Shown: in pieces, positions 1-64,000 of the stretch
Layout: the number at the start of each line of letters is the position of its first letter
How positions within the stretch are numbered: position 1 is the stretch's first letter
Origin: Psilocybe cubensis
Lineage: Eukaryota
Assembly (NCBI GenBank): GCA_017499595.2
Contig: CM039001.1
Coordinates: 3,100,001-3,164,000, forward strand
Direction: 5' to 3'
Length of the DNA stretch: 64,000 bases
Program-made: the position numbers and the translations under genes
The notes under the pieces: model-generated
Seen by the model: the letters and a program-made list of their open reading frames with translations, nothing else
What the model was told of the DNA's origin: nothing
Databases searched by the model: none

Positions 1-214
1 CCCGTGGACCATCCTCATGGTGGTGGTAACCACCAGCATATCGGAAAGGCTTCCACCATTGCCCGCTCCGCTGTTCCTGGACAGAAAGTCGGTCTCATTG
101 CCGCTCGCAGGGTACGTATCATGATCATAGTTTTGTACACGGCGTTTTGGAAGCTCACTATTCGCTCCATAGACTGGTCTGCTACGTGGTACCGTCAAAG
201 TCAAGGAAGTTTAG
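1..214 (+). CDS. RPL2: 60S ribosomal protein uL2 (yeast L2 / human L8), 3' end only
   Basis: [22 protein letters not shown]...[15 protein letters not shown] intron 112-172, then [13 protein letters not shown] (TAG 212-214). This is the conserved uL2 C-terminus. Confidence 0.97.
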
Positions 215-1161
215 ATATCTTGAATGTCTATCTTTTTTTCCACTCTTACTTTGTCTTTGCTCTCGTCCCACTTTTTTTCTCCTCATACTGTGGCGTCGGT
301 TGAAATACACTCCGTCATCGATGCACCCACCAGCACATTATACGATCCCATCCCCATCACTGCCCCGACCCATTGTGAACCTTACGTTCAGAAAAGGCAC
401 GTCTTGGCACGTTGTACGCTTTTATGCGTATGGTTTCTGGTTATCCCAGCCAGTCTCATACATCTCACAAAAATTATGCTTGATTATGCATTTTTATGAG
501 TCCTTCTGTCGTATGGTTTGAAACGATTGAGCGAGTGAATTGCTTTTATGCAGCCAATGTGGATGGAATTTTACCAATAAGGGTATTTAAGTTCACTTTG
601 TCCGGATTTGGTGTATCGATGTCCTTTTTAAGCGAAACTGCGTTCAAGGCGTTGGGTGAGTAACCCTCAAGATGCTTAGAAATTTAATAGGAGAGCGCGG
701 GGTGGCAATGTCGGTAGCTTCAAGTATGTTCATTAAAGCTGTTCGCTGCCAACACCGATGACCGCTTGAAGTCGGTTTGTATAGATGTACTCCAACGTGA
801 TTGGCAAATCGCTCGGCGCTGGACAGTGTCAAAATCTTTTTGTTTCTGTTGTACTTGTAGTAGTAAGAACATGTTTGGTAAAGTCTAAACAGAATGCAGG
901 AAAGTATTTTTACGAGAACATAGTAATTGCCGCGACAAGCTAAAAAAAAAGTAACGGAAACATTTCCAATAAATAAATAAAGGTATATATTCAAACAAGC
1001 CATGTATGGGTTTTATGTTTTTACAAGAGAAACCTAAGGATCTAAAGAGACAAGCGAGCTATAGAGTGTCCAATAAATAAAAATAAAAAGTCCAGTCAAG
1101 TCATAAGAGTCGTGTCGTAGCTATAATAAAACCATACCAATACGTGCAATAGTTAAATGTG

Positions 1162-1337
1162 TAATCGTGCAAGGGGAAAATAATCGTGCAAGGGGGAAAT
1201 AATTGTGCAAGGGGGAAATAATAGTGCAAGGGGGAAATAATCGTGCAAGGGGGAATAATCGTGGAAAGGAAAATAGTCGTGCAAATTGAAATGGTCGTGC
1301 AAAGTGATATAATCGTGCAAATGGAACCTTTGTGCAA
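1162..1337. repeat. Degenerate ~19-bp minisatellite (TAATCGTGCAAGGGGGAAA), ~8-9 units
   Basis: Units are directly visible and decay toward the right. Confidence 0.9.
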
Positions 1338-1670
1338 GAAACTGTAATGAGACACTGTACAGTGAAAAACTGCAGTTAAAACCTTGCAATGAAAAACTTT
1401 AGAATGACTAACCTGTGGGCGAGTTCACGAAGATCTGGAAATGGATAAGGAGTTCAAACACTCGTCAGTGCCGAACCCCGATGTTGCTTCCATCTTCCCG
1501 AAGGTGAGCGTCGCCGCCAAAGTGTGTACTTGCCATAGTACCATCCCCCGAAACAAACTGTACCAAGAGAGATATCCTGATCACTGAGAATATTCCAAAC
1601 AAATACTGCGCCGTGGGGCTGTGTGGTGCATACCATGTCCCGGTCCATCCACAATGAAAAACAAACAGAC

Positions 1671-2020
1671 CTAGCTGGACGGGAAATCCATCGACAGCCT
1701 GGTAGGGTTGTCCTTCGACAATGGCCATTGTCCTTGAACGACTCTCTTGCCCTCAACAAAGTCCTTGCCACTGGCGATACATGTTGACCGTGGCGTGGAT
1801 CTTGGAGCGGCTGTTTGGGAGATTGATTGAGGCCATGTGTGGGGTTCGTTGACTTGAATAAATACGGCAAATGTTTGGGTATAAAGGTGCTCAGCGGTGT
1901 TGCGAGTTGTGTACGAGTTTGATGACGAGGAGGTCGCGTTATCAATCATGTTGGATCTAGGAAAATACAACGTGTAAGCTGATGAAAAGCGGATCATGTG
2001 CTCTGAGGTGACTTACCAAA
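1671..2020 (-). pseudogene. Degenerate duplicate of the last intron and exon of orphan gene copy A
   Basis: TTG|GTAAGT donor and TTCCTAG acceptor. MIDNATSSSS...YTQTFAVFIQVNEP resembles VENATASSS...YKNVSIFVQADNP at 2560-2289. The downstream motif at 1675-1701 matches 2260-2288. Confidence 0.55.
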
Positions 2021-2288
2021 TCATCGTTAAAGCAGGCCCGTCCATCGAGGCCACAGTCTTTCCACATCCCACGCCCAACAAGTAACAATATCCAACTCCG
2101 GGTATAACCCAACCGCCTCAAAAATTGTCCGCAAAGAAAAAACCGCTACCATGCATTGCTCTAGAACACACTAACATCCACTTCAGATACCGGTCTGCCA
2201 GAAAAGCCCAATGAAACAAAGGCCAGAATATGAGCCAAAAAGGAGAAAAAGATCCAGGCTGGACGGAGTAAATCCATCGACGGCCTGC

Positions 2289-4116
2289 TTATATTCTCCT
2301 AGATGGCTTTCTTGAACGGCCAGGTTCTTTGGGCTGAGCAGGTTGGACAACGGAATAGTTGATCAAGTGGAAGTTGTTGCTTCTAGAGTCAGGGTTGGTC
2401 TTGTCAGGGCGATTGTAGCAGATGAAACCGAGGTTCGGGTTGTCGGCTTGAACAAAGATGGACACGTTCTTGTAGGGGCTAGGGTGGGATCTCTTGGGAT
2501 GGATGTAAAGGCGGGCAAAGGTCTTCATGGGCCTTGAAGACGAGGCGGTTGCGTTCTCGACCTTAGCGCCCTGTAACCAAAAGATACAGTATAAGAAACT
2601 GTAAAAACAAACAATCCACTGAGTTTCTTACCAAAGAGGCAACACGAGCGACAGTTCCAGGTAATACATCGGTCATTTTTCCTTTTCCTTTCCATTTCGA
2701 AGCTGAGTGATTGACGAAAACAGGGCCATTAGCGTTCATATTCAGCTTGACCTGGGTAGGGAGAGCAAACATACAATGTGAAATTTCACGGTCCTGATCC
2801 TGTTCAGTAGAGTAGGATTCATCGTCGGAAATGTGTTCCTCCTCGTGCTGAGCGGTAATGACGGAAAGTGCAATCTGAAGTATATGTTCATAGCCTAAAA
2901 AATGTGCTATGATTGAACGCTAATAGATTCAATATTAGACCGATAACAATATTAAAGACGTAAATAAAGACATACCCTTTTGTCTGCACCTGGTCCAAAC
3001 AAGATAAAGAAAAGAAAAAAACCAGTTATATCTATGCGACGTTTAGTTGTGGAGAGGTATTTCCTCAGATATTTGCAAATCTTAGAAAATAAGATAGCCA
3101 TGAGGATCATGATGAGAAAGATGAGAATGCCCGAAGGAAATGGGTATATCTGCCCTATAGTGACTGGGTCATCGTCGGGATTGCCGTCAGGGTCATTTTC
3201 ATCGACGTAAACTCTTGTGGGCTCTGTGACGTGTCCATTGCTTCCTTCAAGGTCAAGAGGAGTGTCTGAACGGAAGGAATCAACACCATTATACTGCAAA
3301 AGAGAATTTTTGTTGACGCACCCGTTATAGAACTGCTTGGATCTGAGCCTTCTTCTCTGTGGGCGCCATTATCACATTGACGCCACCACCTGAAAGAGTC
3401 TAAAAAAGAAGATTAACATCACTAAAGAAAAAGACTGTGGACAGCTTACCTGGGATCTGGACTGGGCAGGTCATGGGGGGTGCCTTGCGAGCTGCAAGGG
3501 CTTTAGCTACTATTCTTTCAGGCCATTTTCGATAAGGTATGCTCCCATTGTATTCAAACTTGCAAACGGGAGACAAATCCACAAGGACCAAATCTTTGGT
3601 CATTGCGGGAACTATTGCGAGTTCTTTGGAGGGAGGAACGATGAGATCATTCGTCATTGCGGGGACTACTGAGAGTACTTTGGAGGGAGGAACGATGAGA
3701 TCTTTCGTCATTGCGGGAATTGCTGCGACTTCTTTGGAGGGAGGAACGATGAGATCTTTCGAGTGGATAAAGTTATTTGTGGGAATTATCAGAGGAGAAT
3801 GATAGAGGGGTTGGTTGTTGCTTGAAATGTTGTAGTTGATTGGGTCAATTAAAGAACCGGAGACGATATGCAGCCATTCAAGGTAGGAAAACCCTGCTTC
3901 AAGGACGAGGTATCCCATGGGGGAAATCCTGATCAACGTAGAAGGCGGACGCGCTATATGGAGCGGGAGGTGTGGTCTGACGCTAGCTACGCCTGCGATA
4001 GACAACCCTCCGAAGAGTGCGACGGCCGTTAACGCTGGTCCAGGAGGGCCGACGTGATGAAAAGGCTGTAGGGATCCCCACCCTGGCGTGGGGGATGTCG
4101 CGCCAGTGGGCGACAT
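2289..4116 (-). CDS. Orphan 5-exon protein with hydrophobic segments, copy A (paralog of 40237-42173)
   Basis: ORFs 3400-4197, 2952-3299, 2563-2772 and 2289-2528 join in frame across four GT-AG introns. ATG at 4116 is conserved with copy B. TATAAAA on the minus strand near 4209-4215. Confidence 0.75.
3585..3760 (-). repeat. Coding 54-nt tandem repeat x3 (KDLIVPPSKEVAAIPAMT-like)
   Basis: Three near-identical units containing TTTGGAGGGAGGAACGATGAGATC. Confidence 0.9.
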
Positions 4117-4240
4117 CCAGAAGAAAGTTCTGCAGATGATAGGTTGTAGTGGATGCTTTGTTGGGTTCAGAAGTCTGGAGATGACAGGGATTGGCAATAA
4201 TGAACCAGTTTTATAGGTATTTTCAAGCTCCTTTGTTAGA

Positions 4241-4298
4241 GTATCTGTGTCAGCCGCCCCTAGTCCAGGGTATCTGTGTCAGCCGCCCCTAGTCCAGG
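4241..4298. repeat. Exact 29-bp tandem duplication in the promoter of copy A
   Basis: GTATCTGTGTCAGCCGCCCCTAGTCCAGG occurs twice in tandem. Confidence 0.95.
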
Positions 4299-5062
4299 CT
4301 AATTTGCTTGTGAACAATCGCGGATGTCGATCGCCCCGACTGTCCCGATCATTATCCATCCACCTTGATGATTTATACACATTAAGGGAATCTCATGAGG
4401 AATTTGCGACAAGTAAACCTGTTTGGATTGTCGAAACAGTATAAATGTGCAGAACAATCATTATCGTACCCAAACAAGGCCCCTCGTCAGATATGTGCAT
4501 ATGCCCATATGTCTTGAGGCTTCCGATTGCCAGCCGTTTGGACAAGAGCCCAATACGACATGGACGTCTTGCAAATAGACAAAGTTTCGAATTTAGCTCA
4601 TGTCTCTGAAAAAAGAAAATAAACTTACTTGTGCCTATTATCTGGAGAATTTATATTGATATAGCTTCATTAAACTTTGGGGTAAAATTGGTAGAACCGT
4701 AGCACATATTGCTTGGGGTGTCGTCTCTTTCGCAAGTTGGTTTGGACTTTGATGTGCCAATGTGCTGTCGTTTGGCAGTACAAAGAATTACAAATACCAG
4801 TGGACATTAAGGAAAGCCTTAAAGACGACAGAGTGTCAGTTGATTGGGCATGTTTGATTCAAAAATGAACATACACACCTGGCTGGTTCACAAGCAAAAA
4901 TAAAATACTGAATTTATCGCATGCTCCGAGTCATCCCCGCTACTGCCATGCCTCTCGAATGCCTGAACTTATTCCTACATGTCCACTATGCCAAAACTTA
5001 ACAGATAGTTATAAACATTTGCATATTCCGGATACGCTAGTTACGATGTCACACTCTCCACA

Positions 5063-6561
5063 CTAGAACGTTCTTTGAGAGGGTGCGAACCTGTTGCGCA
5101 AAAGTTTTGGATTTTCGCAGAATACGACTCGGCCCTGGATTACAAGCTTGATTTGGATGGCCACAGAAATCCGAGGAAGCACGTTCGCAGCAAATCTTTG
5201 GAGCTCTTGTGTCGAGATACTGTGTGTTTCGTTGCTGTTGTCTCGAGCATGGCGCACCTCGATTGTGATTTTGAACAATTCCAGATTGTAGAAGGATCTG
5301 CTGACGAATAGTCGGTCAATCGTATGCCAGTGCTGTGCTTGCTCGAGCTTTTCCAAAGACGTTCCACTGGAGTAGTCATAGATGGCGCTGAGCAGGAAAT
5401 GGAGCTCGATAGTTTTTAATTTGTTGGTGAAATCACATATGTTGAAGATGTTTAAAAAAGAGCGTTGGCATTCTTCGAGTAAAGCGATTATATCAGGTGA
5501 TGCTGCTTGAAACTTGAAGCATTGCAGTGATACCAGCCCCGAAAAAGAAAGTCCCTCCAGTGCAGGGAGCGAGTAAGCTAAAGGAGTTGTCACGATATCA
5601 GAACATGGTTTACGAACATAGTAAGAGACATACTGTAACGATGCCGGACGTGGAAATCCATTTCCAGTGTCTCTAAAGACGCAGACGCAGCCAAGACATA
5701 CTCCTGTAGCAGGCTCATATCATCTACATCGGAAGGCACTGATATTATCAAAGTATGAAGATGAGGGAAAAATGGCCGTGGAACGTTTGCACTTGGGAGT
5801 AAATCCAGAATGATGCGAAATAGAATCGGTACAGATACGTCAATCATCTCCAACTTCTTTAAGTCTGCGAGAGAGCTTGTGATTTCGATGCCTGGTGGGA
5901 TAACACGCCTAAGTCCCACAAAAGTACTGCGGATGGCTAATTCTTGAATGCTTCCTGAAAAGAAAGCAGCAGTAACAATTTCCTGTGAGACAGACGTGAT
6001 GTTGCATAAGGAAAACGATTTGAGATTGGGATAAGACAATATCCGTAGAATAGCTGGGTTGATGGAATGTACACCGTGAGCCCAGAGGAATGATGTCCCT
6101 TCTGGGGCCGCGAGGCAGAAGTGTGTCAGGTTGGGGTTTTCTAACATCTGAAAGACGTCAACGATATCGGGCTGCTTCCCAAAAAGTCGCTTGATGGACC
6201 GAAGAACCGACTCTCTTTCCTTCTGGCCTGAAAGACGTTGACCCATGATTGGTTCTTGGAAAAGTAGCTTGAGAGATTGTACGTTCCTAATTAACGAGAC
6301 CTTGTCATCCAAGTTCATCTGTTCTAAAACACGAACAAATCTGTTGCATCGTTGTGGAAGGGTGTCGTCTACAGAAAGGGTTACCTGTTTCCAAAGTCGC
6401 TTGCGTGCATTGTAGACAAATGATTTCGAGACTAGGCAACACGATCGAAGAGCAGCTTGAATTTCAAGTGGGGATTCGTCGAGATTGGCGAGATGGTCAA
6501 AAATCAAATTGATTATTTCTGGAGGCAAGGTAGAATGGTTTCGAGTTTGAATGGACGCCAT
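5063..6561 (-). CDS. F-box-like / LRR-like protein of an agaric-expanded type
   Basis: N-terminal LPPEIINLIFDHL...LRSCCLVSKSF motif and LxxLxL repeats. One intron (~5578-5633) joins ORFs 5590-6606 and 5063-5593. Confidence 0.75.
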
Positions 6562-6823
6562 AACGTGCCAAAAGGCCACAGGAGAGGTGTTTGCTGTCTG
6601 AATCAAATTCAGTGAATGACTCTTCGTGGTAAAAGTGCAACCTATTATTAGTCCACCACTTGAGCGATGACATCTAATTTCTCTTTGATTTATAATTAGA
6701 ATAGCAAAGTTCTGGACGCATATTTGAATTTTGGCTCTTCAAAAAAATCGTTATCAGGCTATGTCAGTGGAGGCTGCGAGCGGTTTTTCGACTTCTCTAA
6801 AATAGTTATTGTTTAAAACTATT

Positions 6824-6828
6824 AAAAA
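6824..6828 (-). terminator. Pol III oligo-T terminator of the tRNA
   Basis: T5 on the minus strand, 2 nt after the discriminator base. Confidence 0.75.
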
Positions 6829-6830
6829 GA

Positions 6831-6952
6831 TGACCGAGGTAGGGGTCGAACCTACAATCTCCTGATGATTACGTAAGCGAATTACGTAAGGAGCTAGCTA
6901 TAGTCGCTCACTGAAGTCGTAGTCAGACGCGATGCCATTTCGCCACACGGCC
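6831..6952 (-). tRNA. tRNA-Arg(ACG) with a 50-nt intron
   Basis: Reverse complement reads GGCCGTG-TG-GCGA-AATGGCA-TCGC-G-TCTGA-CT-ACG-A-[50 nt]-A-TCAGG-AGATT-GTAGG-TTCGACC-CCTAC-CTCGGTC-A. The intron is at the canonical 37/38 position. Confidence 0.93.
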
Positions 6953-7385
6953 ATATTTGTTCCGACGTAACAGTGTCATTTCAGGACCGTTAGGCTTAAC
7001 ACCTTTTTCCTCTGCAGTCGACTATCGCTGCAAGTGTTTTGGAAACGTAAAAGTAAGCATTTCGTCGTTCCTCTGGTGGCCGAAAGATGGCATCAAGTTC
7101 ATCTGATCGTCTGAACTTTTGATTATATGCTTTCTGGAAAACAGTGATCTTTTACCAGACAAACATTTTACAATTATGCAGTGAATCAGGTGGTGATTTG
7201 TCTACGCATCATGATGTGTCAGTTCTCAGCAGTCGCCGAGCTCAAGCTTGGAGCAATCAGCAGGTCATTCGGCAAGCCTTAAGAAGAGCCATATTATCAT
7301 CGAGCAGTCTGAACTTCCGACACTTACGGAGAGGTTGACTCGTCCTTTATCTGTCTTTCCAACTTCACCTCGCTTGTACCGCGAC

Positions 7386-8944
7386 ATGAACGAGGCTGGG
7401 GAATATGCCGTATTCCCGCTCACAGTCTTTGATAGACTGTTCGAACGTACTACATTCGTCACAGGGTGGCTCATAGAAGGAACCATTGACACCGCAGCCC
7501 TTGTCTCTGCATTACAGAGGGTCACTGAGAAATGGCGGATGTTATCAGGTAGACTGCAATCCACAGAACAGAATAATGTATGTCTTTCGCTTTCTGTCGC
7601 ATCCGATAAAGGTCGACCCTGCCATTAGAGCGTACAGTGGTTTCTCAAAATTCCCCTTGGTCGACTGCCCCATGATTATGCGACATTTAGCTTGACAACT
7701 TCGACTTCAACCACTCCTCTCTCGAAATATGTCAAGATCCCAATACCTTCTGTGTCTACATCTCTTCCTTTGGACGTGTTCCTCCATCCATCTACTCCCA
7801 AAAGTTACACGGTTTGGGAATCCAGCAACCACCCCCTGACATGCTGGAATATTACCTATTTTCCCGCCGCCAGCAATGGGGGTGTAGACTACACATGCAT
7901 TGGATTCGCGAGAAGCCATGGAATATTTGACGGAGGAGGAGCTGCGCTGGTGATCAACGCGCTCGTCGCAGAACTGAATGGCCGCGATTGGGAAGTGCCA
8001 CCTCTACCTCAGGCAGGACTGAATGTCAACCCTTTAGACGACGTCCTTGCGCGAGCGGCACAGGCTATTCAGTATTCCACTCCAGCTGATGCCTTTCCTG
8101 CCTATACAGTCGTTGGACCTGGTGGTGTTTTGAAGTTGGCAGCGTCGCATGTGAAGGAGCGGTTCTGGGCTGGCGCGGATCGACGCATAATCCTATTGCC
8201 AAAAGTTGTTCTAGATACTCTCGTCGAGGAGGTCAGGTCTTCCCTGCGCAATGGACAGAAGATAGTTGAGCATGTTACCACCGGTGACGTCTTGGTCGCC
8301 TGGATATTTAAAGTACGCACGCATCACCTTGTCTGTGGTTTATTTATCCATCTTTTTCTGTGCAGACGGTTTACGCATCAGGTACAAAACCACAAACCAA
8401 AATACACTGTACTAATTTTGCAAACTTCCGCACCATTCTGGGGTCCAAATATGCGGCTGCACAGACATTTCCCCACAACGCGTTCGTGCCGTTACCCTAC
8501 CCTATACTAACGGTCTCAGATGTACAATCTTTCTCATTGTCCACTCTAACCAATCTTTTTTCGGCTTCACGAATGTCGCTATCCATGGAGCATGTGGTGT
8601 CTGGGTACAAGCTGTTGCACAATAACTGCTTCCCGACGCCGCCGGGGGCCGATGAGACGATGACTGTCTCCAACGTTTCGGCGAGCCGAATCCTCGCGGC
8701 GGATTGGAGTGCAGTGGGATCTCGACGCACGCTGTGTGGATATAGGTATCAGGCCACCCCTACGGATGTGTTGTTTACCAACGCCGTATATATTTCTGGT
8801 CGCTTGGATGATGAAAGTACGGTGCTGGATGTTACCTTGAATAAAGCCAGGTATGACTTGCTTTCTGGACAAGTTCAACGGTTGGCTACCAGAATAGCGC
8901 GGAATCAAAAGTACAGTAAACCAGAAAAACGCGGCAAAAAATAA
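7386..8944 (+). CDS. CoA-dependent acyltransferase (HXXXD transferase family, BAHD/Tri101-like)
   Basis: SHGIFDG catalytic motif, ALQRVTEKWRMLSGRL, TTGDVLVAW and ADWSAVG. Two GT-AG introns (~7578-7630, ~8313-8365). Confidence 0.8.
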
Positions 8945-9366
8945 GCTGCATCCAGAGCTTCAAGTAGAATTTTCTGTTCGAGGTTATGATTTGTTTCGTC
9001 AAGTCGTACTTCATGCCACCGCTGTTGGATCGCACATATGTCACACATCACCACTGCTATAGCTGTCGCGATTCTGTTGAGATTGAAACTCGGTTATTGT
9101 CCTTTTTGATCATAATATTTAAACCATTGTGTGAGGGTTCCTGTGTCTCTCTTTCACAATTAGAAGCCCTGTTTTGTGACGATGATGAGATTGGAGATTT
9201 GCATCCTTCGGATTTAATTAATTGTTCCTGGTGCGTCGGCACACCTCCGATTGGACAGCTTTGTCATGTGCTGGCTCAATGGAGAATTGGTGCCGCTTGT
9301 GGAAGACCGAGTGTCAGCCGGGGTTGGGTGCCCTGCCCCCACTTATCCATCTTTGTTCCAACCACC

Positions 9367-11081
9367 ATGGCCACCACAGAGCCAGAGAAGATCTGGACTG
9401 AGAAAAACAGCCGCCATTCTGTCAACATCGGCTCTTCTTTGGGCAGGGCTCTCAAAAATAGGAAAAACAAGGACTCCCCAGCCCCTGCAAAGAAATCAGC
9501 TCTTCCTGAGCGCGATTTCTTCTCTTTTAAATGTGCGTTATGCTCCAGCTTTACCTACGGGACGTTAATGAAACGGCTAGTTATTTCTACAGTCAACTTC
9601 AAGCCGAAAGATGTCGACCTTACACAGCCGGCTACCCTGGACATCAGACAAGGCGCTGAAACGACACAGGTCAAAGTAGAATATCCCAGCACAACAAACG
9701 TGAGCAATCTTTCGTTCTGAATATCTCTACTGAGACTCAAACTACATGATAAATCAGCCCGAAATTGCCCATCCATTTAGTGGAACTGAAATTCCAGCTA
9801 AAGAAGTGGACTGCATCCTGATGTACGATACAGAGACTGGGGTACGTGCTAATGCGAATATCTGGCATGTTACTCATGGACACATCTATATAGACATATA
9901 CACTAGAGAAGATGGACTCGTTTGTAACGTATACGTATGAAGGAAAGCCTGTTGCTTCTCGCCGCACGGCGTCTCGTACGTTCCGCTCTATCCTTGCTTC
10001 CAATGCTTCGTTTTGACCTTTTGCTATAGCTTCACCAGGAGCCTCGATACCTTCGTCTTCTACAAGTGCTGCGAATACCAAGCAAGATGATTATAAAATG
10101 ACTCTGGAGGACTTTGGCATGGAAGAAGGAGAGTTTGAGGAATATGACGGAACTAAACCTATCCCCATCTCCTACATAGAACCAGTGAAGGAAGAGGAGG
10201 AAGAAGAGGAAGGAGAAGAGATAGAGATACCCTTACATCAAGCCCGCATACAGAAGCCACCACCACCTACTGTTACCCGCCCTGTCAAAGCCCTACCCAA
10301 ACCCAGAGCAAAGTCGAAATCTCCCCCACTCTCCAAGTCTCAATCATCAATGCCTCCACCTCCAGTACCTGCGTCCGCTCTGGCTTCTGCATCTGCCAGT
10401 TCACATCCTGCACCATCCATTAAAACCAAACCTGCCCCTGCGAAAACAAAGAAAGGCAAAGCTCCCGCACCTGTTCCTGCGCCTGTACCCAAACCTACAC
10501 CTCCGGCACCCATGCCTCTGGCCTCATATCCATCAGAAGAGATCATAGAAATTGTTAGACCCATCAAAAAGCAAAAAACCTCGACTCCCCAACAACCTCC
10601 ACCGACACCAGCACCTCCAGTGCGTTCTGGCATTGCGTTACCCGATGGAAATTCTGGGTTTGTTACTCTGCCATCTGCACCTCCAGCACCTCCGCCGCCT
10701 GCGCCAGTACAAGAAGCAGAGTCTTCAGACGAAGAGGAAGACTGGGAACCAGTCCCCACTGCGACACCGACGATCCCGCAAGCGTCCATGTCAAGCTTCA
10801 GCCACCATACTCTCGACCTCGAAGACCAGCTTGAGGATGAGATATTCGGCGATGGATTTGGGGATGAAGAAGGAGAGGGCGATGGCGACGATAGTGAGAT
10901 TGATCCGGATGATTTTGCGAGGCAGATGGAGGAAGAAGAGGACTTTTTGGGCGCTGCGATGTCGCCCGCGCCATCTGAACAAACTCGCCGGCCTATTTCG
11001 CTCAATGAATTGGCTGGTGGTGTTCCATTGGGAGATAGTGACGACGACTTTTCGAGCAGCGACGACAGTGAGGATGATTGA
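9367..11081 (+). CDS. ELL-associated factor (EAF)-type RNA Pol II elongation factor
   Basis: FFSFK|FNFKP...FSGTEIPAKEVDCILMYDTETG|TYTLEK N-terminal domain followed by a Pro-rich and acidic tail; several short introns. Confidence 0.75.
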
Positions 11082-12279
11082 TATTGACTTGGAATGCCAA
11101 TATAGAGGTTCGCCCTGTGGCGGAGGGCCTATACCTAGTTCGAGTGGACGATTATTCCCAACCCCGACGAGATCGTCTTATATCTGTGTCTGTTGCGATG
11201 CACTGACGCACTCGACGAGGGTTATCGGTGGTTGCTACTACTTTCTTGCTTTCTGTGTATCACACCTTTTTTTACTTATTCTTATGGAGGAAACTATATC
11301 TGCTACTCAACCTCAAAGGCTTCTATCTACATACATCTTTGCTCCAAGTTACGCATTATACAATTCATCTGTATTACATACATACCAGTCCATTTTTTCG
11401 ATCCCAAACAGAGAACATAAATCAAGCAATAATGTCTATGTGAATGTAGAGTTAAAATCAGACGATCCCGGGTAACGAATGAGGGTGATTGCTGAGGTTC
11501 CTATTGGAAACGGCCTGACCAGCACTCGGATTGCGCACGTCAACGAAACACGGTGAAACTATCAAGCGGTGAATGATGGTCTCATGGCGTGGCACAGGTA
11601 TTTTGTTCGAACCTAGAGTTTGTGATTCAGCTATCTAAAGTAAGCTGTAACAAGTTGCCACGAATACAGTATGCAATAGATGCAGGACTAAATGACGAAC
11701 AAAAAAGCAACCTCCCCAGGTTGATGTGCCAAAATCGAAATTGATGAGTGTAAGGACGAGAGAGAGAACGAAGTGCATAAAAAGGATGAAGGCAAGCAAA
11801 GGGGAAAAGGGTTCGATACTCACGAATGACATGGAAGGGTGACGAGGCGACACTAGGTCAGACTGGCCACCGCACCCACAACATTCGATTGTGCTCGGAG
11901 AACAAATCGATCCCCAATCCACATCGAGAGAAAGAACGGCAGAAAAAATGATTAAGAAAAATGCAAGATGACGGCGTCGCCAGCAAATAAAAAAGGAAAA
12001 CAAGTGTCCGAAGTCGTCTGGTATCAGATAATGAGTCCATAGTCCGAAAAATAAAGGATGCATGTCTCGAGACAGCGAAAAAGAATGCCTTTCTTGAAAA
12101 AAGCCTTGTCGTGACAACTCCCCTCCTGCTGCCAGCCCAGCCAGAGAAGTTCTAAAGAAACTTCGCCTTCAGCGTAAAATAATCCATAAGGTTTACAATT
12201 GTTGCATTAAATCTAGGGTTGTGATGTTCCATGATTAGTAGATCGGTTGTATGGAAGGGCTTTTGAGGGCGAATGTGCT

Positions 12280-13735
12280 TTAGATATTGGACCACCCGAC
12301 GACGTTGATGCTACCGTCGGAAGATGGGCCAGTGGCAGTGTTGGGGCTTCCAGGAGTCGCGGGTGTTGATACCGAAGCGTCTGTCTGAGGAGTCGATTCA
12401 GAGGCGGTAGCATTAGGTCCAGCGGCTGAGGCGGTTGCTGATGCAGATGCAATGATACTCGAGGCCTCAGCCGGGGAGATGGTGGCCGTGCTGACAGAGG
12501 AGGCAGCGGGGGCTCCCGCGCTGTCGCTGCTGCTGCTGCCGCTGCTTCCACTGGCGCTGCCGCGGGTAAGCTGGGAGAGCATCTGGGGCTGGGTATCGAT
12601 GAAGGCCATCGTTGGGCCGGCGACGAGCTGGGTGGTGGCACGATCACGGACGTTGTTGGTCAAAGGTTGGCCGTCAGAAGTGATCCAGATTCCGACAGGG
12701 CCGTTGACACCGTCGGGAACAACACAGTTATCGAATGGCAGAGGAATTGAGAAGGGCTGGCCACCAAGCATCATTTGGCAGAAGAGTTTCTGTGAAGACA
12801 ATGGTAAGAAAACTGCATAGTGTTAATGCGTTTCGATTAAACATTACCGAGGTATCGTTAGCACTGGTGATGGCCGGCGTGGAGAAGGAGAGCTTGGTTC
12901 CGGGTGCGACAACTCCAGTGTTAGTCAAGGAAAGAGCAGGGTTGGCTAAATTGAAGTGGGATTAAACTTTGAATCATTGTGTAAAATTGAGCAAGAAGCT
13001 CACCAGGGATACCAAGATCGCAAGCGCCATCGAAGAAGGGACCAGCGAGGGCGAGAACTTCACTTGGAGTGAGGGAGATGTCAAACGCAGCAGGGACGGC
13101 GGTTCCAGTTCCAGAAAGCAGGTTGAGGATAGTCTGGTGGCGAGCCTCGACAGTCAAAATTGAAGCAGCAGAATCGAGGAGGACGGGGTCAGTCATAAGA
13201 GTGGCACCGCCCAGGTAAGCACCGACACCGACAGCCTCAACAACACGGGCAGTGGCAGCCATGGTGGCGACATCCGTGAGAGCCGAGTCAAAGTTGAACT
13301 TGCAGCTTGTGATGGGCGTCTCGCCGAACGACTTCAACGCAGCCTGTAGAGAGAGAGCAAGGGTTAATCCTATTTCCGATGTCTCGGGAAAATATCGACG
13401 TACCTGGAGTACGGTGGAGTGCGTAGCTTCATCAGACTGGATGACTTTGAACTGTTCGATAGCAATCTGACTGGCAGTGAAGCCAGCAGCCTGGAAATCA
13501 CTGTCCTGGAATTTGGACAAGGCTTGAGAGTAGAAAGTGGACTCTAGTTGTTCCAAAACATCCGCGAATTCTACAGGCTGGTCAGCGCCTATTTATCCGC
13601 GATATGAAATTACAGGTACATACTGTAGACCAAGATATCTGTTGCACCAGGGGCGCGTTTTCCGTAAAATCTGGCAGGAGCAGCAGAAACGAGAGCAGCG
13701 GCTACTAGAGCGACGAAGGAGGAAGTGAATTGCAT
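12280..13735 (-). CDS. Secreted ferritin-like domain protein (Rds1-like) with Ser/Ala/Thr-rich C-terminal region
   Basis: Signal peptide MQFTSSFVALVAAALVSAAP, then KR. Ferritin-like ligand motifs LEQLESTFY, DEATH, EAVGVGAY and VEARH. Confidence 0.85.
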
Positions 13736-15063
13736 TTTAATTATTGGAAGATTGATTTTTCTGCCGGAGTAAGAAAGCCTGCTTCAAAAAGAATGTGTAG
13801 GGAGTGTAAAAAGCAGCAAGCCAAAAGACCAGGGGATGCAGCCGGGCAAGCCCAAAAAGAACGACTATACAAAAAGGGTTCAGTCAGAGGGGGTAGGAAT
13901 ATATATATGAGAAACTTACTTAGGGCACGGGGAGGAAGAAAAAGAAAGAACGAACGAAAGAGGGTGGCAAATAAGACATGATGGCGACGAGATCAGAGTA
14001 TTTGTAGCAATCCAAACTTAGGGCGTTCCACTGCTTTGGTTCCTTTCGTGTGAGTTGATTTGATTGGTTTCGGTCAGTGCGGTTATCCTCAGCTCATTTC
14101 TATGGCAATCCAAGATGGTCCCCTCACACTTATTTTTCGGCTGCAAATTCCTACTCGACTATGCACAGTAACCCGGTGGTTGCGTATTCTATCTTTTATC
14201 GTTGTCGACTGTCCAACCATTACAGTACACTACTTCACTTGGCCAGTTCTACCTTGTTGTTGGACTTGAAGCGGGTATATTTTGTTCGATTCTTACTGGT
14301 GCCGAGCCTACGTTCAAGCCAGGGCCTATCGCTATCCAGCAAATTTTGACCATTCAGATCGAAGAGCCGTGAAATGCCGTCAAAATGTCTTGAATAACCC
14401 AAAGTTCAAGAATTAATCAAAGCATATGATTTGGCCAAGCCATAACTTTCTTACTCTACTTGCCATTGGCGTTCAGTTTTCATTGCACAAATCTGTCCAG
14501 TGACGGATGAACGTCCCTAATGAACACCGAAACAACTCGAAGAATCGATAAGCGCAGAATGCATAGATCCATATGTCTTTGTCTTTTTCCTTTCCTTCCC
14601 CAAGCAGAGTACTGATCCATCACTCTTTGCACTGGGCCGTTGTCATAGCCATCACCTTGATCCGCTCCCTTGGTCCTCCAAGACTTTGGGCAGCTTCGAG
14701 CAGCCACAGGCCGCATGAGGTGTTAGCGGTTCTCACTCCGAACAACCAAGGCTGAGCTTCGGACGAAGTGATTTAGTGGAAGATCAATGCTGGAAATGTT
14801 CTTGAAATATACTAGGGTACCTTGAAGTGGGGCTACAGTTACAGTACCTTTGAAAAATTCGTCAAATTTTAGAATATGGCTGCACCTTGTCATGAAAGGT
14901 CAATCGTTCCAAAAAAAATTAATTACTCAGTCTGGACAATAACCATTCATACTTCAAAACAGCAAAGCTTGACCACAGTTGATGATGCGAACTATCAAAC
15001 TTGAGATATGAACGGATTAAATCATCAACCATCTGGCGGGCAGCCGGCAGCAACGGTGCAACA

Positions 15064-17419
15064 TCACAGATGCTTGCGAGCCAGCCACCGCGATACCATC
15101 GCGAATGATTCTGCGGGTTTATCATGGGGGACGTAAAAGGCGCAAAAAGATCATCAGTCTCTGAATCATATCTGCGAAGTGGAGCTATAAAAAGATACTC
15201 ATCATATGCCCCGCCCCTCTGATGGTAGCGAAGGTGAGTAGAGGCGTCTCTTTCACCTCGCCTGCTTTGACACCGTCAACAGTCCAGTCGCGCCATTCTT
15301 CGTCGGCGTACGATGCTTGTCCGCTCCATTCAAGTTTGTCGACCCACAGTTGGTTGGCGATATAGTTGCATTGCCAATCATATGTGCCAGCGTATATAAG
15401 TACACGGACACCACGATCAAGCAAGTTGGCAACATAATCTTGGGTGTGTACGGCCCATTTGTCCAAATGCGCTGCAAAATTTTGCCCAACAACCCGTGAG
15501 CAAGCTTCAAAATTGTAAGGGCTTTCAACTCCTAGTAGCTCTTGTGTCTCGGGGAGGTTGAGATATGTCTTAATGACATTCATTTCTCTATAGCAGAGCT
15601 CGCCTTCGCATGGCTACCAACGACGCATTGTAAACCCAGAGCACAACGTCAGCAAAAGTACGGTGGAAACAGGATGCTACAAGACATCATCATCACCTTC
15701 GTTATGTCATACACGTTTCTCCCTGAAAATGCTCAATGAACGGAGCACACGGAACACGTCGATCACATACCTGATGCATGCATCGCAGTGGAGAGTTCGC
15801 TATCACAAAAATTGACAGCTGCTTGACAGTTTATGGAGTCAAACCGGTCTACACAGCTCTGACGCATCGCTTTCTGGCAACGTGGTAGCTGATAATCCCA
15901 AATGATGAAGTTTGCGTTGTTTTGTTCAAAAAATCCATCGTTGTAAGATAATCACAGGATTTTTCAAGCCGCAACAGCACGAATTAAATAAACCATGCGA
16001 CAGTGATAGGCGGAATGTTACCGAAGACTCACCGCAGTTTTCATCCTTACGCATGTTGATATGGATTGGAAAGGAACAGGTAGAGACGCAGTGCCACATT
16101 CAACTTCGTATCGACCTTGGTAGAGGCTTTTCGTGGGAATGCCTCATCAGCGTCTGTTTAATGAACTGAGATGAAATGAATCCGACGTACGTTGAGATAT
16201 CGGTGATTCCATTTCCAATAAGGACACTTTGCAGATTAATAATTGATCCCCCTTCTCGGAGAGCGATCTGGTTTTTGTCGTATATTTCACTGGCAAAAAC
16301 AGGAAGATACCGGCCCTAAATGTGAGAGACGCAGATGCATCGGACATTGATCTGCATGAACATGGAAACAAACGAACGCCATACGATTCGCCCGACAGAT
16401 GCAGAGGTCTTCCAGAAAACTGAGTAAATGTATCGAAAAAGATGGTAATGAAGGCATGGACATTTTTGGCAGCATCTTCTGTTGTCTCGACGGTTTCTCC
16501 ATAGTCTGCATAGGAAAATCCGACTCCAACGCTGTGAAAAACAGATTCAGGATGTTCGGAGCCTTTAATGAGAGGGAGATAAAGCGAGCTCACGGTTGAT
16601 CTAAAAAGAAAATATTCGCCTCCGAGTTCCAGGAGTATGGATTCCACACTGTGCCATTAGATGAATTATTCTGCATGTCAATGCTGCATGGACCTGGTCA
16701 TAAACATAAATTTTAGAGGCACTTTTGTCCAATTTGTGTGGAGGAAGATTTACCCAATTCCATTAACAAGCCCGTCGCAGAAGAGCATCCAGGACCTGAT
16801 AATTAACGATATACTATGTGAAGTGGTATGTTGCTTGACTACCGAAACCGACAAACCTCCATTGATCCACATTATAACATCATCTAAAGTCCAAGAATGA
16901 GTTCCCGATAATACAGTGTTGCTATCGGTACAAGGACAATTGGCATGTACCTTTCTCAGGATCGCGTCGACTCTCGAAGAAATAGAAGAACATGTGTTTA
17001 GCACCGGCGTCGACGTCTAGGTATCCTGTGAAGACGCTAATGAAAACGAGAGAATTGAGTGAAGCTTGCGTAAGTCACGATGGCAATAGATTTAAAGTTG
17101 GTGAGCCTGGGATAGCTCGCCACTAGTAAAGATTCTCAAAAACTGGCAATCCGACATACTTGACAGTAGAATCGCAAAAGTTGGTTTTCTTCACGCGAAT
17201 GCGAGTATTCGGAAACGCAGGGTGAGAAAGGGTTGTAAAGTCTGTTGAGCCGATTGACGACAAATGAAGAGATTGGGCTTCGGACGAATTGTAGTTGTAG
17301 GAAGCCGTGCCAGCCTGAGAGGCGACAGTAAACTTGGCTTGTTCAGAACCATGATAAGCTGCAGCCAGAGATACAGTTGCACAGATAGCTAAGACTCGAC
17401 AGAGACTACGAAAGACCAT
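15064..17419 (-). CDS. Serine carboxypeptidase, family S10 (carboxypeptidase Y-like)
   Basis: Signal peptide, WINGG|PGCSS, GESY, AGTYDWQCN and GAGHM|VPHDKP. The last intron is AT-AC (15133-15202). Confidence 0.93.
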
Positions 17420-17751
17420 GACAGTCGATGATAAGAGGCTTCACAAATACAATACTGATCGTGAGCAACTTCATGATGTTCCACAAGGAATCGCGGGACG
17501 GCCACCGTCGAAAATAAGCGGAGTTGAACTTGATACCAGCCAGGATGGCAACTAATTCTCACGGTTCCAACACGTGTGGGAACTGGCGGCGAGAAATTTC
17601 TTCATCCACAAAAAAGTCGCTATCCGTCGACTGAATAGCCTTGCTCGCTGTCGACGCCGTCGTTGGCGTTATTTTTCCGCCATCTCAACATAAATACTTT
17701 GTATTACCAATCCTACCCTTTTACCCCTTTTCTTACCCTTAATCAACAAAA

Positions 17752-19933
17752 ATGCTCGTGCTATACGAGACTGCAATGGGCTACTGCCTGTTCAAGGTTA
17801 CCGACACGGCGAAAATCGAGAGCGCGGACCTTTGGAAAGAGTTTCAGACTCCAGAGACTGCCAGCAGACTGTGCGTTACAATAACATTTTACCGAAACAG
17901 TACAAACGGAACTCATTGCGACTCTCCAACCTTGCCTCAGACTAAAACTGAAGGCTCTCCATCGTTTCACGTCGACTGCTACAGCTGTTGAAGATATCAC
18001 CTCACTACAACAGGGAAAGCTTGGGAAGGGTCTCAAGCAATTTTTGACGGAAGAGGTTCTGGATAAAGGGAAAGGGAAGGAAGCTTTGGTTGTTATTGAC
18101 CCCCATCTCGGTTCGTTTTTGGCCATCTGAAAAAAAATATTCGACTGTCTAATTATACAACCTGTTAGGTCGCGCAATCACCAAGAAACTTAGCATCAAT
18201 GTCAATGCTATGGCCGAGGGCTCGCATGGTGATCTTTGGCGTGGAATTCGAAGTCAAATCACGGCTCTCCTTGAGGGTTTGGATCCTAAAGATTTGGCTA
18301 CCATGAGTTTGGGTCTCAGTCATTCACTGGCTCGGTGAGAGTTGGCTCAACTTTATGAAGTATAAATGTACTTACTCTGTTCCCCCATGGAAAGATTTAA
18401 ACTCAAGTTTTCACCTGACAAAGTTGACACGATGGTTGTCCAAGCCATTGCTCTCCTCGACGATCTAGACAAGGAGATCAACATATACGCCATGAGAGTA
18501 AAAGTAAGTTTATAACTTCTTCCTCATATATATGTTCTAAATTAACTGGTGCTTCAAGGAATGGTACGGCTGGCATTTCCCAGAGATGGCCAAGATAATC
18601 GTAGACAATGTTGCTTACGCCAAAACTATAAAACTTATGGGTATGTTTGTAGTACAATTATACAACTTTTTTCTTAACCTTTTTTTATTTAGGCTTCCGA
18701 ACAAACGCCTCATCAACAGATTTTGCTTCAATTCTTCCTGAAGATCTCGAAGCCGTGCTTAAAGCCGCCGCCGAAATCTCCATGGGTACAGAAATTTCAG
18801 ACTCTGACATTGCCCATATCCATTCCCTCTGCGACCAAGTTATCTCCATATCCGAATACCGCGCACAACTTGCGGAGTACCTCCGCAATCGTATGAATGC
18901 AATTGCCCCCAACCTAACAGCTCTGGTAGGAGAGCTTGTCGGCGCCCGTCTTATAAGCCACGCCGGTAGCCTGCTTAACCTTGCTAAGCATCCTGCCAGT
19001 ACCATTCAGATCCTCGGCGCTGAAAAGGCTCTTTTCCGCGCCTTGAAAACCAAACACGATACCCCCAAATATGGTCTCATTTACCACGTACGCCTTTCCC
19101 ATTTCCTTCATTTAACATTTCTGTTTATTGATATTTTTGTTAGGCTTCGCTTATTGGCCAAGCACCACCCAAACTAAAGGGGAAGGTGAGTACTTTTTCT
19201 TCGATAATTTACCTGATTTTTGACAACGCCTTCCTAAGATGGCTCGCATGGTCGCCACAAAGGCTGCCCTGTCCATTCGTGTGGATGCCCTCACAGACGC
19301 TGACGGCAAGTCAGATGAGATGGCTTCCTCAATAGGCATCGACAACCGCACTAAGCTTGAATCTCGTCTCCGCGCACTGGAGCATCAAAGTGAAGGCGGT
19401 GCTGTCCGTCGCTTCGCCGACTCTGGCAAAAAGCAGCAACGCTTCGAAATGACCGGAGAAACAAAGACCTACAATGCCCAAGCTGATCAGGTCGACTTGG
19501 TTTCGACGCAACGTGACGATCCTATGGAGGCTGCGGTCAAGGCTGTGCTCGACGTTAAGGAGGAGAAGCGAAAGGCGAAGGAAGAGAAGAAGGCGAAGAA
19601 ACGCGCTGAAAAGGAGAAGAATGCAGATTCGGATGCTATGGCCGTTGATGAGGACGAAGAGGGTGACAAATCCAAGAAGGAAAAGAAAGATAAGAAGCGT
19701 AAAAGACGAGAAAGCGAGGCTAATGGAGCTGGTCCTATGGATGAAGATGAGCCTGAGCAGCCTAAGGTACGTTGCAATCTTTGTACCAGACATAATCTTT
19801 TTAATAAATCTCTCTGCTGCAGGTGGAGACAGAGGAAGAAAAGAAGGCTAAGAAAAAGGCCAAGAAGGAGGCCAAAGCCGCTGCTGCCAATGGCTCAGAG
19901 TCACCGAAGAAAAAGAAAAAGAAATCTGACTAG
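17752..19933 (+). CDS. NOP58: Nucleolar protein 58 (box C/D snoRNP)
   Basis: [16 protein letters not shown] start, Nop domain ([61 protein letters not shown]) and KKE-rich tail. Confidence 0.95.
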
Positions 19934-20220
19934 TTGCTGTATCCTTTCTTGAATTGGATTGTTCTCATTTTTCTTTACTTCTTTGTCTATCTCACTATTA
20001 TCGCATTTCATTTATCTTGTTCATGTTTTAACGCTATGGATTGAATTTTAAAGTTGTACGAGTGTTCATTTACCGTTACCCCATTTGTGCTGGAACGGTA
20101 AATTTCTGATTTTTAACCGTGGGACCAACGCGCTCGTACGACAATCATCATGTCGCCTGAAAATGCTGCTCAAAAGTTAAACACGCTACATAGTGTTCAT
20201 CTCCAACTCCTCACAAGCCA

Positions 20221-21660
20221 ATGTCAAAGTTCTCGTTAGCTCCAGCTCCTGTCATTATTTTAACGGGGGCAAACGGGTACGTCTAAACATTCTTTTCTCG
20301 CACCGACGTGAACCCAACGTTCAATATAGAGGTGTTGGATATGGCATATGTCAACGATTGTTGTTCCAGCTTTGTCAATTGAATGCACCGGATTCACTTC
20401 CACAGCATTTTGCATCCAATGTGAAATCGCAGGAGAAGGCTCCGGTGGGATACAGGGGTGTGACGCTAATCATGGCCTGTCGAAACAAGCAGAGAGCTTC
20501 GGCTGCTCGTACGAAGCTCCTAAATTGGCTCGAAAACCAGCGGAGTACGTTGAGAGGATTACCCAACTATGACGAGGATTATACATCGACATTCATCGCG
20601 AACTGCAATGTTCACATTCACGAGTTAGACCTTGCTTCGGTGAGCAGTGTTCTCCGTTTCAGCGCTGAAATCCGCAAAACGTAAGCCAGATACAACGCCT
20701 ATGCTCTTTGTTTGCTTATGATGAATTTAGATACCCCTACGTGTCACATTTATTGCTCAATGCTGGCGTTGCGAGTTTCGTGGGTATCGACTGGATACAA
20801 TGTTTCAAGCAACTTGCTTCGGGACCCATCCATGCCATCACTGTGCCTGCATTCTATACCCAGCACATTGGAGAAATTAGTGGCGATAATCTGGGATGGG
20901 TCTGGCAATCAAACGTGTTTGGCCACTTTGTTCTGGTACGTCTCTGTTTTTTTTTTACCAGCTAGACACTTTGTAAACACGTCATGTCTGTTGCAGTTCC
21001 GAGAGCTTGAGGAAACTCTGAAGAAGTCGCCATTCGAAAGTACAAGAGTTATTTGGTGTTCGTCATTGGAAGCATCCTCGCACTTCTATGACTCTGCAGA
21101 CTGGCAATTGATCAAGACAGACCACAGCTATGAGGCCGCAAAATATCAAATTGATTTAATCGCGAACTGTTTGGATCTGATCGCCCTGCAAAACTCGGAA
21201 ACAACCAAGGTGACCCGGCATTTTGTTGGAGAACCAGGAGTTTGTTCAACTTCAATCAGCAAAGCGCTGGTCAGTGGGCTTCTGGATGAAGTCAAAGTGA
21301 TCGCGTTTTACATCGTTCGTTTTCACTCCTTTTTTTGCAATTTTGCGCCTCTGACATAAGACATTATAGGCCCGGCTATTTGGCTCCCCTCACCACACCA
21401 TTCTCCCGTGGTGTGCTGCTGTTACTTTCGTGCATCTCGTTTTGGCTCCTCTGTGCTATCTGCCCATCTTCCTGAATAACGATCCAAGTAAACCCGTACG
21501 ATTTAGCGCTCAGACCGGACGGTGGGGCGATGAATATGTTGGTTTAACGGAGGTTAAGGAATGGGAGAAACACAAAGAGGAGGGCTATGCACTGATTAAA
21601 AAATGTGACAAACTGTACGAATCGTTTAAGCAGGCAGAAGCTGTTACTCAGGATATTTAA
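20221..21660 (+). CDS. ERG27: 3-keto-steroid reductase (SDR)
   Basis: IILTGANG|GVGYGICQRL, LIMACRN, NAG, LGWVWQSNVFGHF, WCSSLEA, DWQLIK and YEAAK (YxxxK). Confidence 0.88.
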
Positions 21661-22228
21661 CTGGGCACCTAATAGGGTGAGAGTACATGTACGATATCGT
21701 ATTAATAATTAATTGATATTCCGGGGTGAATGAGCCCTCTAATAATCGTCGAAAAGGTGTTCCGATAGATAACGCCATCATTTCCCTAGACCACTGCATT
21801 GACTTTGTATGCTAGCGCTCATGGCATCTAGTTGATTTCTGTATTCGGGAGTATACACTTCATCTACCGCTTCTGGCGCCGATGCAAATCAGGATCTGCA
21901 GCAGGCACCATTAACTGGCAAAGGCAATTTTGGCAAGAGATCTGGCAAAATTAAAATACTGCACAAATGCCTAGGTTCAAAGATTATTCTTGATGTTGGA
22001 CTGAGGATTTGAGTAACTGGAGTCGTCCTTAAAGACAGTTTCCGATCGCGCTGCTGACACTGTTGTCTGAATTTCAAATTGATGATATACAAAGATGGTA
22101 ATTTTTCCTTGACATCACGGCGCTAATATCAGTTCAGTTCTTTAGATGTAGACAACACTACGCTCACCCGGCCCATGTTTCTTCAATTATAATCCTCGTT
22201 CCTACAAGGTTCCTCTATAACCCCTGCG

Positions 22229-23844
22229 TCAACCGACTATTCCCTCGTCTGTGCGCGATGCGTATAGGTAGGCCGCGAATGTATTCCTTGAATAGACGTC
22301 CTGAACATCTACTACTAGCATACCCGAAGCTGACACTTTTGGAAAGATGGATTCCCAGCGCCTTTTTATTGAGGTATGCCGTGTTGGATTATCAGCCTTC
22401 GAATGACATCGGATGGAGTTCGTTTGTGAGTGGAACAAGATGACAATTATTCGGACCTTCCGCAGGTTCTGGAACAGCGGTGATGAAGTTAGGCATTGAT
22501 CCAGCTGAGACCAGTATCTGTGCGTATGGGAGGGGTCTCTCGCAAGCGGTACCGGAGAGGTCATCTTGATTTCGAAGGTTTCTATCGTCGTGCTTCTCGA
22601 GTCCAAGAAGAGACGTCGGAGAAAATCTAGACTGGTGTCGTGTAGCATGCTAAATCTGAAAGTTCGAAGAGCTGATAGCTGGCTCATCAAAATTCGCGTT
22701 CTGTTGCTGTTGAAATGCTTTCGGGCGTGGGGATCTGTTATGCCAATTGTAGCAGTCAGCGTTGGGTATACGAAGAGTAGGGCAACGAGAGCTGGTTACC
22801 AGTAGGGTAAGCATAGCTCTCAATCTCCAAGTTAACCAAGTTGGACGGCATCCAGCTCATGAAGTCCATGATTTCTCTAAGAGAACCATAAATGGGGATT
22901 TTTTGCTCATCGAAGGGAACGGATATGATGAGTGTTTTTAAAAGCGCGAATGACGAAGAAGAAGGCGGGTTTGATTCTGAATTAAGTTGCAGCAAATTGA
23001 AAAGACCTAGATAGCAGATATTGCGTATCTCTAGTCGTCGTAGCTTTGGGGCAAGTGTACGTGTGATGGAATTCCCAGACTGTCGGATGGTAACGTCGGA
23101 TGTCATCAAAGATGCTTCTGTCTCTTCTGAGAATCCCAGGTTGTTGAGAGTGAGCTCCTCGAGGAACGGCAAGCAGAACACCTCGATAAGCAGGGATGGA
23201 GGTATGTCTGCTATGTTGGCTAGATGCAGGGTATGGAGGTTAACCGTGGTGCAGGCGCTTACAAAAGCGAGTTGGAATGCTAGAGAATTCGGCTCCCCTG
23301 CGCCATGATCGACATGATTAAGCTCAGATAATGACACGAGACTAAAGTGCCGTAGCTTGTGGGCAGGGTCGCTTATTCCGCGAAGGATTTCCGTAAAATG
23401 TCTACCCAGGTGAGTATATATTCTGTCGAGGGGAGTTGGCCTAGGCAGGTACTTGTGATGGCCTTGAGAATCCATTGACAACATCATCCCGGAGCTCTGC
23501 GCTGGGTTACTGTTGATGATTGCACAACAGAAAGAGCGTATGAGATCTGCACAGTATTCCGAAGAGGTGTTTTTAATTCGAGAGACAAGCGATTCTGCCT
23601 GCATCTTGAAGCCCTCATTCGCTCGGATGTGTAGGCGCAAGAGAAGGTGTGCTTTGGCTCTGGAGCGGAAGGCTTTCGATACGAGTGAACAGGCTATGAT
23701 ATCCTGGAGTTGCAGAGGGTCATGATAAGTGGTTTGATTGTGAGGTAAGTCTGCCAATCTGTCAACAATAAGGTCTATGAGCTCTTGAGGAAGAGAGGAG
23801 ATGGTAGCTTGAGTTTTTGCCTCAGAAGTCATCGGTTGTATCAT
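22229..23844 (-). CDS. F-box-like / LRR-like protein
   Basis: LPQELIDLIVDRL...ACSLVSKAF motif. One 3' intron joins ORFs 22756-23844 and 22229-22690; same layout as 5063-6561. Confidence 0.75.
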
Positions 23845-25282
23845 GGATTTTCACTCAAAATGAATCATCTCCTGGCAGATTATATGCGTTTTACCTCATC
23901 ATATATTTTGTTATACACAGCCATAAAACACAGCACCGAGTCGGGAAGTATTTCTTTTCTAGGTCGCGTTGCGCTGAATAAAGCATGCAAGTTTAAGTTT
24001 ATTCGCCTCGAGGATGCAGGCAGGCGTGACCGCGGCTTTGGTTTGTTCTTTACCGAAGATACAGTTTATCCCCTTGAATTCTCACTATTATTTATAAAGA
24101 TCTCGTGGTTGTATTGCCTCTGTCTCCCAAATTCTGCGAAGCTACCTCTTTCTACCTTTGTGAAGGCCTCAACGATATTGGTTTATATATAGAATCTATT
24201 AATAACGTTGAGATCGCCACTGCACAAGTCACTGGTCAGCAGGAACTCGAGCACGCAACTTATTCTACACCAAAAGCCAGACGTCTTGGTATTAGCCACT
24301 AGTAACTACATTTCTTTATCACTCAATCATTTCGTACTTTATCGAGATGAGTGCCATAATGTCTCGCAAAGGAAATAGCCTATGATTTTGCTTAACAAGG
24401 AAATGCTCCCTATTTTCTATGTGTGTACTGTCCCTTATCCAGTACTTCGTGTGCGCCCATTGCACAGCAATGAAGCCTCCAAGGCACTGGTATCTTCGTA
24501 TGTTTGGACTAGTACTTATTTGGACTTGATTTTTCTGACTTTTGGCGTTTCGATTTGATGGGAGTGGAGCTATTACAGTCGTAGTAGGAGCTTGTTAGAG
24601 TCATGAGTTTTAACTGGAAATCACTTCTGGTTGTGATATTTTTATCATTGCCTCATGGCCAACATATGTAAGTTATACTTGCAACATCCATCTTCGTCTT
24701 TCTTTGTTTCTAAAGAGTTTGAAACTCTGGGGATTCTTTACTTAGACAATGCCATGTGCCAGACAGCGAGGCAAATTATACTAAGCGCCCAAGGTTGACT
24801 TCTGTCATGTGGCTCGACCTCTGGGTGATCGGAGGTAGAATTAGAGAATATCGGTGGTCTGCTTACTTTCGAGTAATTGTACTAGCATGTGTTATACTTT
24901 TTCTTATTGCGACAGAATCTAAATCTCAGAGGTGCACATGGCAACTACTACTAGTATATAATGCTTGAACTTTGAAAAAAATTATTTGAGAAAAAAGTTG
25001 CACCTATCTGACATTGAAACGAGGAGTAAAGCCTGATCTCTAAGTGTCTTCGACTGTTGCTTGAAAAACTTTTAAACCTCTCCTTGTTTGCATTTTTCCC
25101 ATTTTCGCGAAGATCCAAATGAGGTAATAAGGCCGGGCCGTAATACCGCATCACGGGACGTGAAATTTCATGACTCGTAGTGTCACTGTCAAAGATTGCC
25201 GACCTTTGTCAATGTCTTCAATCTTCGTTCTTCCATAAAACATCTATTACATTTAAAGCAACGAACCATCTATCCGTGTACA

Positions 25283-26998
25283 ATGGCACCTCGAAGCTGT
25301 GCGTTATGTCACAAAGCGAAAGCAATGGTCAAAAGGCCTAAGACTGGCCAGCAAATCTGCCGGGATTGCTTCTTCTATGTGTTTGAAACCGAGGTTCATA
25401 ATACGATTACCGAGTCTAAGCTTTTCAATCCTGGGGATAGGGTTGCGATAGGTGCATCCGGAGGCAAAGGTGCGAGCATGTTTTTTGGATTTTGGGTTTT
25501 GGGTTTTGGGTTTTATTGGGTATTGGGCGTTGGGGTTGACCTGGGATTGCAAGGCAGATTCCACCGTTTTGGCGTATGTTATGAAGACGCTTAATGAGCG
25601 TTATCAGTATGGATTAGAGCTCTTCTTGTTGTCTATTGATGAAGGTATTACCGGGTATCGAGATGATTCTCTCGAGGTGAGTCTGTGTCGATGTGTCGAT
25701 CTCCAACCCCATCTTTGTGGGGTGCGCTAGGCACTAGGGGCTAGGCGCTAGGTGATGTTGATAGTGATAGTGATGCTGATGAGGTTTTGTTAGACTGTTA
25801 AACGGAATCAGCAGCAATATGACATGCCGCTCAAGATTTTATCCTACGACGAGCTGTACGGCTGGACGATGGATGCGATCGTATCGCAGGTCGGGAGGAA
25901 GAACAACTGCACGTTCTGCGGTGTCTTTCGCCGACAGGCTCTCGATCGCGGCGCGGCGATGTTGAATGTGGATCATATCGTTACCGGCCATAACGCAGAT
26001 GATATTGCGGAGACTGTGCTTATGAACAGTGAGTACTGTGCTTGTTTTTTTGGTAACTGTGTATGGCTCGTCTCGTATGAGAGTGGGAGACGAGAGTGTA
26101 AAGCTTAGTTGATTGACCTGGAATTGGATATAGTTATGCGCGGTGATATCGCGAGGCTCGGACGGTGCACTTCGATTTGCACGCAGGGGGAAGATACTAT
26201 CCGCCGATCCAAGCCTTTTAAATACGCATATGAAAAGGAAATCGTGATGTGAGTGTGTCTAGCCCAGCCTCTCTTACCGCCCTGTGCGCGTCTCGTTCTA
26301 GATCACCGCTGCTGACCACCCCTCCCTCCCGCTCATATTTATTAGGTATGCATACTTTAAAAAGCTAGATTACTTCTCGACAGAGTGTATCTATTCGCCG
26401 GATGCATATCGTGGGCATGCACGCGTGTTTCTGAAGGACTTGGAGGCCGCACGGCCGAGTGCTATCATCGATATCATTCATTCGGGAGAGGCTTTTGAAA
26501 TAAAGGAGGAGATCAAGGCTACGCAGAAATTGCAGCGTGAGTGTATTATCTTCAACTGCCCTATGAAACTTAAGTGCCTTTTTTGCTCATTATTTGTGTT
26601 TTTCTTTTCTTTTCTTTTTTTTAAAAAAAATTAGAAACGTGCAAGCGGTGTGGGTACATGTCGAGCAATGAATTGTGTAAAGCTTGTACCCTCCTCGAAG
26701 GCCTCGAACGAGGAATGGCAAATTCCGGCATTGTAAGTCATCTCCGCCCTCATTGATTTCCAAAGGAACAAACTAAAGGCGACTTTTACGTACTCTGTAC
26801 TTTCCCCCCAACCCAACCCCAACCCTCTTCATTTCATTTTTATAGACAGATCGAGGGCGCAAGAAGATGGAATCGGAAGGGCCTGCCCCAGACAATTTGC
26901 GGACTATCCCGTTTTTCAAGATGAACGCGAACGCGAACGCTGGCAATGCGGATGCAGCGGCTGTTGATATCACCGTTGAAAACGCCTTCGTAGGCTAG
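25283..26998 (+). CDS. NCS6: Cytoplasmic tRNA 2-thiolation protein 1
   Basis: CALC...CRDC, PP-loop [41 protein letters not shown] and C-terminal CKRC...CKAC. Confidence 0.95.
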
Positions 26999-29733
26999 AT
27001 TTTTGCGTTTATTCCGGTGTGTTGGAAAAAAAGGCTTTTTTGAGTTGTGATATACCCTACCTACCTTCCAGGCCGACGAAGGCCTCTGTTGCGCGAAGCG
27101 AAGCGCGGTATGGATGGAAGGTGGCACCCTCTTTGATCCTACATCATCGTGCATCTGCTTCTGCACGCTGTTCCTGTTGATTTGATTGAAGGATTCTAAA
27201 GGGCGTGATGGACGGGCGTGTTCTTGCCTCTTACTAGTATCTATCTTTGTGGTGTACGTTCTTGAACACTTAGAGGCGAAAAATCGAAATCGCACTGTTC
27301 GTTCGCAATGTGGAATTGTTGTCCTCATGATCATCCTCTTTTACGGGATATTTTTTTTCTTTTTGCTATGGCGCGTCTTTAGGCTCTTTTTGATGGATGT
27401 CCCGCACGCTTTTTTAAACAAACTAGCCGCTGACCCGTGCTTCGCACGGTGATAGTGACTTATCCAGCCATTTAAGTAGCGAAGTAAACTCACTTGGCCA
27501 TGCACAAACATTCCCTTTTTTTTCCAATTCCCAAAGAGTTGACATTTTTTTGTCATCTGCTCACGGAAAACCTGTTAGGTAAGGGTTGCTTGCACCACTC
27601 GGTCGTTTTCTGTTTTACAAGCAGTCTGGAGAAGAGGGGTTGGTCAGATACGATGCAAATGAGGAAATACAGGCGTTCATATACGCACCATAATTGAGCA
27701 AGTTGCAGGTAATAAATTCTGTCACGGTACACAATTTACTGCCGGCACGCCCTACTAGTAAAACCTACAAATCCAGTGGAAGATTAATATTCTTGTCATT
27801 ACTACTGTACAGTGTACATACATAAGTATAAGTCTGCTTGAGTTTCCACAGACACAAAGTAAATACACTGGCACTGGCAGAAGGCTGGTGTTGCTTTTGC
27901 TTTTCTGCACAACCATGGTCAAGTTTGACACCTGAGGACGAGGTGGTGACGGTGACTTTTTAGCAGTGGTCCCTTTTACACCAACTTGAATGATATCATG
28001 ATCAAGAATTTTCCTCAAATATGGTTTAGAACAAAGTATTTCATTAGACTTCTAGAGCAGGGCTAGGAATTGATTGATGGGGATGCGACACAAAACACCT
28101 TTTGTAATAATATAAGTTTGTGCATAAACCTCCGAAAAAACACACTTTGCACTAGTATTAACCCTATAATAGTTTGATGGAGAGAGTAGAATTATCTCAA
28201 GTCGTATATACCACATTCTAGCATTCGAGAGACCAAGACCAAGACTCGATGGGGAAACAAAGATAGTAGGTGATCATGAGAGAGAGAACGATAATAACGC
28301 GTGTGGAAGCCACACGCGTAGGTTAACAGCGGGCGTAGACTAAGAAAAAGAAAGAAGAAGAGTTGTATGGAATATTAATGCAACGTGTGGCATCCTTGAT
28401 TCCTGTATTTTTGGTACCTTGTTTGTAAATTTGATGATGGTTGCCTGGTTCGACGTTTGATGTTTGACGTTTGAATGTTTGAACTTTTAGGAGTCTGTGG
28501 TCATGTCGTTTGCTTGAAAGGTGGTTTGGCAGTGCGCACCGACCCGTCGGTGGGAACCTTGTCATGGGCGGGCGCGAGCGAGCGAGACGAGACGAGACGA
28601 GGCGGGCGAATGGATGCGTTTAATCGAGGAGGAGGTGAAGGAGGTGGATGTGAGCGCTGTAAATCTCCAAACTTCAAACTTCAAACTTCAAAAAGTCGAA
28701 CAACATTCTAACAGTATTCCTTATTCCTTCCGAAATATAACCCTTGAACCTGTCTACTCTAATCTTATCTTCTTACCTGTTCCTCGAGTGCTGAGCGATG
28801 AGCGCTGGCCAGCCTCCGGGACCCCCCGTTTTTGTGGGTGGGATTGGGTGCTATGAGCTGTGGACCTGTGACGTGTGGCGGCGATTCCGAGCAGAGACGG
28901 AGAAGAATGCCAGTGTAGATGTCTAGACGACTACAGAAAGGAAGAATGAGATTTGAACGTGGGTTGATACAATGGTGGTTGATTAGACTGCGGTGCACCC
29001 GGTGCGAGTGTGGTTGGTGTTGAATTTGATTTGAGCACCTTGAACGATGTAAGTGTTGAGTAGAGATAGTGGAACTGATTGTGGGCTCCAGGAAAGTGTC
29101 GAGATGCCGAGAACACGTAGAGGAGGGACGAAGTAGATAGGTATATAAAAGAAAGGATGCTGAAGAAGATGCTTTTTGGAACTGTCACCCGTGGAGGGTA
29201 TACCTAGAGAGGAAGTGGAAGAGAGAGAGAGGGAGCAAAGCGCTGGTGCACTGACAGGGTAGGCAGTAGTACTATTGGACCCTCGAGCAGCGAAAAGTCA
29301 GAGCCTCAGGCCTTCAGGCCCCATCCGGAAGATCGCAGCCAAATGGCACTGATGCAGGAGACGTAGTATATACTGATAAACGCAATAGGACTGAGGGGAA
29401 GGGGAAAAGAGAAAGAAAACCGCGACAGTCCCTGTGTGTTCATATAACTACCCCATCGAGCCATTTTTGCGATATATGAGGATGGGTCACGATCCATTGA
29501 AGGGAAGATGAAGGATAACGGTAAAGGTGAGTGGGTTAGGGTAGGGTAAAAGGAGGTTTGACTGTGCGTGACCTGACCCCTGGAATGACGTCAGCACCGA
29601 ATTCGAAAGAGGGAATGTGTTTTCCGAGCGTGTCTTGGCGCACTAGTCCTAGGCTCAACTGTAGACGGCCACCACGCCCCGCGCTTCGTGCGCCCAACTC
29701 GCTACTCGGCTCCAACGTTGCCAACTCTCATCG

Positions 29734-32700
29734 ATGCCAGCGAAAACGAAACCGACCCTCGTACAGACGCTGCTCAACCGCCCGTCCCAGTCGTACGCGA
29801 CGCAGATACAGGCCGAGTCTGGACCCAAGAAGGAGTATTACTCGACAAAGCAGGAGATGCTGCGTATCGCCGCCGCTGCCGCCCGGGAGGCTGCTGATGG
29901 TGGTGATGGTCAGCTACAGCGAGTGCACGGACGCAGGCGAGAACGAGGCAAAGAAGACTTTGAATCGTCTTCCAGTATGAGTACAAGCACGCGGATGAGC
30001 GAAAACGACCGGGTACGTCAAAGAGCGCTTTTCCCATGGATCGATTTAAATTATTTATATTGTTTTTACAATTCTTTTCTACCTTGTTGCTATTTGGAAC
30101 TAAACCAACTTGCAACTCTCTTGTTCATCGTAGATATCAGCCGCCTTTCATCCCCCTTCGTCAACCTCAACTTCAACGTTATCATCACACACACTGGCGA
30201 AACCACTCTACAGGTCCACAGGACCTCCACCTCCACCCCGCCACCACCACCAAAACCACCACCACGAGGTCGACGACGACGAGGAGGGAGACGTGGACTC
30301 GGACCTCGAAGAGGTCTTTTTCACACCCAACACCTCCCCGCGCACATCCATGGCCTCCTCCGTCGCCACACTCACCTTCCCCTCCCTATCCGCCCGCAAG
30401 CCAAGCCGCAGATCACTCACAGCCGCCAGGGACTCGCACTCGCACTCGCACCTGCCACTCCAGCTCCCTGTAGATGCTCCCAGTGCCAGTGACAGTGCTG
30501 GTGTTAATCCTACACCGCACACTACCAAAACGCCACAGGCGTCTCTGCCTCAAGGCCCGCACGCGGCAGTCCCCTCCACCCGCACCCCCTCCTCCTCCTC
30601 CATCTCCCGCGCGCGCCATGCACACGTGTTATCCACCGCATCGACGTCGACGATGTCCGTGTCCTCGACGAGTCTCGATGCCCACTCCGTCTTTTCGGGG
30701 TTTGTGGATTCGGAAGAGTCGACGGTGACGGTGCTTACGAGTCCTTATCAGAGTGATGAAATGGGGAGTGGGAGTGGGGGTAGGGGGAAGGGCAGGGCGG
30801 GCGTGCCTGTGCCTGTGCCTGCGACGGCGACGATGATAAAGGGCGATAGAGGTGGTACTGCGGGCGCGAGTGGGACTGCGACTGCGACGGCTACGAACGG
30901 GCGGGCACGAGGCTACGCGCATCAACACGTTGAGCCGGATAAGGATAATGCAAAGGGAAAGGTCAAGGCAAAAGAAGTAGAAAGAGAACGAGCAAAGGAA
31001 GTGGAAAACAAAGAAAGGGAAGCGAGAAAGACGACGCAGCCTGATGCGGCGCGATCGCGCGCGAATCCGTCTACCAGCGCCATAGCCAACGCTTCCAACT
31101 CTAAGCAACAAGCGGGTGCACCGAGCGCGTGGGCGGAGCGGTCGGCTAAGATCGCTGCTGCTGCTGCTGCTGCGTCGAAAGCGGGTGCGGGTGCAGGTAA
31201 AGTGGATGCGGGTGCGGGTAAAGTGGACGTGAAGCGGACAACGAGCTCGGGGAGTGCGAGTCGGGATGCGAATGCGAAGGGGAAAGAGAGAGAGCGCGAA
31301 CGCGAGCGGGAGAGGGAGAAGGAGAGGGAGAGGGAGAAGAAAGGTGTTGGCGCTGGCGCTGGCGCTCCTCGTGTATCTTCCCAAAGTCAAAGTCATGCCC
31401 AAAATCAAAGTCAAGCGCCGCAAACACCTACGCAGACACCTACGCAGACACCTACGCATCGCTCATCACAACCGCCGTCCACATCGACGTCGACATTGAA
31501 TCAAAGTGTACCATCGACGAAAACGTACCCCGGTTCTCCTTCCTCTCCTTCCTCTGCTTCTCCTTATTCACCTTCACCTTATTCACCTTCTCCTTCTCAG
31601 TCGGCTTCATTGTCTTCGACAACGACGCCGACGACGACGAAGAAGCAACCACATACGTTTTCGGCGTTCGCTGCGCTTCCTGCGTCTTCTCCGGTGTCGG
31701 GGTCGGGATCAGCGTTGGGGTCGGGGTTGGGGTCGAGTTCTACAAAAGGCGCTGGGAAGACGAATGGGCATGCGTCTGCTGGTGGTGTTGGTGGACCTTC
31801 AACCCCTTCGTCGGGATCGAAATCGGCGTCGAAGGTTAATGGACACGCAGATGCGAATGGAGATGTAAACGCAGCGGTACCCTCTTCTTCTGCTGGTGCT
31901 GGTGCTGCGCCGTCTTCGGCGGCGGCGGCGGCGGCGGCGGCGCGGTCGTCGTCTGGTAAAGCTGTGTCTCCTGTGCCGACTTCGAGTTCGGCTTCAACGG
32001 CGACTTCGACGGCGACTTCGAGTGCAACGCGCCAGCAACAAACTCAAAAACAACCCCAATCTCAACCCCAGTCTCAACAACCCCAACAGCAGCCTCGGCC
32101 CCAACAGCGCAAAAAACCAGCGGTATATAAACCCCCACCGAGCACTATGCTAGGCATGGACGCGTTGCTTGAGGAAGACGAGGACGAGGACGCGGATGCC
32201 GGCTTCGACGCGTACGCTTATAATGGGAACGCTTATAATGGGAACGCGGAGCGAGGGGAGGGGGAGGGGCGGTATGAATGGAGTCCTAGTTGGGATGAGG
32301 GGTTAGGTGCTGGTGTGGGAGTGGGCACAGGAGGAGGGGGAGGGGGAGGGGGGAAGACGTTAAGGCATACGCGCGGGCGGACGGCGCAGGGACATGGGCA
32401 GGGACGGGACGCGTCGTCTTCGTCTTCATCTGCGTCTTCGCATTCGAATTCCCAATCTACCGCAACAGCACGGCACCCAAAAACCCAAACCCAAACGCCC
32501 AAAACCCAAACTCAAACGCAAACGCAAACGCAAACACAAACACAAACGCCAAAAACGCTCTCCGACGAAGTCCAAGCTTTGCACACGAGCTTCGGGCCGC
32601 CAGGCGGGGACAGACCGAGTTATGGGACGCAGGGGTACAGCGCGCTCGTGCTCCCGCGCGCACCTGCGCCTTTATCGCTTTCCCTTGCCCATCTGGGCGA

Positions 32701-35661
32701 TGACGGCGGTGGTGGGGGTAACGCGTTTTTAGGCAACGGGCGTGGGCACACGAACGGACTTGGTCTGGGACATGGATGGAGGAACGGACACAGACACGCA
32801 ACACTAAAACCGCTCTCCCTAAAAACACTAACCACACTCGCGCTCTCGCCCGAAGGACGCGTGGATCTGACGCAGAGCGGGCTGGCGAGTGGGACGATGG
32901 CGAGTGTGGAGGTTGTTAGGGGGTTGGCGAGAGCTAGAGCGGGTGGTGGGGTTGGAGGGGTGGGGGGTGTTTTGGGGTTTATTAGGAGGCGGGCTGGGTC
33001 GGGCGCGGGGGTGGGGGTGGGGAGGAGCCGCGCAGCTAGTGTTGGTGTTGGCGCTGGTGGTATAGCTGCGAACGCGAACGCGAATCCAAACGCGAACGGC
33101 GCGATCCCAAGCACAAGCACGATGACAAGCCCACTAAGCTTCACATCCTACCGCGCCCCGCCAAACTATGTGCCGAGCGGAAGCGTGCTTGTGCAGGTGT
33201 GGGCGGTGGGCGTGGATGGAGTGGATGGGCGGCTTGTTGGGGTGCGGTTTGGTGCGGGTGGAGGAGGAGGTGGGGGTGGGGGTGGTGGGGGTGGTGGTGG
33301 TGGAAGAGGAGGAGGTGCGGGTGCGGGTGGTGGTGAAGGAGGTGTGGTGCAGGATGAGGGAGAGGAGACGGAGCAAGAAACGGAGATGGAGACGGAGACG
33401 GAGGAAAGACGCGCTGGCGAGACGGAGGCAGAGGCAGAGGCAGAGCCTGATACGGAGGAGGAGACGGAGGAGGCGCAGTATTATTCCACTCCACCGCCTA
33501 TGACCCAGCCGCAGAAGAAAGGCGGCTTCGCGGCGCTTGGGAGGTCGTTGAGTTTGCGTTTGTCGCGCGGGAATGGGAACGGGAACGGGACGGTGAAGCA
33601 GCAGAAGGACAAGGAGAAGGAGAAACCGAAGAGGTCTGCGTCGGCTGTTGTTGGTGCTTTGCGCGCGGGCGGTAATAATGCGAGTGCGAGTGCGGGTGCG
33701 AGTGCGGGTGCGAATGGGAGCGCGACGATGCGTGGGCAGTCTGAGCCGCCGCAGACGCCTCCGCGGCATAAAGACGGCGCGGGTGGTGGTGGTGGTGGGC
33801 ATAAGCGCTCGTTGTCGTTCTCCCTCAAGCGGGGTACTGGCAACGCAGCGTCGTTATCGTCTCCTGCGTCTGGGAAGTCTCAGGACCAACAAGGGCAAAA
33901 GAAAAACATACTGAAAAAAGAGAAAACCCGACTTAAGAGAGCCCAGACGGTGAAAGCGGAGGTGGGGTATATACCTGGGAGAAGCTTTGTGGGGCGGGTG
34001 TTGGAGTGTGGGTGGGAGGTGCGGGATGAGGTTGTGAGGAAGGGTGAGTGGGTTGTTGGGTTGTTGGATGTTAGGAAGGTGGGTGGTTTTTTCTCTTCTG
34101 TTTTTCGTGGTTTCGGTTTTGGTTTGGGTTTTTGGTTTGGGGTTTGGGGGTTTTGGTTTTGTGGTTTCGTGGGTGTGGGCACTGCGCTGCGCGTTTTTTC
34201 CACTGTGGGAGTTAGCTGGGAAGGGATGTGAGGGTGTTGGATGTTCTAGGTTGCGTTGGCATGGTGCTTTCTTTCATATATTTTTTTTCAAAGGCAATTT
34301 CAAGTCCTTTCATTACGTGTTGTCGCCCTTCCCTGTCACTTTTTATCTTTAGACTTTACTCATGACGTTTTCGCGTTCTCTCTTTTTTTTCTGAATGACA
34401 GGCTGGCGCGCTGGCAGAGTTTATCGTCGTCGATCGTCGGCGTATCCATAGGGTGCCGCAGCCTAGCGGTGCGGGCGAGGATGGTCGACCCATGTGGGCC
34501 CCCGCGGCAAGTTCGTCACCGACGACGATCCCGCTGTCGCTTGAGGAGCTCGCGCTGTTGCCGCTGTGTGGGCTCCCTGCGTATCGCGCCGTGCGCACGT
34601 TTTTGTATGCGTTTTCGTCTGCTAGAGATCGGGAGGGGCTCTCGGCGCCTTCCGCCGCGCTCGACTTTGTCGGCAATGGGAATGGGAACGGGCACACGAA
34701 CAACAGCGCCATGCGCCCGCCCCTTTCACCTCACAACTCATCCACGCGGCGCGGCACACTACCCGAACACGACGCAGACAGACGGCGCCGCGTGCTCGTT
34801 CTGCGCGGGCACGACGGGGCCGGGGCGATGGCGGTGCAGATGCTCGCTGCGCGCGGGTGGCGGGTGAGCGTGCATGTGCCGTGCTCGGCGATGCCCGTGC
34901 GTGCAAGGGTGGACGGGGCGGTTGTGGACCGGTTTATGCAGGTTACGGAGGAGAGGGCGAGGGTGTGGGGTGCGGATGAGATTATACATGATGATGGTGC
35001 GCCTGGGGGCGCTGGTGCTGATGTGGGTGTGGGAGGGGGGTATGGTGAGGGGTATGGGGATGGGGACGGGGATGATGGGAGTGCGGCGGCTGTGAGATTG
35101 ATGGAGATGATTAGAGAGGAGGGAGATGTGTTTGATGCTGTACTTGATACGATTGGCGGGCGCGAGGTGAGAGAGGCGGCGGAGAGGCTTTTAAGGTCCC
35201 CTGGTGGGAGGAGGGATCATGGGCAGTTTACGACGCTCGTTGGGGATGCGCCGCATCGCGTTGTGCCGAGCGCGGGCGATAATTTTAGGGCGGGGTTGCG
35301 TGCGCTGAGAGTTGGCGGTGCGGGTGCGGCGGTGGATTCGGTGGGTGGTGGTGGTGTTGATGAAAGCGCCGGTGGAGGAGGTAAAGTGGGCTATGCGTGG
35401 ATAAGCGTCGCGCAGGATGTGGATTGGGAAGGCGTAGATGTGGGCGAGACGCTGGGTACTGTTGTGAGGCTTGCGATGGAGGAGGGTCTGAGGCCTGTTT
35501 TGGACGATATGGAGTATGATGCCGAGGATGCGGGGGTAGGGGTAGGGGTAGGGGTAGGAGCGGGATCGCGGGCGGTGCGGTTCGAGGATGCGCCGGGGGT
35601 GTTTGTGGATGATGGACCGTTGCGCGATGGCGGGACGGTTGTTGTGCGCGTTGCGGTGTGA
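29734..35661 (+). CDS. ~1800-aa protein: very long low-complexity N-terminus plus MDR/quinone-reductase-like (GroES + Rossmann) domain
   Basis: Exons 29734-30012, 30134-34078 and 34402-35661 join in frame. Motifs VLVQVWAVGVDGVD, GYIPGRSFVGRV, GALAEFIVV, LPLCGLPAY, RVLVLRGHDGAGAMAVQML and FDAVLDTIGG. Confidence 0.75.
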
Positions 35662-35924
35662 TGTTGAGGTGTGGGCGCGACGGCGGAGGCAGTTGTCGTT
35701 TCTGTTTTTTGCTTTTTTGTTTTGGCTTTTTGCGTTTGCGTTTGCGTTTGCTTGTTGCGTTTGTTTTTTGCTTGCAGGCGTCGGCGCCTTTACAGATGCG
35801 ATGCGAGTACAACACACACACACATACGCCTACTACCCTCCGTGCACATACCATATACCACATACCAACCACCGCTATATCCGTCTATATGTACTCGACA
35901 TCGACTATATCCAACATCTGTGCG

Positions 35925-36400
35925 TCGTCGTCATCGTCATCGTCATCGTCATCGTCAGTATCACCACTACCTATTGCATATCGCGTACAGGTTCACGCCA
36001 CGCCACATATCCCGCATATCTCATACCACATACCACATCGCATATCGCACATCGCATATCACATATCACATATCACATACCTACCTAGACGCCTCCTCCT
36101 CCTCCTACACACGCACACACGCAGTGTTTTACCATTTTGTATTTTACATTATCTTTCTTGTGCTTTTATGTGATTTCGCTGCTGTTGTTGTATGTACTAC
36201 TTCTACTTCTATTTCTACTCCTCCTTCTACGCCTACTTCTACGCCTACGCCTACTTCTACTTCTACGCCTACGCCTACTTCTACTTCTACGCCTACGCCT
36301 ACCCCTGCTACATGCTACCCATGTCTACTGTCTACTGTTTACTGTCTACTGTTTACTGGCTACCGTCTACTGGCTACCGTCTACCTATCCGCCTGCCTAT
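35925..36400. repeat. Compound microsatellite block: (CATCGT)n, (CACATAT)n, (CCTACG/CTTCTA)n, (CTACTGT)n
   Basis: Directly visible simple repeats in the 3' region of the MDR-like gene. Confidence 0.9.
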
Positions 36401-37403
36401 CCGCCCTCTGGGTTATAGGGTATATCGCTTTTTCATAGTTAGGTTATTAGGGTTCGAAATGTTTTTGTAGATCTTGTAGATCGTTGTATGTGTATCTATC
36501 AGTGTTGTGTTCGTTAATATATATTGTTATTGATATTGTTCTGTGGACTTGGATTCGGATTTGGATTTGGATTGGATATTTCGAATATTTCGAAGACTTG
36601 GTATCATTGATTCGGAGTTGAAGACTAACACTCTAAGTACTGGATTCCATACGCTAAGTTCGTTGATGCCGTGGTTCAATTTTGGAATAGCGCTGATGGC
36701 ACTGATTCAGCATTGACAGCCGAAATATGCCAGAGGGTAACGTCATGACCGCTATGAACAGTCACTAACCGTCACTAACCGTCATTAACAGTCACTAACC
36801 GTTTCTGACTTTGATGGTAACTGGTAACCGTGACTTTTATGACCGTTATCCATGGATCCATGGGCTGACCGCCCACCACTGGGTGAAGTAGTCACGGTGT
36901 CTTGTCAATGTTTACTTAGAGCACTGTGGAGGGGAGTAGAGGAGCAACAACGAATTGATTGTCTCGTTGGCTAAACAATGTACATTGGTACAACTAAAAG
37001 TGGTAATAATACAAGAACGCATTAAGTTCGCGTTGAAGAAGGTCGAAGGTCGAAGGTTTAGGTCGAAGTGTTGATGTATTTGAGTTATGTAGTTTCAAGT
37101 TAGGTGGGTGGATGGGATAATAGGAATAAAAATAAGGGGGGGATTTGAAGGTCGAAGGTCGAAGGTTTGTTTGAGATTTGAGATTTGAGATTTTTTTAGG
37201 TTGGTTAGGTTGGGACTCGGATGTGTGGTGTCTACATCCAAATAGTCATCAATAATTAAGATCAACGAGGAGATAAAACAGCACGAGAGGATAAGGATGG
37301 AAGGAAGTGGAACTGGACCTGGAACTGGACTCACTTTAATAACTTTTTTAATGATCAACCGGTACATCGACATCGAATGAAAGTGAGAGCGATGAACTCG
37401 GAC

Positions 37404-37496
37404 TTAGGCAACGACGCAGTAGGCGTTCCCGCCAGTCCCGCCGGTCTCCTCGTTGGTGGGGACGTCGATGGGGGTGAGTGTGATGAAGGTATCCAT
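37404..37496 (-). CDS. Pheromone or pheromone-like lipopeptide precursor MDTFITLTPIDVPTNEETGGTGGNAYCVVA*
   Basis: 30-codon ORF with an MDxF start, a P-x-N-E-E charged dipeptide, a Gly-rich mature region, an aromatic residue before Cys, and CaaX (CVVA) directly before the stop. TATAAAA lies ~70 nt upstream. Confidence 0.88.
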   Translation of the reverse strand: MDTFITLTPIDVPTNEETGGTGGNAYCVVA

Positions 37497-37566
37497 TTGA
37501 GTTTGTGTGTGTGGGTGGTTTGGTTTAGTCTGGGTGACTGGAGAAGAGGGAGGGAGGGGAGGGGGG

Positions 37567-37573
37567 TTTTATA
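37567..37573 (-). promoter_or_regulatory. TATA box of the pheromone precursor gene
   Basis: TATAAAA on the minus strand, followed by a C/A-rich leader ending in AAA-ATG. Confidence 0.6.
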
Positions 37574-40236
37574 CCCTGAGAGAAGAGAGAAAAAGGGATG
37601 TTGGTGTTGGTTTTGGGTACGAAATTCAATACAAGTGCACAATGGTTTGTGGGTCGGAGCTGCGAGATGCGAGTCTGAGGGTGTCATGCGACTCTGGAGA
37701 ATTTTGAGTTTTGAATTTTGAATTCTGTTTTTTGAGCCCTGGATTTGTTTTTGCGAGGGTGTTGGAAACTTGGAATTGAATGTTGAATATTGAATGTGTA
37801 TCGAATGAATGGGATTGCATGGTAGCCAATCAGCGAATCGAATCGAATGAATGGATGGATGGATAGATAGATATCGAGGTCCATACCCCATCTTCCGAGT
37901 CAGTATGTACAATATCTCTAAATCTCTAAATGTCTAAGTCTCCAGTAAAATCGAAAAGAAGCCAAACATTGAATATTGAATACTGAATATCGACATGCAA
38001 TTCAAAAATACGACAAAAAGCAACAAGACGTTTATGATCTATAAATAGATCAACGTTTTTTTTAAATTTAACTTAGGTTCCAGCTGAGCGCGCGCGTCAT
38101 AGGTTTACACGGTATGATCGACCCGTGTACGGGGGTAATTTAGTGTTGCCTTGCATGGAAGGAGATGGGGGTTCGGTACCGCGATGCGTGGGTCTTTTGT
38201 GCTGCTGTAGTATGTACGAGGATGTGCTATTTTCGTTGGATGATGCCCCCGTGTTGAAGGCGTGTCGCGCGAGGACCAGGGTGAAGGACAATTGGTGTAG
38301 GGTTTATTGTCTGTCAAGTGAAGAGGTTATTGTTATTGTTTGTCGAGTGCGATTGTGCGATTGTGCGTTGGAAGTGCATTGGCCGGCGGCTAATTGTTGA
38401 TAAGCGCTTGGGCGCTTCGTTAGGAATTTTTGATATTTTGGGAAGGTGGATGCTCGGCCCGGGAGGAGGGTCCGGGCGCTAGCGGGTTAATTTGGCAACG
38501 TGATTTGTGTGCGGGTGTCAATGTGATTTGTGGGTGGGTGTCAATGTGTGTGCGTGGGTGGGCTGTTGAGAGGGTCCAAGGAGGGTGGTTAAGAACTCTG
38601 AGATCGGGATCGGGGTGGTGGGTGCCTATCTTGTTTGGCCGTGGCTTACAGTGGGTTGCGGTACCGAGAGGAACTTTGTGTAATGCGGAGGTTTAAGTAC
38701 TTGTTAACTTTGGACTTGGGTGGCTGAATGGTACCGTTAATGGACAATGTCAACGGGGGTGAGGTAGGATAGATCAACCCTCGAAATCAAAGTACGCGCT
38801 ACGCGTCGAGTCTCATTAAGTGGGCACTTGCTTTGATGGTGTTCTAATTGATTTCTGAAGCAGTAAGTATCATAATATCATATCGTACGCATCGTTTGAT
38901 CTGGGATTGTAACTGGTGCGCTGGTGTATTGGAATTGAACTGATGCATATTGGCCCCTGGGGGACTCTGTGCTCACGAGGCGAGGACGGAGGCTGATGCA
39001 TGATGGGGCACCGGAGCCGGTGCGGGTGCTGGACCAACTTACCAAGGCTCGAGCACGGACGGAACGGTGTTGACCCCCATTTCTGAGATCTACTAATGAT
39101 ATGAAGTGATGACTTGAATGAGATCTGTGAAGACTTAGACAATAAGCGAAGTGTGAGCTCGGTCCTTTCAACTTGAAGGTCACATCGCGGGCGGCGGAAG
39201 CACTTTTTCCCTCCTCCTTCTTTTCGAAACTTTGGGGTTTGAAACTCTTTGAGAGTTTGAATGGGTGAATGGGTGGATTAGATAGAATCCGTCTGTGTAG
39301 ATCTGTGTCGGATGGTTCGAGGTATAGATTATATCGCTTTCCTGCATGTATCTTCGTGTTTTGAACATTGTACTCGGTTTCTGGATCGCCACTTCACAGT
39401 GTCTCTTTGAGAGAGAATTATGCCACTGTCTGCGTAGTAATGGATTAAGTGAAGTGTTGATTTTGTAGGCAGTGGAGGCAAGTTAGTAGCAGCTTGGTAG
39501 TATGCCGTAGCAAGCCAAGCGAGCCTCAATAAATTCGGATAGCCCACGATTCGTGGGAATAATACAGAGACGCGTTCAGTCGCGTCACGGCTCACGCGCA
39601 CGTTCTTCTGGTGCCTCATCTCGTTCACGGTTCGCTGCTACTCTGACTCAGGGGATCACCACTTGATTCCATATCCACAATATCAGCTTTATGACCTATC
39701 GCTTGCTCCAATACGTGAAGATTTCGTGATTAGACCTGCAATTTCTAAATTCAATCGTTCAAAATTAGAAGCGTAGGTCGGGTTGAACAGATCTGATCGA
39801 AATTCCAACTTGCAGACTCGACATATAGTGAATGTGGCTGACATTTGGAATAGAATGATCGTAAGGCATTGAACATTCAATCTACTTTTCCACACAAACT
39901 CCTTCCCCTAGTCGTAACCAGACACACTGGAGCGTTGAAAAGATATACGTTTGTTCAACCATAAAGTTTCTAACCTTTTTTTCAAATAGAAGAATATCAC
40001 AGTAGAAGAATTCTCGACACACATGAAGGATTCCGATGGAAGGTGATCGAGCCTCATCGATCGAGGTGCGCAACCATTCAGCCTAGCCAGATTTTCTAGC
40101 GGCGGCTGACACGAATTTTCCTATCCAAGGGTCCTCGAAAAACGTATATAAACCATGCTACTTCCCCATAATTTCTCATCACCAGCACATCAACAAAGCA
40201 TCGAATACAACCTTCTATACAAAGCAGCTCTTCTGG

Positions 40237-42173
40237 ATGTCGCGCGCCTGCGTGGCATCCCCCTTGTCAGGTTGGGGAAACCTGCATCTTTTCCACCATG
40301 TTAATCCCCCTGGACCGATGTTGACGGCCGCTACCCTCCTTGGAGGGATGTCGCTCGCCGGCGTTCCCAGTGTCAGGCGATATATCCCGGTTTCTATACA
40401 TCGCTCGCCCACTGCGCTGGCTAGAATTTCTCCCATGGGGTTCCTCGTCGTCGAAGTGGGAGTTTCATATTTCGAATGGCTCAATACCATCTCCAAGCCA
40501 TTCAACGAACCGTTTTATACCAATACCGATATCAATACCAATACCACATCCGACAACTATATAATCCCCCCTCCTCCCCTTTTTACGCACACCAAGGACA
40601 TCATCCCTCTTCCTCCCAAAGCACTCTCGAACCCTTCTCGTATTACAAAAGATCTAGTATTTGTCGGCCATGCTCCTACTTGCAGATGGGCGTACAGTCG
40701 CGACCCTATCGACAGCGACGACCAGCCGGGGCTCCGCCGGTCTGCGCGTATAGCATCTGCTGTTCTGGCTGCACGCGAGACTGCGACCAGGACGACCTCT
40801 GCACCCAACGCCCGCCCCGCCTGCGGAAGAGGTGAGCAATTACGGACTATTTTTATCCGAGGTTGTAACTGACTCAATTGTCTAGCACCGTTTGTTATGA
40901 ATGGTGGTCGTCGTGGTGGGGCTAGTGGAGGAGGAGGGTCAGGCCCAGGTGGAGCCGGCGCGCGAAATGGTATGTTTTTTTTTTTTTTTTTTGAATCTGC
41001 TGGGAGTAATTTGATATTGATCTCGTGTACCAGGCGCTACCTCTGGACGTCGTGGCAGGCGTCGAGGAGCTGCGGGCGCACCGGCACCCAGCCCTCCCAA
41101 CCCCCCTTCCACTCAGTTCGATGACGATGGCTCAGACCCCGACGATGACCCAGAGGAGGTGGGCTGGGTATATTTTTTCTTTTTCGCCGTTTTGTCTACC
41201 CTCGTTGGGATCGGTTCGATGCCCAAGGTCAAGCCGCCCACAACACATATCGATGAGTTTAACGGTGATTTGGTGGTCTCCAAGCCTGTCACACACCCCT
41301 TCTCCAGAATCACTCGTATGGATATGACTTCGTTTCTTCTATTCTTCATTTTATGCGGACCTGGCTCAGAGAGAAGGGTATAGTCTTTTCTCATGTTGTG
41401 AATCTGATTCTGAGTTGCTAATTGGTCGATTTTCAATCTTACAGCGTGCAAACATGGCCCATTTCCTAAATCTCCAGGACTACAACATCAACAACTTTAT
41501 CTTGCAACCCGAAAATCATTCTATTTCTATCCAACACATGGACCAATCTGTTTCCACAACCACCCCCGACACTGCTGAGGACATCGTCAAGTCTGTTCCA
41601 GCTGCCACTGAAAACCACGACAACAATGGATACTCTTTTGCTTCCGACCATGCCTTTTACGCCGACTCCGAGCCGTCGGGTTCCAACATCGAGGCGGATC
41701 TCTCCCTCGCCTTGACTAAGACCTGCGAACAGGCTGTTGAGGAGGAATCCGTTGTTCTCGACGGCGCAGTCACTCGTTGGAAGGGCAAGGGAAAGGCGAT
41801 CGCTGGTATGGACGGGGCTGTCCTTGATTCTGCCTCGGTAAGCAATTTCGCCTGTTGTCATTCGCACATCAGCTCACTTCTCTTTTCTTAGGTCACTGAG
41901 CTCGAAGACGCCGTCAACTCTGAACATGTCAGCACCTTCAGCCGCCTCTACGTGCCCGTCTACAAGTACCGCCGCACCTACCCCAAGACCATCACCGTTT
42001 TCGCCCAGGCCGACAACCCCGCACAGGCCTTCGTCCACTTCCACCTCCCCAACCACCACTCCAACAACCGCGTCATGGCGGTCGACCTTTCTCGCCGCAA
42101 GATCCCCTTCCTTGCTAAGAGAATCGCGACCGCCAGCGACGGGGACGTTGTCGAGGGTGAGGGAGATGGTTGA
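40237..42173 (+). CDS. Orphan 5-exon protein with hydrophobic segments, copy B (paralog of 2289-4116)
   Basis: Four GT-AG introns join ORFs 40237, 40897, 41159, 41415 and 41952 in frame. TATATAAA near 40146. Confidence 0.78.
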
Positions 42174-42189
42174 AGATTGATGAGGGGTC

Positions 42190-42317
42190 AGTAGATGAAC
42201 TTTGTTCGTCCTGCCTTTGTCTATCTTCGAAGTTGATGAGGGCCTGTGTACCCGAGGACGTACGATGTGATATTGGTAGTAGATGAACTTTGTTCGTCCT
42301 GCCTTTGTCTATCTTCG
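42190..42317. repeat. Exact 40-bp direct repeat just after the copy B stop codon
   Basis: AGTAGATGAACTTTGTTCGTCCTGCCTTTGTCTATCTTCG at 42190-42229 and 42278-42317. Confidence 0.93.
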
Positions 42318-42789
42318 TCTCTTGGGCATTTTTTTTTTCTTTCGGCCTTGGTTTCGTATACGGTGCTTGGTTTTTCGGGTGGTTGCGGCGCGCGCGGCTC
42401 AGGGTTCAGTGGTGGCTGGCATCTTATTCGGCGACAGCTCAGCGCCAGGATTTTGGTTTGGTTTCCTTCAGTGGACAGGTTTCGGTGGGTTGTTGGACTA
42501 TGGGTTTGTTGGATGGGGCTGGGTGGGTTTCCCGGTGAAACAGCCGTCTGACGAGATGGCTCGTTCTCACCTTCGCAGCCTTGTTGCGGGGGACGTGCAC
42601 TGACGAGTGCGCTTCCTCTGGCAACACTGCGATTTTCGGGGGGTACGATGGTTGGGCTCAGCACTGACGAGTGCTGTCCCTTCCCTGAGTGCCTTCCCCC
42701 CACACATATCAGCCCTTTGATCGGTTTTTGGACGCTTCTATTTGCATGGACACGCCTTGGCTCTTTGGTTCCGGACACATCTTCTCCTC

Positions 42790-42940
42790 TCTGCACGGTA
42801 TTCTTTCTCTATTTGCACAATATTCCCTTCCCATCTGCACAGTATCTGTTCCCTTCTCCATTTTCACAGTATTCCCTTCCCATTTGCACAGTATTCCCTT
42901 CCCATTTGCACAATATCCCCTTCTCCATTTGCACAGTGAA
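42790..42940. repeat. Degenerate ~22-bp minisatellite (CCCATTTGCACAGTATTCCCTT), ~6-7 units
   Basis: Units are directly visible. Confidence 0.9.
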
Positions 42941-43574
42941 TCATCTCTATATTGGACATCATCATCATATCATATTTCTCCTACATTGCACAGATCATAT
43001 TATAGGACTTTGGATCATGGACCATTCTATCTAGCTCGTTACACCAGTCTCTTGTAAAAACATAAAAACCCATACATAGTTTGCTCGAAAATATATTTAT
43101 TTAAAAGTTTCTTTCAAGTTTTTGGATCTTTTCTCTCATGATTATCTTCTTTTTTCGAGGTTCTTTTACCTTACCGGCTTGAGTGTCACTTCTGTGTTCG
43201 GACAGACAGCAGCGTTACACTCGTGCTAGCAACATGTGCGCCTACTGTGTCTAAAAATAGCCTATCTCGAGCGCTTAGCACTTTTCCGTCCGAGTCAGCA
43301 TAAAATGCTCTCTCGAGCGACAACTCCAACGTCTACTACATCATAACTGAACTTTTGAATATACTCTAAAGCCGTAACTCTAGGCGGCGACCGATGCCTG
43401 TCCGAAACGAAACCCGTCAACAAGAAAGTTTATTTCTGATTTGCAACCAAAGGTTAATAATTAAGCTTCGTGACAAACGAAAAAAACGAGTCACTTGACA
43501 GTCCAGCGAGCATATATAAAGAGGGAAACATCTGGTCTCAATTTTATCCTCCCATTTCAAGCCAACAAGCAGAC

Positions 43575-44320
43575 ATGGCTCGTACTAAATGCTTCGCGCA
43601 CAAGTCCACTAGTGGTATGTATTCCTTTCTACTGCATCGCAATCTTTTTTGTTATATGATATGTTAATTCTGATCTTTCCACCTACATAGGCAAGAAGCC
43701 CAGGTCGAGCGGATCAGAGCCAATGTCGAGTGGATCAGAACCCAAGTCGAGTGAATCACCACCACCCAAGGTCAAAAAACCGATTGTCGAGTCTACTGGC
43801 CGTCGGACAAATTCCGATTCTCGTTGGGCGCGTAAAACAGTGAGTAGAGTTTTTTTTTTTCACGATGCCGACACATTTTGACGGCGACTGTCTGCAAGGT
43901 TAACCAAAATCGTCCTGATCCATCAAAGGTCGTGACAGCCAGAAAAATGGCCAACAAGCGTCGTTTCCGTCCCGGGACCGTCGCCCTTCGCGAGATACGG
44001 CAATATATGAACTCCACCGAACTGTTGATACGGAAACTACCTTTCCAACGACTGGTCCGGGAAATCGCAACTCATTTCAAGGTAGGAGTTTTTTCTTAAA
44101 AAAATGCTCTTCCTTCCTGATACAACGTGTCCAGCCCGATCTTCGTTTCACGCCCACCGCGTTACTTGCCCTTCAAGAGGCTACAGAAGACTACATCGTC
44201 AGTGTATTTGAGGACACAAATATGGCCGCCATTCATGCCAAACGGGTGACGATAATGAAAAGGGACTTGTTTCTTGCTCGCAGAATCCGAGGGGACTTGA
44301 CAAGGTTTGGGATGGCATGA
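43575..44320 (+). CDS. Divergent histone H3 variant with an extended N-terminal tail (~185 aa)
   Basis: Exons 43575-43614, 43691-43839, 43899-44081 and 44135-44320 give [18 protein letters not shown]...[109 protein letters not shown] at 43513. Confidence 0.92.
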
Positions 44321-44687
44321 GTAAAATAAAATGTGTTGTAGTGCATCAGAGGGTTGGGGAAATTATTGCAACAAAATGTATTGGCATATAATATACACCG
44401 ACCCAAAAAAATACAGTGTGAGAATGAGAATGAATGACAGAATCGTGTATATTGGTCTAAAAAATCACCCTAAACTAGCATCTGAGTATCGAAACAGCCC
44501 TGCTAATGAAAACCCATGAAGTGGTTGCACAATGAAAAAGGAAGGTCAGTGAGCGTGTTTAGTACAAATGAGGGAAAAAGAACACAAATAATGAAGATGT
44601 AACAATGATAGTCCCCGCAATCATGTGGAACCATGGCAAGGCTGGCACGAATAAGAAGCCTAGGCCCACCATGATTGCTGGAAATCG

Positions 44688-47600
44688 TCATGAATAAAAA
44701 CCGTTTGAGTCGTTTGATGCTACTGATGCATTTGGAGAAGTGCTTTGCTCGTCTGCATCGACGGGTTTTGAGAACCCGTTTTCCTCTGCTTTAATGGCTT
44801 TCGAAGCTGTTGATGTAGAGGGACTACATGTCTGCAAAGAGTCATCGGTATGCTCCAGGTTGATGGGTGGCGTGGATCGCTTTTGTTGCATGCCGGACTC
44901 CCGGTATTTGGTCTTGGTCTCTGGTGTGCTGGGCTTCGGCGTCGAATCTAAAGAAATATTAACAGATATAAAACCGTTGCATGAGCTGTTATAAGAAGAA
45001 TGTTGCATACCATCTGTTAACGCAGATACGTTAGGACTTGACGACATATTTGGCAGATAATAAGCTAACCTTGATCCATTTCTATACTCGTCCTGGTCTC
45101 AAAGGAACTGCGAGCGGTGTCAAAAGATGTTGATCTCGAATTCTGACCCGATGTTGATATATTAGAAGACCTGCTCCTGGGCCTATCTGGGACCATGAAC
45201 GAGGAAGATAGCGGAGACGGTGGGACATTTGAGAGATTGTGACTTGTCCCAGAAGATGATGCTAATGCAAGAGCGGCAGCATTGTCCTCTAAGGCACTGG
45301 TCGATCGTCGCGTTGATGATGAACTAGGCGAGGGGCGTTCTTTGACTGGTACATGAAGTTTTTCTGCGACATTCCTGGCTTGGGCTTCAAGGCCACTCGA
45401 CACCGAGCGCACTCCATCCGGTCGGAGGTCTGCCCACATCTGTAGAGCCTTAATTGAACCCCATTCAATGATCTTGTTGTTTAGCCACAATAATGACACA
45501 GGCTTTGTTAGGAAATCATTGCAACCAGCTGCTAGTGCAGCTACACGATCGGTCTGGAGAGACGATGCAGTAAGAGCCACGATGATAACGGATGACCGAT
45601 ACGGGGAATTGAAGGATCGCGTCTCTGAGGTTGATGAAGCTCCAGAGGAAATTGAAGTATTTCCTTCATCTGTCATGGTTGGCGATAATGGGGGGTATCC
45701 TGACGCGGCGTTCAACTTTTCCAAACGCCTGATCTCTTTTGTCGCCTGAATGCCATCCATGATTGGCATTTGAATATCCATCTGACGACATTCGTTACAA
45801 TGAGTAGAGATAACAGATACAGCATAGAAATGACAAACTCACCAAAATCAAATGGAACCCTCCTGTGCGCCACTTTTGCACTGCTTCTTGCCCATTACTA
45901 GCTAAATCATATTTGATCCTTTTCCGCCGCATGAAGGTCGACAGAATCGTTTGATTGATGGGGTTATCTATGTTGACACCGTAAGAGAGGAGGAAGAGAG
46001 AGAACCAAAGAATATTCTTACCGTCAACAATGAGTACACTAATTGGAGGAACAACATTATCAGAACCCATTACTTTCCCCTTTTGCTTAGCCCCTGCCAC
46101 AGGAGTCCCGTCCTTGGTTTCACTGCGTTTGGCTGTTCGCCGTATAGATGGTGTGCCCTCGGTAGGCGCACTACCAGCTGATGCAAGTTTACGGATCTCA
46201 TCGCTGGCTTTTCGAGGCACAGGAGAAAGGATACTAGCTGCAAAAGAAGGTTGTTCGCGCTGATCCTCGGTTGACCTGTTAGGCGAAGGGTCCATAGTCG
46301 AACTACTAGCCACTGGTTTGGCTTCCTCCTGACCAGCCAACTGATGTGCTTCGTGCAAAGACGAGAAAGACACATTGTCATCCTTTTTCCCGTCCGAAGA
46401 AACCCGAGATACTGATACTCTGCGAGGACCAGGGACGACAAGCTGCCCTTTGTCTCGTTCCATGGAATGAGTTACTGGGTGTTTGCTTCCTGATTTACTT
46501 CGAGGGTGGAAATAAATTCCTGCGGTCTGTCCATCAGGACTTTGGATTACAAGGCCTGATGACGGAGAAGTTCCCAGTTTCTGTGCCGCGACGGAGAAGT
46601 ATTCAACATTATCGGGCAAAGCAAGAGGTGAGGGTGGTAGAATGGACGGCCCGTTTCCAACGCTATCACTGGATCGCGCAGAACGATCTGAGTTGTTACG
46701 TGCACTTCCAGCCGGCCTGCTCAAGTTTTTCACCAATGGAGACTGGGCTTGAGAAGAGGGATTGCTATCTGGATTGGGCCCAATATTGCTGTGCTCACTG
46801 AGAGCAGGAGAGAAGAAAGATCCCGATGCGTTGGGTGTACCAGGGCTCATTGGAGACGTCGCGATTGGCATGAACAATGGATCGACAATGGGTTTAGTGA
46901 CAGCGGTGTGTAGTGCAGTCAAAAAGCGACGAGGCCCCGCAGGTTTGGGTATGATCATGACTTCGGGTAGGGGTGTAGAGGTAACAGCATACGAATGCAT
47001 GATAGATTGCATGACATCTCTCACCAACTTGTAGTTCGATAAGCTCGTAAAGTGCATTATCACCACTGGCGGTGACCGCATAAAGTTGCTCTGAAAGGTT
47101 GCGAGACGAGCCATGGCTGGAGAGGATTTAGGGCGATGGTTGGATGATAACGACGGCCGCTTTCTAGAGTTGTTGACCATAGTTGGCTGGTTTTCGAATC
47201 GAAGAGCCTGCAGGCGCTCTTTCAGAATATCGATATCGTCATCAATGAAGATGAAGTTTGGAGTCGCAGGTACAGGGGCACTGGTATCAGGCTTAATTTG
47301 AAGATTTGGGATGGTATCTCCTGCATATGTAGGCAGAAGTGGACTCTGAGAAGTTAGAAGTGATTCTTCTTGCCCGGATGGAGTTGCATCCGTTAGTCCA
47401 TCCACTTGGCCGTCTGGCGACACATGCGTGACATCCATACCCCATGCAGTCAAATAGCTCGTCAAATGATGTGCGAAGGAACCTTTTGCGCTGGCATAAA
47501 GCTTCACTTTCCTACCCTTCAAAGTCTCTCCGAATGAAGAAAGCTGCTCTAGAGTAGGTTCTGGGTTAACACCATCGTCAAACGGCTGAAGGGGAATCGG

Positions 47601-48988
47601 CTGTGCTGGCACAGGAGCTCGATTGAGAACCATTTCGAGATCACAAGTACGACCACTAGTAAACGCTTCTGGGGGAGGAAGGTCCGCAGTTAACTTGCCA
47701 TCGATCTGCTTGAGAATACGTCGCAAAAGAAGAGTAGAGAAGGTCGGCTGTACTCTTGTCTCAGTGGTTACAACATCATGTGGACGATCTGTATCTTGAT
47801 GCGTGTCCAAAGGAGCGTACTTGTGTGAGATTCGGAGCTTGACCTTGACGGGACCATTGGATTCCAGAGGCGCGGCGCTGAGCATGTCGTCTACAGGAGG
47901 ACTTTCCGTAGGGCCGTCGTGGTCTGCCAATGAGTTTGATACAGCACTGACGAGAAGTCCAATCTCAATAGAATCCCCTCGCTCTGCAGTGTTTAAAACT
48001 TGACGAACAACCTATAACAGAAAAGACATAATGAGAGGTTTAATATGATAGTAGCAAGCCAACAATCTGTACCTACATGAGACAGTGCGAATGATATCCC
48101 GCTTTCGTTTCCGGAAACATAAACATGCTTCAAGCCTACATCTCCGTGATAGAGGACCAGATCAACTCCTGCATGAGCTGCAGCACCACTCAAGGCATCG
48201 CCTACGCACTGCAGCATTTCTCCAATGTCAAACTCGTTGTCGGTATCAACTTTTGTGATAGTTGGGATGGGGGAAGGGGGATTTTCTTGACCCATAGGAC
48301 GAGAAGTGCTGGCACTCGCTTGTTCACACAAGGCAGACATATTTGCGGATATGTAATTAATGTTTTTCATCGCTGTGAACATGGCGGACATAGATGAAGT
48401 CGGGACTGACAGTGCGCATGCTGAGAACTGCTCTTTCGCTGGATCCAAAACCTGTGGGGGGGATATCTGAAGCATGGTCTGGATAACCAACTGGATCGAA
48501 TCCGCCAATTCTACAGAGACTTCCCGGACTTGATCATCTTGTGACGAGCGTGAAAGGGACGATGTTTTGTAAGAGTCAGATCGACCTGGCCGGTGTGGGT
48601 TCTGAAGCTGACTGAGCTGCGAAGGCAGGGGCATGGAGAGGGCTCGAGATATGCCAGGCGCTGGGACGTCAGCAAATGACCTCATAGGTACTTGAGCGGT
48701 GGGCGACGTCGGTGGAGGCGCGACTTTCCAAGTAGGACTAGTAGTATTCCCTGCTACATCCTCTGCTTCTGAATCGTGCTGTTCATCGTCTGAGGAATTG
48801 GTTATTGGCGGCAGCGTAGAGCGCGACTGCTGCAGACCCTCCATGACAGTGTTTCGATGGCCTTCTGATGGAGCGTACGATACACCGAATTTGCTTCTTG
48901 CCGGAAGCTCAAGAGAAACGCCTTCTTGGATGAGGATTTCGCCTTCTGCTGTCATGCGCACGGCTGGGAGTGTGTGGGGGCCCGCCAT
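44688..48988 (-). CDS. SSK1: Fungal response regulator, Ssk1/Mcs4 type
   Basis: Receiver domain VPPISVLIVD|DNPINQ...GGFHLIL|MDIQMP...IVALTAS...GCNDFLTKPV...IIEWG. N-terminal region FDIGEMLQCVGDALSG...VDLVLYHGD and PKPAGPRR. Confidence 0.9.
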
Positions 48989-49428
48989 GACTTGCCTTGC
49001 GCGAGAACAACCAAGATGTGTGAAACCAGGCTATAAAAGCCCAAATTCGTGGGCCCAGCTGTGCGTTGAGACGCGACAGAAGAGTAAATAGATAGACGTG
49101 ACTCCAAGCTATGCAGTCTGTATGTGAAAAGGAGGGTGTACAGAGGGTTATAAGCGATGGAGGAGGTTCAATCACAGACTGATGTCAAGGACGACAAGAG
49201 GAGTATAGGTCGAGGAGGGGCTCCATTTCAAACCGCAACAAACACAACTATTCATCTTGCTCATTATTTTTTCAACTGATTCATTTACTCGCAATTTATT
49301 TCAATATATACACAATGACCCATAGTCACAAAGTACTTGCGTGCAGACGCAGAAAAGGTAAAACTATCGACAGGTAGAAGAAAAGTTTTGAGCTATGCCG
49401 CGACGAACACTGTCTCATCATAACCCCA

Positions 49429-52400
49429 TTAATACATCAGCTCAACGTCACCCTGCCACAACAAACACGGAATCAGCACCCTCGAAATAAAAAAAGAACA
49501 AAGGTGCAAATACTGACCTCAGCAACCAGATCCATATCATGGTAGCTTACCCTCTTGCCCCCTGCTGCTCGGGGATCTTCTTTGGCGTCAGGGGGAGGTG
49601 GAGGAGGCGGGCCAGATGACAGACTATTGTTCCTGTTGTTCCTTCTGTTCATTGCTGGATTCCCACTAACAAGTGCTGAATCTAGCGCAGCAGGCGTAGG
49701 TTTAGGAGGCAACCCAGCAGCTGCAGGAATGATGGCACTCTCAGGAGCAAAGCCGCTTATACGGTCACTTAATCTCCTGTTAGAATTGGTATCATCTCGC
49801 CTTGCTGGGTACATTCCAGGAGGATAACCGGCCGGATGGGAAGGATCCCAATAGTAGGGTGGGTGACCACCAGGTGGGAATGTCATATTTCCTGCAAAAT
49901 AAGGAATACCACGGCCGTAATCACCGCCTCCGGCATGGAAAGGCGATGGTCCTTGGATACCATACGCCTGAGGAGGAGGAGCCTGGCTACTGTTGCCGAC
50001 AGTAGCAGGAGGGTGTGCGAAAGGTTGAATGCGATGAGGATCCAAAGCAAAGTTATTGAAATAAGGAATCTGAACGATTGCAATAGAGTTCAGGAGTCAA
50101 TCAATCCAATTTTGTAAGGAAGGAATGTACCTCGTCCAACGACTTAACCAATTCGGGATGCTTGTTTGCAATATGCTTCTCAACGAAGGAAGTAGCTTTG
50201 AAAAGTTTTTGACAAGTTTTACACCTGAATTTACCCTCATCTTCCTGTTTCAGGAAAGGCTCTACAGCTTTGCTCAATTCCCTGAAACGAACCGTTAAGA
50301 GAATCAACAGGAGTGAAAAGAGACCAAAGAAACGCACTCCTCGTAACTCTTGCCGCCGTAAGCACGTGGGTCCACTCCATCTCGGTTGATGAGAAGAGCG
50401 ACTTTTGAGTCTAGCCATTCAAGCCATCTTTCGTCTGTCAGATGCAACATGAGAACAAGTGCAATACATATCCAGAGAAGGGAAAAACAAACCATTACGC
50501 TTCCAATCCCTGGAATCATGCTTCACTTTCCCATTTTCTTTCTCCTTCTCTTTCACCTTGGTTTTATCTTCAGCACCATCAACAGGCATCTCTTTGTCTT
50601 GGTCCTGTTCTTGATTCTTCTTCTCTTTCTCAGCTTCTGCAAGTTTAAGCTCTTCCAATAGTGCCTTTGACAATGGCTTCCGCTCATGCTTCAAGCATTT
50701 GCGTTGAAGTTCTTCAAGATGATCGGTTACAACGGCGCAATAATAGCAGGTATGGAAGGCAGCTCGCAAATATGCAAGATATAAATCCAGGGAAACTACA
50801 ACCTACAATAGATGCATGAGTAAACGATATGGGGCAAGGTATGCACAAGACATTCTACCTTTTTCTCGCGATAGGCCTTTTCATCATTGGCATCAACAAG
50901 GCCCTGTTCTCGCATGTCTGTCATGACCTTTTCTATCCTTCTTTCGACCGCCGCACTCCCTGACTCCCTTGGTTCCGGTTCCGGTTCCGGTTCTTCTTCT
51001 TCTACAGGGGGCGCCATGGGGGCGTCTTGGTCTTCTGCCTTCGAAGCGTCACCATTTTTGTTCGCGGAAACTGGCGGGGCGGAAGTGTTCATGGCACGCA
51101 ATTTGGCAGCCTGTTCTTCGAGTATACCCGCAAGAGTTTTGGCGTTCTCCAAATCCTTTTCTAAACGTTCTGGCCGACTGGCCACTTCGGGTGTATAACG
51201 AACTTTGTTTACAAATGGCCGAGTGTTATGCGTTACATGCAACTTAAAGCCTTCGATCTATGAAAAAGATTAGAAACCTTTGTTGTTCCTTTGACGTCCG
51301 TAGAACTCACTTTCTTCTCAGACAACTCGGTGACGACGGCAGCCATATCTGCATCATCTCTGAACCTCAACCAACCCGCTCGATAATAATTACGCTTTTG
51401 GAGAGGATCACCCAAGGCAAGGTAAACATACCCCGGAACTTTCGAGCAAGCCTTCAGAAGGTGGCGTTAGAAAAGATCAACCAAATGGTCAAATACACAC
51501 CTCTTCCAACTTGACGCGGCCAATGTCTGGCGGTATAGTCCTAATCATAACTTGATTGCCTTCCGCCTCTACAGACACCTCCTCTCCTCTGTTACCACGC
51601 TTGTTGTCAAAAAAGGTTTTCCCATTGGCATCTGGGCGGTTAGCCTCCTGGTCGCCAGCATCCTCATCTCCATCAACATTGAACTGCATATCGTCATCCG
51701 CACTTGGGACAGCTTTGGTATCATCGGCAGGGGCAGCATCTCCGTTCGCGCTCTCCTTCACAGGAGATGAAGGCTCTGCCTCAGGTTCACGCAAATTTGG
51801 GTCAAATTTCCCGGATTCGAGGTCATCGAGGAAGCTATTTAAACGACCTTTCCAGCCTTCTTTTCTCACACGTGCGCGCAACGACTCGAATTCTGGTGCT
51901 GGATCATACTTTTCGGCAAACCAAGGTGATTTCCTGTGATGTTCAAACATAGTTTGAAGCTACAATACGCGATGAAGTTTAGTCATGGATTTTTAACACT
52001 TCGATGAATAAAACACAAGAATGACCGTAATGAAAACAATACAGCGACGATATACACACTGCATGAAGTGCGACGAAGGAGAAAAGGATGATGGCTAACC
52101 TGGTTTGCGGCAAACTCTTTCTTATATTTTTCCCACCGACTTCTGATGCCATTACGGGGTTTGGAACCGTCACCGGCCTCTTGCTCAGCGGCTTTGTCTG
52201 CGTTGTCTTCTTCCATTGCTTGAGTTGGATAGAAGTAACGGAACCAGTCGGCATACTGCTTGAGCGTTGCCGGGAAATCGAAGGTGTGTGGGTCTGGGGG
52301 GGATCTTCTTGAAGGAGGATACGGTTGATGTCTTCGAGGTGAAGAGTAACCGTGGCGAGAGTGACCATCTGGAAAGACGCGTTGAGTATGCTATGTATAA

Positions 52401-52798
52401 AGGAGAAGTAATACAGGCGGCAAACCGTAGTCGTCGTTGTATCGAGGTCGTGGGTCATACCGCTCCCTGTCGTATGGAGACATCGATCTCCTTCGCTTCC
52501 TGCCAGCTATACAACCATGCGTCAGCGCCATGGCCGAAATCATGTCTCAAGTAAAGAAAAACTCACTCTCGTCTACGGGAGGACTACGGCTCCTGCCACG
52601 CCTCCCATAGTCGTATGGTCTTTCTCGGTCGTGCCATCTGTCCCTGTCATAGGTATCCCTGCCATCCCAGTCGGGTCTATAGTTCTCTGAATAAGTGTCA
52701 GAATAGGGTGGTCTACCAGACGAGTAGCCACGGCTGGGAGGAGAGCGCGAGCGAGAACGACGTGGAGGAGGAGGATACGACGAGGACCAGGAAGACAT
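49429..52798 (-). CDS. ARS2: ARS2/Serrate RNA effector homolog
   Basis: RS-rich start, PWFAEKYDP, RRM-like RAGWLRF, CYYC...ELQRKC, C2H2 FRCKTCQKLFKATSFVEKHIANKH and C-terminal DPR...SYHDMD. Confidence 0.88.
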
Positions 52799-53079
52799 CT
52801 TTTAGAGAGCAAAAGAACTGAGGAACAGAAAGAGAAAGCGAACATTACGACGGCTGATCAGAGCCTGCGAGAGAGAGGTCGAGCATAGTGAAGCACAGAC
52901 CTCTTGGGATCACGAAACGGCGCTGAAAGTTGGCAATTGCGACGAGCTCAACGTTTCGTTCGACACGCTCAACAGTGTTTCGCGATGAAGCTCATAATTA
53001 ACGTCCAGCACACTCACATACGTAGTTTAAGCGGAGTCTGAATTCAGGCCCGTGCACGCACAACGACGACAACGGTTAC

Positions 53080-54046
53080 TTAGAATATACTGTTAAGTAC
53101 ACTATCTAAAGGGATCTCCTTTTTCTTCTTAACGGTGTGCTCTTTTTGTTCCCCTTCATGGCGCCGCTTCTTTGGTTGCGGGTTGGGTTTTAGTTCAAAT
53201 TCCTCGCCCTTTTCTTTCTTCTTGGCTGCCCGCTTTTCCAAAACACGAGCTAGCTCCACGTTCTTCAAGTATTGTTGTTGCTCACTCTTTGATTGTGACA
53301 GCTCCACACGCAGCTTAGCCGTGTGCACAGCAGCTTCATGGGCTGTAAAAGAAAAATTAACAAAGGGATCTCTACCTTGTAAATAGATATACTCACCAAC
53401 TTGCTCCGTCAGCATGTACCACTTGAATCTTGGCAAATACTTCATCGTCCAAATATCATCGCGCCATCTGGTTCCCTTCTTCCCACCGATGGGCTGCGCG
53501 TTCAGCATTTCTGCGACACTACGAGCAACCTTTTTATCTTTGAATTCTACCCAGCCTTCAGTGTAATGCGCCTTTTTCGTTGAGGTGAATTTGCGACGCA
53601 GATATGCCCGTTTGGCGTCTGGAGCATAGCTTTAGGACTATTGTTGTCGGGATAAAGAATGACTGACCTTCTTGCTGGAGATACACACGACCAACAGCAC
53701 CATATGCACTCATGAGATGGCGAACTTTGGCGGGCCGCATACCAGGGGGAATCCTGGATATGTAGATGACGCCTGCGCGATCTTGGGCAGCTTTAAATGC
53801 AGCCAACGCTTCCGGAGTCAAAGGCTTCAACGTTCGTTCTCCAGAAAAGCCTTCCGGATCCATGCCATCAAACTCATCTTCACTCCCATCTTCTTCTTCC
53901 GTTTGCCTATCTTCCTCTTCGCCTTGTGAATGCTCTTCTTCAGTCGGTTCTTCGCTTGAAACTCGAGACGGGCCAGCTTCTGGGGATTCGTCGGCTGAAA
54001 GTGACTTTAAAACATTCTTTTGGTTGGTTTTCGGTTCGTCTAGCAT
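53080..54046 (-). CDS. ESF2: Pre-rRNA-processing protein ESF2/ABT1
   Basis: GVIYISRIPPGMRPAKVR, YTEGWVEF and IGGKK...DIWTMKYLPRFKW. Confidence 0.93.
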
Positions 54047-55357
54047 GGTGGTAAGTTTTGTAACAAGGTAGACAACACGATTTACTGACTTGGAAGTAAG
54101 AAACCAAGTGTCGCATAATTTCTTGGAGAAGCCGTCGCATAACAGTAACAAACAAATGAACCGCACCAATGAAATTGAAAACTATACCAGCTGAACATCA
54201 TTGAAGTTAGCTCATATTTAAATGTGACTACTAGTACTACTGTAGATTGAGACGGGTAGTAATGAAACGAAAGCGAGTTATGAAAAGTATTTGGCCATAC
54301 ACAAGATACGGGCGCGCATAAGCACAGAAAAACCAACCAACGTTGTTAAGTAGTTGAATTAACTAACAAGTACTTGAACTATTAGGACCTACCTCCATAG
54401 TTTTGATGAATATGGCCAAGTTATCGAAGTTAAACTTCCATGGCGCTGAGCAATGGAGGTTGAATGACTGGGCCAGCACAATAACTGTAACTGTGAATAG
54501 AAGCGACGGCGATCAATGGAGTTCCAATTTGGCGGAGCGTCGGAGTCTAAACGCCAAATTACAAAACGCAACTGCCGCCGAGTTTAAAGCAAACCACAAA
54601 CTCAAATTCAACTGACAACATCCCTTGCTCAACACCATTTTCGACGAGATGAAAACGCGGTCTATGTGCTGAATCCTGTATCTAATCTTGGTGTAAAATG
54701 CAGAATGTTGCCTGTAAATCCATTATTCGATCACCTTAACCATTATCGACGTGTCTACGCGTTCATCAATGCTAGTGGACGCTGACGTTTGCGGCGCTGT
54801 ACTATTTCTTGAAATTTTCCATCGTAGACGATGCATCGCGACTCATTGTAAGTGCGTCTATCCCACACATAGATTACATACTAATCACTCCTGCTTCTTG
54901 CGACAATCCAAGGAATCCACAGGCTTCAAATTAGACGCCCATAAGGGGCTCAGAAAGGCCTCACGCGGATTTTTTTTTTTTCATCACAGGTCTGAATCTC
55001 TCAAGTAAATATTTTATTCCACTTAATAATTTTTCATAGGCTTATTTGATATCTTTGGTTGGCTTTATTGGCATAGTCCCAAATCATAGGAACGTCAATG
55101 CAATTGTACTGGATCAGGACTTCCTTCAGGAAGGTTGCCGGACCTATCGATGAACGAGGTCCTATGTCTCATTCAACTCATTAATGGTCTTTCAAAGCAC
55201 ATTATCTTCAGTATAAATTGTCGTGCAGCATGTGACAAAAATCTTTACAGACAAATATACAAATAATGCTCGATCACCCCGCCGGTATAAATATACTGCC
55301 TACTGGTCAATCCTGTCTTTCTTCCTTACCGCAACATTAAATCATACAAGGCCCAAT

Positions 55358-58300
55358 ATGCACCTATCATCTGAGCCGGTACCTCAATATCCGAGATTAA
55401 TATCTCGCCCTGTCAAACAGTCTCCTAGCATGAAGTTTAACAAGCCCGACCCTCCCTCCTCCAGGTACCTGCAGGACATCGCGCGGGACCAACTCCCCCC
55501 GCCTTCGTTACATAGAAGCAGACATGGGTGTACGTGTATATTCTTACTGGCTCTGTCCTCGCTTTTTTAAAAAAATTGTATACAGCTATCCAGGACCCCG
55601 CCCAGGATTATACACTCCCTCACCCGTCCAACAGGCGAGGACGAAGGGAATGTGAGTTGATATATAGTTGATAAAGGAGGCCTCTGTGTTTATATGTCAT
55701 ACGCCCAGATTTTCAAGATATCGCCTATGATAAATCGCCATCTACATCATCAGTTAATCGAGGTCGCAAAGGATGTAAGTCTACATTGGTGTGTTATCTG
55801 TTCTTGTATGTGTTGACATGTGGTAGCTTCAGCTGCTCATACTATTGATCACAATACTACACCCCTTCCTACATCGGTCAAGCGTGGCCACAAAGGTCGT
55901 AAGTGTACACGGAGTCAATGTCTTTACATGTACTGATATATCGTTCAGCTGTGCAAGATATCGCCCAAGACAGAATGTCCTCGCCATCATCCGTTAAGCG
56001 AGGTCGAAAAGGATGTAAGTGTATATGAGGCTTATATGATTGACAATTGTTTATATGATTTGTACTCAGCCAATCAAGATATTGCCCAAGAACAAAGAAC
56101 ATCTCCTACAATGACAAAGCAAACTCGAAAAGGCGAGTATATACAGCCTCCAATACAAGAATTTATAATTGATTTTCTCTCAGTAGCCCAAGACCTTTCT
56201 AAGGAGTCACTCCCCTCGCCACTCCCGGCCAAAAAAGGACGAAATGGATGTGAGTATATCAAACTAGCTCAAGTCAATTAGGTCGTTGATATTTAATACC
56301 TTTACCAGTTATGAAGTTTCTCTCTAAAGCGGTCCCATGCACTTCAGCAAAAAGCGTGGTGGAGGAGCCCAGTGTTATCTGCAGCCCAGAAGTGAAAAGT
56401 GTCAGTCCTTCCCCCCCATCGCAGAGCGAGGTAGCCCTGTCCCGCAATAAGTTTTCGACGGATTCGATCCCCACTCGAGGATCTTTCAGCATATCCGTCA
56501 GGGAGTCCTTGCTACCCCAGTTCTCGCCCGAGTTCAATCTTATGCCGGGGTCTTCCAGGGCAGGACATCGCTGGCCCTCCTTCATGGAGATAGAAACGCC
56601 AGTATTGGAGGCAGGCGCCTCTCCCAGGAACATCGTACCCTCGCCCAGTTCATCATTGTCGGCAGGGAGGAGATCGATCCACGCCATTGTGGAGGACGCC
56701 GACAGCGAACCTGTTCAAATAGAACCCTCAAGCGGTAACACAATCACCACTGAAGTACCTGCGGATCGCCAGTCTGACCACGCCACCAACACGTCCTCTG
56801 ACGAAGAGCCCCCCGCCCCGACCAGGATGTCTTGGGCCGATATCCTTGCCGCAATGAGGGATAATGCCGAGGAAGATGCATCGTCTGTTCCCGTCAATGA
56901 TTTGGAAGAGTTCTTATCGGCGTTTGGATTGAAGGTTTCTAAGAAGGAGCCAGCAGTGGAGGAGATGTCCCTTTTTCAGCTTAACAAAGTCGTAACGGAC
57001 CATGAAGAAAGGGACGCACAAACAATTATGGATTGGCTAGTTATTCATCCGGAGGCGACCGGTTTCATGTCCTCTTACCCAGCTTTAACACGACTGGTGG
57101 AGGTGGACGCAGACACCAACGAAATAGGTGCGTTAAATATATTTCATTCGTTTTCATTTTACTAACTCCTGGTTTTTTTAATCTAGTTAACACCACTTCT
57201 TTTGTGAACATCACAGGTTTGATTATCCCTTTATTTTTGGAATCTCTTTTTAACATATTCTTTAGCAGATCTGGAGGGGGAGGGCATGGGCCAAACTATT
57301 GGCTCCATGGACTCTTTGCCCTCTGTTTATTCCCAACAGACATCGCCAACCCATAGCGTTGAGAACATCCCTCAACTCATATTTACACTCCCAACGGAGA
57401 CCGACCTCGCCCTCGATCCCGTCATGGAAGAAGAGACTGTTCCGGCCCCGGAACTTCTGAATGTTGCATGGACGCCTACTCCCATGCGAAGGCGCCGAGT
57501 ATACTCGGTAACACCTCCTAAGCGCCGAATCTCGAGGCTTCGCAAGGTAGCTTCAGCGCCTGACCTCCAGCTTGTTGCTGCGGGGTCTAGCTTTGATGAC
57601 AGCGACGACGAGGACACCGTTCCCTCATCCCATGAGGTGTCTGGTATTTCCTCTACCGTCTGGACGTCATTCTCCATCGACTCTTCGGTGGATGCGAATG
57701 ATTCCTCCACTATGACGGTTGTGTCAGATAAAGAGCGTAGGAAGTCTGGTAAGTATTTGATTCAATTTCCTCTTTATGTCAAACTTCCTTTGTTAACTGT
57801 TTCAATCCCACAGATCCTAATGTCGGAGAGAACATGTTGGTGGCAAACTTGCTGCCAGACTCTTCTCTCGGCTCCTTCTCGTCCAACCGTGGATGTGTTT
57901 CTGTCATCGACGCTGGGACTGCCACTACCGACCCCTCGACCGCCTCTCTCTGTGTTACCGACGTCGTTGCCCGTGTTTCCGCTGACGACGACGGCGTATC
58001 TCTCTCCGGTTTTGTTTCTGCTCCTTCCACGCCCACTCCTGACACTCACGCTTTCGAATCCACTGGCAACGAGGCTGTGGAGGCATCGTCTGGCGAAGCT
58101 CAGGTCCGCTCACGCCCTGTCGGTATCTACGGCGGCCCTCTCAACATGGCCAGCCTTCGTTCGCAGATGAACAAGGTCGAGGAGATTATCATCGCCAATG
58201 CCAGCAACCGGGCAAGCATGTCTGCTCCCAGCACACCTCAGGTTCAAAGCCCAGGTTCACCTAAGCGCGATTCCCAGGGTGCAACGCCTAAGCGCCGAGG

Positions 58301-58463
58301 AAGCATGGGTTACAAACCACGGGCCATCACCGGCATCAGACCTTTGATGCTTCCCATGCGGGTGGCATTGCGAGATTTCGACGACGACGGCAACAGGACT
58401 GTTACACACCCTCCTGGCACTGTCTCTCCCGAGGACTCCCCCCGGAACATTGTTCCATTCTAG
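55358..58463 (+). CDS. Orphan multi-exon Ser/Pro-rich protein with an N-terminal array of basic 22-aa repeats
   Basis: TATAAATA at ~55286, six phase-1 exons of 63-66 nt, then ORFs 56311, 57286 and 57834 joined by introns, ending RNIVPF*. The start codon is uncertain. Confidence 0.7.
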
Positions 58464-59239
58464 GTTTCTTTTCTTTGACTTTTTCTCAAAAATTTACTCA
58501 AACCCCCCTGGTGATGTCTTTGTGACTTGGGCCTCTCGTCAACGGTCTTTTAGGCTCTCGTCGACGTCACCACGGTTGACACAAAAAATGTTTTGGAGGC
58601 AAGTCTTCGCCTCTCCGCCTTTGGCGGGTTTTCTTCTCTCAAAACCTAGTTTTCTGTTCCCGGATCTCGTTCTCTCTGGTTGGCTCGCTACCACATCTCT
58701 CAAAGGTCTTTTGTCATCTGCACTACAGTCTTGGTTGAGTCTTCACTCTCTTCCTTTTTTTCTTCTTTCTCTCTTCTCTCTCTCTCTCTTCTCTCTCTGT
58801 CTCTCTCTGTTTCTTTCTCTTGTTATGTCCGACTATCTCGATTTGGACAATACCGGCACCGGCATCCTCAATTTGTATTTTTCTTGATCTGGCAACATCT
58901 TCATCCTATCTTTCTATCTTCGTTGGCGGCCTTCTTTTCTATGGATTTTCTCTTTTTCACGCGCCTTGGGTCTTATTCCGCTCGACACCGTCAACGATTG
59001 GACCCTCAACACCCTTTTCACGTCAAAAAATCTTTTCGAACCCCCCGGAACATACTTCGGATGAAAAAAAATTGTCTATTCTTCACTTTTTGGACCTGCA
59101 CTCGGATCCGGAGCTTCTCGTTCTCTCGCTTCGTGTTGTCGCCGCCCTTTGCCAACCTAGGCCTGCGCTTGTTCAACTTTACTCCTCAGCTTAGAAGGTC
59201 GCCCGCCATGTGTTCGCCTCTTCATCATTTGCACACTAT

Positions 59240-59410
59240 GTATTATTCATTTTCTATCACATGTATTTTTCATTTCTATAACATTTGTACTACATTTCTA
59301 TTTTCTATTCATCTTCATGACATTTCTATTGCATTTCTATTTCTTCATCTCTATGACATATCTATTACATTTCTATTCATTATCCATCTCTATTACATTT
59401 CTGTATAACA
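59240..59410. repeat. Degenerate CATTTCTAT-based tandem repeat
   Basis: Recurrent CATTTCTA(T) units just upstream of AATAAA at ~59448. Confidence 0.8.
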
Positions 59411-59677
59411 TCCTATTCAGATTTATAGATTTGTATTTTCTTGGATCAATAAAAATGTCAATGTATGTATAGAAAATTCATGGACAGACAACTCTGCAGT
59501 AAAGTGATGATACAAGCTTTAAAAATGCAAAACAAGAATGGTGCATCTTTTTGTGTGGAATCCAAAGCGCAGTATTGAATAGCAAAACATGGATGGCTTG
59601 CTTCTCACCTCTATCAAAGGATTTTGCCAAAGTTTTATTATTTCTTACTGCAAATGCAACAAGTTGGCTCAAAGATT

Positions 59678-60762
59678 ATGGCATTAGCAACCAGTGACTC
59701 TCGCAGCTTGAATGACTATGGACGTTCGACTCGAGCACAACCTGAACGTACCTAATTATAGTACAGCTTCGGACTTGGCATGCTGCATCCAACATCATCT
59801 CACGATCAACTAATACACACAGACGGCCTCGTGTTTATTATAAGAGCTTGCCTTCAATACGCTTATTTCTTCGTGGAATACGGATAGGACTCTCTGACCC
59901 AGAGTGGAACTTGCGAATTGACGAAGTGCACCCCAATCAAACCCCCGTTTCGGTGTTGCCTCCAACTCCTCCCATATCCGACCTTGTTCTGCCTGCAAAG
60001 CAAGACCCCAAAAAGCCTATTCTACCTCGCAGCGTCAACCATCGTAATGAACTGGGTACCGATAGCGATGACGATGAAAGTCGAGCTTCAGGCTTCGTGG
60101 TAGATCCCACTGTCAAAGTCCGGAATGTACGTAGTAATTCATTGCCGATTCAACCACGTCTAAAACACCTTTAGTGGTCATTTCACCCATCAGACTTGAT
60201 TCTCCAAATGATGCTTTCTAAGGTATGTTCGCTTATAGGAATTCCTAAATACGTCTTGACTGAAGGGCTCCTTGTATCAGTACCCTGAAGCTAAAGTTGC
60301 TTTTGTTGATGATTACATATGGTCGCAATGTTTGAAGATTGATAAACCGATAGATTGTTTCCAAGATTCCAACGACCCGTTGACTTTTAGATGTTTACAG
60401 GAAGGCTTCGTTTCAGATTGGGGAGCCCTATTGGAAAACCTCTTCAACTCATACAGAATTGTTGAGACAGATGGTGTGTTACGAGCTACAATATTCTCAT
60501 CCGGTTCAATGTTAACGAAATCCAGGGATTCTATCTCTTACTCCACAACCAAAAAAAAGAATTTCCTGGGTGTGTAAAGACCTTCATTTATGTTTTTTTC
60601 TCTTCAGATCTGGTGGCTTCGCAATTTACGAAACCGACTGAGGTAAAGGAGATATTTGATAGAAAAGATTCAGATAGAAAGGAGATCTCATGGAAATCGA
60701 CGTTGAAAGACATTGAAAATCAGGGGACGCCATCTCTAGGTATTTCGTACAGAAGGTCTTAG
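59678..60762 (+). CDS. Hypothetical multi-exon protein
   Basis: ORFs 59848-60174 and 60272-60577 plus short exons link in frame via GT-AG introns. The first exon (MALAT, weak GTGACT donor) is tentative. Confidence 0.45.
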
Positions 60763-60892
60763 GTCAAATCTCCTTTCCATAACAAAGTATAAAAAGACGT
60801 GTTCATCGATGTACTGACCACCCAAAATCGAACACCCAATCCATACGATATCATCCACCAGCTTGCCACTCAACCACTTTCCTGCAACAAAC

Positions 60893-61273
60893 ATGTTCTC
60901 CAAATCATCATTGATTGAATTCGCCAAGCACCCTTTCACCTTCCGAGAGAGGTGCAGGAGGGAGCGAGCTCGGGTACGATGTTTCTTGCTCTTTGAAAAG
61001 TTGGAGATTTTCTGACCATAATTAATCGTACAGGCCAGACTCGAGGAACAAAGATCCAGCCCAGTCCTCCGGTTTGGCTCTGTGATGATCGTTAACCCGG
61101 TAAGCTATTCATCCTTGAGATCAAGTCCAACTTATTGACAAAATGTTCGGCAGGTCTACACAGGGCCTAATCCTTATCGTGGACCAGAGGTCTACGATCC
61201 GAAAAACGCTGGGAGGCCATTTATCCCAGTACGCCCGCCGAAGCCGGTGGGACCAAGGGAAATGCCCCGCTGA
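60893..61273 (+). CDS. Small 88-aa basic, Pro-rich orphan protein (3 exons)
   Basis: TATAAAA at ~60788. Exons 60893-60973, 61034-61099 and 61154-61273 join in frame with GTACGA and GTAAGC donors, CTGAC/TTGAC branch sites and CAG acceptors. Confidence 0.6.
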
Positions 61274-61761
61274 GGAATCAACCTCAGCAAGTTAGCATCT
61301 GCGTAGAATAGGACTAGTTATACGCAATGCACAGTTTTTTCATTTAAACTTTCGGGCGATTTGAGAAGTATATTTTCATTTGTTTATTAATCTTCAAAAC
61401 CTGAATACAACGACTATCACCAAAATGTACAAGAGTTGCGAAAAAATTACCGTAAGAGCCAGAAGAATAGAAAAAGAGGGATATAACATTCGTCACAAAA
61501 TGTGAAAGGAGTCAAAACAAGGTCGTATCTTCGCCGTGTTTATGTTCAGTGGCCAATGTTTGATTAATTTGGTATATCGACCGTCGTTGTGTTTGGATCA
61601 AAAGATATTTGCGGCGTTGATACAAAGTAGCGAGAATTGGGTAGGGTATGATAAACAATTCTGTGTGATGGCAATAAAGGATAAACCCAAAGAGTCAGTG
61701 AGTAAATATGAAGTTTACATTGTTGTGTTATGCCAATGGTCAAGGCATGTGCAGCAACATA

Positions 61762-62746
61762 TTAGAAAAGATCTTCGAGAGTCATTTGCTTCACGATATC
61801 CTGTTGGGTTTCAGTGTGGGTTCTGAAAAGCACGAGGTGAAATATATCATACTGTGTTGGCTACTGTCTGAGCAAACTCCTCAAAGCTTAGCTTGCCATC
61901 ACCATCTTGATCAGCCTCCATGATTGTTTTATCGACAATTTGTTGAAGCTGCTGGTCCTATTTGTGATTTTAAACCATCAAAGTCCAGAACCTCGAATAG
62001 AAATGTTATGAGTACCTTCAGGTTATTCCCGACCATCATTTTGAGCACAAGGAAGAGTTCCCCATTAGAGATGTAACCGTCCCTATCGACATCGTATACA
62101 TTGAAGGCAACTGAATTATTCATTGGTTCGAAGGAACAAAATTGAATTTTCGATGGTGTAGTTCAGGGATGAGAAAACAGTCAGAACAACCAGCAATACG
62201 CGAACCAGACAATAAAAGCACAAACATTTGAGTTTCTCTTCTCTTCCTCCTCTACTGCTAAAAGCGCTGAGACCACCGACGAACTCCTGGAAGTCAACTG
62301 TACCTCCACCACTGACAAATAACCATATTCGATGAGATTAGGAGCTTCAATATAATGACCTATGCTCACTCTTCGTCGAAGATGGCAATCATTCGGGATG
62401 CAAGAGGATTGGTCGCAATCTGAGGAATTTGCAAGAATTCTTCGCGATCGATAGATCCAGACCCGTCGCTAAAGTTGGGGATGTTCATCGGTACACGAAA
62501 ACACAGCATAACAAGAACTGGGGTACCTGTCCAACTTCATGAAGCGTTTCTTCAGTCTCTCCAATTCTGGTTGGGTGACTGTAGAGATGTCAAAGGTTAA
62601 CCAAGTTCGTGGACGTCATAGCCTATCTCGACGAACAATTGGACCGCCTCTCCATATCCTCCATGAACTGCGAAGCTATATTGGCCACACAGTCAATACA
62701 GACCTACAAACCAATCGCGGAATGAAAACGTACGTGATTGACCCAT
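61762..62746 (-). CDS. CNB1: Calcineurin regulatory subunit B
   Basis: MGQSP myristoylation-type start, [12 protein letters not shown] hands ([37 protein letters not shown]), ending KQMTLEDLF*. Confidence 0.96.
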
Positions 62747-62926
62747 TTTGACGAATGAGACGTTTTTAAGATTCTATGCTTTGAAACTAAGAAGAAAGAG
62801 GCCCAGACAGAGGTGGAAGAAGACAAGAATCAGGAGCTGAATGATAAGCTTAGCATCGGCATTGACGGTCGTGGGACTGCAGCCCACGTGAGTTCTGACT
62901 GGACACAACGAAGCTCAGCTTTTTTC

Positions 62927-64000
62927 ATGACCACGATAGCCCGACATATAAACTCCTGGATTCATGCAACCACAAGACATAGCGCTGGAAATGTTGCGCA
63001 TGCTCACCAAAGCTGGGGGGTCTCCAGTGTTTTGACCAGGCATTTTCATAGAATCTCAAAGTCGAGCTCGAAATCTGGCCGTCACCAATTCAGCCCACTG
63101 TCTATTCCATACCCTATATACTGCGACAGAAATTTCAGCAACCTGGTGGCGACCACTGCACAAAAGGAAACCATATATGCCCTGTCAACACCTGCTGGGA
63201 AAGGTGGAGTCGCCATTGTACGCATCTCAGGGCCTGATGCTCTAGAGGTTTGGAAGAGCATGCTACATTCTCATGGCACGAACAAACCATTACGAGAACC
63301 CACTCCATGGAAATTGCAACGATGTCGAATTCTACATCCAGAGGATGGATCTTTGATAGACGATGGTTTAGCTGTATATTTTCGAGGTATAGTGACGCTA
63401 TGTTCGATTTGCAGAATGTTGACAGTGAACTATAGCTCCTTACTCATACACAACATTTCCAACTGTGGAACTACATATTCACTCCGGCAGAGCGCTGATT
63501 TCTGCACTTCTTTCTGCACTTTCCTCGTTTCCACAGTTGCGGCCCGCGGAGCCAGGAGAATTTACACGACAAGCACTTCTTGGAGGCCGCCTTGATCTTA
63601 CCCAAGTCGAGGGCCTGCACGACCTAATTGAAGCTGACACTGAAGTGCAGAGGGTCTGGGCATTGGGCGGAGCTGGGGTAAGTACTTTTACTTTACCTTC
63701 CCGGATTATCACTCATTTTCTGTTTAGGGAGAAACTCGATCTGAGTATGACGCTCTGCGAAACAAGATAATCCATTGTTTATCCCAAATAGAAGCCTTGA
63801 TAGACTTTGGAGAAGGTGAAGACATAGAAGCAGGGGTATACGCACAAGGTACTTTGGCTATTTCATTGGGCCATTTCACTTCTCTCATGTTCAGGTTAGC
63901 ACAAATTGAAGCTTCGGAGCTTCTTGTGACAATCCAAAAGCATTTATCAGATAGCCGACGCGGAGAACTGATTCGTTCTGGCATAAAAATGGCTATTTTT
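62927..64000 (+). CDS. MSS1: Mitochondrial tRNA modification GTPase MnmE/GTPBP3, 5' part
   Basis: Basic presequence, TIYALSTPAGKGGVAIVRISG, ELHIHSG, AEPGEFTRQALLGGRLDLTQVEGLHDLIEADT and EALIDFGE. Runs off the window. Confidence 0.93.

Follow-up and report, generated by a model that had tools for sequence, protein, structure and literature searches.

A U2-type AT-AC intron one codon after the catalytic histidine of a carboxypeptidase gene in mushroom-forming fungi

A serine carboxypeptidase gene of Psilocybe cubensis carries a last intron that begins with AT and ends with AC. It lies in the window, i.e., the whole analyzed stretch of 64,000 nucleotides (contig CM039001.1, positions 3,100,001 to 3,164,000), to which all positions below refer. 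By every feature tested, this intron 11 is a U2-type (type II) AT-AC intron, and it is common to several orders of mushroom-forming fungi rather than a local oddity. We consider it probable that it is constitutively spliced, descends from a GT-AG intron, has co-adapted ends and is entrenched, and that it does not regulate the enzyme.

Gene structure and splicing of the last intron

The gene is located on the minus strand (15064..17419) and was delimited using RNA joints, translation and its match to the Pfam family PF00450. According to the RNA joints and the translation, it consists of 12 exons encoding 503 amino acids, interrupted by ten GT-AG introns and the AT-AC intron. The PF00450 domain contains the Ser, Asp and His motifs (GESYG at residue 219, GTYDWQC at 420 and GAGHM at 477), and the orthologue P0002 matched PDB 1wpx/1ysc with an e-value of 1.7e-93. 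On sequence grounds, the gene product is a carboxypeptidase Y-like member of peptidase family S10 and thus a predicted carboxypeptidase. Exon 11 (15203..15613, minus strand; 137 codons, from RNA contigs and translation) includes the catalytic Asp motif GTYDWQC and ends with GAGHM; the codon of His480 is at 15208-15206, the His motif having been placed by translation and by alignment of the orthologue with yeast carboxypeptidase Y. The coding part of exon 12 (15064..15132, minus strand) contributes 22 residues, from VPHDKP to the stop.

Intron 11 is 70 nt long, in phase 0, and occupies 15133..15202 on the minus strand between the Met codon after the catalytic His and a Val codon. Read from 15202 to 15133, its first letters are ATGAGTATC and its last letters are CCTTTTAC. 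The 5′ splice site ATGAGT (15197..15202, minus strand) is the U2 consensus GTRAGT with G1 changed to A, and the exon before it ends in ATG. A U2-type branch site, CTGAT, is predicted from its motif at 15153..15157 (minus strand), with the branch A at 15154, 22 nt from the 3′ end. The sequence then continues with a pyrimidine-rich tract and the 3′ splice site TAC (15133..15152, minus strand), and no AG occurs between branch site and acceptor.

Four of five public runs were compared with the locus, two of them RNA-like (X1, depth 41, and X2, depth 31; one study) and two DNA (X3 and X5). None of the five runs is recorded as RNA; the RNA status of X1 and X2 is an automatic guess, and the behavior of these runs is spliced. 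In both RNA-like runs, a single contig skips exactly 15133-15202 with zero letters of slide ambiguity, and the same contigs also skip all ten GT-AG introns of the gene. Contigs drop rare forms, and splicing efficiency is not readable from them. In both DNA runs the intron is present, with no difference inside it and both ends kept, and the X5 strain departs from the window at 12 other letters and by a 13-nt insertion, all outside intron 11. Since the RNA-like contigs skip the intron and the DNA runs leave it unchanged, an assembly error and a misplaced junction are both ruled out as the source of its ends. The preliminary description of this DNA, made from its letters, had placed an AT-AC intron at 15133..15202; the RNA-like contigs across the junction now confirm this, and its reservation that the terminal bases might really be GT/AG in the reads is excluded by X3 and X5.

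Several observations concern the surroundings of the intron. The insertion in X5 is located at window position 14962 in the 3′ untranslated region. At position 16666 in exon 5, both DNA runs have A and the window and both RNA-like runs have T, which is probably a strain allele. Upstream of the carboxypeptidase contig, after a gap of about 140 nt, a second RNA-like contig begins (17609-17800) and extends beyond the compared stretch; it possibly represents a divergent neighbor gene.

Conservation of the intron

A metagenome scan using the exon-11 alignment yielded 38 loci. The whole intron is found at the same codon in 30 of these, and all 30 have the form ATRAGT..AC, so the comparison of orthologous introns, also named earlier as a check, came out in favor of the AT-AC ends. 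One locus (L047) has GT..AG at the same site. Another lacks the intron and matches a Rhizopogon protein at 100%; it is probably a transcript. The rest comprises two loci with an AT donor and no scorable acceptor, one that ends before the site and three unrelated weak matches. Including the window, 23 donors are ATAAGT and eight are ATGAGT, and there are 27 distinct introns of 49-80 nt, which form 14 clusters when exons are grouped at 85% identity. The interior of the intron varies freely, the ends do not: ATRAGT follows an exonic G in all 31 AT-donor introns scored, the window included, and all 31 end with AC.

The donor is also unusually complete beyond its first two bases. RAGT at +3 to +6 is present at 15/15 AT-AC loci vs. 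15/133 scored introns 1-10 of the same loci (the 15 loci were picked for length and spread, L047 was left out, and a few automatic intron calls are doubtful), and in one of the ten other introns of the window gene. Fisher's test gave p of 1e-12 for these counts, a value which overstates independence as the loci are related. At the sequence level, the excess of RAGT points to compensation for the lost G1. Intron presence varies elsewhere in the gene: intron 4 is apparently absent in L035, L036, L041, L042 and L043, and intron 3 in L046 and L047; L047 is in addition without intron 2, and an extra intron interrupts its exon 11.

Public protein databases carry traces of the same intron. From the best 120 homologues listed, one paralogue (P0095) was set aside and 119 orthologues were scored, of which 65 end with VPxDKP and 54 have a wrong C-terminus. 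Among the latter is P0001, named Psilocybe cubensis, which equals the product of the window gene to residue 481 and then reads through the intron to a stop. After the point of divergence, 48 of the 54 go on with M or I, as a read-through of an AT donor would, and none with V. Agaricales, Boletales, Russulales, Gloeophyllales, Plicaturopsis and Polyporales are among the groups covered. The interpretation of such proteins was calibrated with P0001, which corresponds to the window, and P0475, which corresponds to the AT-AC intron of locus L026 bar one residue. Read-throughs of paralogues start with V in 20/20 cases and have the last residue expected of AG in 6/6 scorable cases. When 50% representatives were searched, outgroups and a further read-through of the type M..YVPHDK (P0235) were gained, and a search of a viral collection gave one irrelevant match.

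Spliceosome type

Introns of the U12 type carry the 5′ site RTATCCT and the branch site TCCTTAAC near the 3′ end. Measured against these consensus motifs, all 31 AT introns show three to five mismatches at the donor and at least two at the branch motif. A YTRAY branch motif, judged as a motif only, is present 12-37 nt from the intron end in all 31, the window included. The earlier assignment of the donor ATGAGT to the U2 rather than the U12 type is borne out by these counts.

Family searches of the genome located the snRNAs U2 (three copies), U6 (three copies) and U4, and GTAGTA is present in the genome's U2 snRNA. The gene loci are L084:1509-1642 and L009-L014 (U4, three U2, three U6). For U11 and U12, the snRNA family search gave no match in the genome, but the same kind of search missed U1, for which it returned nothing; the snRNA search can thus miss divergent genes. 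An 11-nt U1 pattern had 43 unspecific matches, and Rfam scans of 30 of these gave no U1. For U4atac and U6atac, nothing exceeded the cut-off: the weak U4atac match is U4, one of two weak U6atac matches is U6, and the second belonged to no family in an Rfam scan. Searches for the minor-spliceosome proteins PF16021 and PF18036 found nothing, had no positive control and are not counted. The U11/U12 check put forward in the preliminary description gave no genome match, in a search which missed U1 too. Two surveys found no convincing case of a minor intron in Basidiomycota (PMC10639083, PMC11347168). From the motifs and the snRNA set, we infer that intron 11 is removed by the major spliceosome. The earlier proposal of a major-spliceosome AT-AC intron with compensatory ends is thereby supported by the junction, the motifs and the presence of U2, U4 and U6.

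Origin of the AT-AC ends

At this codon boundary, all three close paralogues in the genome carry a GT-AG intron; as they are canonical at this place, the position of the intron predates its AT-AC ends. The one GT-AG orthologue found as DNA is L047, whose nearest protein is from Sphaerobolus (a search with the L047 exon gave two proteins only), and the Sphaerobolus model reads through with V-S. In this model, P0121, V-S follows GAGHM and M stands before VPHDK, a combination not accounted for by simple read-through of a GT-AG intron. The orthologues and Sphaerobolus form one group (0.98, FastTree). The separation of Sphaerobolus and L047 from the AT group has a bootstrap of 97 in IQ-TREE (45 rows) and weak support, 0.60 and 0.69, in FastTree. 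Given GT-AG ends in the paralogues and in the Sphaerobolus-like L047, a single change from GT-AG to AT-AC is the simplest history, and from the sequences the intron most likely arose from a canonical GT-AG intron and not from a U12 intron. In a distant S10 paralogue (L116:783-850, minus strand; G000:C4 near 3,432,200), the DNA shows a canonical GT-AG intron that splits the Met codon following the catalytic His and lies one base upstream of where intron 11 sits.

A canonical phase-0 GT-AG intron would thus have changed both ends once, after the split of Phallomycetidae and before Agaricales, Boletales, Russulales, Gloeophyllales and Polyporales separated. With published ages of 132 Myr for Agaricomycetidae (125-191 in cited studies) and 280 Myr for Agaricomycetes, the AT-AC state would have arisen between these two dates (PMC7550596).

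Possible later exits from AT-AC

In Pleurotus, Lentinula, Collybiopsis, phlebioid polypores and Punctularia, the state of the intron was read from protein read-throughs alone, and some of these protein models may hide predicted splices. Four read-throughs start with G (P0082, P0085, P0116 and P0384), and three of them have Q directly ahead of the shifted last exon, consistent with a GT-AG intron that has moved one base into the Val codon. In the exon-11 stretch, P0085 shares 98% identity with P0079, which is spliced correctly. Apart from P0116, which groups with Punctularia in the tree, the G-first proteins are found among phlebioid and related Polyporales, where 17 rows contain no M or I read-through. 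The Polyporales group has a bootstrap of 95 (IQ-TREE), and an AU test did not reject a position of the slid Polyporales outside the AT-AC group (p 0.122). Their nesting inside this group leans on the accepted species tree.

A different combination of ends is suggested for other genera. The proteins of Pleurotus eryngii, P. ostreatus and Collybiopsis confluens suggest an AT donor together with an acceptor whose last base is G, for which AT-AG is the simplest reading; alternatively, the Pleurotus intron may end with CG instead of AG. By the same kind of reading, the ends would be GC-AG in Lentinula guzmanii and GA-AG in the L. edodes group. AT-AG and GA-AG ends are reported in such fungi, since the curated Ganoderma annotation counts 21 and 35 such sites, respectively (PMC11590231). 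As read from these sequences, we slightly favor a round trip at one intron, in which GT-AG would have become AT-AC in the ancestor of most mushroom-forming fungi and would then have been left by two routes. One route would be stepwise, via AT-AG (Pleurotus, Collybiopsis) to GC-AG or GA-AG (Lentinula), and the other a one-base slide to a phase-1 GT-AG intron, taken at least twice (phlebioid and related Polyporales; a Punctularia-like fungus). Yeast genetics suggests that intermediates changed at a single end are blocked at step 2, and intron sliding is described in the literature as very rare.

Alternative readings and persistence

Enumeration of donor and acceptor pairs uncovered a cryptic GT-AG pair of 88 nt (15111..15198, minus strand). 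Its GT at 15198 and AG at 15111 keep the frame and reach the same stop, with MK in place of VPHDKPAE, a segment of a motif common to yeast carboxypeptidase Y; the preliminary description, which had found only frameshifts or stops among the GT-AG alternatives it tried, was wrong on this point. Its other statement, that solely the 70-nt AT-AC cut restores the motif HMVPxDxP, holds among the pairs tried. Further AT-AC pairs of 73 and 64 nt were enumerated as well; neither was among the RNA joints. One could suppose that this canonical, in-frame pair is the true junction, or that the AT-AC ends are an artifact of assembly or reverse transcription, as pairs of the 88-nt type are used in some public models of relatives, where they explain the MK/IK-type C-termini (P0003, P0023, P0049, P0090, P0457 and P0480). 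However, the RNA contigs make the 70-nt cut at a joint without a repeat, the DNA runs confirm the letters, identical ends recur at 30 other loci, and the Logan-derived proteins P0420, P0421 and P0492 (Gloeophyllum, Schizophyllum and Postia clusters) end with VPHD(K/R)P, unlike the genome models. The 88-nt junction was not found among the joints of the X1 and X2 contigs, and as the main form it is already refuted; we give the supposition as a whole next to no credence. It is likewise very improbable, albeit a little less so, that intron 11 goes back to a U12 (minor) AT-AC intron which the major spliceosome took over, with the GT-AG forms as conversions. AT-AC ends are typical of U12 introns, and reversions to G..AG seem to occur in the family, so that parsimony could mislead. 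Nevertheless, no U12 donor or branch motif was found in any of the 31 introns, the intron is in phase 0, which minor introns tend to avoid (PMC10639083), and at least two separate conversions would be needed, in the paralogue clade and in the Sphaerobolus-like GT-AG orthologue.

Under the favored origin from a GT-AG intron, splicing by the major spliceosome would work as follows. A perfect RAGT at +3 to +6 together with G at −1 would offset the lost pairing of G1, U2 would read the CTGAT branch site, and A(+1) and C(−1) would replace the terminal G/G contact needed for the second step. Parker and Siliciano reportedly showed in 1993 that AC suppresses the G1A change in yeast, with A and C replacing a non-Watson-Crick G-G contact. 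Work in yeast and human has established that A/C ends can substitute for the G-G contact of step 2 (PMC1557818, PMC11585973, PMC4299874). A change at one end alone would impair splicing, which is probably why AT-AC is kept, and a few lineages would appear to have left this state later, via AT-AG or a one-base slide to GT-AG. The persistence of the intron could also have another cause, namely that the weak ends were selected to throttle the enzyme: a slow second step, retention or cleavage at the first step only would lower or time the production of full-length protein, similar to the limited production of active enzyme suggested in the preliminary description. Translation of the retained form stops five codons after GAGHM and lacks the last 22 residues, and the intron, one codon past the catalytic His, has persisted for more than about 130 Myr (PMC7550596). 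Further, in Aspergillus telomerase RNA step 2 is prevented by an A at +1 (PMC4299874), and for one Termitomyces gene a retained isoform (P0466) is annotated beside the spliced P0026 and P0464. On the other hand, the X1 and X2 contigs are all spliced (although contigs drop rare forms), a canonical intron occupies the same place in the paralogues, so the position is older than AT-AC, annotated retention extends to Somion (P0384), where the intron is inferred to be GT-AG, and several lineages seem to have abandoned AT-AC. A limiting role is thus not supported, and we regard it as unlikely. Entrenchment is preferred, because long persistence is expected once both ends are co-adapted.

Comparison with known AT-AC introns

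U2-type AT-AC introns have been described mainly from animals. The type II is thus a known kind of intron, to which the carboxypeptidase intron is added. Those of SCN4A/SCN5A and TAF2 have the same AT-AC ends, an otherwise consensus U2 donor and long conservation in orthologues (PMC1557818). The animal introns are interpreted there as relics being lost, whereas the paralogues suggest that the mushroom intron was gained from GT-AG and that exits followed, in a lineage which, unlike the animal hosts, is reported to be without a minor spliceosome. Sheth et al. (2006) counted 15 type II AT-AC introns in human, six in mouse and three in fly, and mention hypothesized AT-AC cases in xylanase genes of filamentous fungi (PMC1557818). 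Among the splice sites annotated in fungi, 0.019% are AT-AC (PMC7072748, Table 1). In Ganoderma lingzhi, likewise a mushroom-forming fungus, 13 AT-AC sites (0.014%) are reported, and the AT-AC intron of its DNA polymerase delta gene was confirmed by Sanger sequencing and missed by gene predictors (PMC11590231). Spliceosome type, conservation and history of these introns are not given in the accessible text of that paper, and the word “carboxypeptidase” is absent from its searched supplement. We found no published account of the carboxypeptidase intron in the literature, although a listing in a table of a subscription paper or in a bioRxiv supplement is still possible.

The same substitution of A and C at the ends is known from the yeast G1A/AC combination and an AT-AC intron of RPL30 (cited in PMC11585973 and PMC1557818). 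However, these are laboratory mutants or an alternative product, whereas the mushroom intron is spliced in this way as the main form of a conserved gene. Within fungi, the 5′ site AUA(A/C)GU of Aspergillus telomerase RNA (Kannan et al., 2015; PMC4299874) is a donor of the same A+1 kind, also used by the major spliceosome. There, A+1 blocks step 2 and the exon is released, whereas in the mushroom intron an AC acceptor accompanies complete splicing.

In practice, the unusual ends damage gene models: the C-terminus right after the catalytic His is corrupted in 54 of the 119 best-listed public orthologues, including P0001. RNA support, a broad set of orthologues and paralogues which show the direction of change, i.e., a gain from GT-AG and not a leftover, come together at this site, and the intron thus speaks to how AT-AC introns arise. 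If the exits were confirmed in DNA, they would form a natural series for the terminal-base contact of the spliceosome and for one-base intron sliding. If the round trip is true, these fungi would hold living single-end intermediates and repeated intron sliding at one testable site.

Follow-up and report, generated by a model that had tools for sequence, protein, structure and literature searches.

Fungi are usually credited with one type of histone H3 plus a centromeric H3 (CenH3, CENP-A or Cse4). Among the other known types of H3, H3.3 is distinguished from H3.1 by just a few residues, is ultra-conserved and contains neither a tail insertion nor a C-terminal extension, and the identity of the H3.3 variant may be read by a chaperone via residues 87-90, at the start of helix 2. 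The patch that spans loop 1 and helix 2 also distinguishes H3.3 and CENP-A in other organisms. The CENH3 of Arabidopsis begins with MARTK as well, so that an H3-like N-terminus is no bar to the assignment of a protein to CenH3.

According to the respective publications, CENP-A is robustly conserved across basidiomycetes (PMC7794384), the H3 family of Cryptococcus consists of two canonical H3 genes and CSE4 (bioRxiv 2026.05.19.726417), human CENP-A is about 62% identical to H3 (PMC2120219), and a loop 1 extension of at least two residues is 'a highly conserved feature ... among all CENP-A homologs' (PMC5710141); according to a 2026 preprint, the high-entropy parts of CENH3 are the tail at the N-terminus, the first loop and the C-terminal region. 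Given the conservation of CENP-A in basidiomycetes, Psilocybe should have one. Our literature searches yielded no paper that identifies or describes a CenH3 or any long-tailed H3 of an agaric; the supplementary tables of three surveys, which may name agaric CENP-A, lay outside these searches. Here we describe a gene of Psilocybe cubensis that we interpret, tentatively and with a probability of about 0.42, as the copy in this species of a fast-evolving, long-tailed H3 paralogue of related agarics with a CenH3/CENP-A/Cse4-type function, which is, narrowly, the most likely of the readings considered.

The gene is located in a 64-kb stretch of P. cubensis DNA (hereinafter, the window), and is complete (Table 1), with a pattern that is far beyond chance. 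The four exons with canonical splice sites, the absence of stops, the TATA box and the length of about 185 aa that had been reported in the original prediction are all present in the sequence, and the 185-aa translation corresponds to the NCBI protein 'Histone H3 [Psilocybe cubensis]' (P0005; 100% identity, from the match of the exon 4 peptide); the gene is already part of the public annotation, under this generic name only. Intron 2 has two in-frame acceptors, of which the AG at 43897-98 yields the 185-aa protein and the AG at 43927-28 a protein of 175 aa; upstream of the latter acceptor, there is a CTGAT motif that resembles the branch sites of introns 1 and 3. The T>C difference between strains at 43919 changes no amino acid in the 185-aa model and leaves a CTGAY branch site in the 175-aa model, and because it fits both models, it cannot discriminate between the two acceptors. 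A tblastn search of the 64-kb window detected no second H3-like gene.

Table 1. Features of the H3-family gene of P. cubensis and its surroundings (positions in the window)
Feature	Position	Strand	Remarks
Four-exon H3-family gene, stop-free	43575-44320	+	All three introns GT-AG; read from sequence
TATA-like box TATATAAA	43513-43520	+	55 nt 5' of the ATG; read from sequence
Exon 1	43575-43614	+	ATG at 43575; 13 codons and first base of G14; H3-like N-terminus with K4, K9 and S10; tblastn of P0005
Intron 1, 76 nt	43615-43690	+	GTATGT...CTGAT...TAG
Exon 2	43691-43839	+	Codes for the inserted Ser/Pro/Lys-rich tail; no Pfam family matched
21-nt unit x3.0, inside exon 2	43697-43758	+	Codes for 21 residues; 82% matches, score 82
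Intron 2, 185-aa public model	43840-43898	+	Donor GTGAGT; ends at 43928 with the downstream acceptor
30-nt segment	43899-43928	+	Coding (10 residues) in the 185-aa model, intronic in the 175-aa model; CTGAT at 43915-43919
Exon 3 core	43929-44081	+	End of tail, helix N, helix 1, start of loop 1 (..REIATHFK); PF00125 match
Intron 3, 53 nt, phase 0	44082-44134	+	GTAGGA..CAG; splits K79 / residue 80
Exon 4	44135-44317, then TGA 44318-44320	+	Rest of loop 1, helix 2, helix 3, C-tail DLTRFGMA; PF00125 match
AATAAA	44325-44330	+	5 nt past the stop codon; read from sequence

The downstream neighbor is a large gene on the minus strand (44398-49030) that converges on the H3 gene and encodes a response-regulator receiver domain (PF00072, 38.8 bits, in the ORF at 45068-45838). 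Contigs from two sequencing runs of a single study (X4 and X5), which we guess to be derived from RNA, begin at 44398 and 44414, that is, some 80-95 nt past the stop codon of the H3 gene and over the 3' end of the neighbor, and the closeness of these starts to the stop codon indicates that the two 3' ends are tightly packed. The H3 gene itself is covered by none of the contigs from these two runs.

By profile, predicted fold and structural matches alike, the gene product belongs to the histone H3 family. The core histone domain (Pfam PF00125, with a curated cut-off of 26.4 bits) was recognized both in exon 3 (51.4 bits) and in exon 4 (68.7 bits). A search against solved structures retrieved 176 chains at E<=1e-10, the top match scoring 148.8 bits over query residues 82-178. 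In the AlphaFold2 model, for which the input alignment contained 22 rows, the helices 90-105, 112-123, 131-160, 166-176 and 179-183 correspond to helix N, the three-helix fold and a short helix in the C-terminal extension (mean pLDDT 64.9 overall and 73-85 across the blocks of residues 111-180), and residues 1-89 are devoid of secondary structure.

As the reference for substitutions, we used the 137-aa canonical agaric H3 of Pluteus cervinus (P0462). Compared to this protein, the P. cubensis variant retains K4, K9, S10, K14 and K79 and carries the substitutions Q5C, T6F, R8H, K56N, K122R and Q85T/S86P/S87T, all of which, retentions and replacements alike, had been listed in the original prediction; the accompanying claim that K56 acetylation is impossible holds as well because residue 56 is an asparagine. 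Further differences from canonical H3 include Q76T, V89L, M90L, Q120M, P121K, A125F and L130I. The fold core consists of 93 residues, exactly as in canonical H3, which implies that loop 1 is not lengthened, and Q68 (in LPFQRL) and F84 (in DLRF) are retained, so that these observations, too, had been correct. Over the fold, 72 of the 93 residues (77%) are identical between the two proteins, leaving 21 differences, and helix 1 is nearly unchanged, with 2 of its 14 positions different (76 and 77, at the end adjoining loop 1). F41 (RFRPG) and S102 (IVSVF) are the same as in agaric canonical H3, and all 35 columns that are invariant across the H3 relatives in the 22-sequence alignment are kept in the P. 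cubensis protein. The divergence is mainly concentrated in five places. Besides the tail, these are residues 53-56, the segment 76-90 that comprises loop 1 with the first part of helix 2, positions 120-130 in helix 3, and an extension of hydrophobic character at the C-terminus, where eight residues (DLTRFGMA) follow the RG dipeptide compared to three in the canonical protein, that is, five are extra.

The tail is longer than the canonical one by 44 aa in the 185-aa model and by 34 aa in the 175-aa model, and the 21-nt tandem repeat within it suggests growth by tandem duplication. Neither the K27 (ARKS) nor the K36 (GVKKPH) context is present in the tail, and the displaced look-alikes KVKKP, WARKT and TARKM that had been pointed out before are seen there instead. 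Thus, in spite of the shared core length, the near-identical helix 1, F41 and S102, and the ARTK start with K4, K9, S10 and K14, the protein is not a canonical, replication-type H3, as judged by the repeat-containing tail insertion, the missing K27 and K36 contexts, K56N, the C-terminal extension, and the length of 175 or 185 aa vs 135 aa. Furthermore, canonical H3 is nearly invariant (89 of the 93 fold residues are identical between Pluteus and Kwoniella, over a far greater distance than that between congeners), whereas the P. cubensis gene evolves fast.

The closest named relative is a 173-aa protein of Psilocybe cyanescens that is annotated as hypothetical (PPQ81095.1; P0007), and additional relatives come from Gymnopilus junonius (P0046, partial) and Hypholoma sublateritium (P0114, a mis-spliced model); in all four proteins, H3 position 120 is occupied by M. 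The two Psilocybe proteins, which are the only H3-family members from this genus among the matches listed, share Q76T, V89L, M90L, Q120M and L130I as well as an aromatic side chain at 125 and GDL.R[FY] as the motif of the C-terminus. Because these shared states are derived compared to canonical H3, a common origin of the two Psilocybe genes appears likely; Q120 and L130 are present in 38 of the 38 named basidiomycete H3 proteins of the canonical type that were chosen from the search tables, with partial and duplicated models left out. The folds of the two Psilocybe proteins are identical in 73 of 93 positions (78%), and that of P. cyanescens is closer to canonical agaric H3 (80 of 93, or 86%, with 14 differences vs 21 in P. 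cubensis). The P. cyanescens protein is distinguished by a loop 1 that is one residue longer and by the retention of K56, P121 and K122, and its long tail is unalignable with that of P. cubensis: in a BLASTP comparison, the alignment is confined to roughly the first 15 residues and the fold, and the tails show scattered identities with a 10-residue gap.

Long-tailed H3 proteins with hydrophobic C-ends were also found in Tephrocybe rancida (P0299), in Dendrothele bispora (P0268) and in the JGI set (P0386, with the C-tail GDDMRFGRA). Such C-ends are thus seen in these three proteins, in both Psilocybe species and in Gymnopilus but not in Hypholoma, where the protein ends with ETRK; those of the relatives include RYM, VVL, QW and DYLG. 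A cluster of 45 ENA, JGI and Logan sequences (P0052, 168 aa), which is likewise long-tailed with a hydrophobic C-end, starts with MARLKQTARK; its tail carries an insertion of 20 aa, its loop 1 exceeds that of H3 by two residues, and M120, F125 and a 12-residue C-terminal extension are present. Among the relatives seen, it is the most similar to classical CenH3. The core lengths of the P. cubensis, P. cyanescens and P0052 proteins are 93, 94 and 95 residues, respectively, which translates into loop 1 changes of +0, +1 and +2. The long-tailed relatives show 76-89% identity to canonical H3 and 68-85% among themselves. A tree of 34 H3-like folds, with no validated fungal CenH3 among the rows and a bootstrap that had not settled, does not unite the long-tailed relatives (0 of the 29 inner branches starred); its use here is limited to branch lengths and the pairing of the two Psilocybe proteins (support 86/78).

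All 8000 of the 8000 scored candidates of a full-length protein search passed, and the 120 matches listed after P0005 were almost all longer H3-family models (243-323 aa), so this search was uninformative. In this set (P0125-P0242), numerous proteins from animals and plants, some 270-320 aa in length, bear the name 'histone H3-like centromeric protein CSE4' and score about twice as high as a single H3; the sequence of P0125 consists of two H3 copies in tandem. These proteins look like fusion models of tandem H3 genes rather than CenH3, and the automatic names are misleading. A profile search with the family fold returned, among the 120 matches listed, only partial duplications and canonical basidiomycete H3, and no additional member of the family. 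A 170-aa protein of Gymnopilus dilepis (P0408) was rejected as a relative because its model is that of a canonical H3 in which about 33 residues are duplicated internally, probably an artefact of assembly or annotation. The HMMER search against 1.84 billion representatives produced 17,334 matches at E<=1e-3, and among the 23 that were read of the 150 listed, only P0007, P0299, P0268 and P0386 resembled the relatives described above. In the ESM Atlas, the nearest clusters are generic H3, and a cluster automatically named 'CSE4' was set aside given that it is mostly chordate, which makes the name unreliable.

A metagenome scan with P0386 found a relative encoded in 565 of 586 stretches, of which 79 loci were kept. 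Judged from the match table only, these look like ordinary H3 genes, with intron-free spans and 61-66% identity across residues 1-154 or slightly beyond; the exceptions are L002, L005, L036 and L043, with 52-60% identity and matches reaching residues 166-202. The contig of P0386 itself (30,979 bases) is absent from the metagenome match table. Mycena floridula (P0100 and P0512) has an agaric H3 variant of another kind, which is encoded by several gene copies: a 138-aa H3 with a rewritten K27 region (..RKHISLTGVRNTDPVRAGPGVKRPH..) and a canonical fold and C-terminus.

The centromeric assignment of the P. cubensis gene is suggested by where the proteins diverge. The tails of two congeneric species are unrelated, as is typical of CenH3, the length of loop 1 varies among the relatives, and the differences from canonical H3 fall in the tail, at loop 1 and the start of helix 2, and in helix 3 and the C-terminus. 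The loss of the K27 and K36 contexts, the variable and hydrophobic C-terminal regions, and the solitary, intron-bearing gene are likewise shared with CenH3. The C-terminus ..GDLTRFGMA contains F, M and A, although a contact with CENP-C is only putative. In contrast, the P. cubensis protein differs from CenH3 in lacking the loop 1 extension of at least two residues, the core being as long as that of canonical H3 (+1 in P. cyanescens and +2 in P0052), in the retention of Q68 and F84, the loss of which is a criterion already applied in the original prediction, and in the H3-like first 14 residues. The identity of its fold to canonical agaric H3 amounts to 77% (86% in P. cyanescens) compared to about 62% for human CENP-A, the best 60 of the 176 solved-structure matches are all named H3 and none CENP-A, and the relatives, each nearer to canonical H3 than to the others, are not united by the tree. 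Because of the loop 1 and Q68/F84 features, we do not file the gene as a proven CenH3. The earlier judgment that the protein does not look like CenH3 is therefore only partly upheld: the features on which it was based are valid, and the loop 1 rule, as worded in PMC5710141, backs the doubt, but CenH3 hallmarks, namely the unalignable tail, variable loop 1 and hydrophobic C-terminus, are present as well.

Somewhat less probable, but a serious contender, is the possibility that the gene encodes a non-centromeric H3 variant specific to the agaric lineage that arose from a canonical-type H3 gene, a conventional CenH3 being encoded elsewhere in the genome. Such a variant would form specialized nucleosomes, perhaps in meiosis, in spores or in a particular chromatin domain, without the K27 and K36 contexts or K56 acetylation; residues 85-90 would be recognized by a chaperone of its own, and the new C-terminal tail would be the binding site of a reader. 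The view taken in the original prediction is largely the same; of its parts, the intact and strongly divergent gene and the impossibility of K56 acetylation stand, whereas the doubt about CenH3 on which it also relied is not secured. The very H3-like fold in both Psilocybe species, the near-identical helix 1, the unextended loop 1 with Q68 and F84 in place, the first 14 residues with K4, K9, S10 and K14, and the canonical F41 and S102 are all compatible with this interpretation. So is the distribution of long tails: the Tephrocybe and Dendrothele proteins keep the canonical Q120 and L130 and are placed by the tree among the canonical H3 of basidiomycetes, a position that suggests that such proteins arose from canonical H3 more than once. 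The resemblance to H3.3-type variants is limited to the 87-90 patch, where both Psilocybe proteins share V89L and M90L, because H3.3-type variants are without the tail insertion and the C-terminal extension of the P. cubensis protein. To our knowledge, long unalignable tails, loop 1 indels and hydrophobic C-terminal extensions are rare among non-centromeric H3 variants, and this speaks against a non-centromeric role. Nor did a second CenH3 candidate emerge among the listed matches of the protein searches, although these were so dominated by canonical and fused H3 that one could hardly have been noticed. In favor of such a role, the loop 1 rule as phrased in PMC5710141 points the same way, and Agaricomycetes are said to possess between 14 and 40 histone genes, some of them in developmentally regulated histone orthogroups (PMC10282164). 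It is conceivable, and only slightly less probable than a CenH3-type function, that the agarics of the Psilocybe, Gymnopilus and Hypholoma group possess, in addition to a conventional CenH3, another H3 variant that evolves fast, with a long, tandem-duplicating tail, an altered 85-90 patch and a hydrophobic C-terminal tail, which would be an undescribed class of fungal H3.

Variation among strains bears on a further explanation, namely that the constraint on this paralogue is relaxed in P. cubensis and the gene drifts, with an open reading frame but little or no function. The entire gene is also represented in contigs of two other strains (X2 and X3). Among the three strains, including that of the window, there are nine coding differences in the 185-aa model, five non-synonymous and four synonymous, and the resulting pN/pS of 0.40 (P=0.15), or 0.53 (P=0.30) in the 175-aa model, is not distinguishable from neutrality with three strains. 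The window strain has S12 (43611), where both other strains have the canonical G12, and V103 (44204), where X3 alone has the canonical L103, so that the allele of the sequenced strain looks more derived. The tree branch of P. cubensis is about four times as long as that of P. cyanescens (1.11 vs 0.25), and P0005 alone departs from the consensus in 5 of the 25 nearly invariant columns of the 22-sequence alignment (Q55M, K56N, Q85T, L100I and P121K), which together indicate accelerated evolution in P. cubensis. Although these observations, together with the larger number of differences per base in the coding region (9/558) than in the flanks and introns (4/743), are what drift would produce, drift is improbable because none of the three strains has a stop, frameshift or indel, all three introns keep GT-AG, 35 fold columns are still invariant, the signals resembling a promoter and a poly(A) site are intact, and uniform neutral decay would not yield a fold that is 78% identical next to a tail that is unalignable. 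The latter pattern implies that the fold is constrained, and a fresh pseudogene is, judging from this comparison, unlikely.

The features of the protein allow us to propose a tentative mechanism that would apply to a centromeric histone, our preferred interpretation, and to a non-centromeric variant alike. The variant is predicted to pair with H4 and to replace H3 in a small set of nucleosomes. Its loading would occur outside replication-coupled assembly, which is linked to K56 acetylation, and would depend on a chaperone that is dedicated to the variant and recognizes its 76-90 patch. The C-terminal tail ..RFGMA could serve as a hydrophobic docking peg for a reader of the CENP-C type, and the N-terminal tail, relieved of the usual K27 and K36 contexts, would evolve rapidly via indels and tandem duplication. 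The molecular logic would thus be the same in both cases, and the difference would lie in the location, at centromeres or in other, perhaps stage-limited, chromatin.

The practical weight of these observations is modest because they concern one gene family in one group of agarics, seen so far as sequences, but either a CenH3-type protein or a lineage-specific variant would be moderately unusual. Either way, caution is due with the automatic annotation 'Histone H3' and with the use of loop 1 length alone to call or exclude CenH3. If the gene encodes the CenH3 of Psilocybe, the textbook diagnostics, namely the loop 1 extension, the loss of Q68 and low identity to H3, are broken in this lineage, and a centromeric histone can retain an H3-like N-terminus with K4, K9 and S10. 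If it does not, the gene represents a rapidly evolving and so far undescribed H3 variant of mushrooms, with what are likely to be loading and reading surfaces of its own.

Follow-up and report, generated by a model that had tools for sequence, protein, structure and literature searches.

Fibrillar collagens are encoded by 54-bp exons that each carry one repeat. The array of mini-exons at the start of a Psilocybe cubensis gene described here is like them in its short exons of fixed length, in having one module per exon, and in its apparent growth by unit duplication, but differs in that it comprises only seven units, has no triple-helix-type structure, and belongs to a lineage-restricted fungal protein. 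Drawing on Letunic et al. 2002 and Gao and Lynch 2009, the available text of PMC3342872 places tandem exon duplications in 7-17% of metazoan genes. As in this class, neighbouring exons of the Psilocybe array are homologous, equally long, and symmetric in phase, the intron was apparently copied as well, and in-frame segments were added. The cases treated in the available part of that review are metazoan and mostly spliced in a mutually exclusive manner, whereas the seven Psilocybe units are apparently used together, in an agaric, a setting in which exons are seldom skipped. Among the titles and abstract openings of the literature searched, no case of fungal tandem exon duplication was encountered. 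Intron gain by tandem genomic duplication, as set out for potato RdRp in the accessible portion of PMC4974935, likewise raises the intron count over a short evolutionary distance; in the model given there, a duplicated AGGT segment yields a new intron from exon sequence, whereas in Psilocybe an existing intron would have been copied together with its exon.

This paper describes the array, its gene, and its relatives, starting from a window of 64,000 nt of P. cubensis DNA, which is the whole stretch analysed. The array illustrates a known process cleanly and is not a new kind of element. It provides a tidy case, in a fungus, of a gene that apparently gains protein modules as well as introns by the copying of an exon-plus-intron unit; it opens no long-standing question.

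Gene model and reality of the repeat array

The coding sequence at 55358-58463 on the + strand was modelled as one gene of 11 exons and about 848 aa, of which the array forms the N-terminus and all 10 introns are in phase 1 (Table 1). The six array exons of the preliminary description (66, 66, 66, 66, 63, and 66 nt, all phase 1-1) were recovered at exactly the positions given in Table 1, with the listed peptides read from the third base on and a CAG acceptor preceding each exon, and the seventh unit was found, as proposed, at the end of exon 1 (about 55466-55529). The spacing of unit starts is 122, 123, 124, 116, 121, 114, and 125 nt. Unspliced, the array is untranslatable: of its seven introns, five contain stop codons in frame, another would shift the frame, and the 51-nt intron is the sole open one.

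Table 1. Exons and introns of the gene in window coordinates, with leave-one-out (LOO) profile results for the array units
Feature	Position	Strand	Length (nt)	Remarks
Exon 1	55358..55529	+		ATG at 55358, open frame; last ~64 nt (55466-55529) are repeat unit 1
Intron 1	55530..55585	+	56	GTACGT..CAG, phase 1; retention gives an in-frame stop
Exon 2, unit 2	55586..55651	+	66	LOO rank 1, E 0.41
Intron 2	55652..55708	+	57	GTGAGT..CAG; GC content 0.40; retention gives two in-frame stops
Exon 3, unit 3	55709..55774	+	66	LOO E 1.9e-06
Intron 3	55775..55832	+	58	GTAAGT..CAG; alternative AG 55825-26; retention shifts the frame
Exon 4, unit 4	55833..55898	+	66	72 nt if start is 55827; LOO E 0.011
Intron 4	55899..55948	+	50	GTAAGT..CAG; retention gives an in-frame stop
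Exon 5, unit 5	55949..56014	+	66	Nearest to consensus; LOO E 3.9e-11
Intron 5	56015..56069	+	55	GTAAGT..CAG; retention gives in-frame stops
Exon 6, unit 6	56070..56132	+	63	LOO E 0.0015
Intron 6	56133..56183	+	51	GC-AG, GCGAGT..CAG; open in frame
Exon 7, unit 7	56184..56249	+	66	Most diverged; LOO rank 2, E 0.19
Intron 7	56250..56308	+	59	GTGAGT..CAG; retention gives in-frame stops
Exon 8	56309..57127	+	819	Open frame; non-repeat protein body
Exon 9	57187..57216	+	30	Micro-exon, phase 1-1
Exon 10	57266..57748	+		Open frame; matches P0001 and P0002
Exon 11	57814..58463	+		Stop TAG at 58461-58463

The repeat array is a real feature of this DNA. When a profile of six units was used to search for the seventh among 2,728 pieces of the six-frame translation of the window, the left-out unit ranked first for six of the seven units, with the E-values of Table 1 and one further of 4.7e-05, and five of the seven units scored E <= 0.011. 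Units 2 and 7 scored weakly in this analysis and were therefore assigned by their length, phase, and position. When the exon-plus-intron unit was turned into a DNA profile, the seven units were its sole matches (50.7-90.9 bits), and the best hit elsewhere in the 64 kb had an E-value of 8.2. Tandem Repeats Finder returned no rows for 54000-58000 at a minimum score of 30, because the units are too diverged: their mean nucleotide identity is approximately 0.50, with 76% between exons 3 and 5.

The array had been described as largely invisible among open reading frames, which holds for the raw ORFs but does not extend to public annotation, in which the array is already present in the automatic P. 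cubensis model, hypothetical protein JR316_0005158 (P0001). The spliced model presented here equals JR316_0005158 save for three points: the start, the acceptor of one exon, and the handling of intron 6. With respect to the start, the part of exon 1 that lies 5' of the public start matches the N-terminus of the Psilocybe cyanescens orthologue P0002, and the public model probably begins 24 residues too late. The acceptor of exon 4 implied by the public model lies 6 nt upstream (start 55827) and adds two residues. Intron 6 is treated as coding in the public model, giving 17 extra, mostly hydrophobic residues. It occupies the same place within the unit as the remaining array introns, has a GC content of 0.33, like the other introns (0.24-0.40), and carries a branch-like TTGAT site 11 nt before its 3' end. 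As judged from these features, intron 6 is presumably spliced out, and the public model has probably translated a 51-nt GC-AG intron. Downstream of the array, exon 8 shows 96% identity to P0001 and 37% to P0002, and the 10 residues of exon 9 occur in P0001 and have aligned counterparts in P0002.

Composition and possible role of the module

Each module consists of 21-22 residues, with an acidic QDIAQD-like head, a middle rich in Pro, Ser, and Thr, and a basic KRGRKG-like tail, and ends at a phase-1 intron whose place is constant. This charge pattern recurs in every unit, the head carrying -1 to -2, the middle being near neutral, and the tail carrying +2 to +4. The array as a whole (153 residues, 37-189 of the protein) has a pI of 10.5 and a GRAVY of -1.28, and the protein is otherwise acidic (pI 5.5) and probably mostly disordered. 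AlphaFold2 gave the array pLDDT values of 32-44 without secondary structure, and the protein overall a mean pLDDT of 39.4 and a pTM of 0.22, values that were obtained from a 6-sequence alignment and are weak evidence of disorder. The array is probably disordered according to this model and, tentatively, would not be a folded domain.

The preliminary description had likened the basic tails to AT-hooks, and an array of such minor-groove motifs could act as a multivalent binder of AT-rich DNA. Like HMGA-type AT-hooks, the modules are short, basic motifs rich in R, K, and G, present in several copies in a protein that is probably disordered, and R-G-R occurs in three units with further flanking K or R. 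The three AT-hook peptides of HMGA2 all contain Arg-Gly-Arg-Pro in the available text of PMC8934665, whereas the invariant G-R-P core is found in none of the seven Psilocybe units and at no place in the 848-aa protein; moreover, the R-G-R of the tail is not conserved in units 1, 4, 6, and 7, and each basic patch follows an acidic head, a feature that AT-hooks do not have. No Pfam family was detected in P0001 or P0002 at E <= 10, although the AT-hook family (PF02178) is very short and the filters of HMMER may hide weak matches to it. The AT-hook interpretation is consequently held to be unlikely.

The classical monopartite nuclear localisation signal has the consensus K-[KR]-x-[KR]. This pattern is present in two of the seven units (5 and 7), and the basic clusters of the remaining units miss the strict form, the motif being too short for a decisive sequence test. 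[ST]P sites occur in five of the seven units and R-x-R-x-x-[ST] in three, and an NLS-like or phospho-regulated array is possible on the basis of these motifs. Tentatively, the array would most likely work as a multivalent series of short linear motifs. Its basic patches may mediate import into the nucleus or interaction with polyanions, and they might be tuned through phosphorylated S/T-P sites next to them; all three proposals are held with low confidence.

Transcript cover, translation, and splicing

Four sequencing runs were used, of which X1 behaves as RNA, a nature that was guessed from this behaviour, and X2-X4 behave as DNA. One of the seven array junctions (55529/55586) was seen in a transcript contig, namely a single contig of X1 that covers 55300-55529, skips exactly 55530-55585 (GT..AG), and resumes over 55586-55651; the contigs of the three DNA runs read through intron 1. 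X1 is without cover over 55728-56369, and among the listed pieces of X2-X4 none spans the array, the junctions from 55651/55709 to 56249/56309 being drawn from prediction and from the automatic public model. Over exon 8, X1 contigs cover 56466-56819 and 56956-57127, and the contig that stops at 57127 ends in 16 loose letters equal to 57187-57202, which gives the junction 57127/57187. The DNA runs also contained diverged alleles, for which a mating-type locus was considered as a cause and rejected, as the seven Pfam families detected on 51 long ORFs include no homeodomain or pheromone receptor.

In an alternative reading, the array would be a minisatellite that has diverged within a spliced 5' leader without being translated, and translation would begin at the ATG two bases into exon 8 (56311). 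The inner exons have neither transcript nor peptide cover, and a fragment from another sample (P0004) begins at the matching Met; P0004, however, derives from a 962-nt contig, and its start may be no more than a product of ORF-based gene calling. The exons of the array stay at 63-66 nt while its introns range between 50 and 59 nt, a single frame is open across all seven units once they are spliced, and both head and tail motifs can be recognised at the protein level in the P. cyanescens orthologue, which is alignable end to end at 52% identity, as well as in its neighbour paralogue. These observations argue for translation of the array and make an untranslated leader quite unlikely.

The symmetric phase of the exons had also suggested combinatorial skipping. 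Skipping is permitted on paper but found no support here, and another agaric, Coprinopsis cinerea, skips exons rarely: exon skipping accounts for 0.5% of its splicing events versus 67.5% for intron retention, according to the available text of PMC12230235. In a more far-reaching scenario, the symmetric mini-exons, the GC-AG intron that could be retained in frame, and the 6-nt tandem acceptor would together generate isoforms that differ in the number of basic modules and thereby tune nuclear or condensate behaviour, in an orphan disordered protein that would have gained at least four introns and modules within Psilocybe by repeated exon-plus-intron duplication. Taken as a whole, this scenario is doubtful.

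Origin of the array and distribution of its gene

The preliminary description attributed the array to tandem duplication of exon plus intron with exon length kept, and this proposal is supported by the anatomy of the units. The intron lies at the same codon and in the same phase in all seven units, and exon length is fixed within the range given above. The similarity of the array introns supports the same origin, in that their mean pairwise score is 4.14 compared with 0.44 +/- 0.90 for shuffled interiors, none of 500 shuffles scoring as high, and their score against the three other introns of the gene is -1.5. In absolute terms the array introns are alike only weakly (mean identity 0.48). As suggested by this anatomy, a unit of 114-125 bp would have been tandemly duplicated several times, each round bringing the gene a further in-frame module together with a further intron, after which the copies would have diverged to about 50% nucleotide identity under selection that held exon length and frame. 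With respect to timing, the number of units differs among species, and at least the duplication relating units 3 and 5 looks young.

Similarity of the array introns beyond shuffles would also be expected if introner-like mobile introns had inserted independently into an intron-less repeat, and the available text of PMC9860276 reports that about 5% of eukaryote species have introners. Independent insertion is nevertheless very unlikely in view of the placement of the intron, which interrupts each of the seven units at one and the same codon and phase, the lack of copies of the array introns elsewhere in the 64 kb (only matches of 11-21 nt, E >= 0.036), and the comparable divergence of exons and introns (mean identity 0.50 versus 0.48). 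The combined interpretation, in which a transcribed, Psilocybe-restricted gene acquired seven modules by exon-plus-intron duplication and these modules would form a disordered multivalent string of motifs, is considered probable, its functional part less so.

Repeat precursors of the Kex2 type occur among fungal pheromone and RiPP precursors. Release of peptides at dibasic sites from such a precursor is hardly credible here, in spite of a short regular repeat with dibasic ends (KR in units 4 and 5; RR, RK, or KK in units 2, 3, 6, and 7), as there is no signal peptide (maximum Kyte-Doolittle value, window 9, of -0.09 in the first 70 residues), no membrane segment (maximum of 0.71 over window 19), and the array is followed by approximately 660 conserved non-repeat residues.

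The searches for relatives indicated a narrow distribution. Only five proteins among 1.84 billion representatives reached E <= 0.001, being P0001 itself, three unnamed fragments, and one P. cyanescens neighbour gene, and a real, transcribed gene that is restricted to Psilocybe is the best explanation of the data. The array was found in one of 404 candidates, which was the protein itself, and in none of 150 in a further candidate set, and among metagenome contigs none of 461 pattern matches was a relative by tblastn. PDB sequences gave no match at E <= 1, and neither did Pfam for three of four exon translations. On the last exon, Phage-Gp8 appeared at 11.7 bits versus a cut-off of 25 and was rejected as a sub-threshold chance match. 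Judged from these sequence comparisons, the module matches no described domain and is a putative new short linear motif. In the ESM Atlas every score stayed below 0.9, the array part reaching at most 0.77 and the C-terminal part 0.87. A row for TCO89 (PF10452; score 0.86, family in 40% of the cluster members) was set aside, as the Pfam scan gave nothing at E <= 10. Rows for Etd1 were also present in the Atlas and are taken as unconfirmed leads.

In P. cyanescens, the N-terminus of P0002 contains only two profile matches and three DIA-type heads, corresponding to two to three units as compared with seven in P. cubensis, a difference that is unrooted and may represent gain in the latter lineage or loss in the former. 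At the other end of the protein, the C-terminal motifs of exon 11 are kept in P0002 as well as in P0006.

Architecture of the array and its gene

A single gene encodes the array as the N-terminal part of its product. In our spliced model, the coding sequence of this gene, with its start codon ATG at 55358 and its stop codon TAG at 58461-58463, comprises 11 exons encoding 848 amino acids, with phase 1 in all 10 introns, including the three outside the array. The region 54800-60000 was inspected and every exon boundary was verified by script. The six exons of 66, 66, 66, 66, 63, and 66 nt named in the preliminary description, as well as a seventh unit at the end of exon 1, were recovered, and translation of the six exons from their third base reproduced exactly the peptides reported there. 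Each of these exons is preceded by a CAG acceptor, and the array intron donors are GTGAGT or GTAAGT, except for GCGAGT after the 63-nt exon. The five introns between the array exons measure 57, 58, 50, 55, and 51 nt, the introns on either side of the array, next to exon 1 and the large exon 8, measure 56 and 59 nt, respectively, and unit starts are spaced by 114-125 nt. The array is readable only if spliced, since in-frame stops occur in five of its seven introns and another would shift the reading frame; intron 6 is the only one that is both open and in frame.

Features of the array gene and of the surrounding window
Feature	Position	Strand	Description
Array exons 2-7	55586-55651, 55709-55774, 55833-55898, 55949-56014, 56070-56132, 56184-56249	+	units 2-7
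Intron 6	56133-56183	+	51 nt, putative GC-AG, open in frame
Micro-exon	57187-57216	+	30 nt, phase 1-1; loose end of X1 contig; conserved in P. cyanescens protein
CT-rich microsatellite	58770-58812		TCTC runs, ~300 nt past the stop codon; probably 3' untranslated region
Long open frame	30134-34228	+	single frame, 1,365 codons; no Pfam family at E <= 1e-05
tRNA match	6831-6952	-	122 nt vs 71-position model
EF-hand exon	61929-62162	-	PF13405, E 1.8e-06; neighbouring calcium-binding protein gene, opposite strand

A public gene model, generated automatically, already includes the array: the Psilocybe cubensis hypothetical protein JR316_0005158 (P0001, 843 aa). Exon 8 is 96% identical to this protein and 37% identical to P. 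cyanescens CVT25_000055 (P0002, 723 aa), which places the window in a Psilocybe close to P. cubensis. A P. cubensis genome paper, in whose text the locus tag JR316_0005158 is absent, describes annotation with FunAnnotate (PMC8220353); the record may or may not derive from that assembly. P0001 equals the spliced model except at three places. It starts 24 residues downstream of the model's start, and the upstream ATG is favoured because the 24 extra residues match the P0002 N-terminus. In P0001, unit 4 opens with two additional residues, which use of the AG 6 nt upstream (55825-26) would explain. Finally, P0001 reads through the 51-nt GC-AG interval and so gains 17 residues, mostly hydrophobic inside an otherwise hydrophilic array. 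Judged from its sequence, this interval looks like an intron: its position within the unit is that of the other array introns, its GC content is 0.33 (0.24-0.40 in the gene's introns, 0.38-0.59 in the array exons), and a TTGAT branch-like site lies 11 nt before its end. Its translation in P0001 is likely an annotation error, or else represents an in-frame retained intron.

Repeat significance and probable origin by duplication

The repeat exceeds chance. When leave-one-out profiles were run against the window cut into 2,728 six-frame pieces, the left-out unit ranked first in six of seven cases (E-values 3.9e-11, 1.9e-06, 4.7e-05, 0.0015, 0.011, and 0.41) and unit 7 ranked second (E 0.19), so that five of the seven units are significant alone, while the case for units 2 and 7 relies on their position, length, and phase. 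In the 64-kb window, a DNA profile of exon plus intron matched only the seven units (50.7-90.9 bits), with the next-best match at E 8.2. Mean identity is 0.50 among array exons and 0.48 among array introns; Tandem Repeats Finder gave no rows over the array.

The proposal that exon and intron were duplicated together is supported. The units differ in intron length yet keep a fixed exon length, every unit has its intron at one position and in one phase, and the pairwise similarity of array introns (4.14) compares with 0.44 +/- 0.90 after shuffling, with none of 500 shuffles reaching 4.14; the score falls to -1.5 when array introns are compared with the three remaining introns of the gene. With all these features in agreement, it is a sound inference that an exon-plus-intron unit was duplicated in tandem. 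Independent insertion of mobile introns is disfavoured, as no further copies of array introns occur elsewhere in the 64-kb window. Tandem exon duplication, or internal gene duplication, is well described, with 7-17% of metazoan genes quoted in a review (PMC3342872), and cases of intron gain via tandem duplication are documented (PMC4974935, PMC3443670). Among papers on tandem exon duplication and fungi listed in an open-access library, titles and abstract openings pointed to no fungal case, a scope that leaves absence unproven.

In P. cyanescens, the P0002 N-terminus contains only two profile matches and three DIA-type heads. Adjoining this orthologue is CVT25_000054 (P0005), a shorter, degenerate-looking paralogue of 224 aa with one to two heads, and the whole locus was therefore duplicated in that species; no P0005-like copy flanks the gene in the window. 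Units 3 and 5 are 76% identical at the DNA level, with 4 synonymous and 7 non-synonymous differences over 21 codons. From this unrooted comparison we infer that the array grew in part after the P. cubensis lineage and P. cyanescens had separated; the direction of change is not proven.

Transcript evidence and isoforms

None of the runs is recorded as RNA; X1 behaves as RNA. A 412-letter X1 contig joins 55300-55529 to 55586-55651, skipping exactly 55530-55585 (GT..AG), which contigs from three other runs read through. A second X1 contig aligns up to 57127, where it continues with 16 loose letters that repeat 57187-57202 exactly, and thereby supports a 59-nt intron followed by the 30-nt micro-exon. 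Each junction is supported by one contig from one run of one study, and 55529/55586 is the one array junction so supported, the inner array junctions lying outside contig cover.

The DNA runs contain two contig versions, differing from the window at 0 and 12 of 201 letters (55751-55951), and at 16-20 of ~185-232 letters (57633-58117). This divergence of 6-9%, as compared to a reported genome-wide density of about one SNP per 99 bp (PMC8220353), could reflect either alleles that have diverged deeply or a closely related paralogue. Mating-type genes were not seen in the window.

Combinatorial exon skipping, which had been suggested earlier, is formally possible because every array exon is symmetric, and found no support. 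By analogy with Coprinopsis cinerea, where exon skipping is reported for 0.5% of splicing events, intron retention for 67.5%, and alternative 3' sites for 23.5% (PMC12230235), it would be a priori unlikely. Any isoforms would more likely stem from intron 6, which is in frame, and from the tandem acceptor at intron 3.

Properties of the module

The repeat corresponds to no described domain in the searches performed: Pfam returned no family for P0001 or P0002 (E <= 10), and PDB sequences no match (E <= 1). When the array region was used as query, P0001 itself was the sole carrier in a set of 404 candidates of comparable length, and a set of 150 shorter candidates contained none. Exhaustive HMMER analysis of 1.84 billion representatives gave five proteins at E <= 0.001 (P0001, three unnamed fragments, and P0005), all matched via the non-repeat part.

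All units share a charge layout: net charge is -1 to -2 in the head, close to neutral in the Pro/Ser/Thr middle, and +2 to +4 in the tail. For the array of 153 residues, pI is 10.5 and GRAVY -1.28; the pI of the whole protein is 5.5. An AlphaFold2 model (6-sequence alignment, mean pLDDT 39.4) places the array at pLDDT 32-44 without secondary structure, the only helices, all short, being at 359-434 and 739-760. The model fits a disordered array, if weakly, in view of the shallow alignment. The NLS consensus K-[KR]-x-[KR] occurs in 2/7 units, [ST]P in 5/7, and the basophilic-kinase pattern R-x-R-x-x-[ST] in 3/7. The latter two patterns are compatible with the suggested phospho-regulated basic patch and prove nothing. 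The AT-hook-like reading is not supported by sequence: the HMGA2 AT-hooks quoted all contain Arg-Gly-Arg-Pro (3/3; PMC8934665), whereas the G-R-P core is found in none of the seven units and nowhere in the whole protein. A Kex2-type peptide precursor was rejected because a signal peptide is absent.

Elsewhere in the window, the 1,365-codon frame is of unusual length for an intron-rich agaric genome, and the tRNA match, given its span relative to the model, probably contains an intron.
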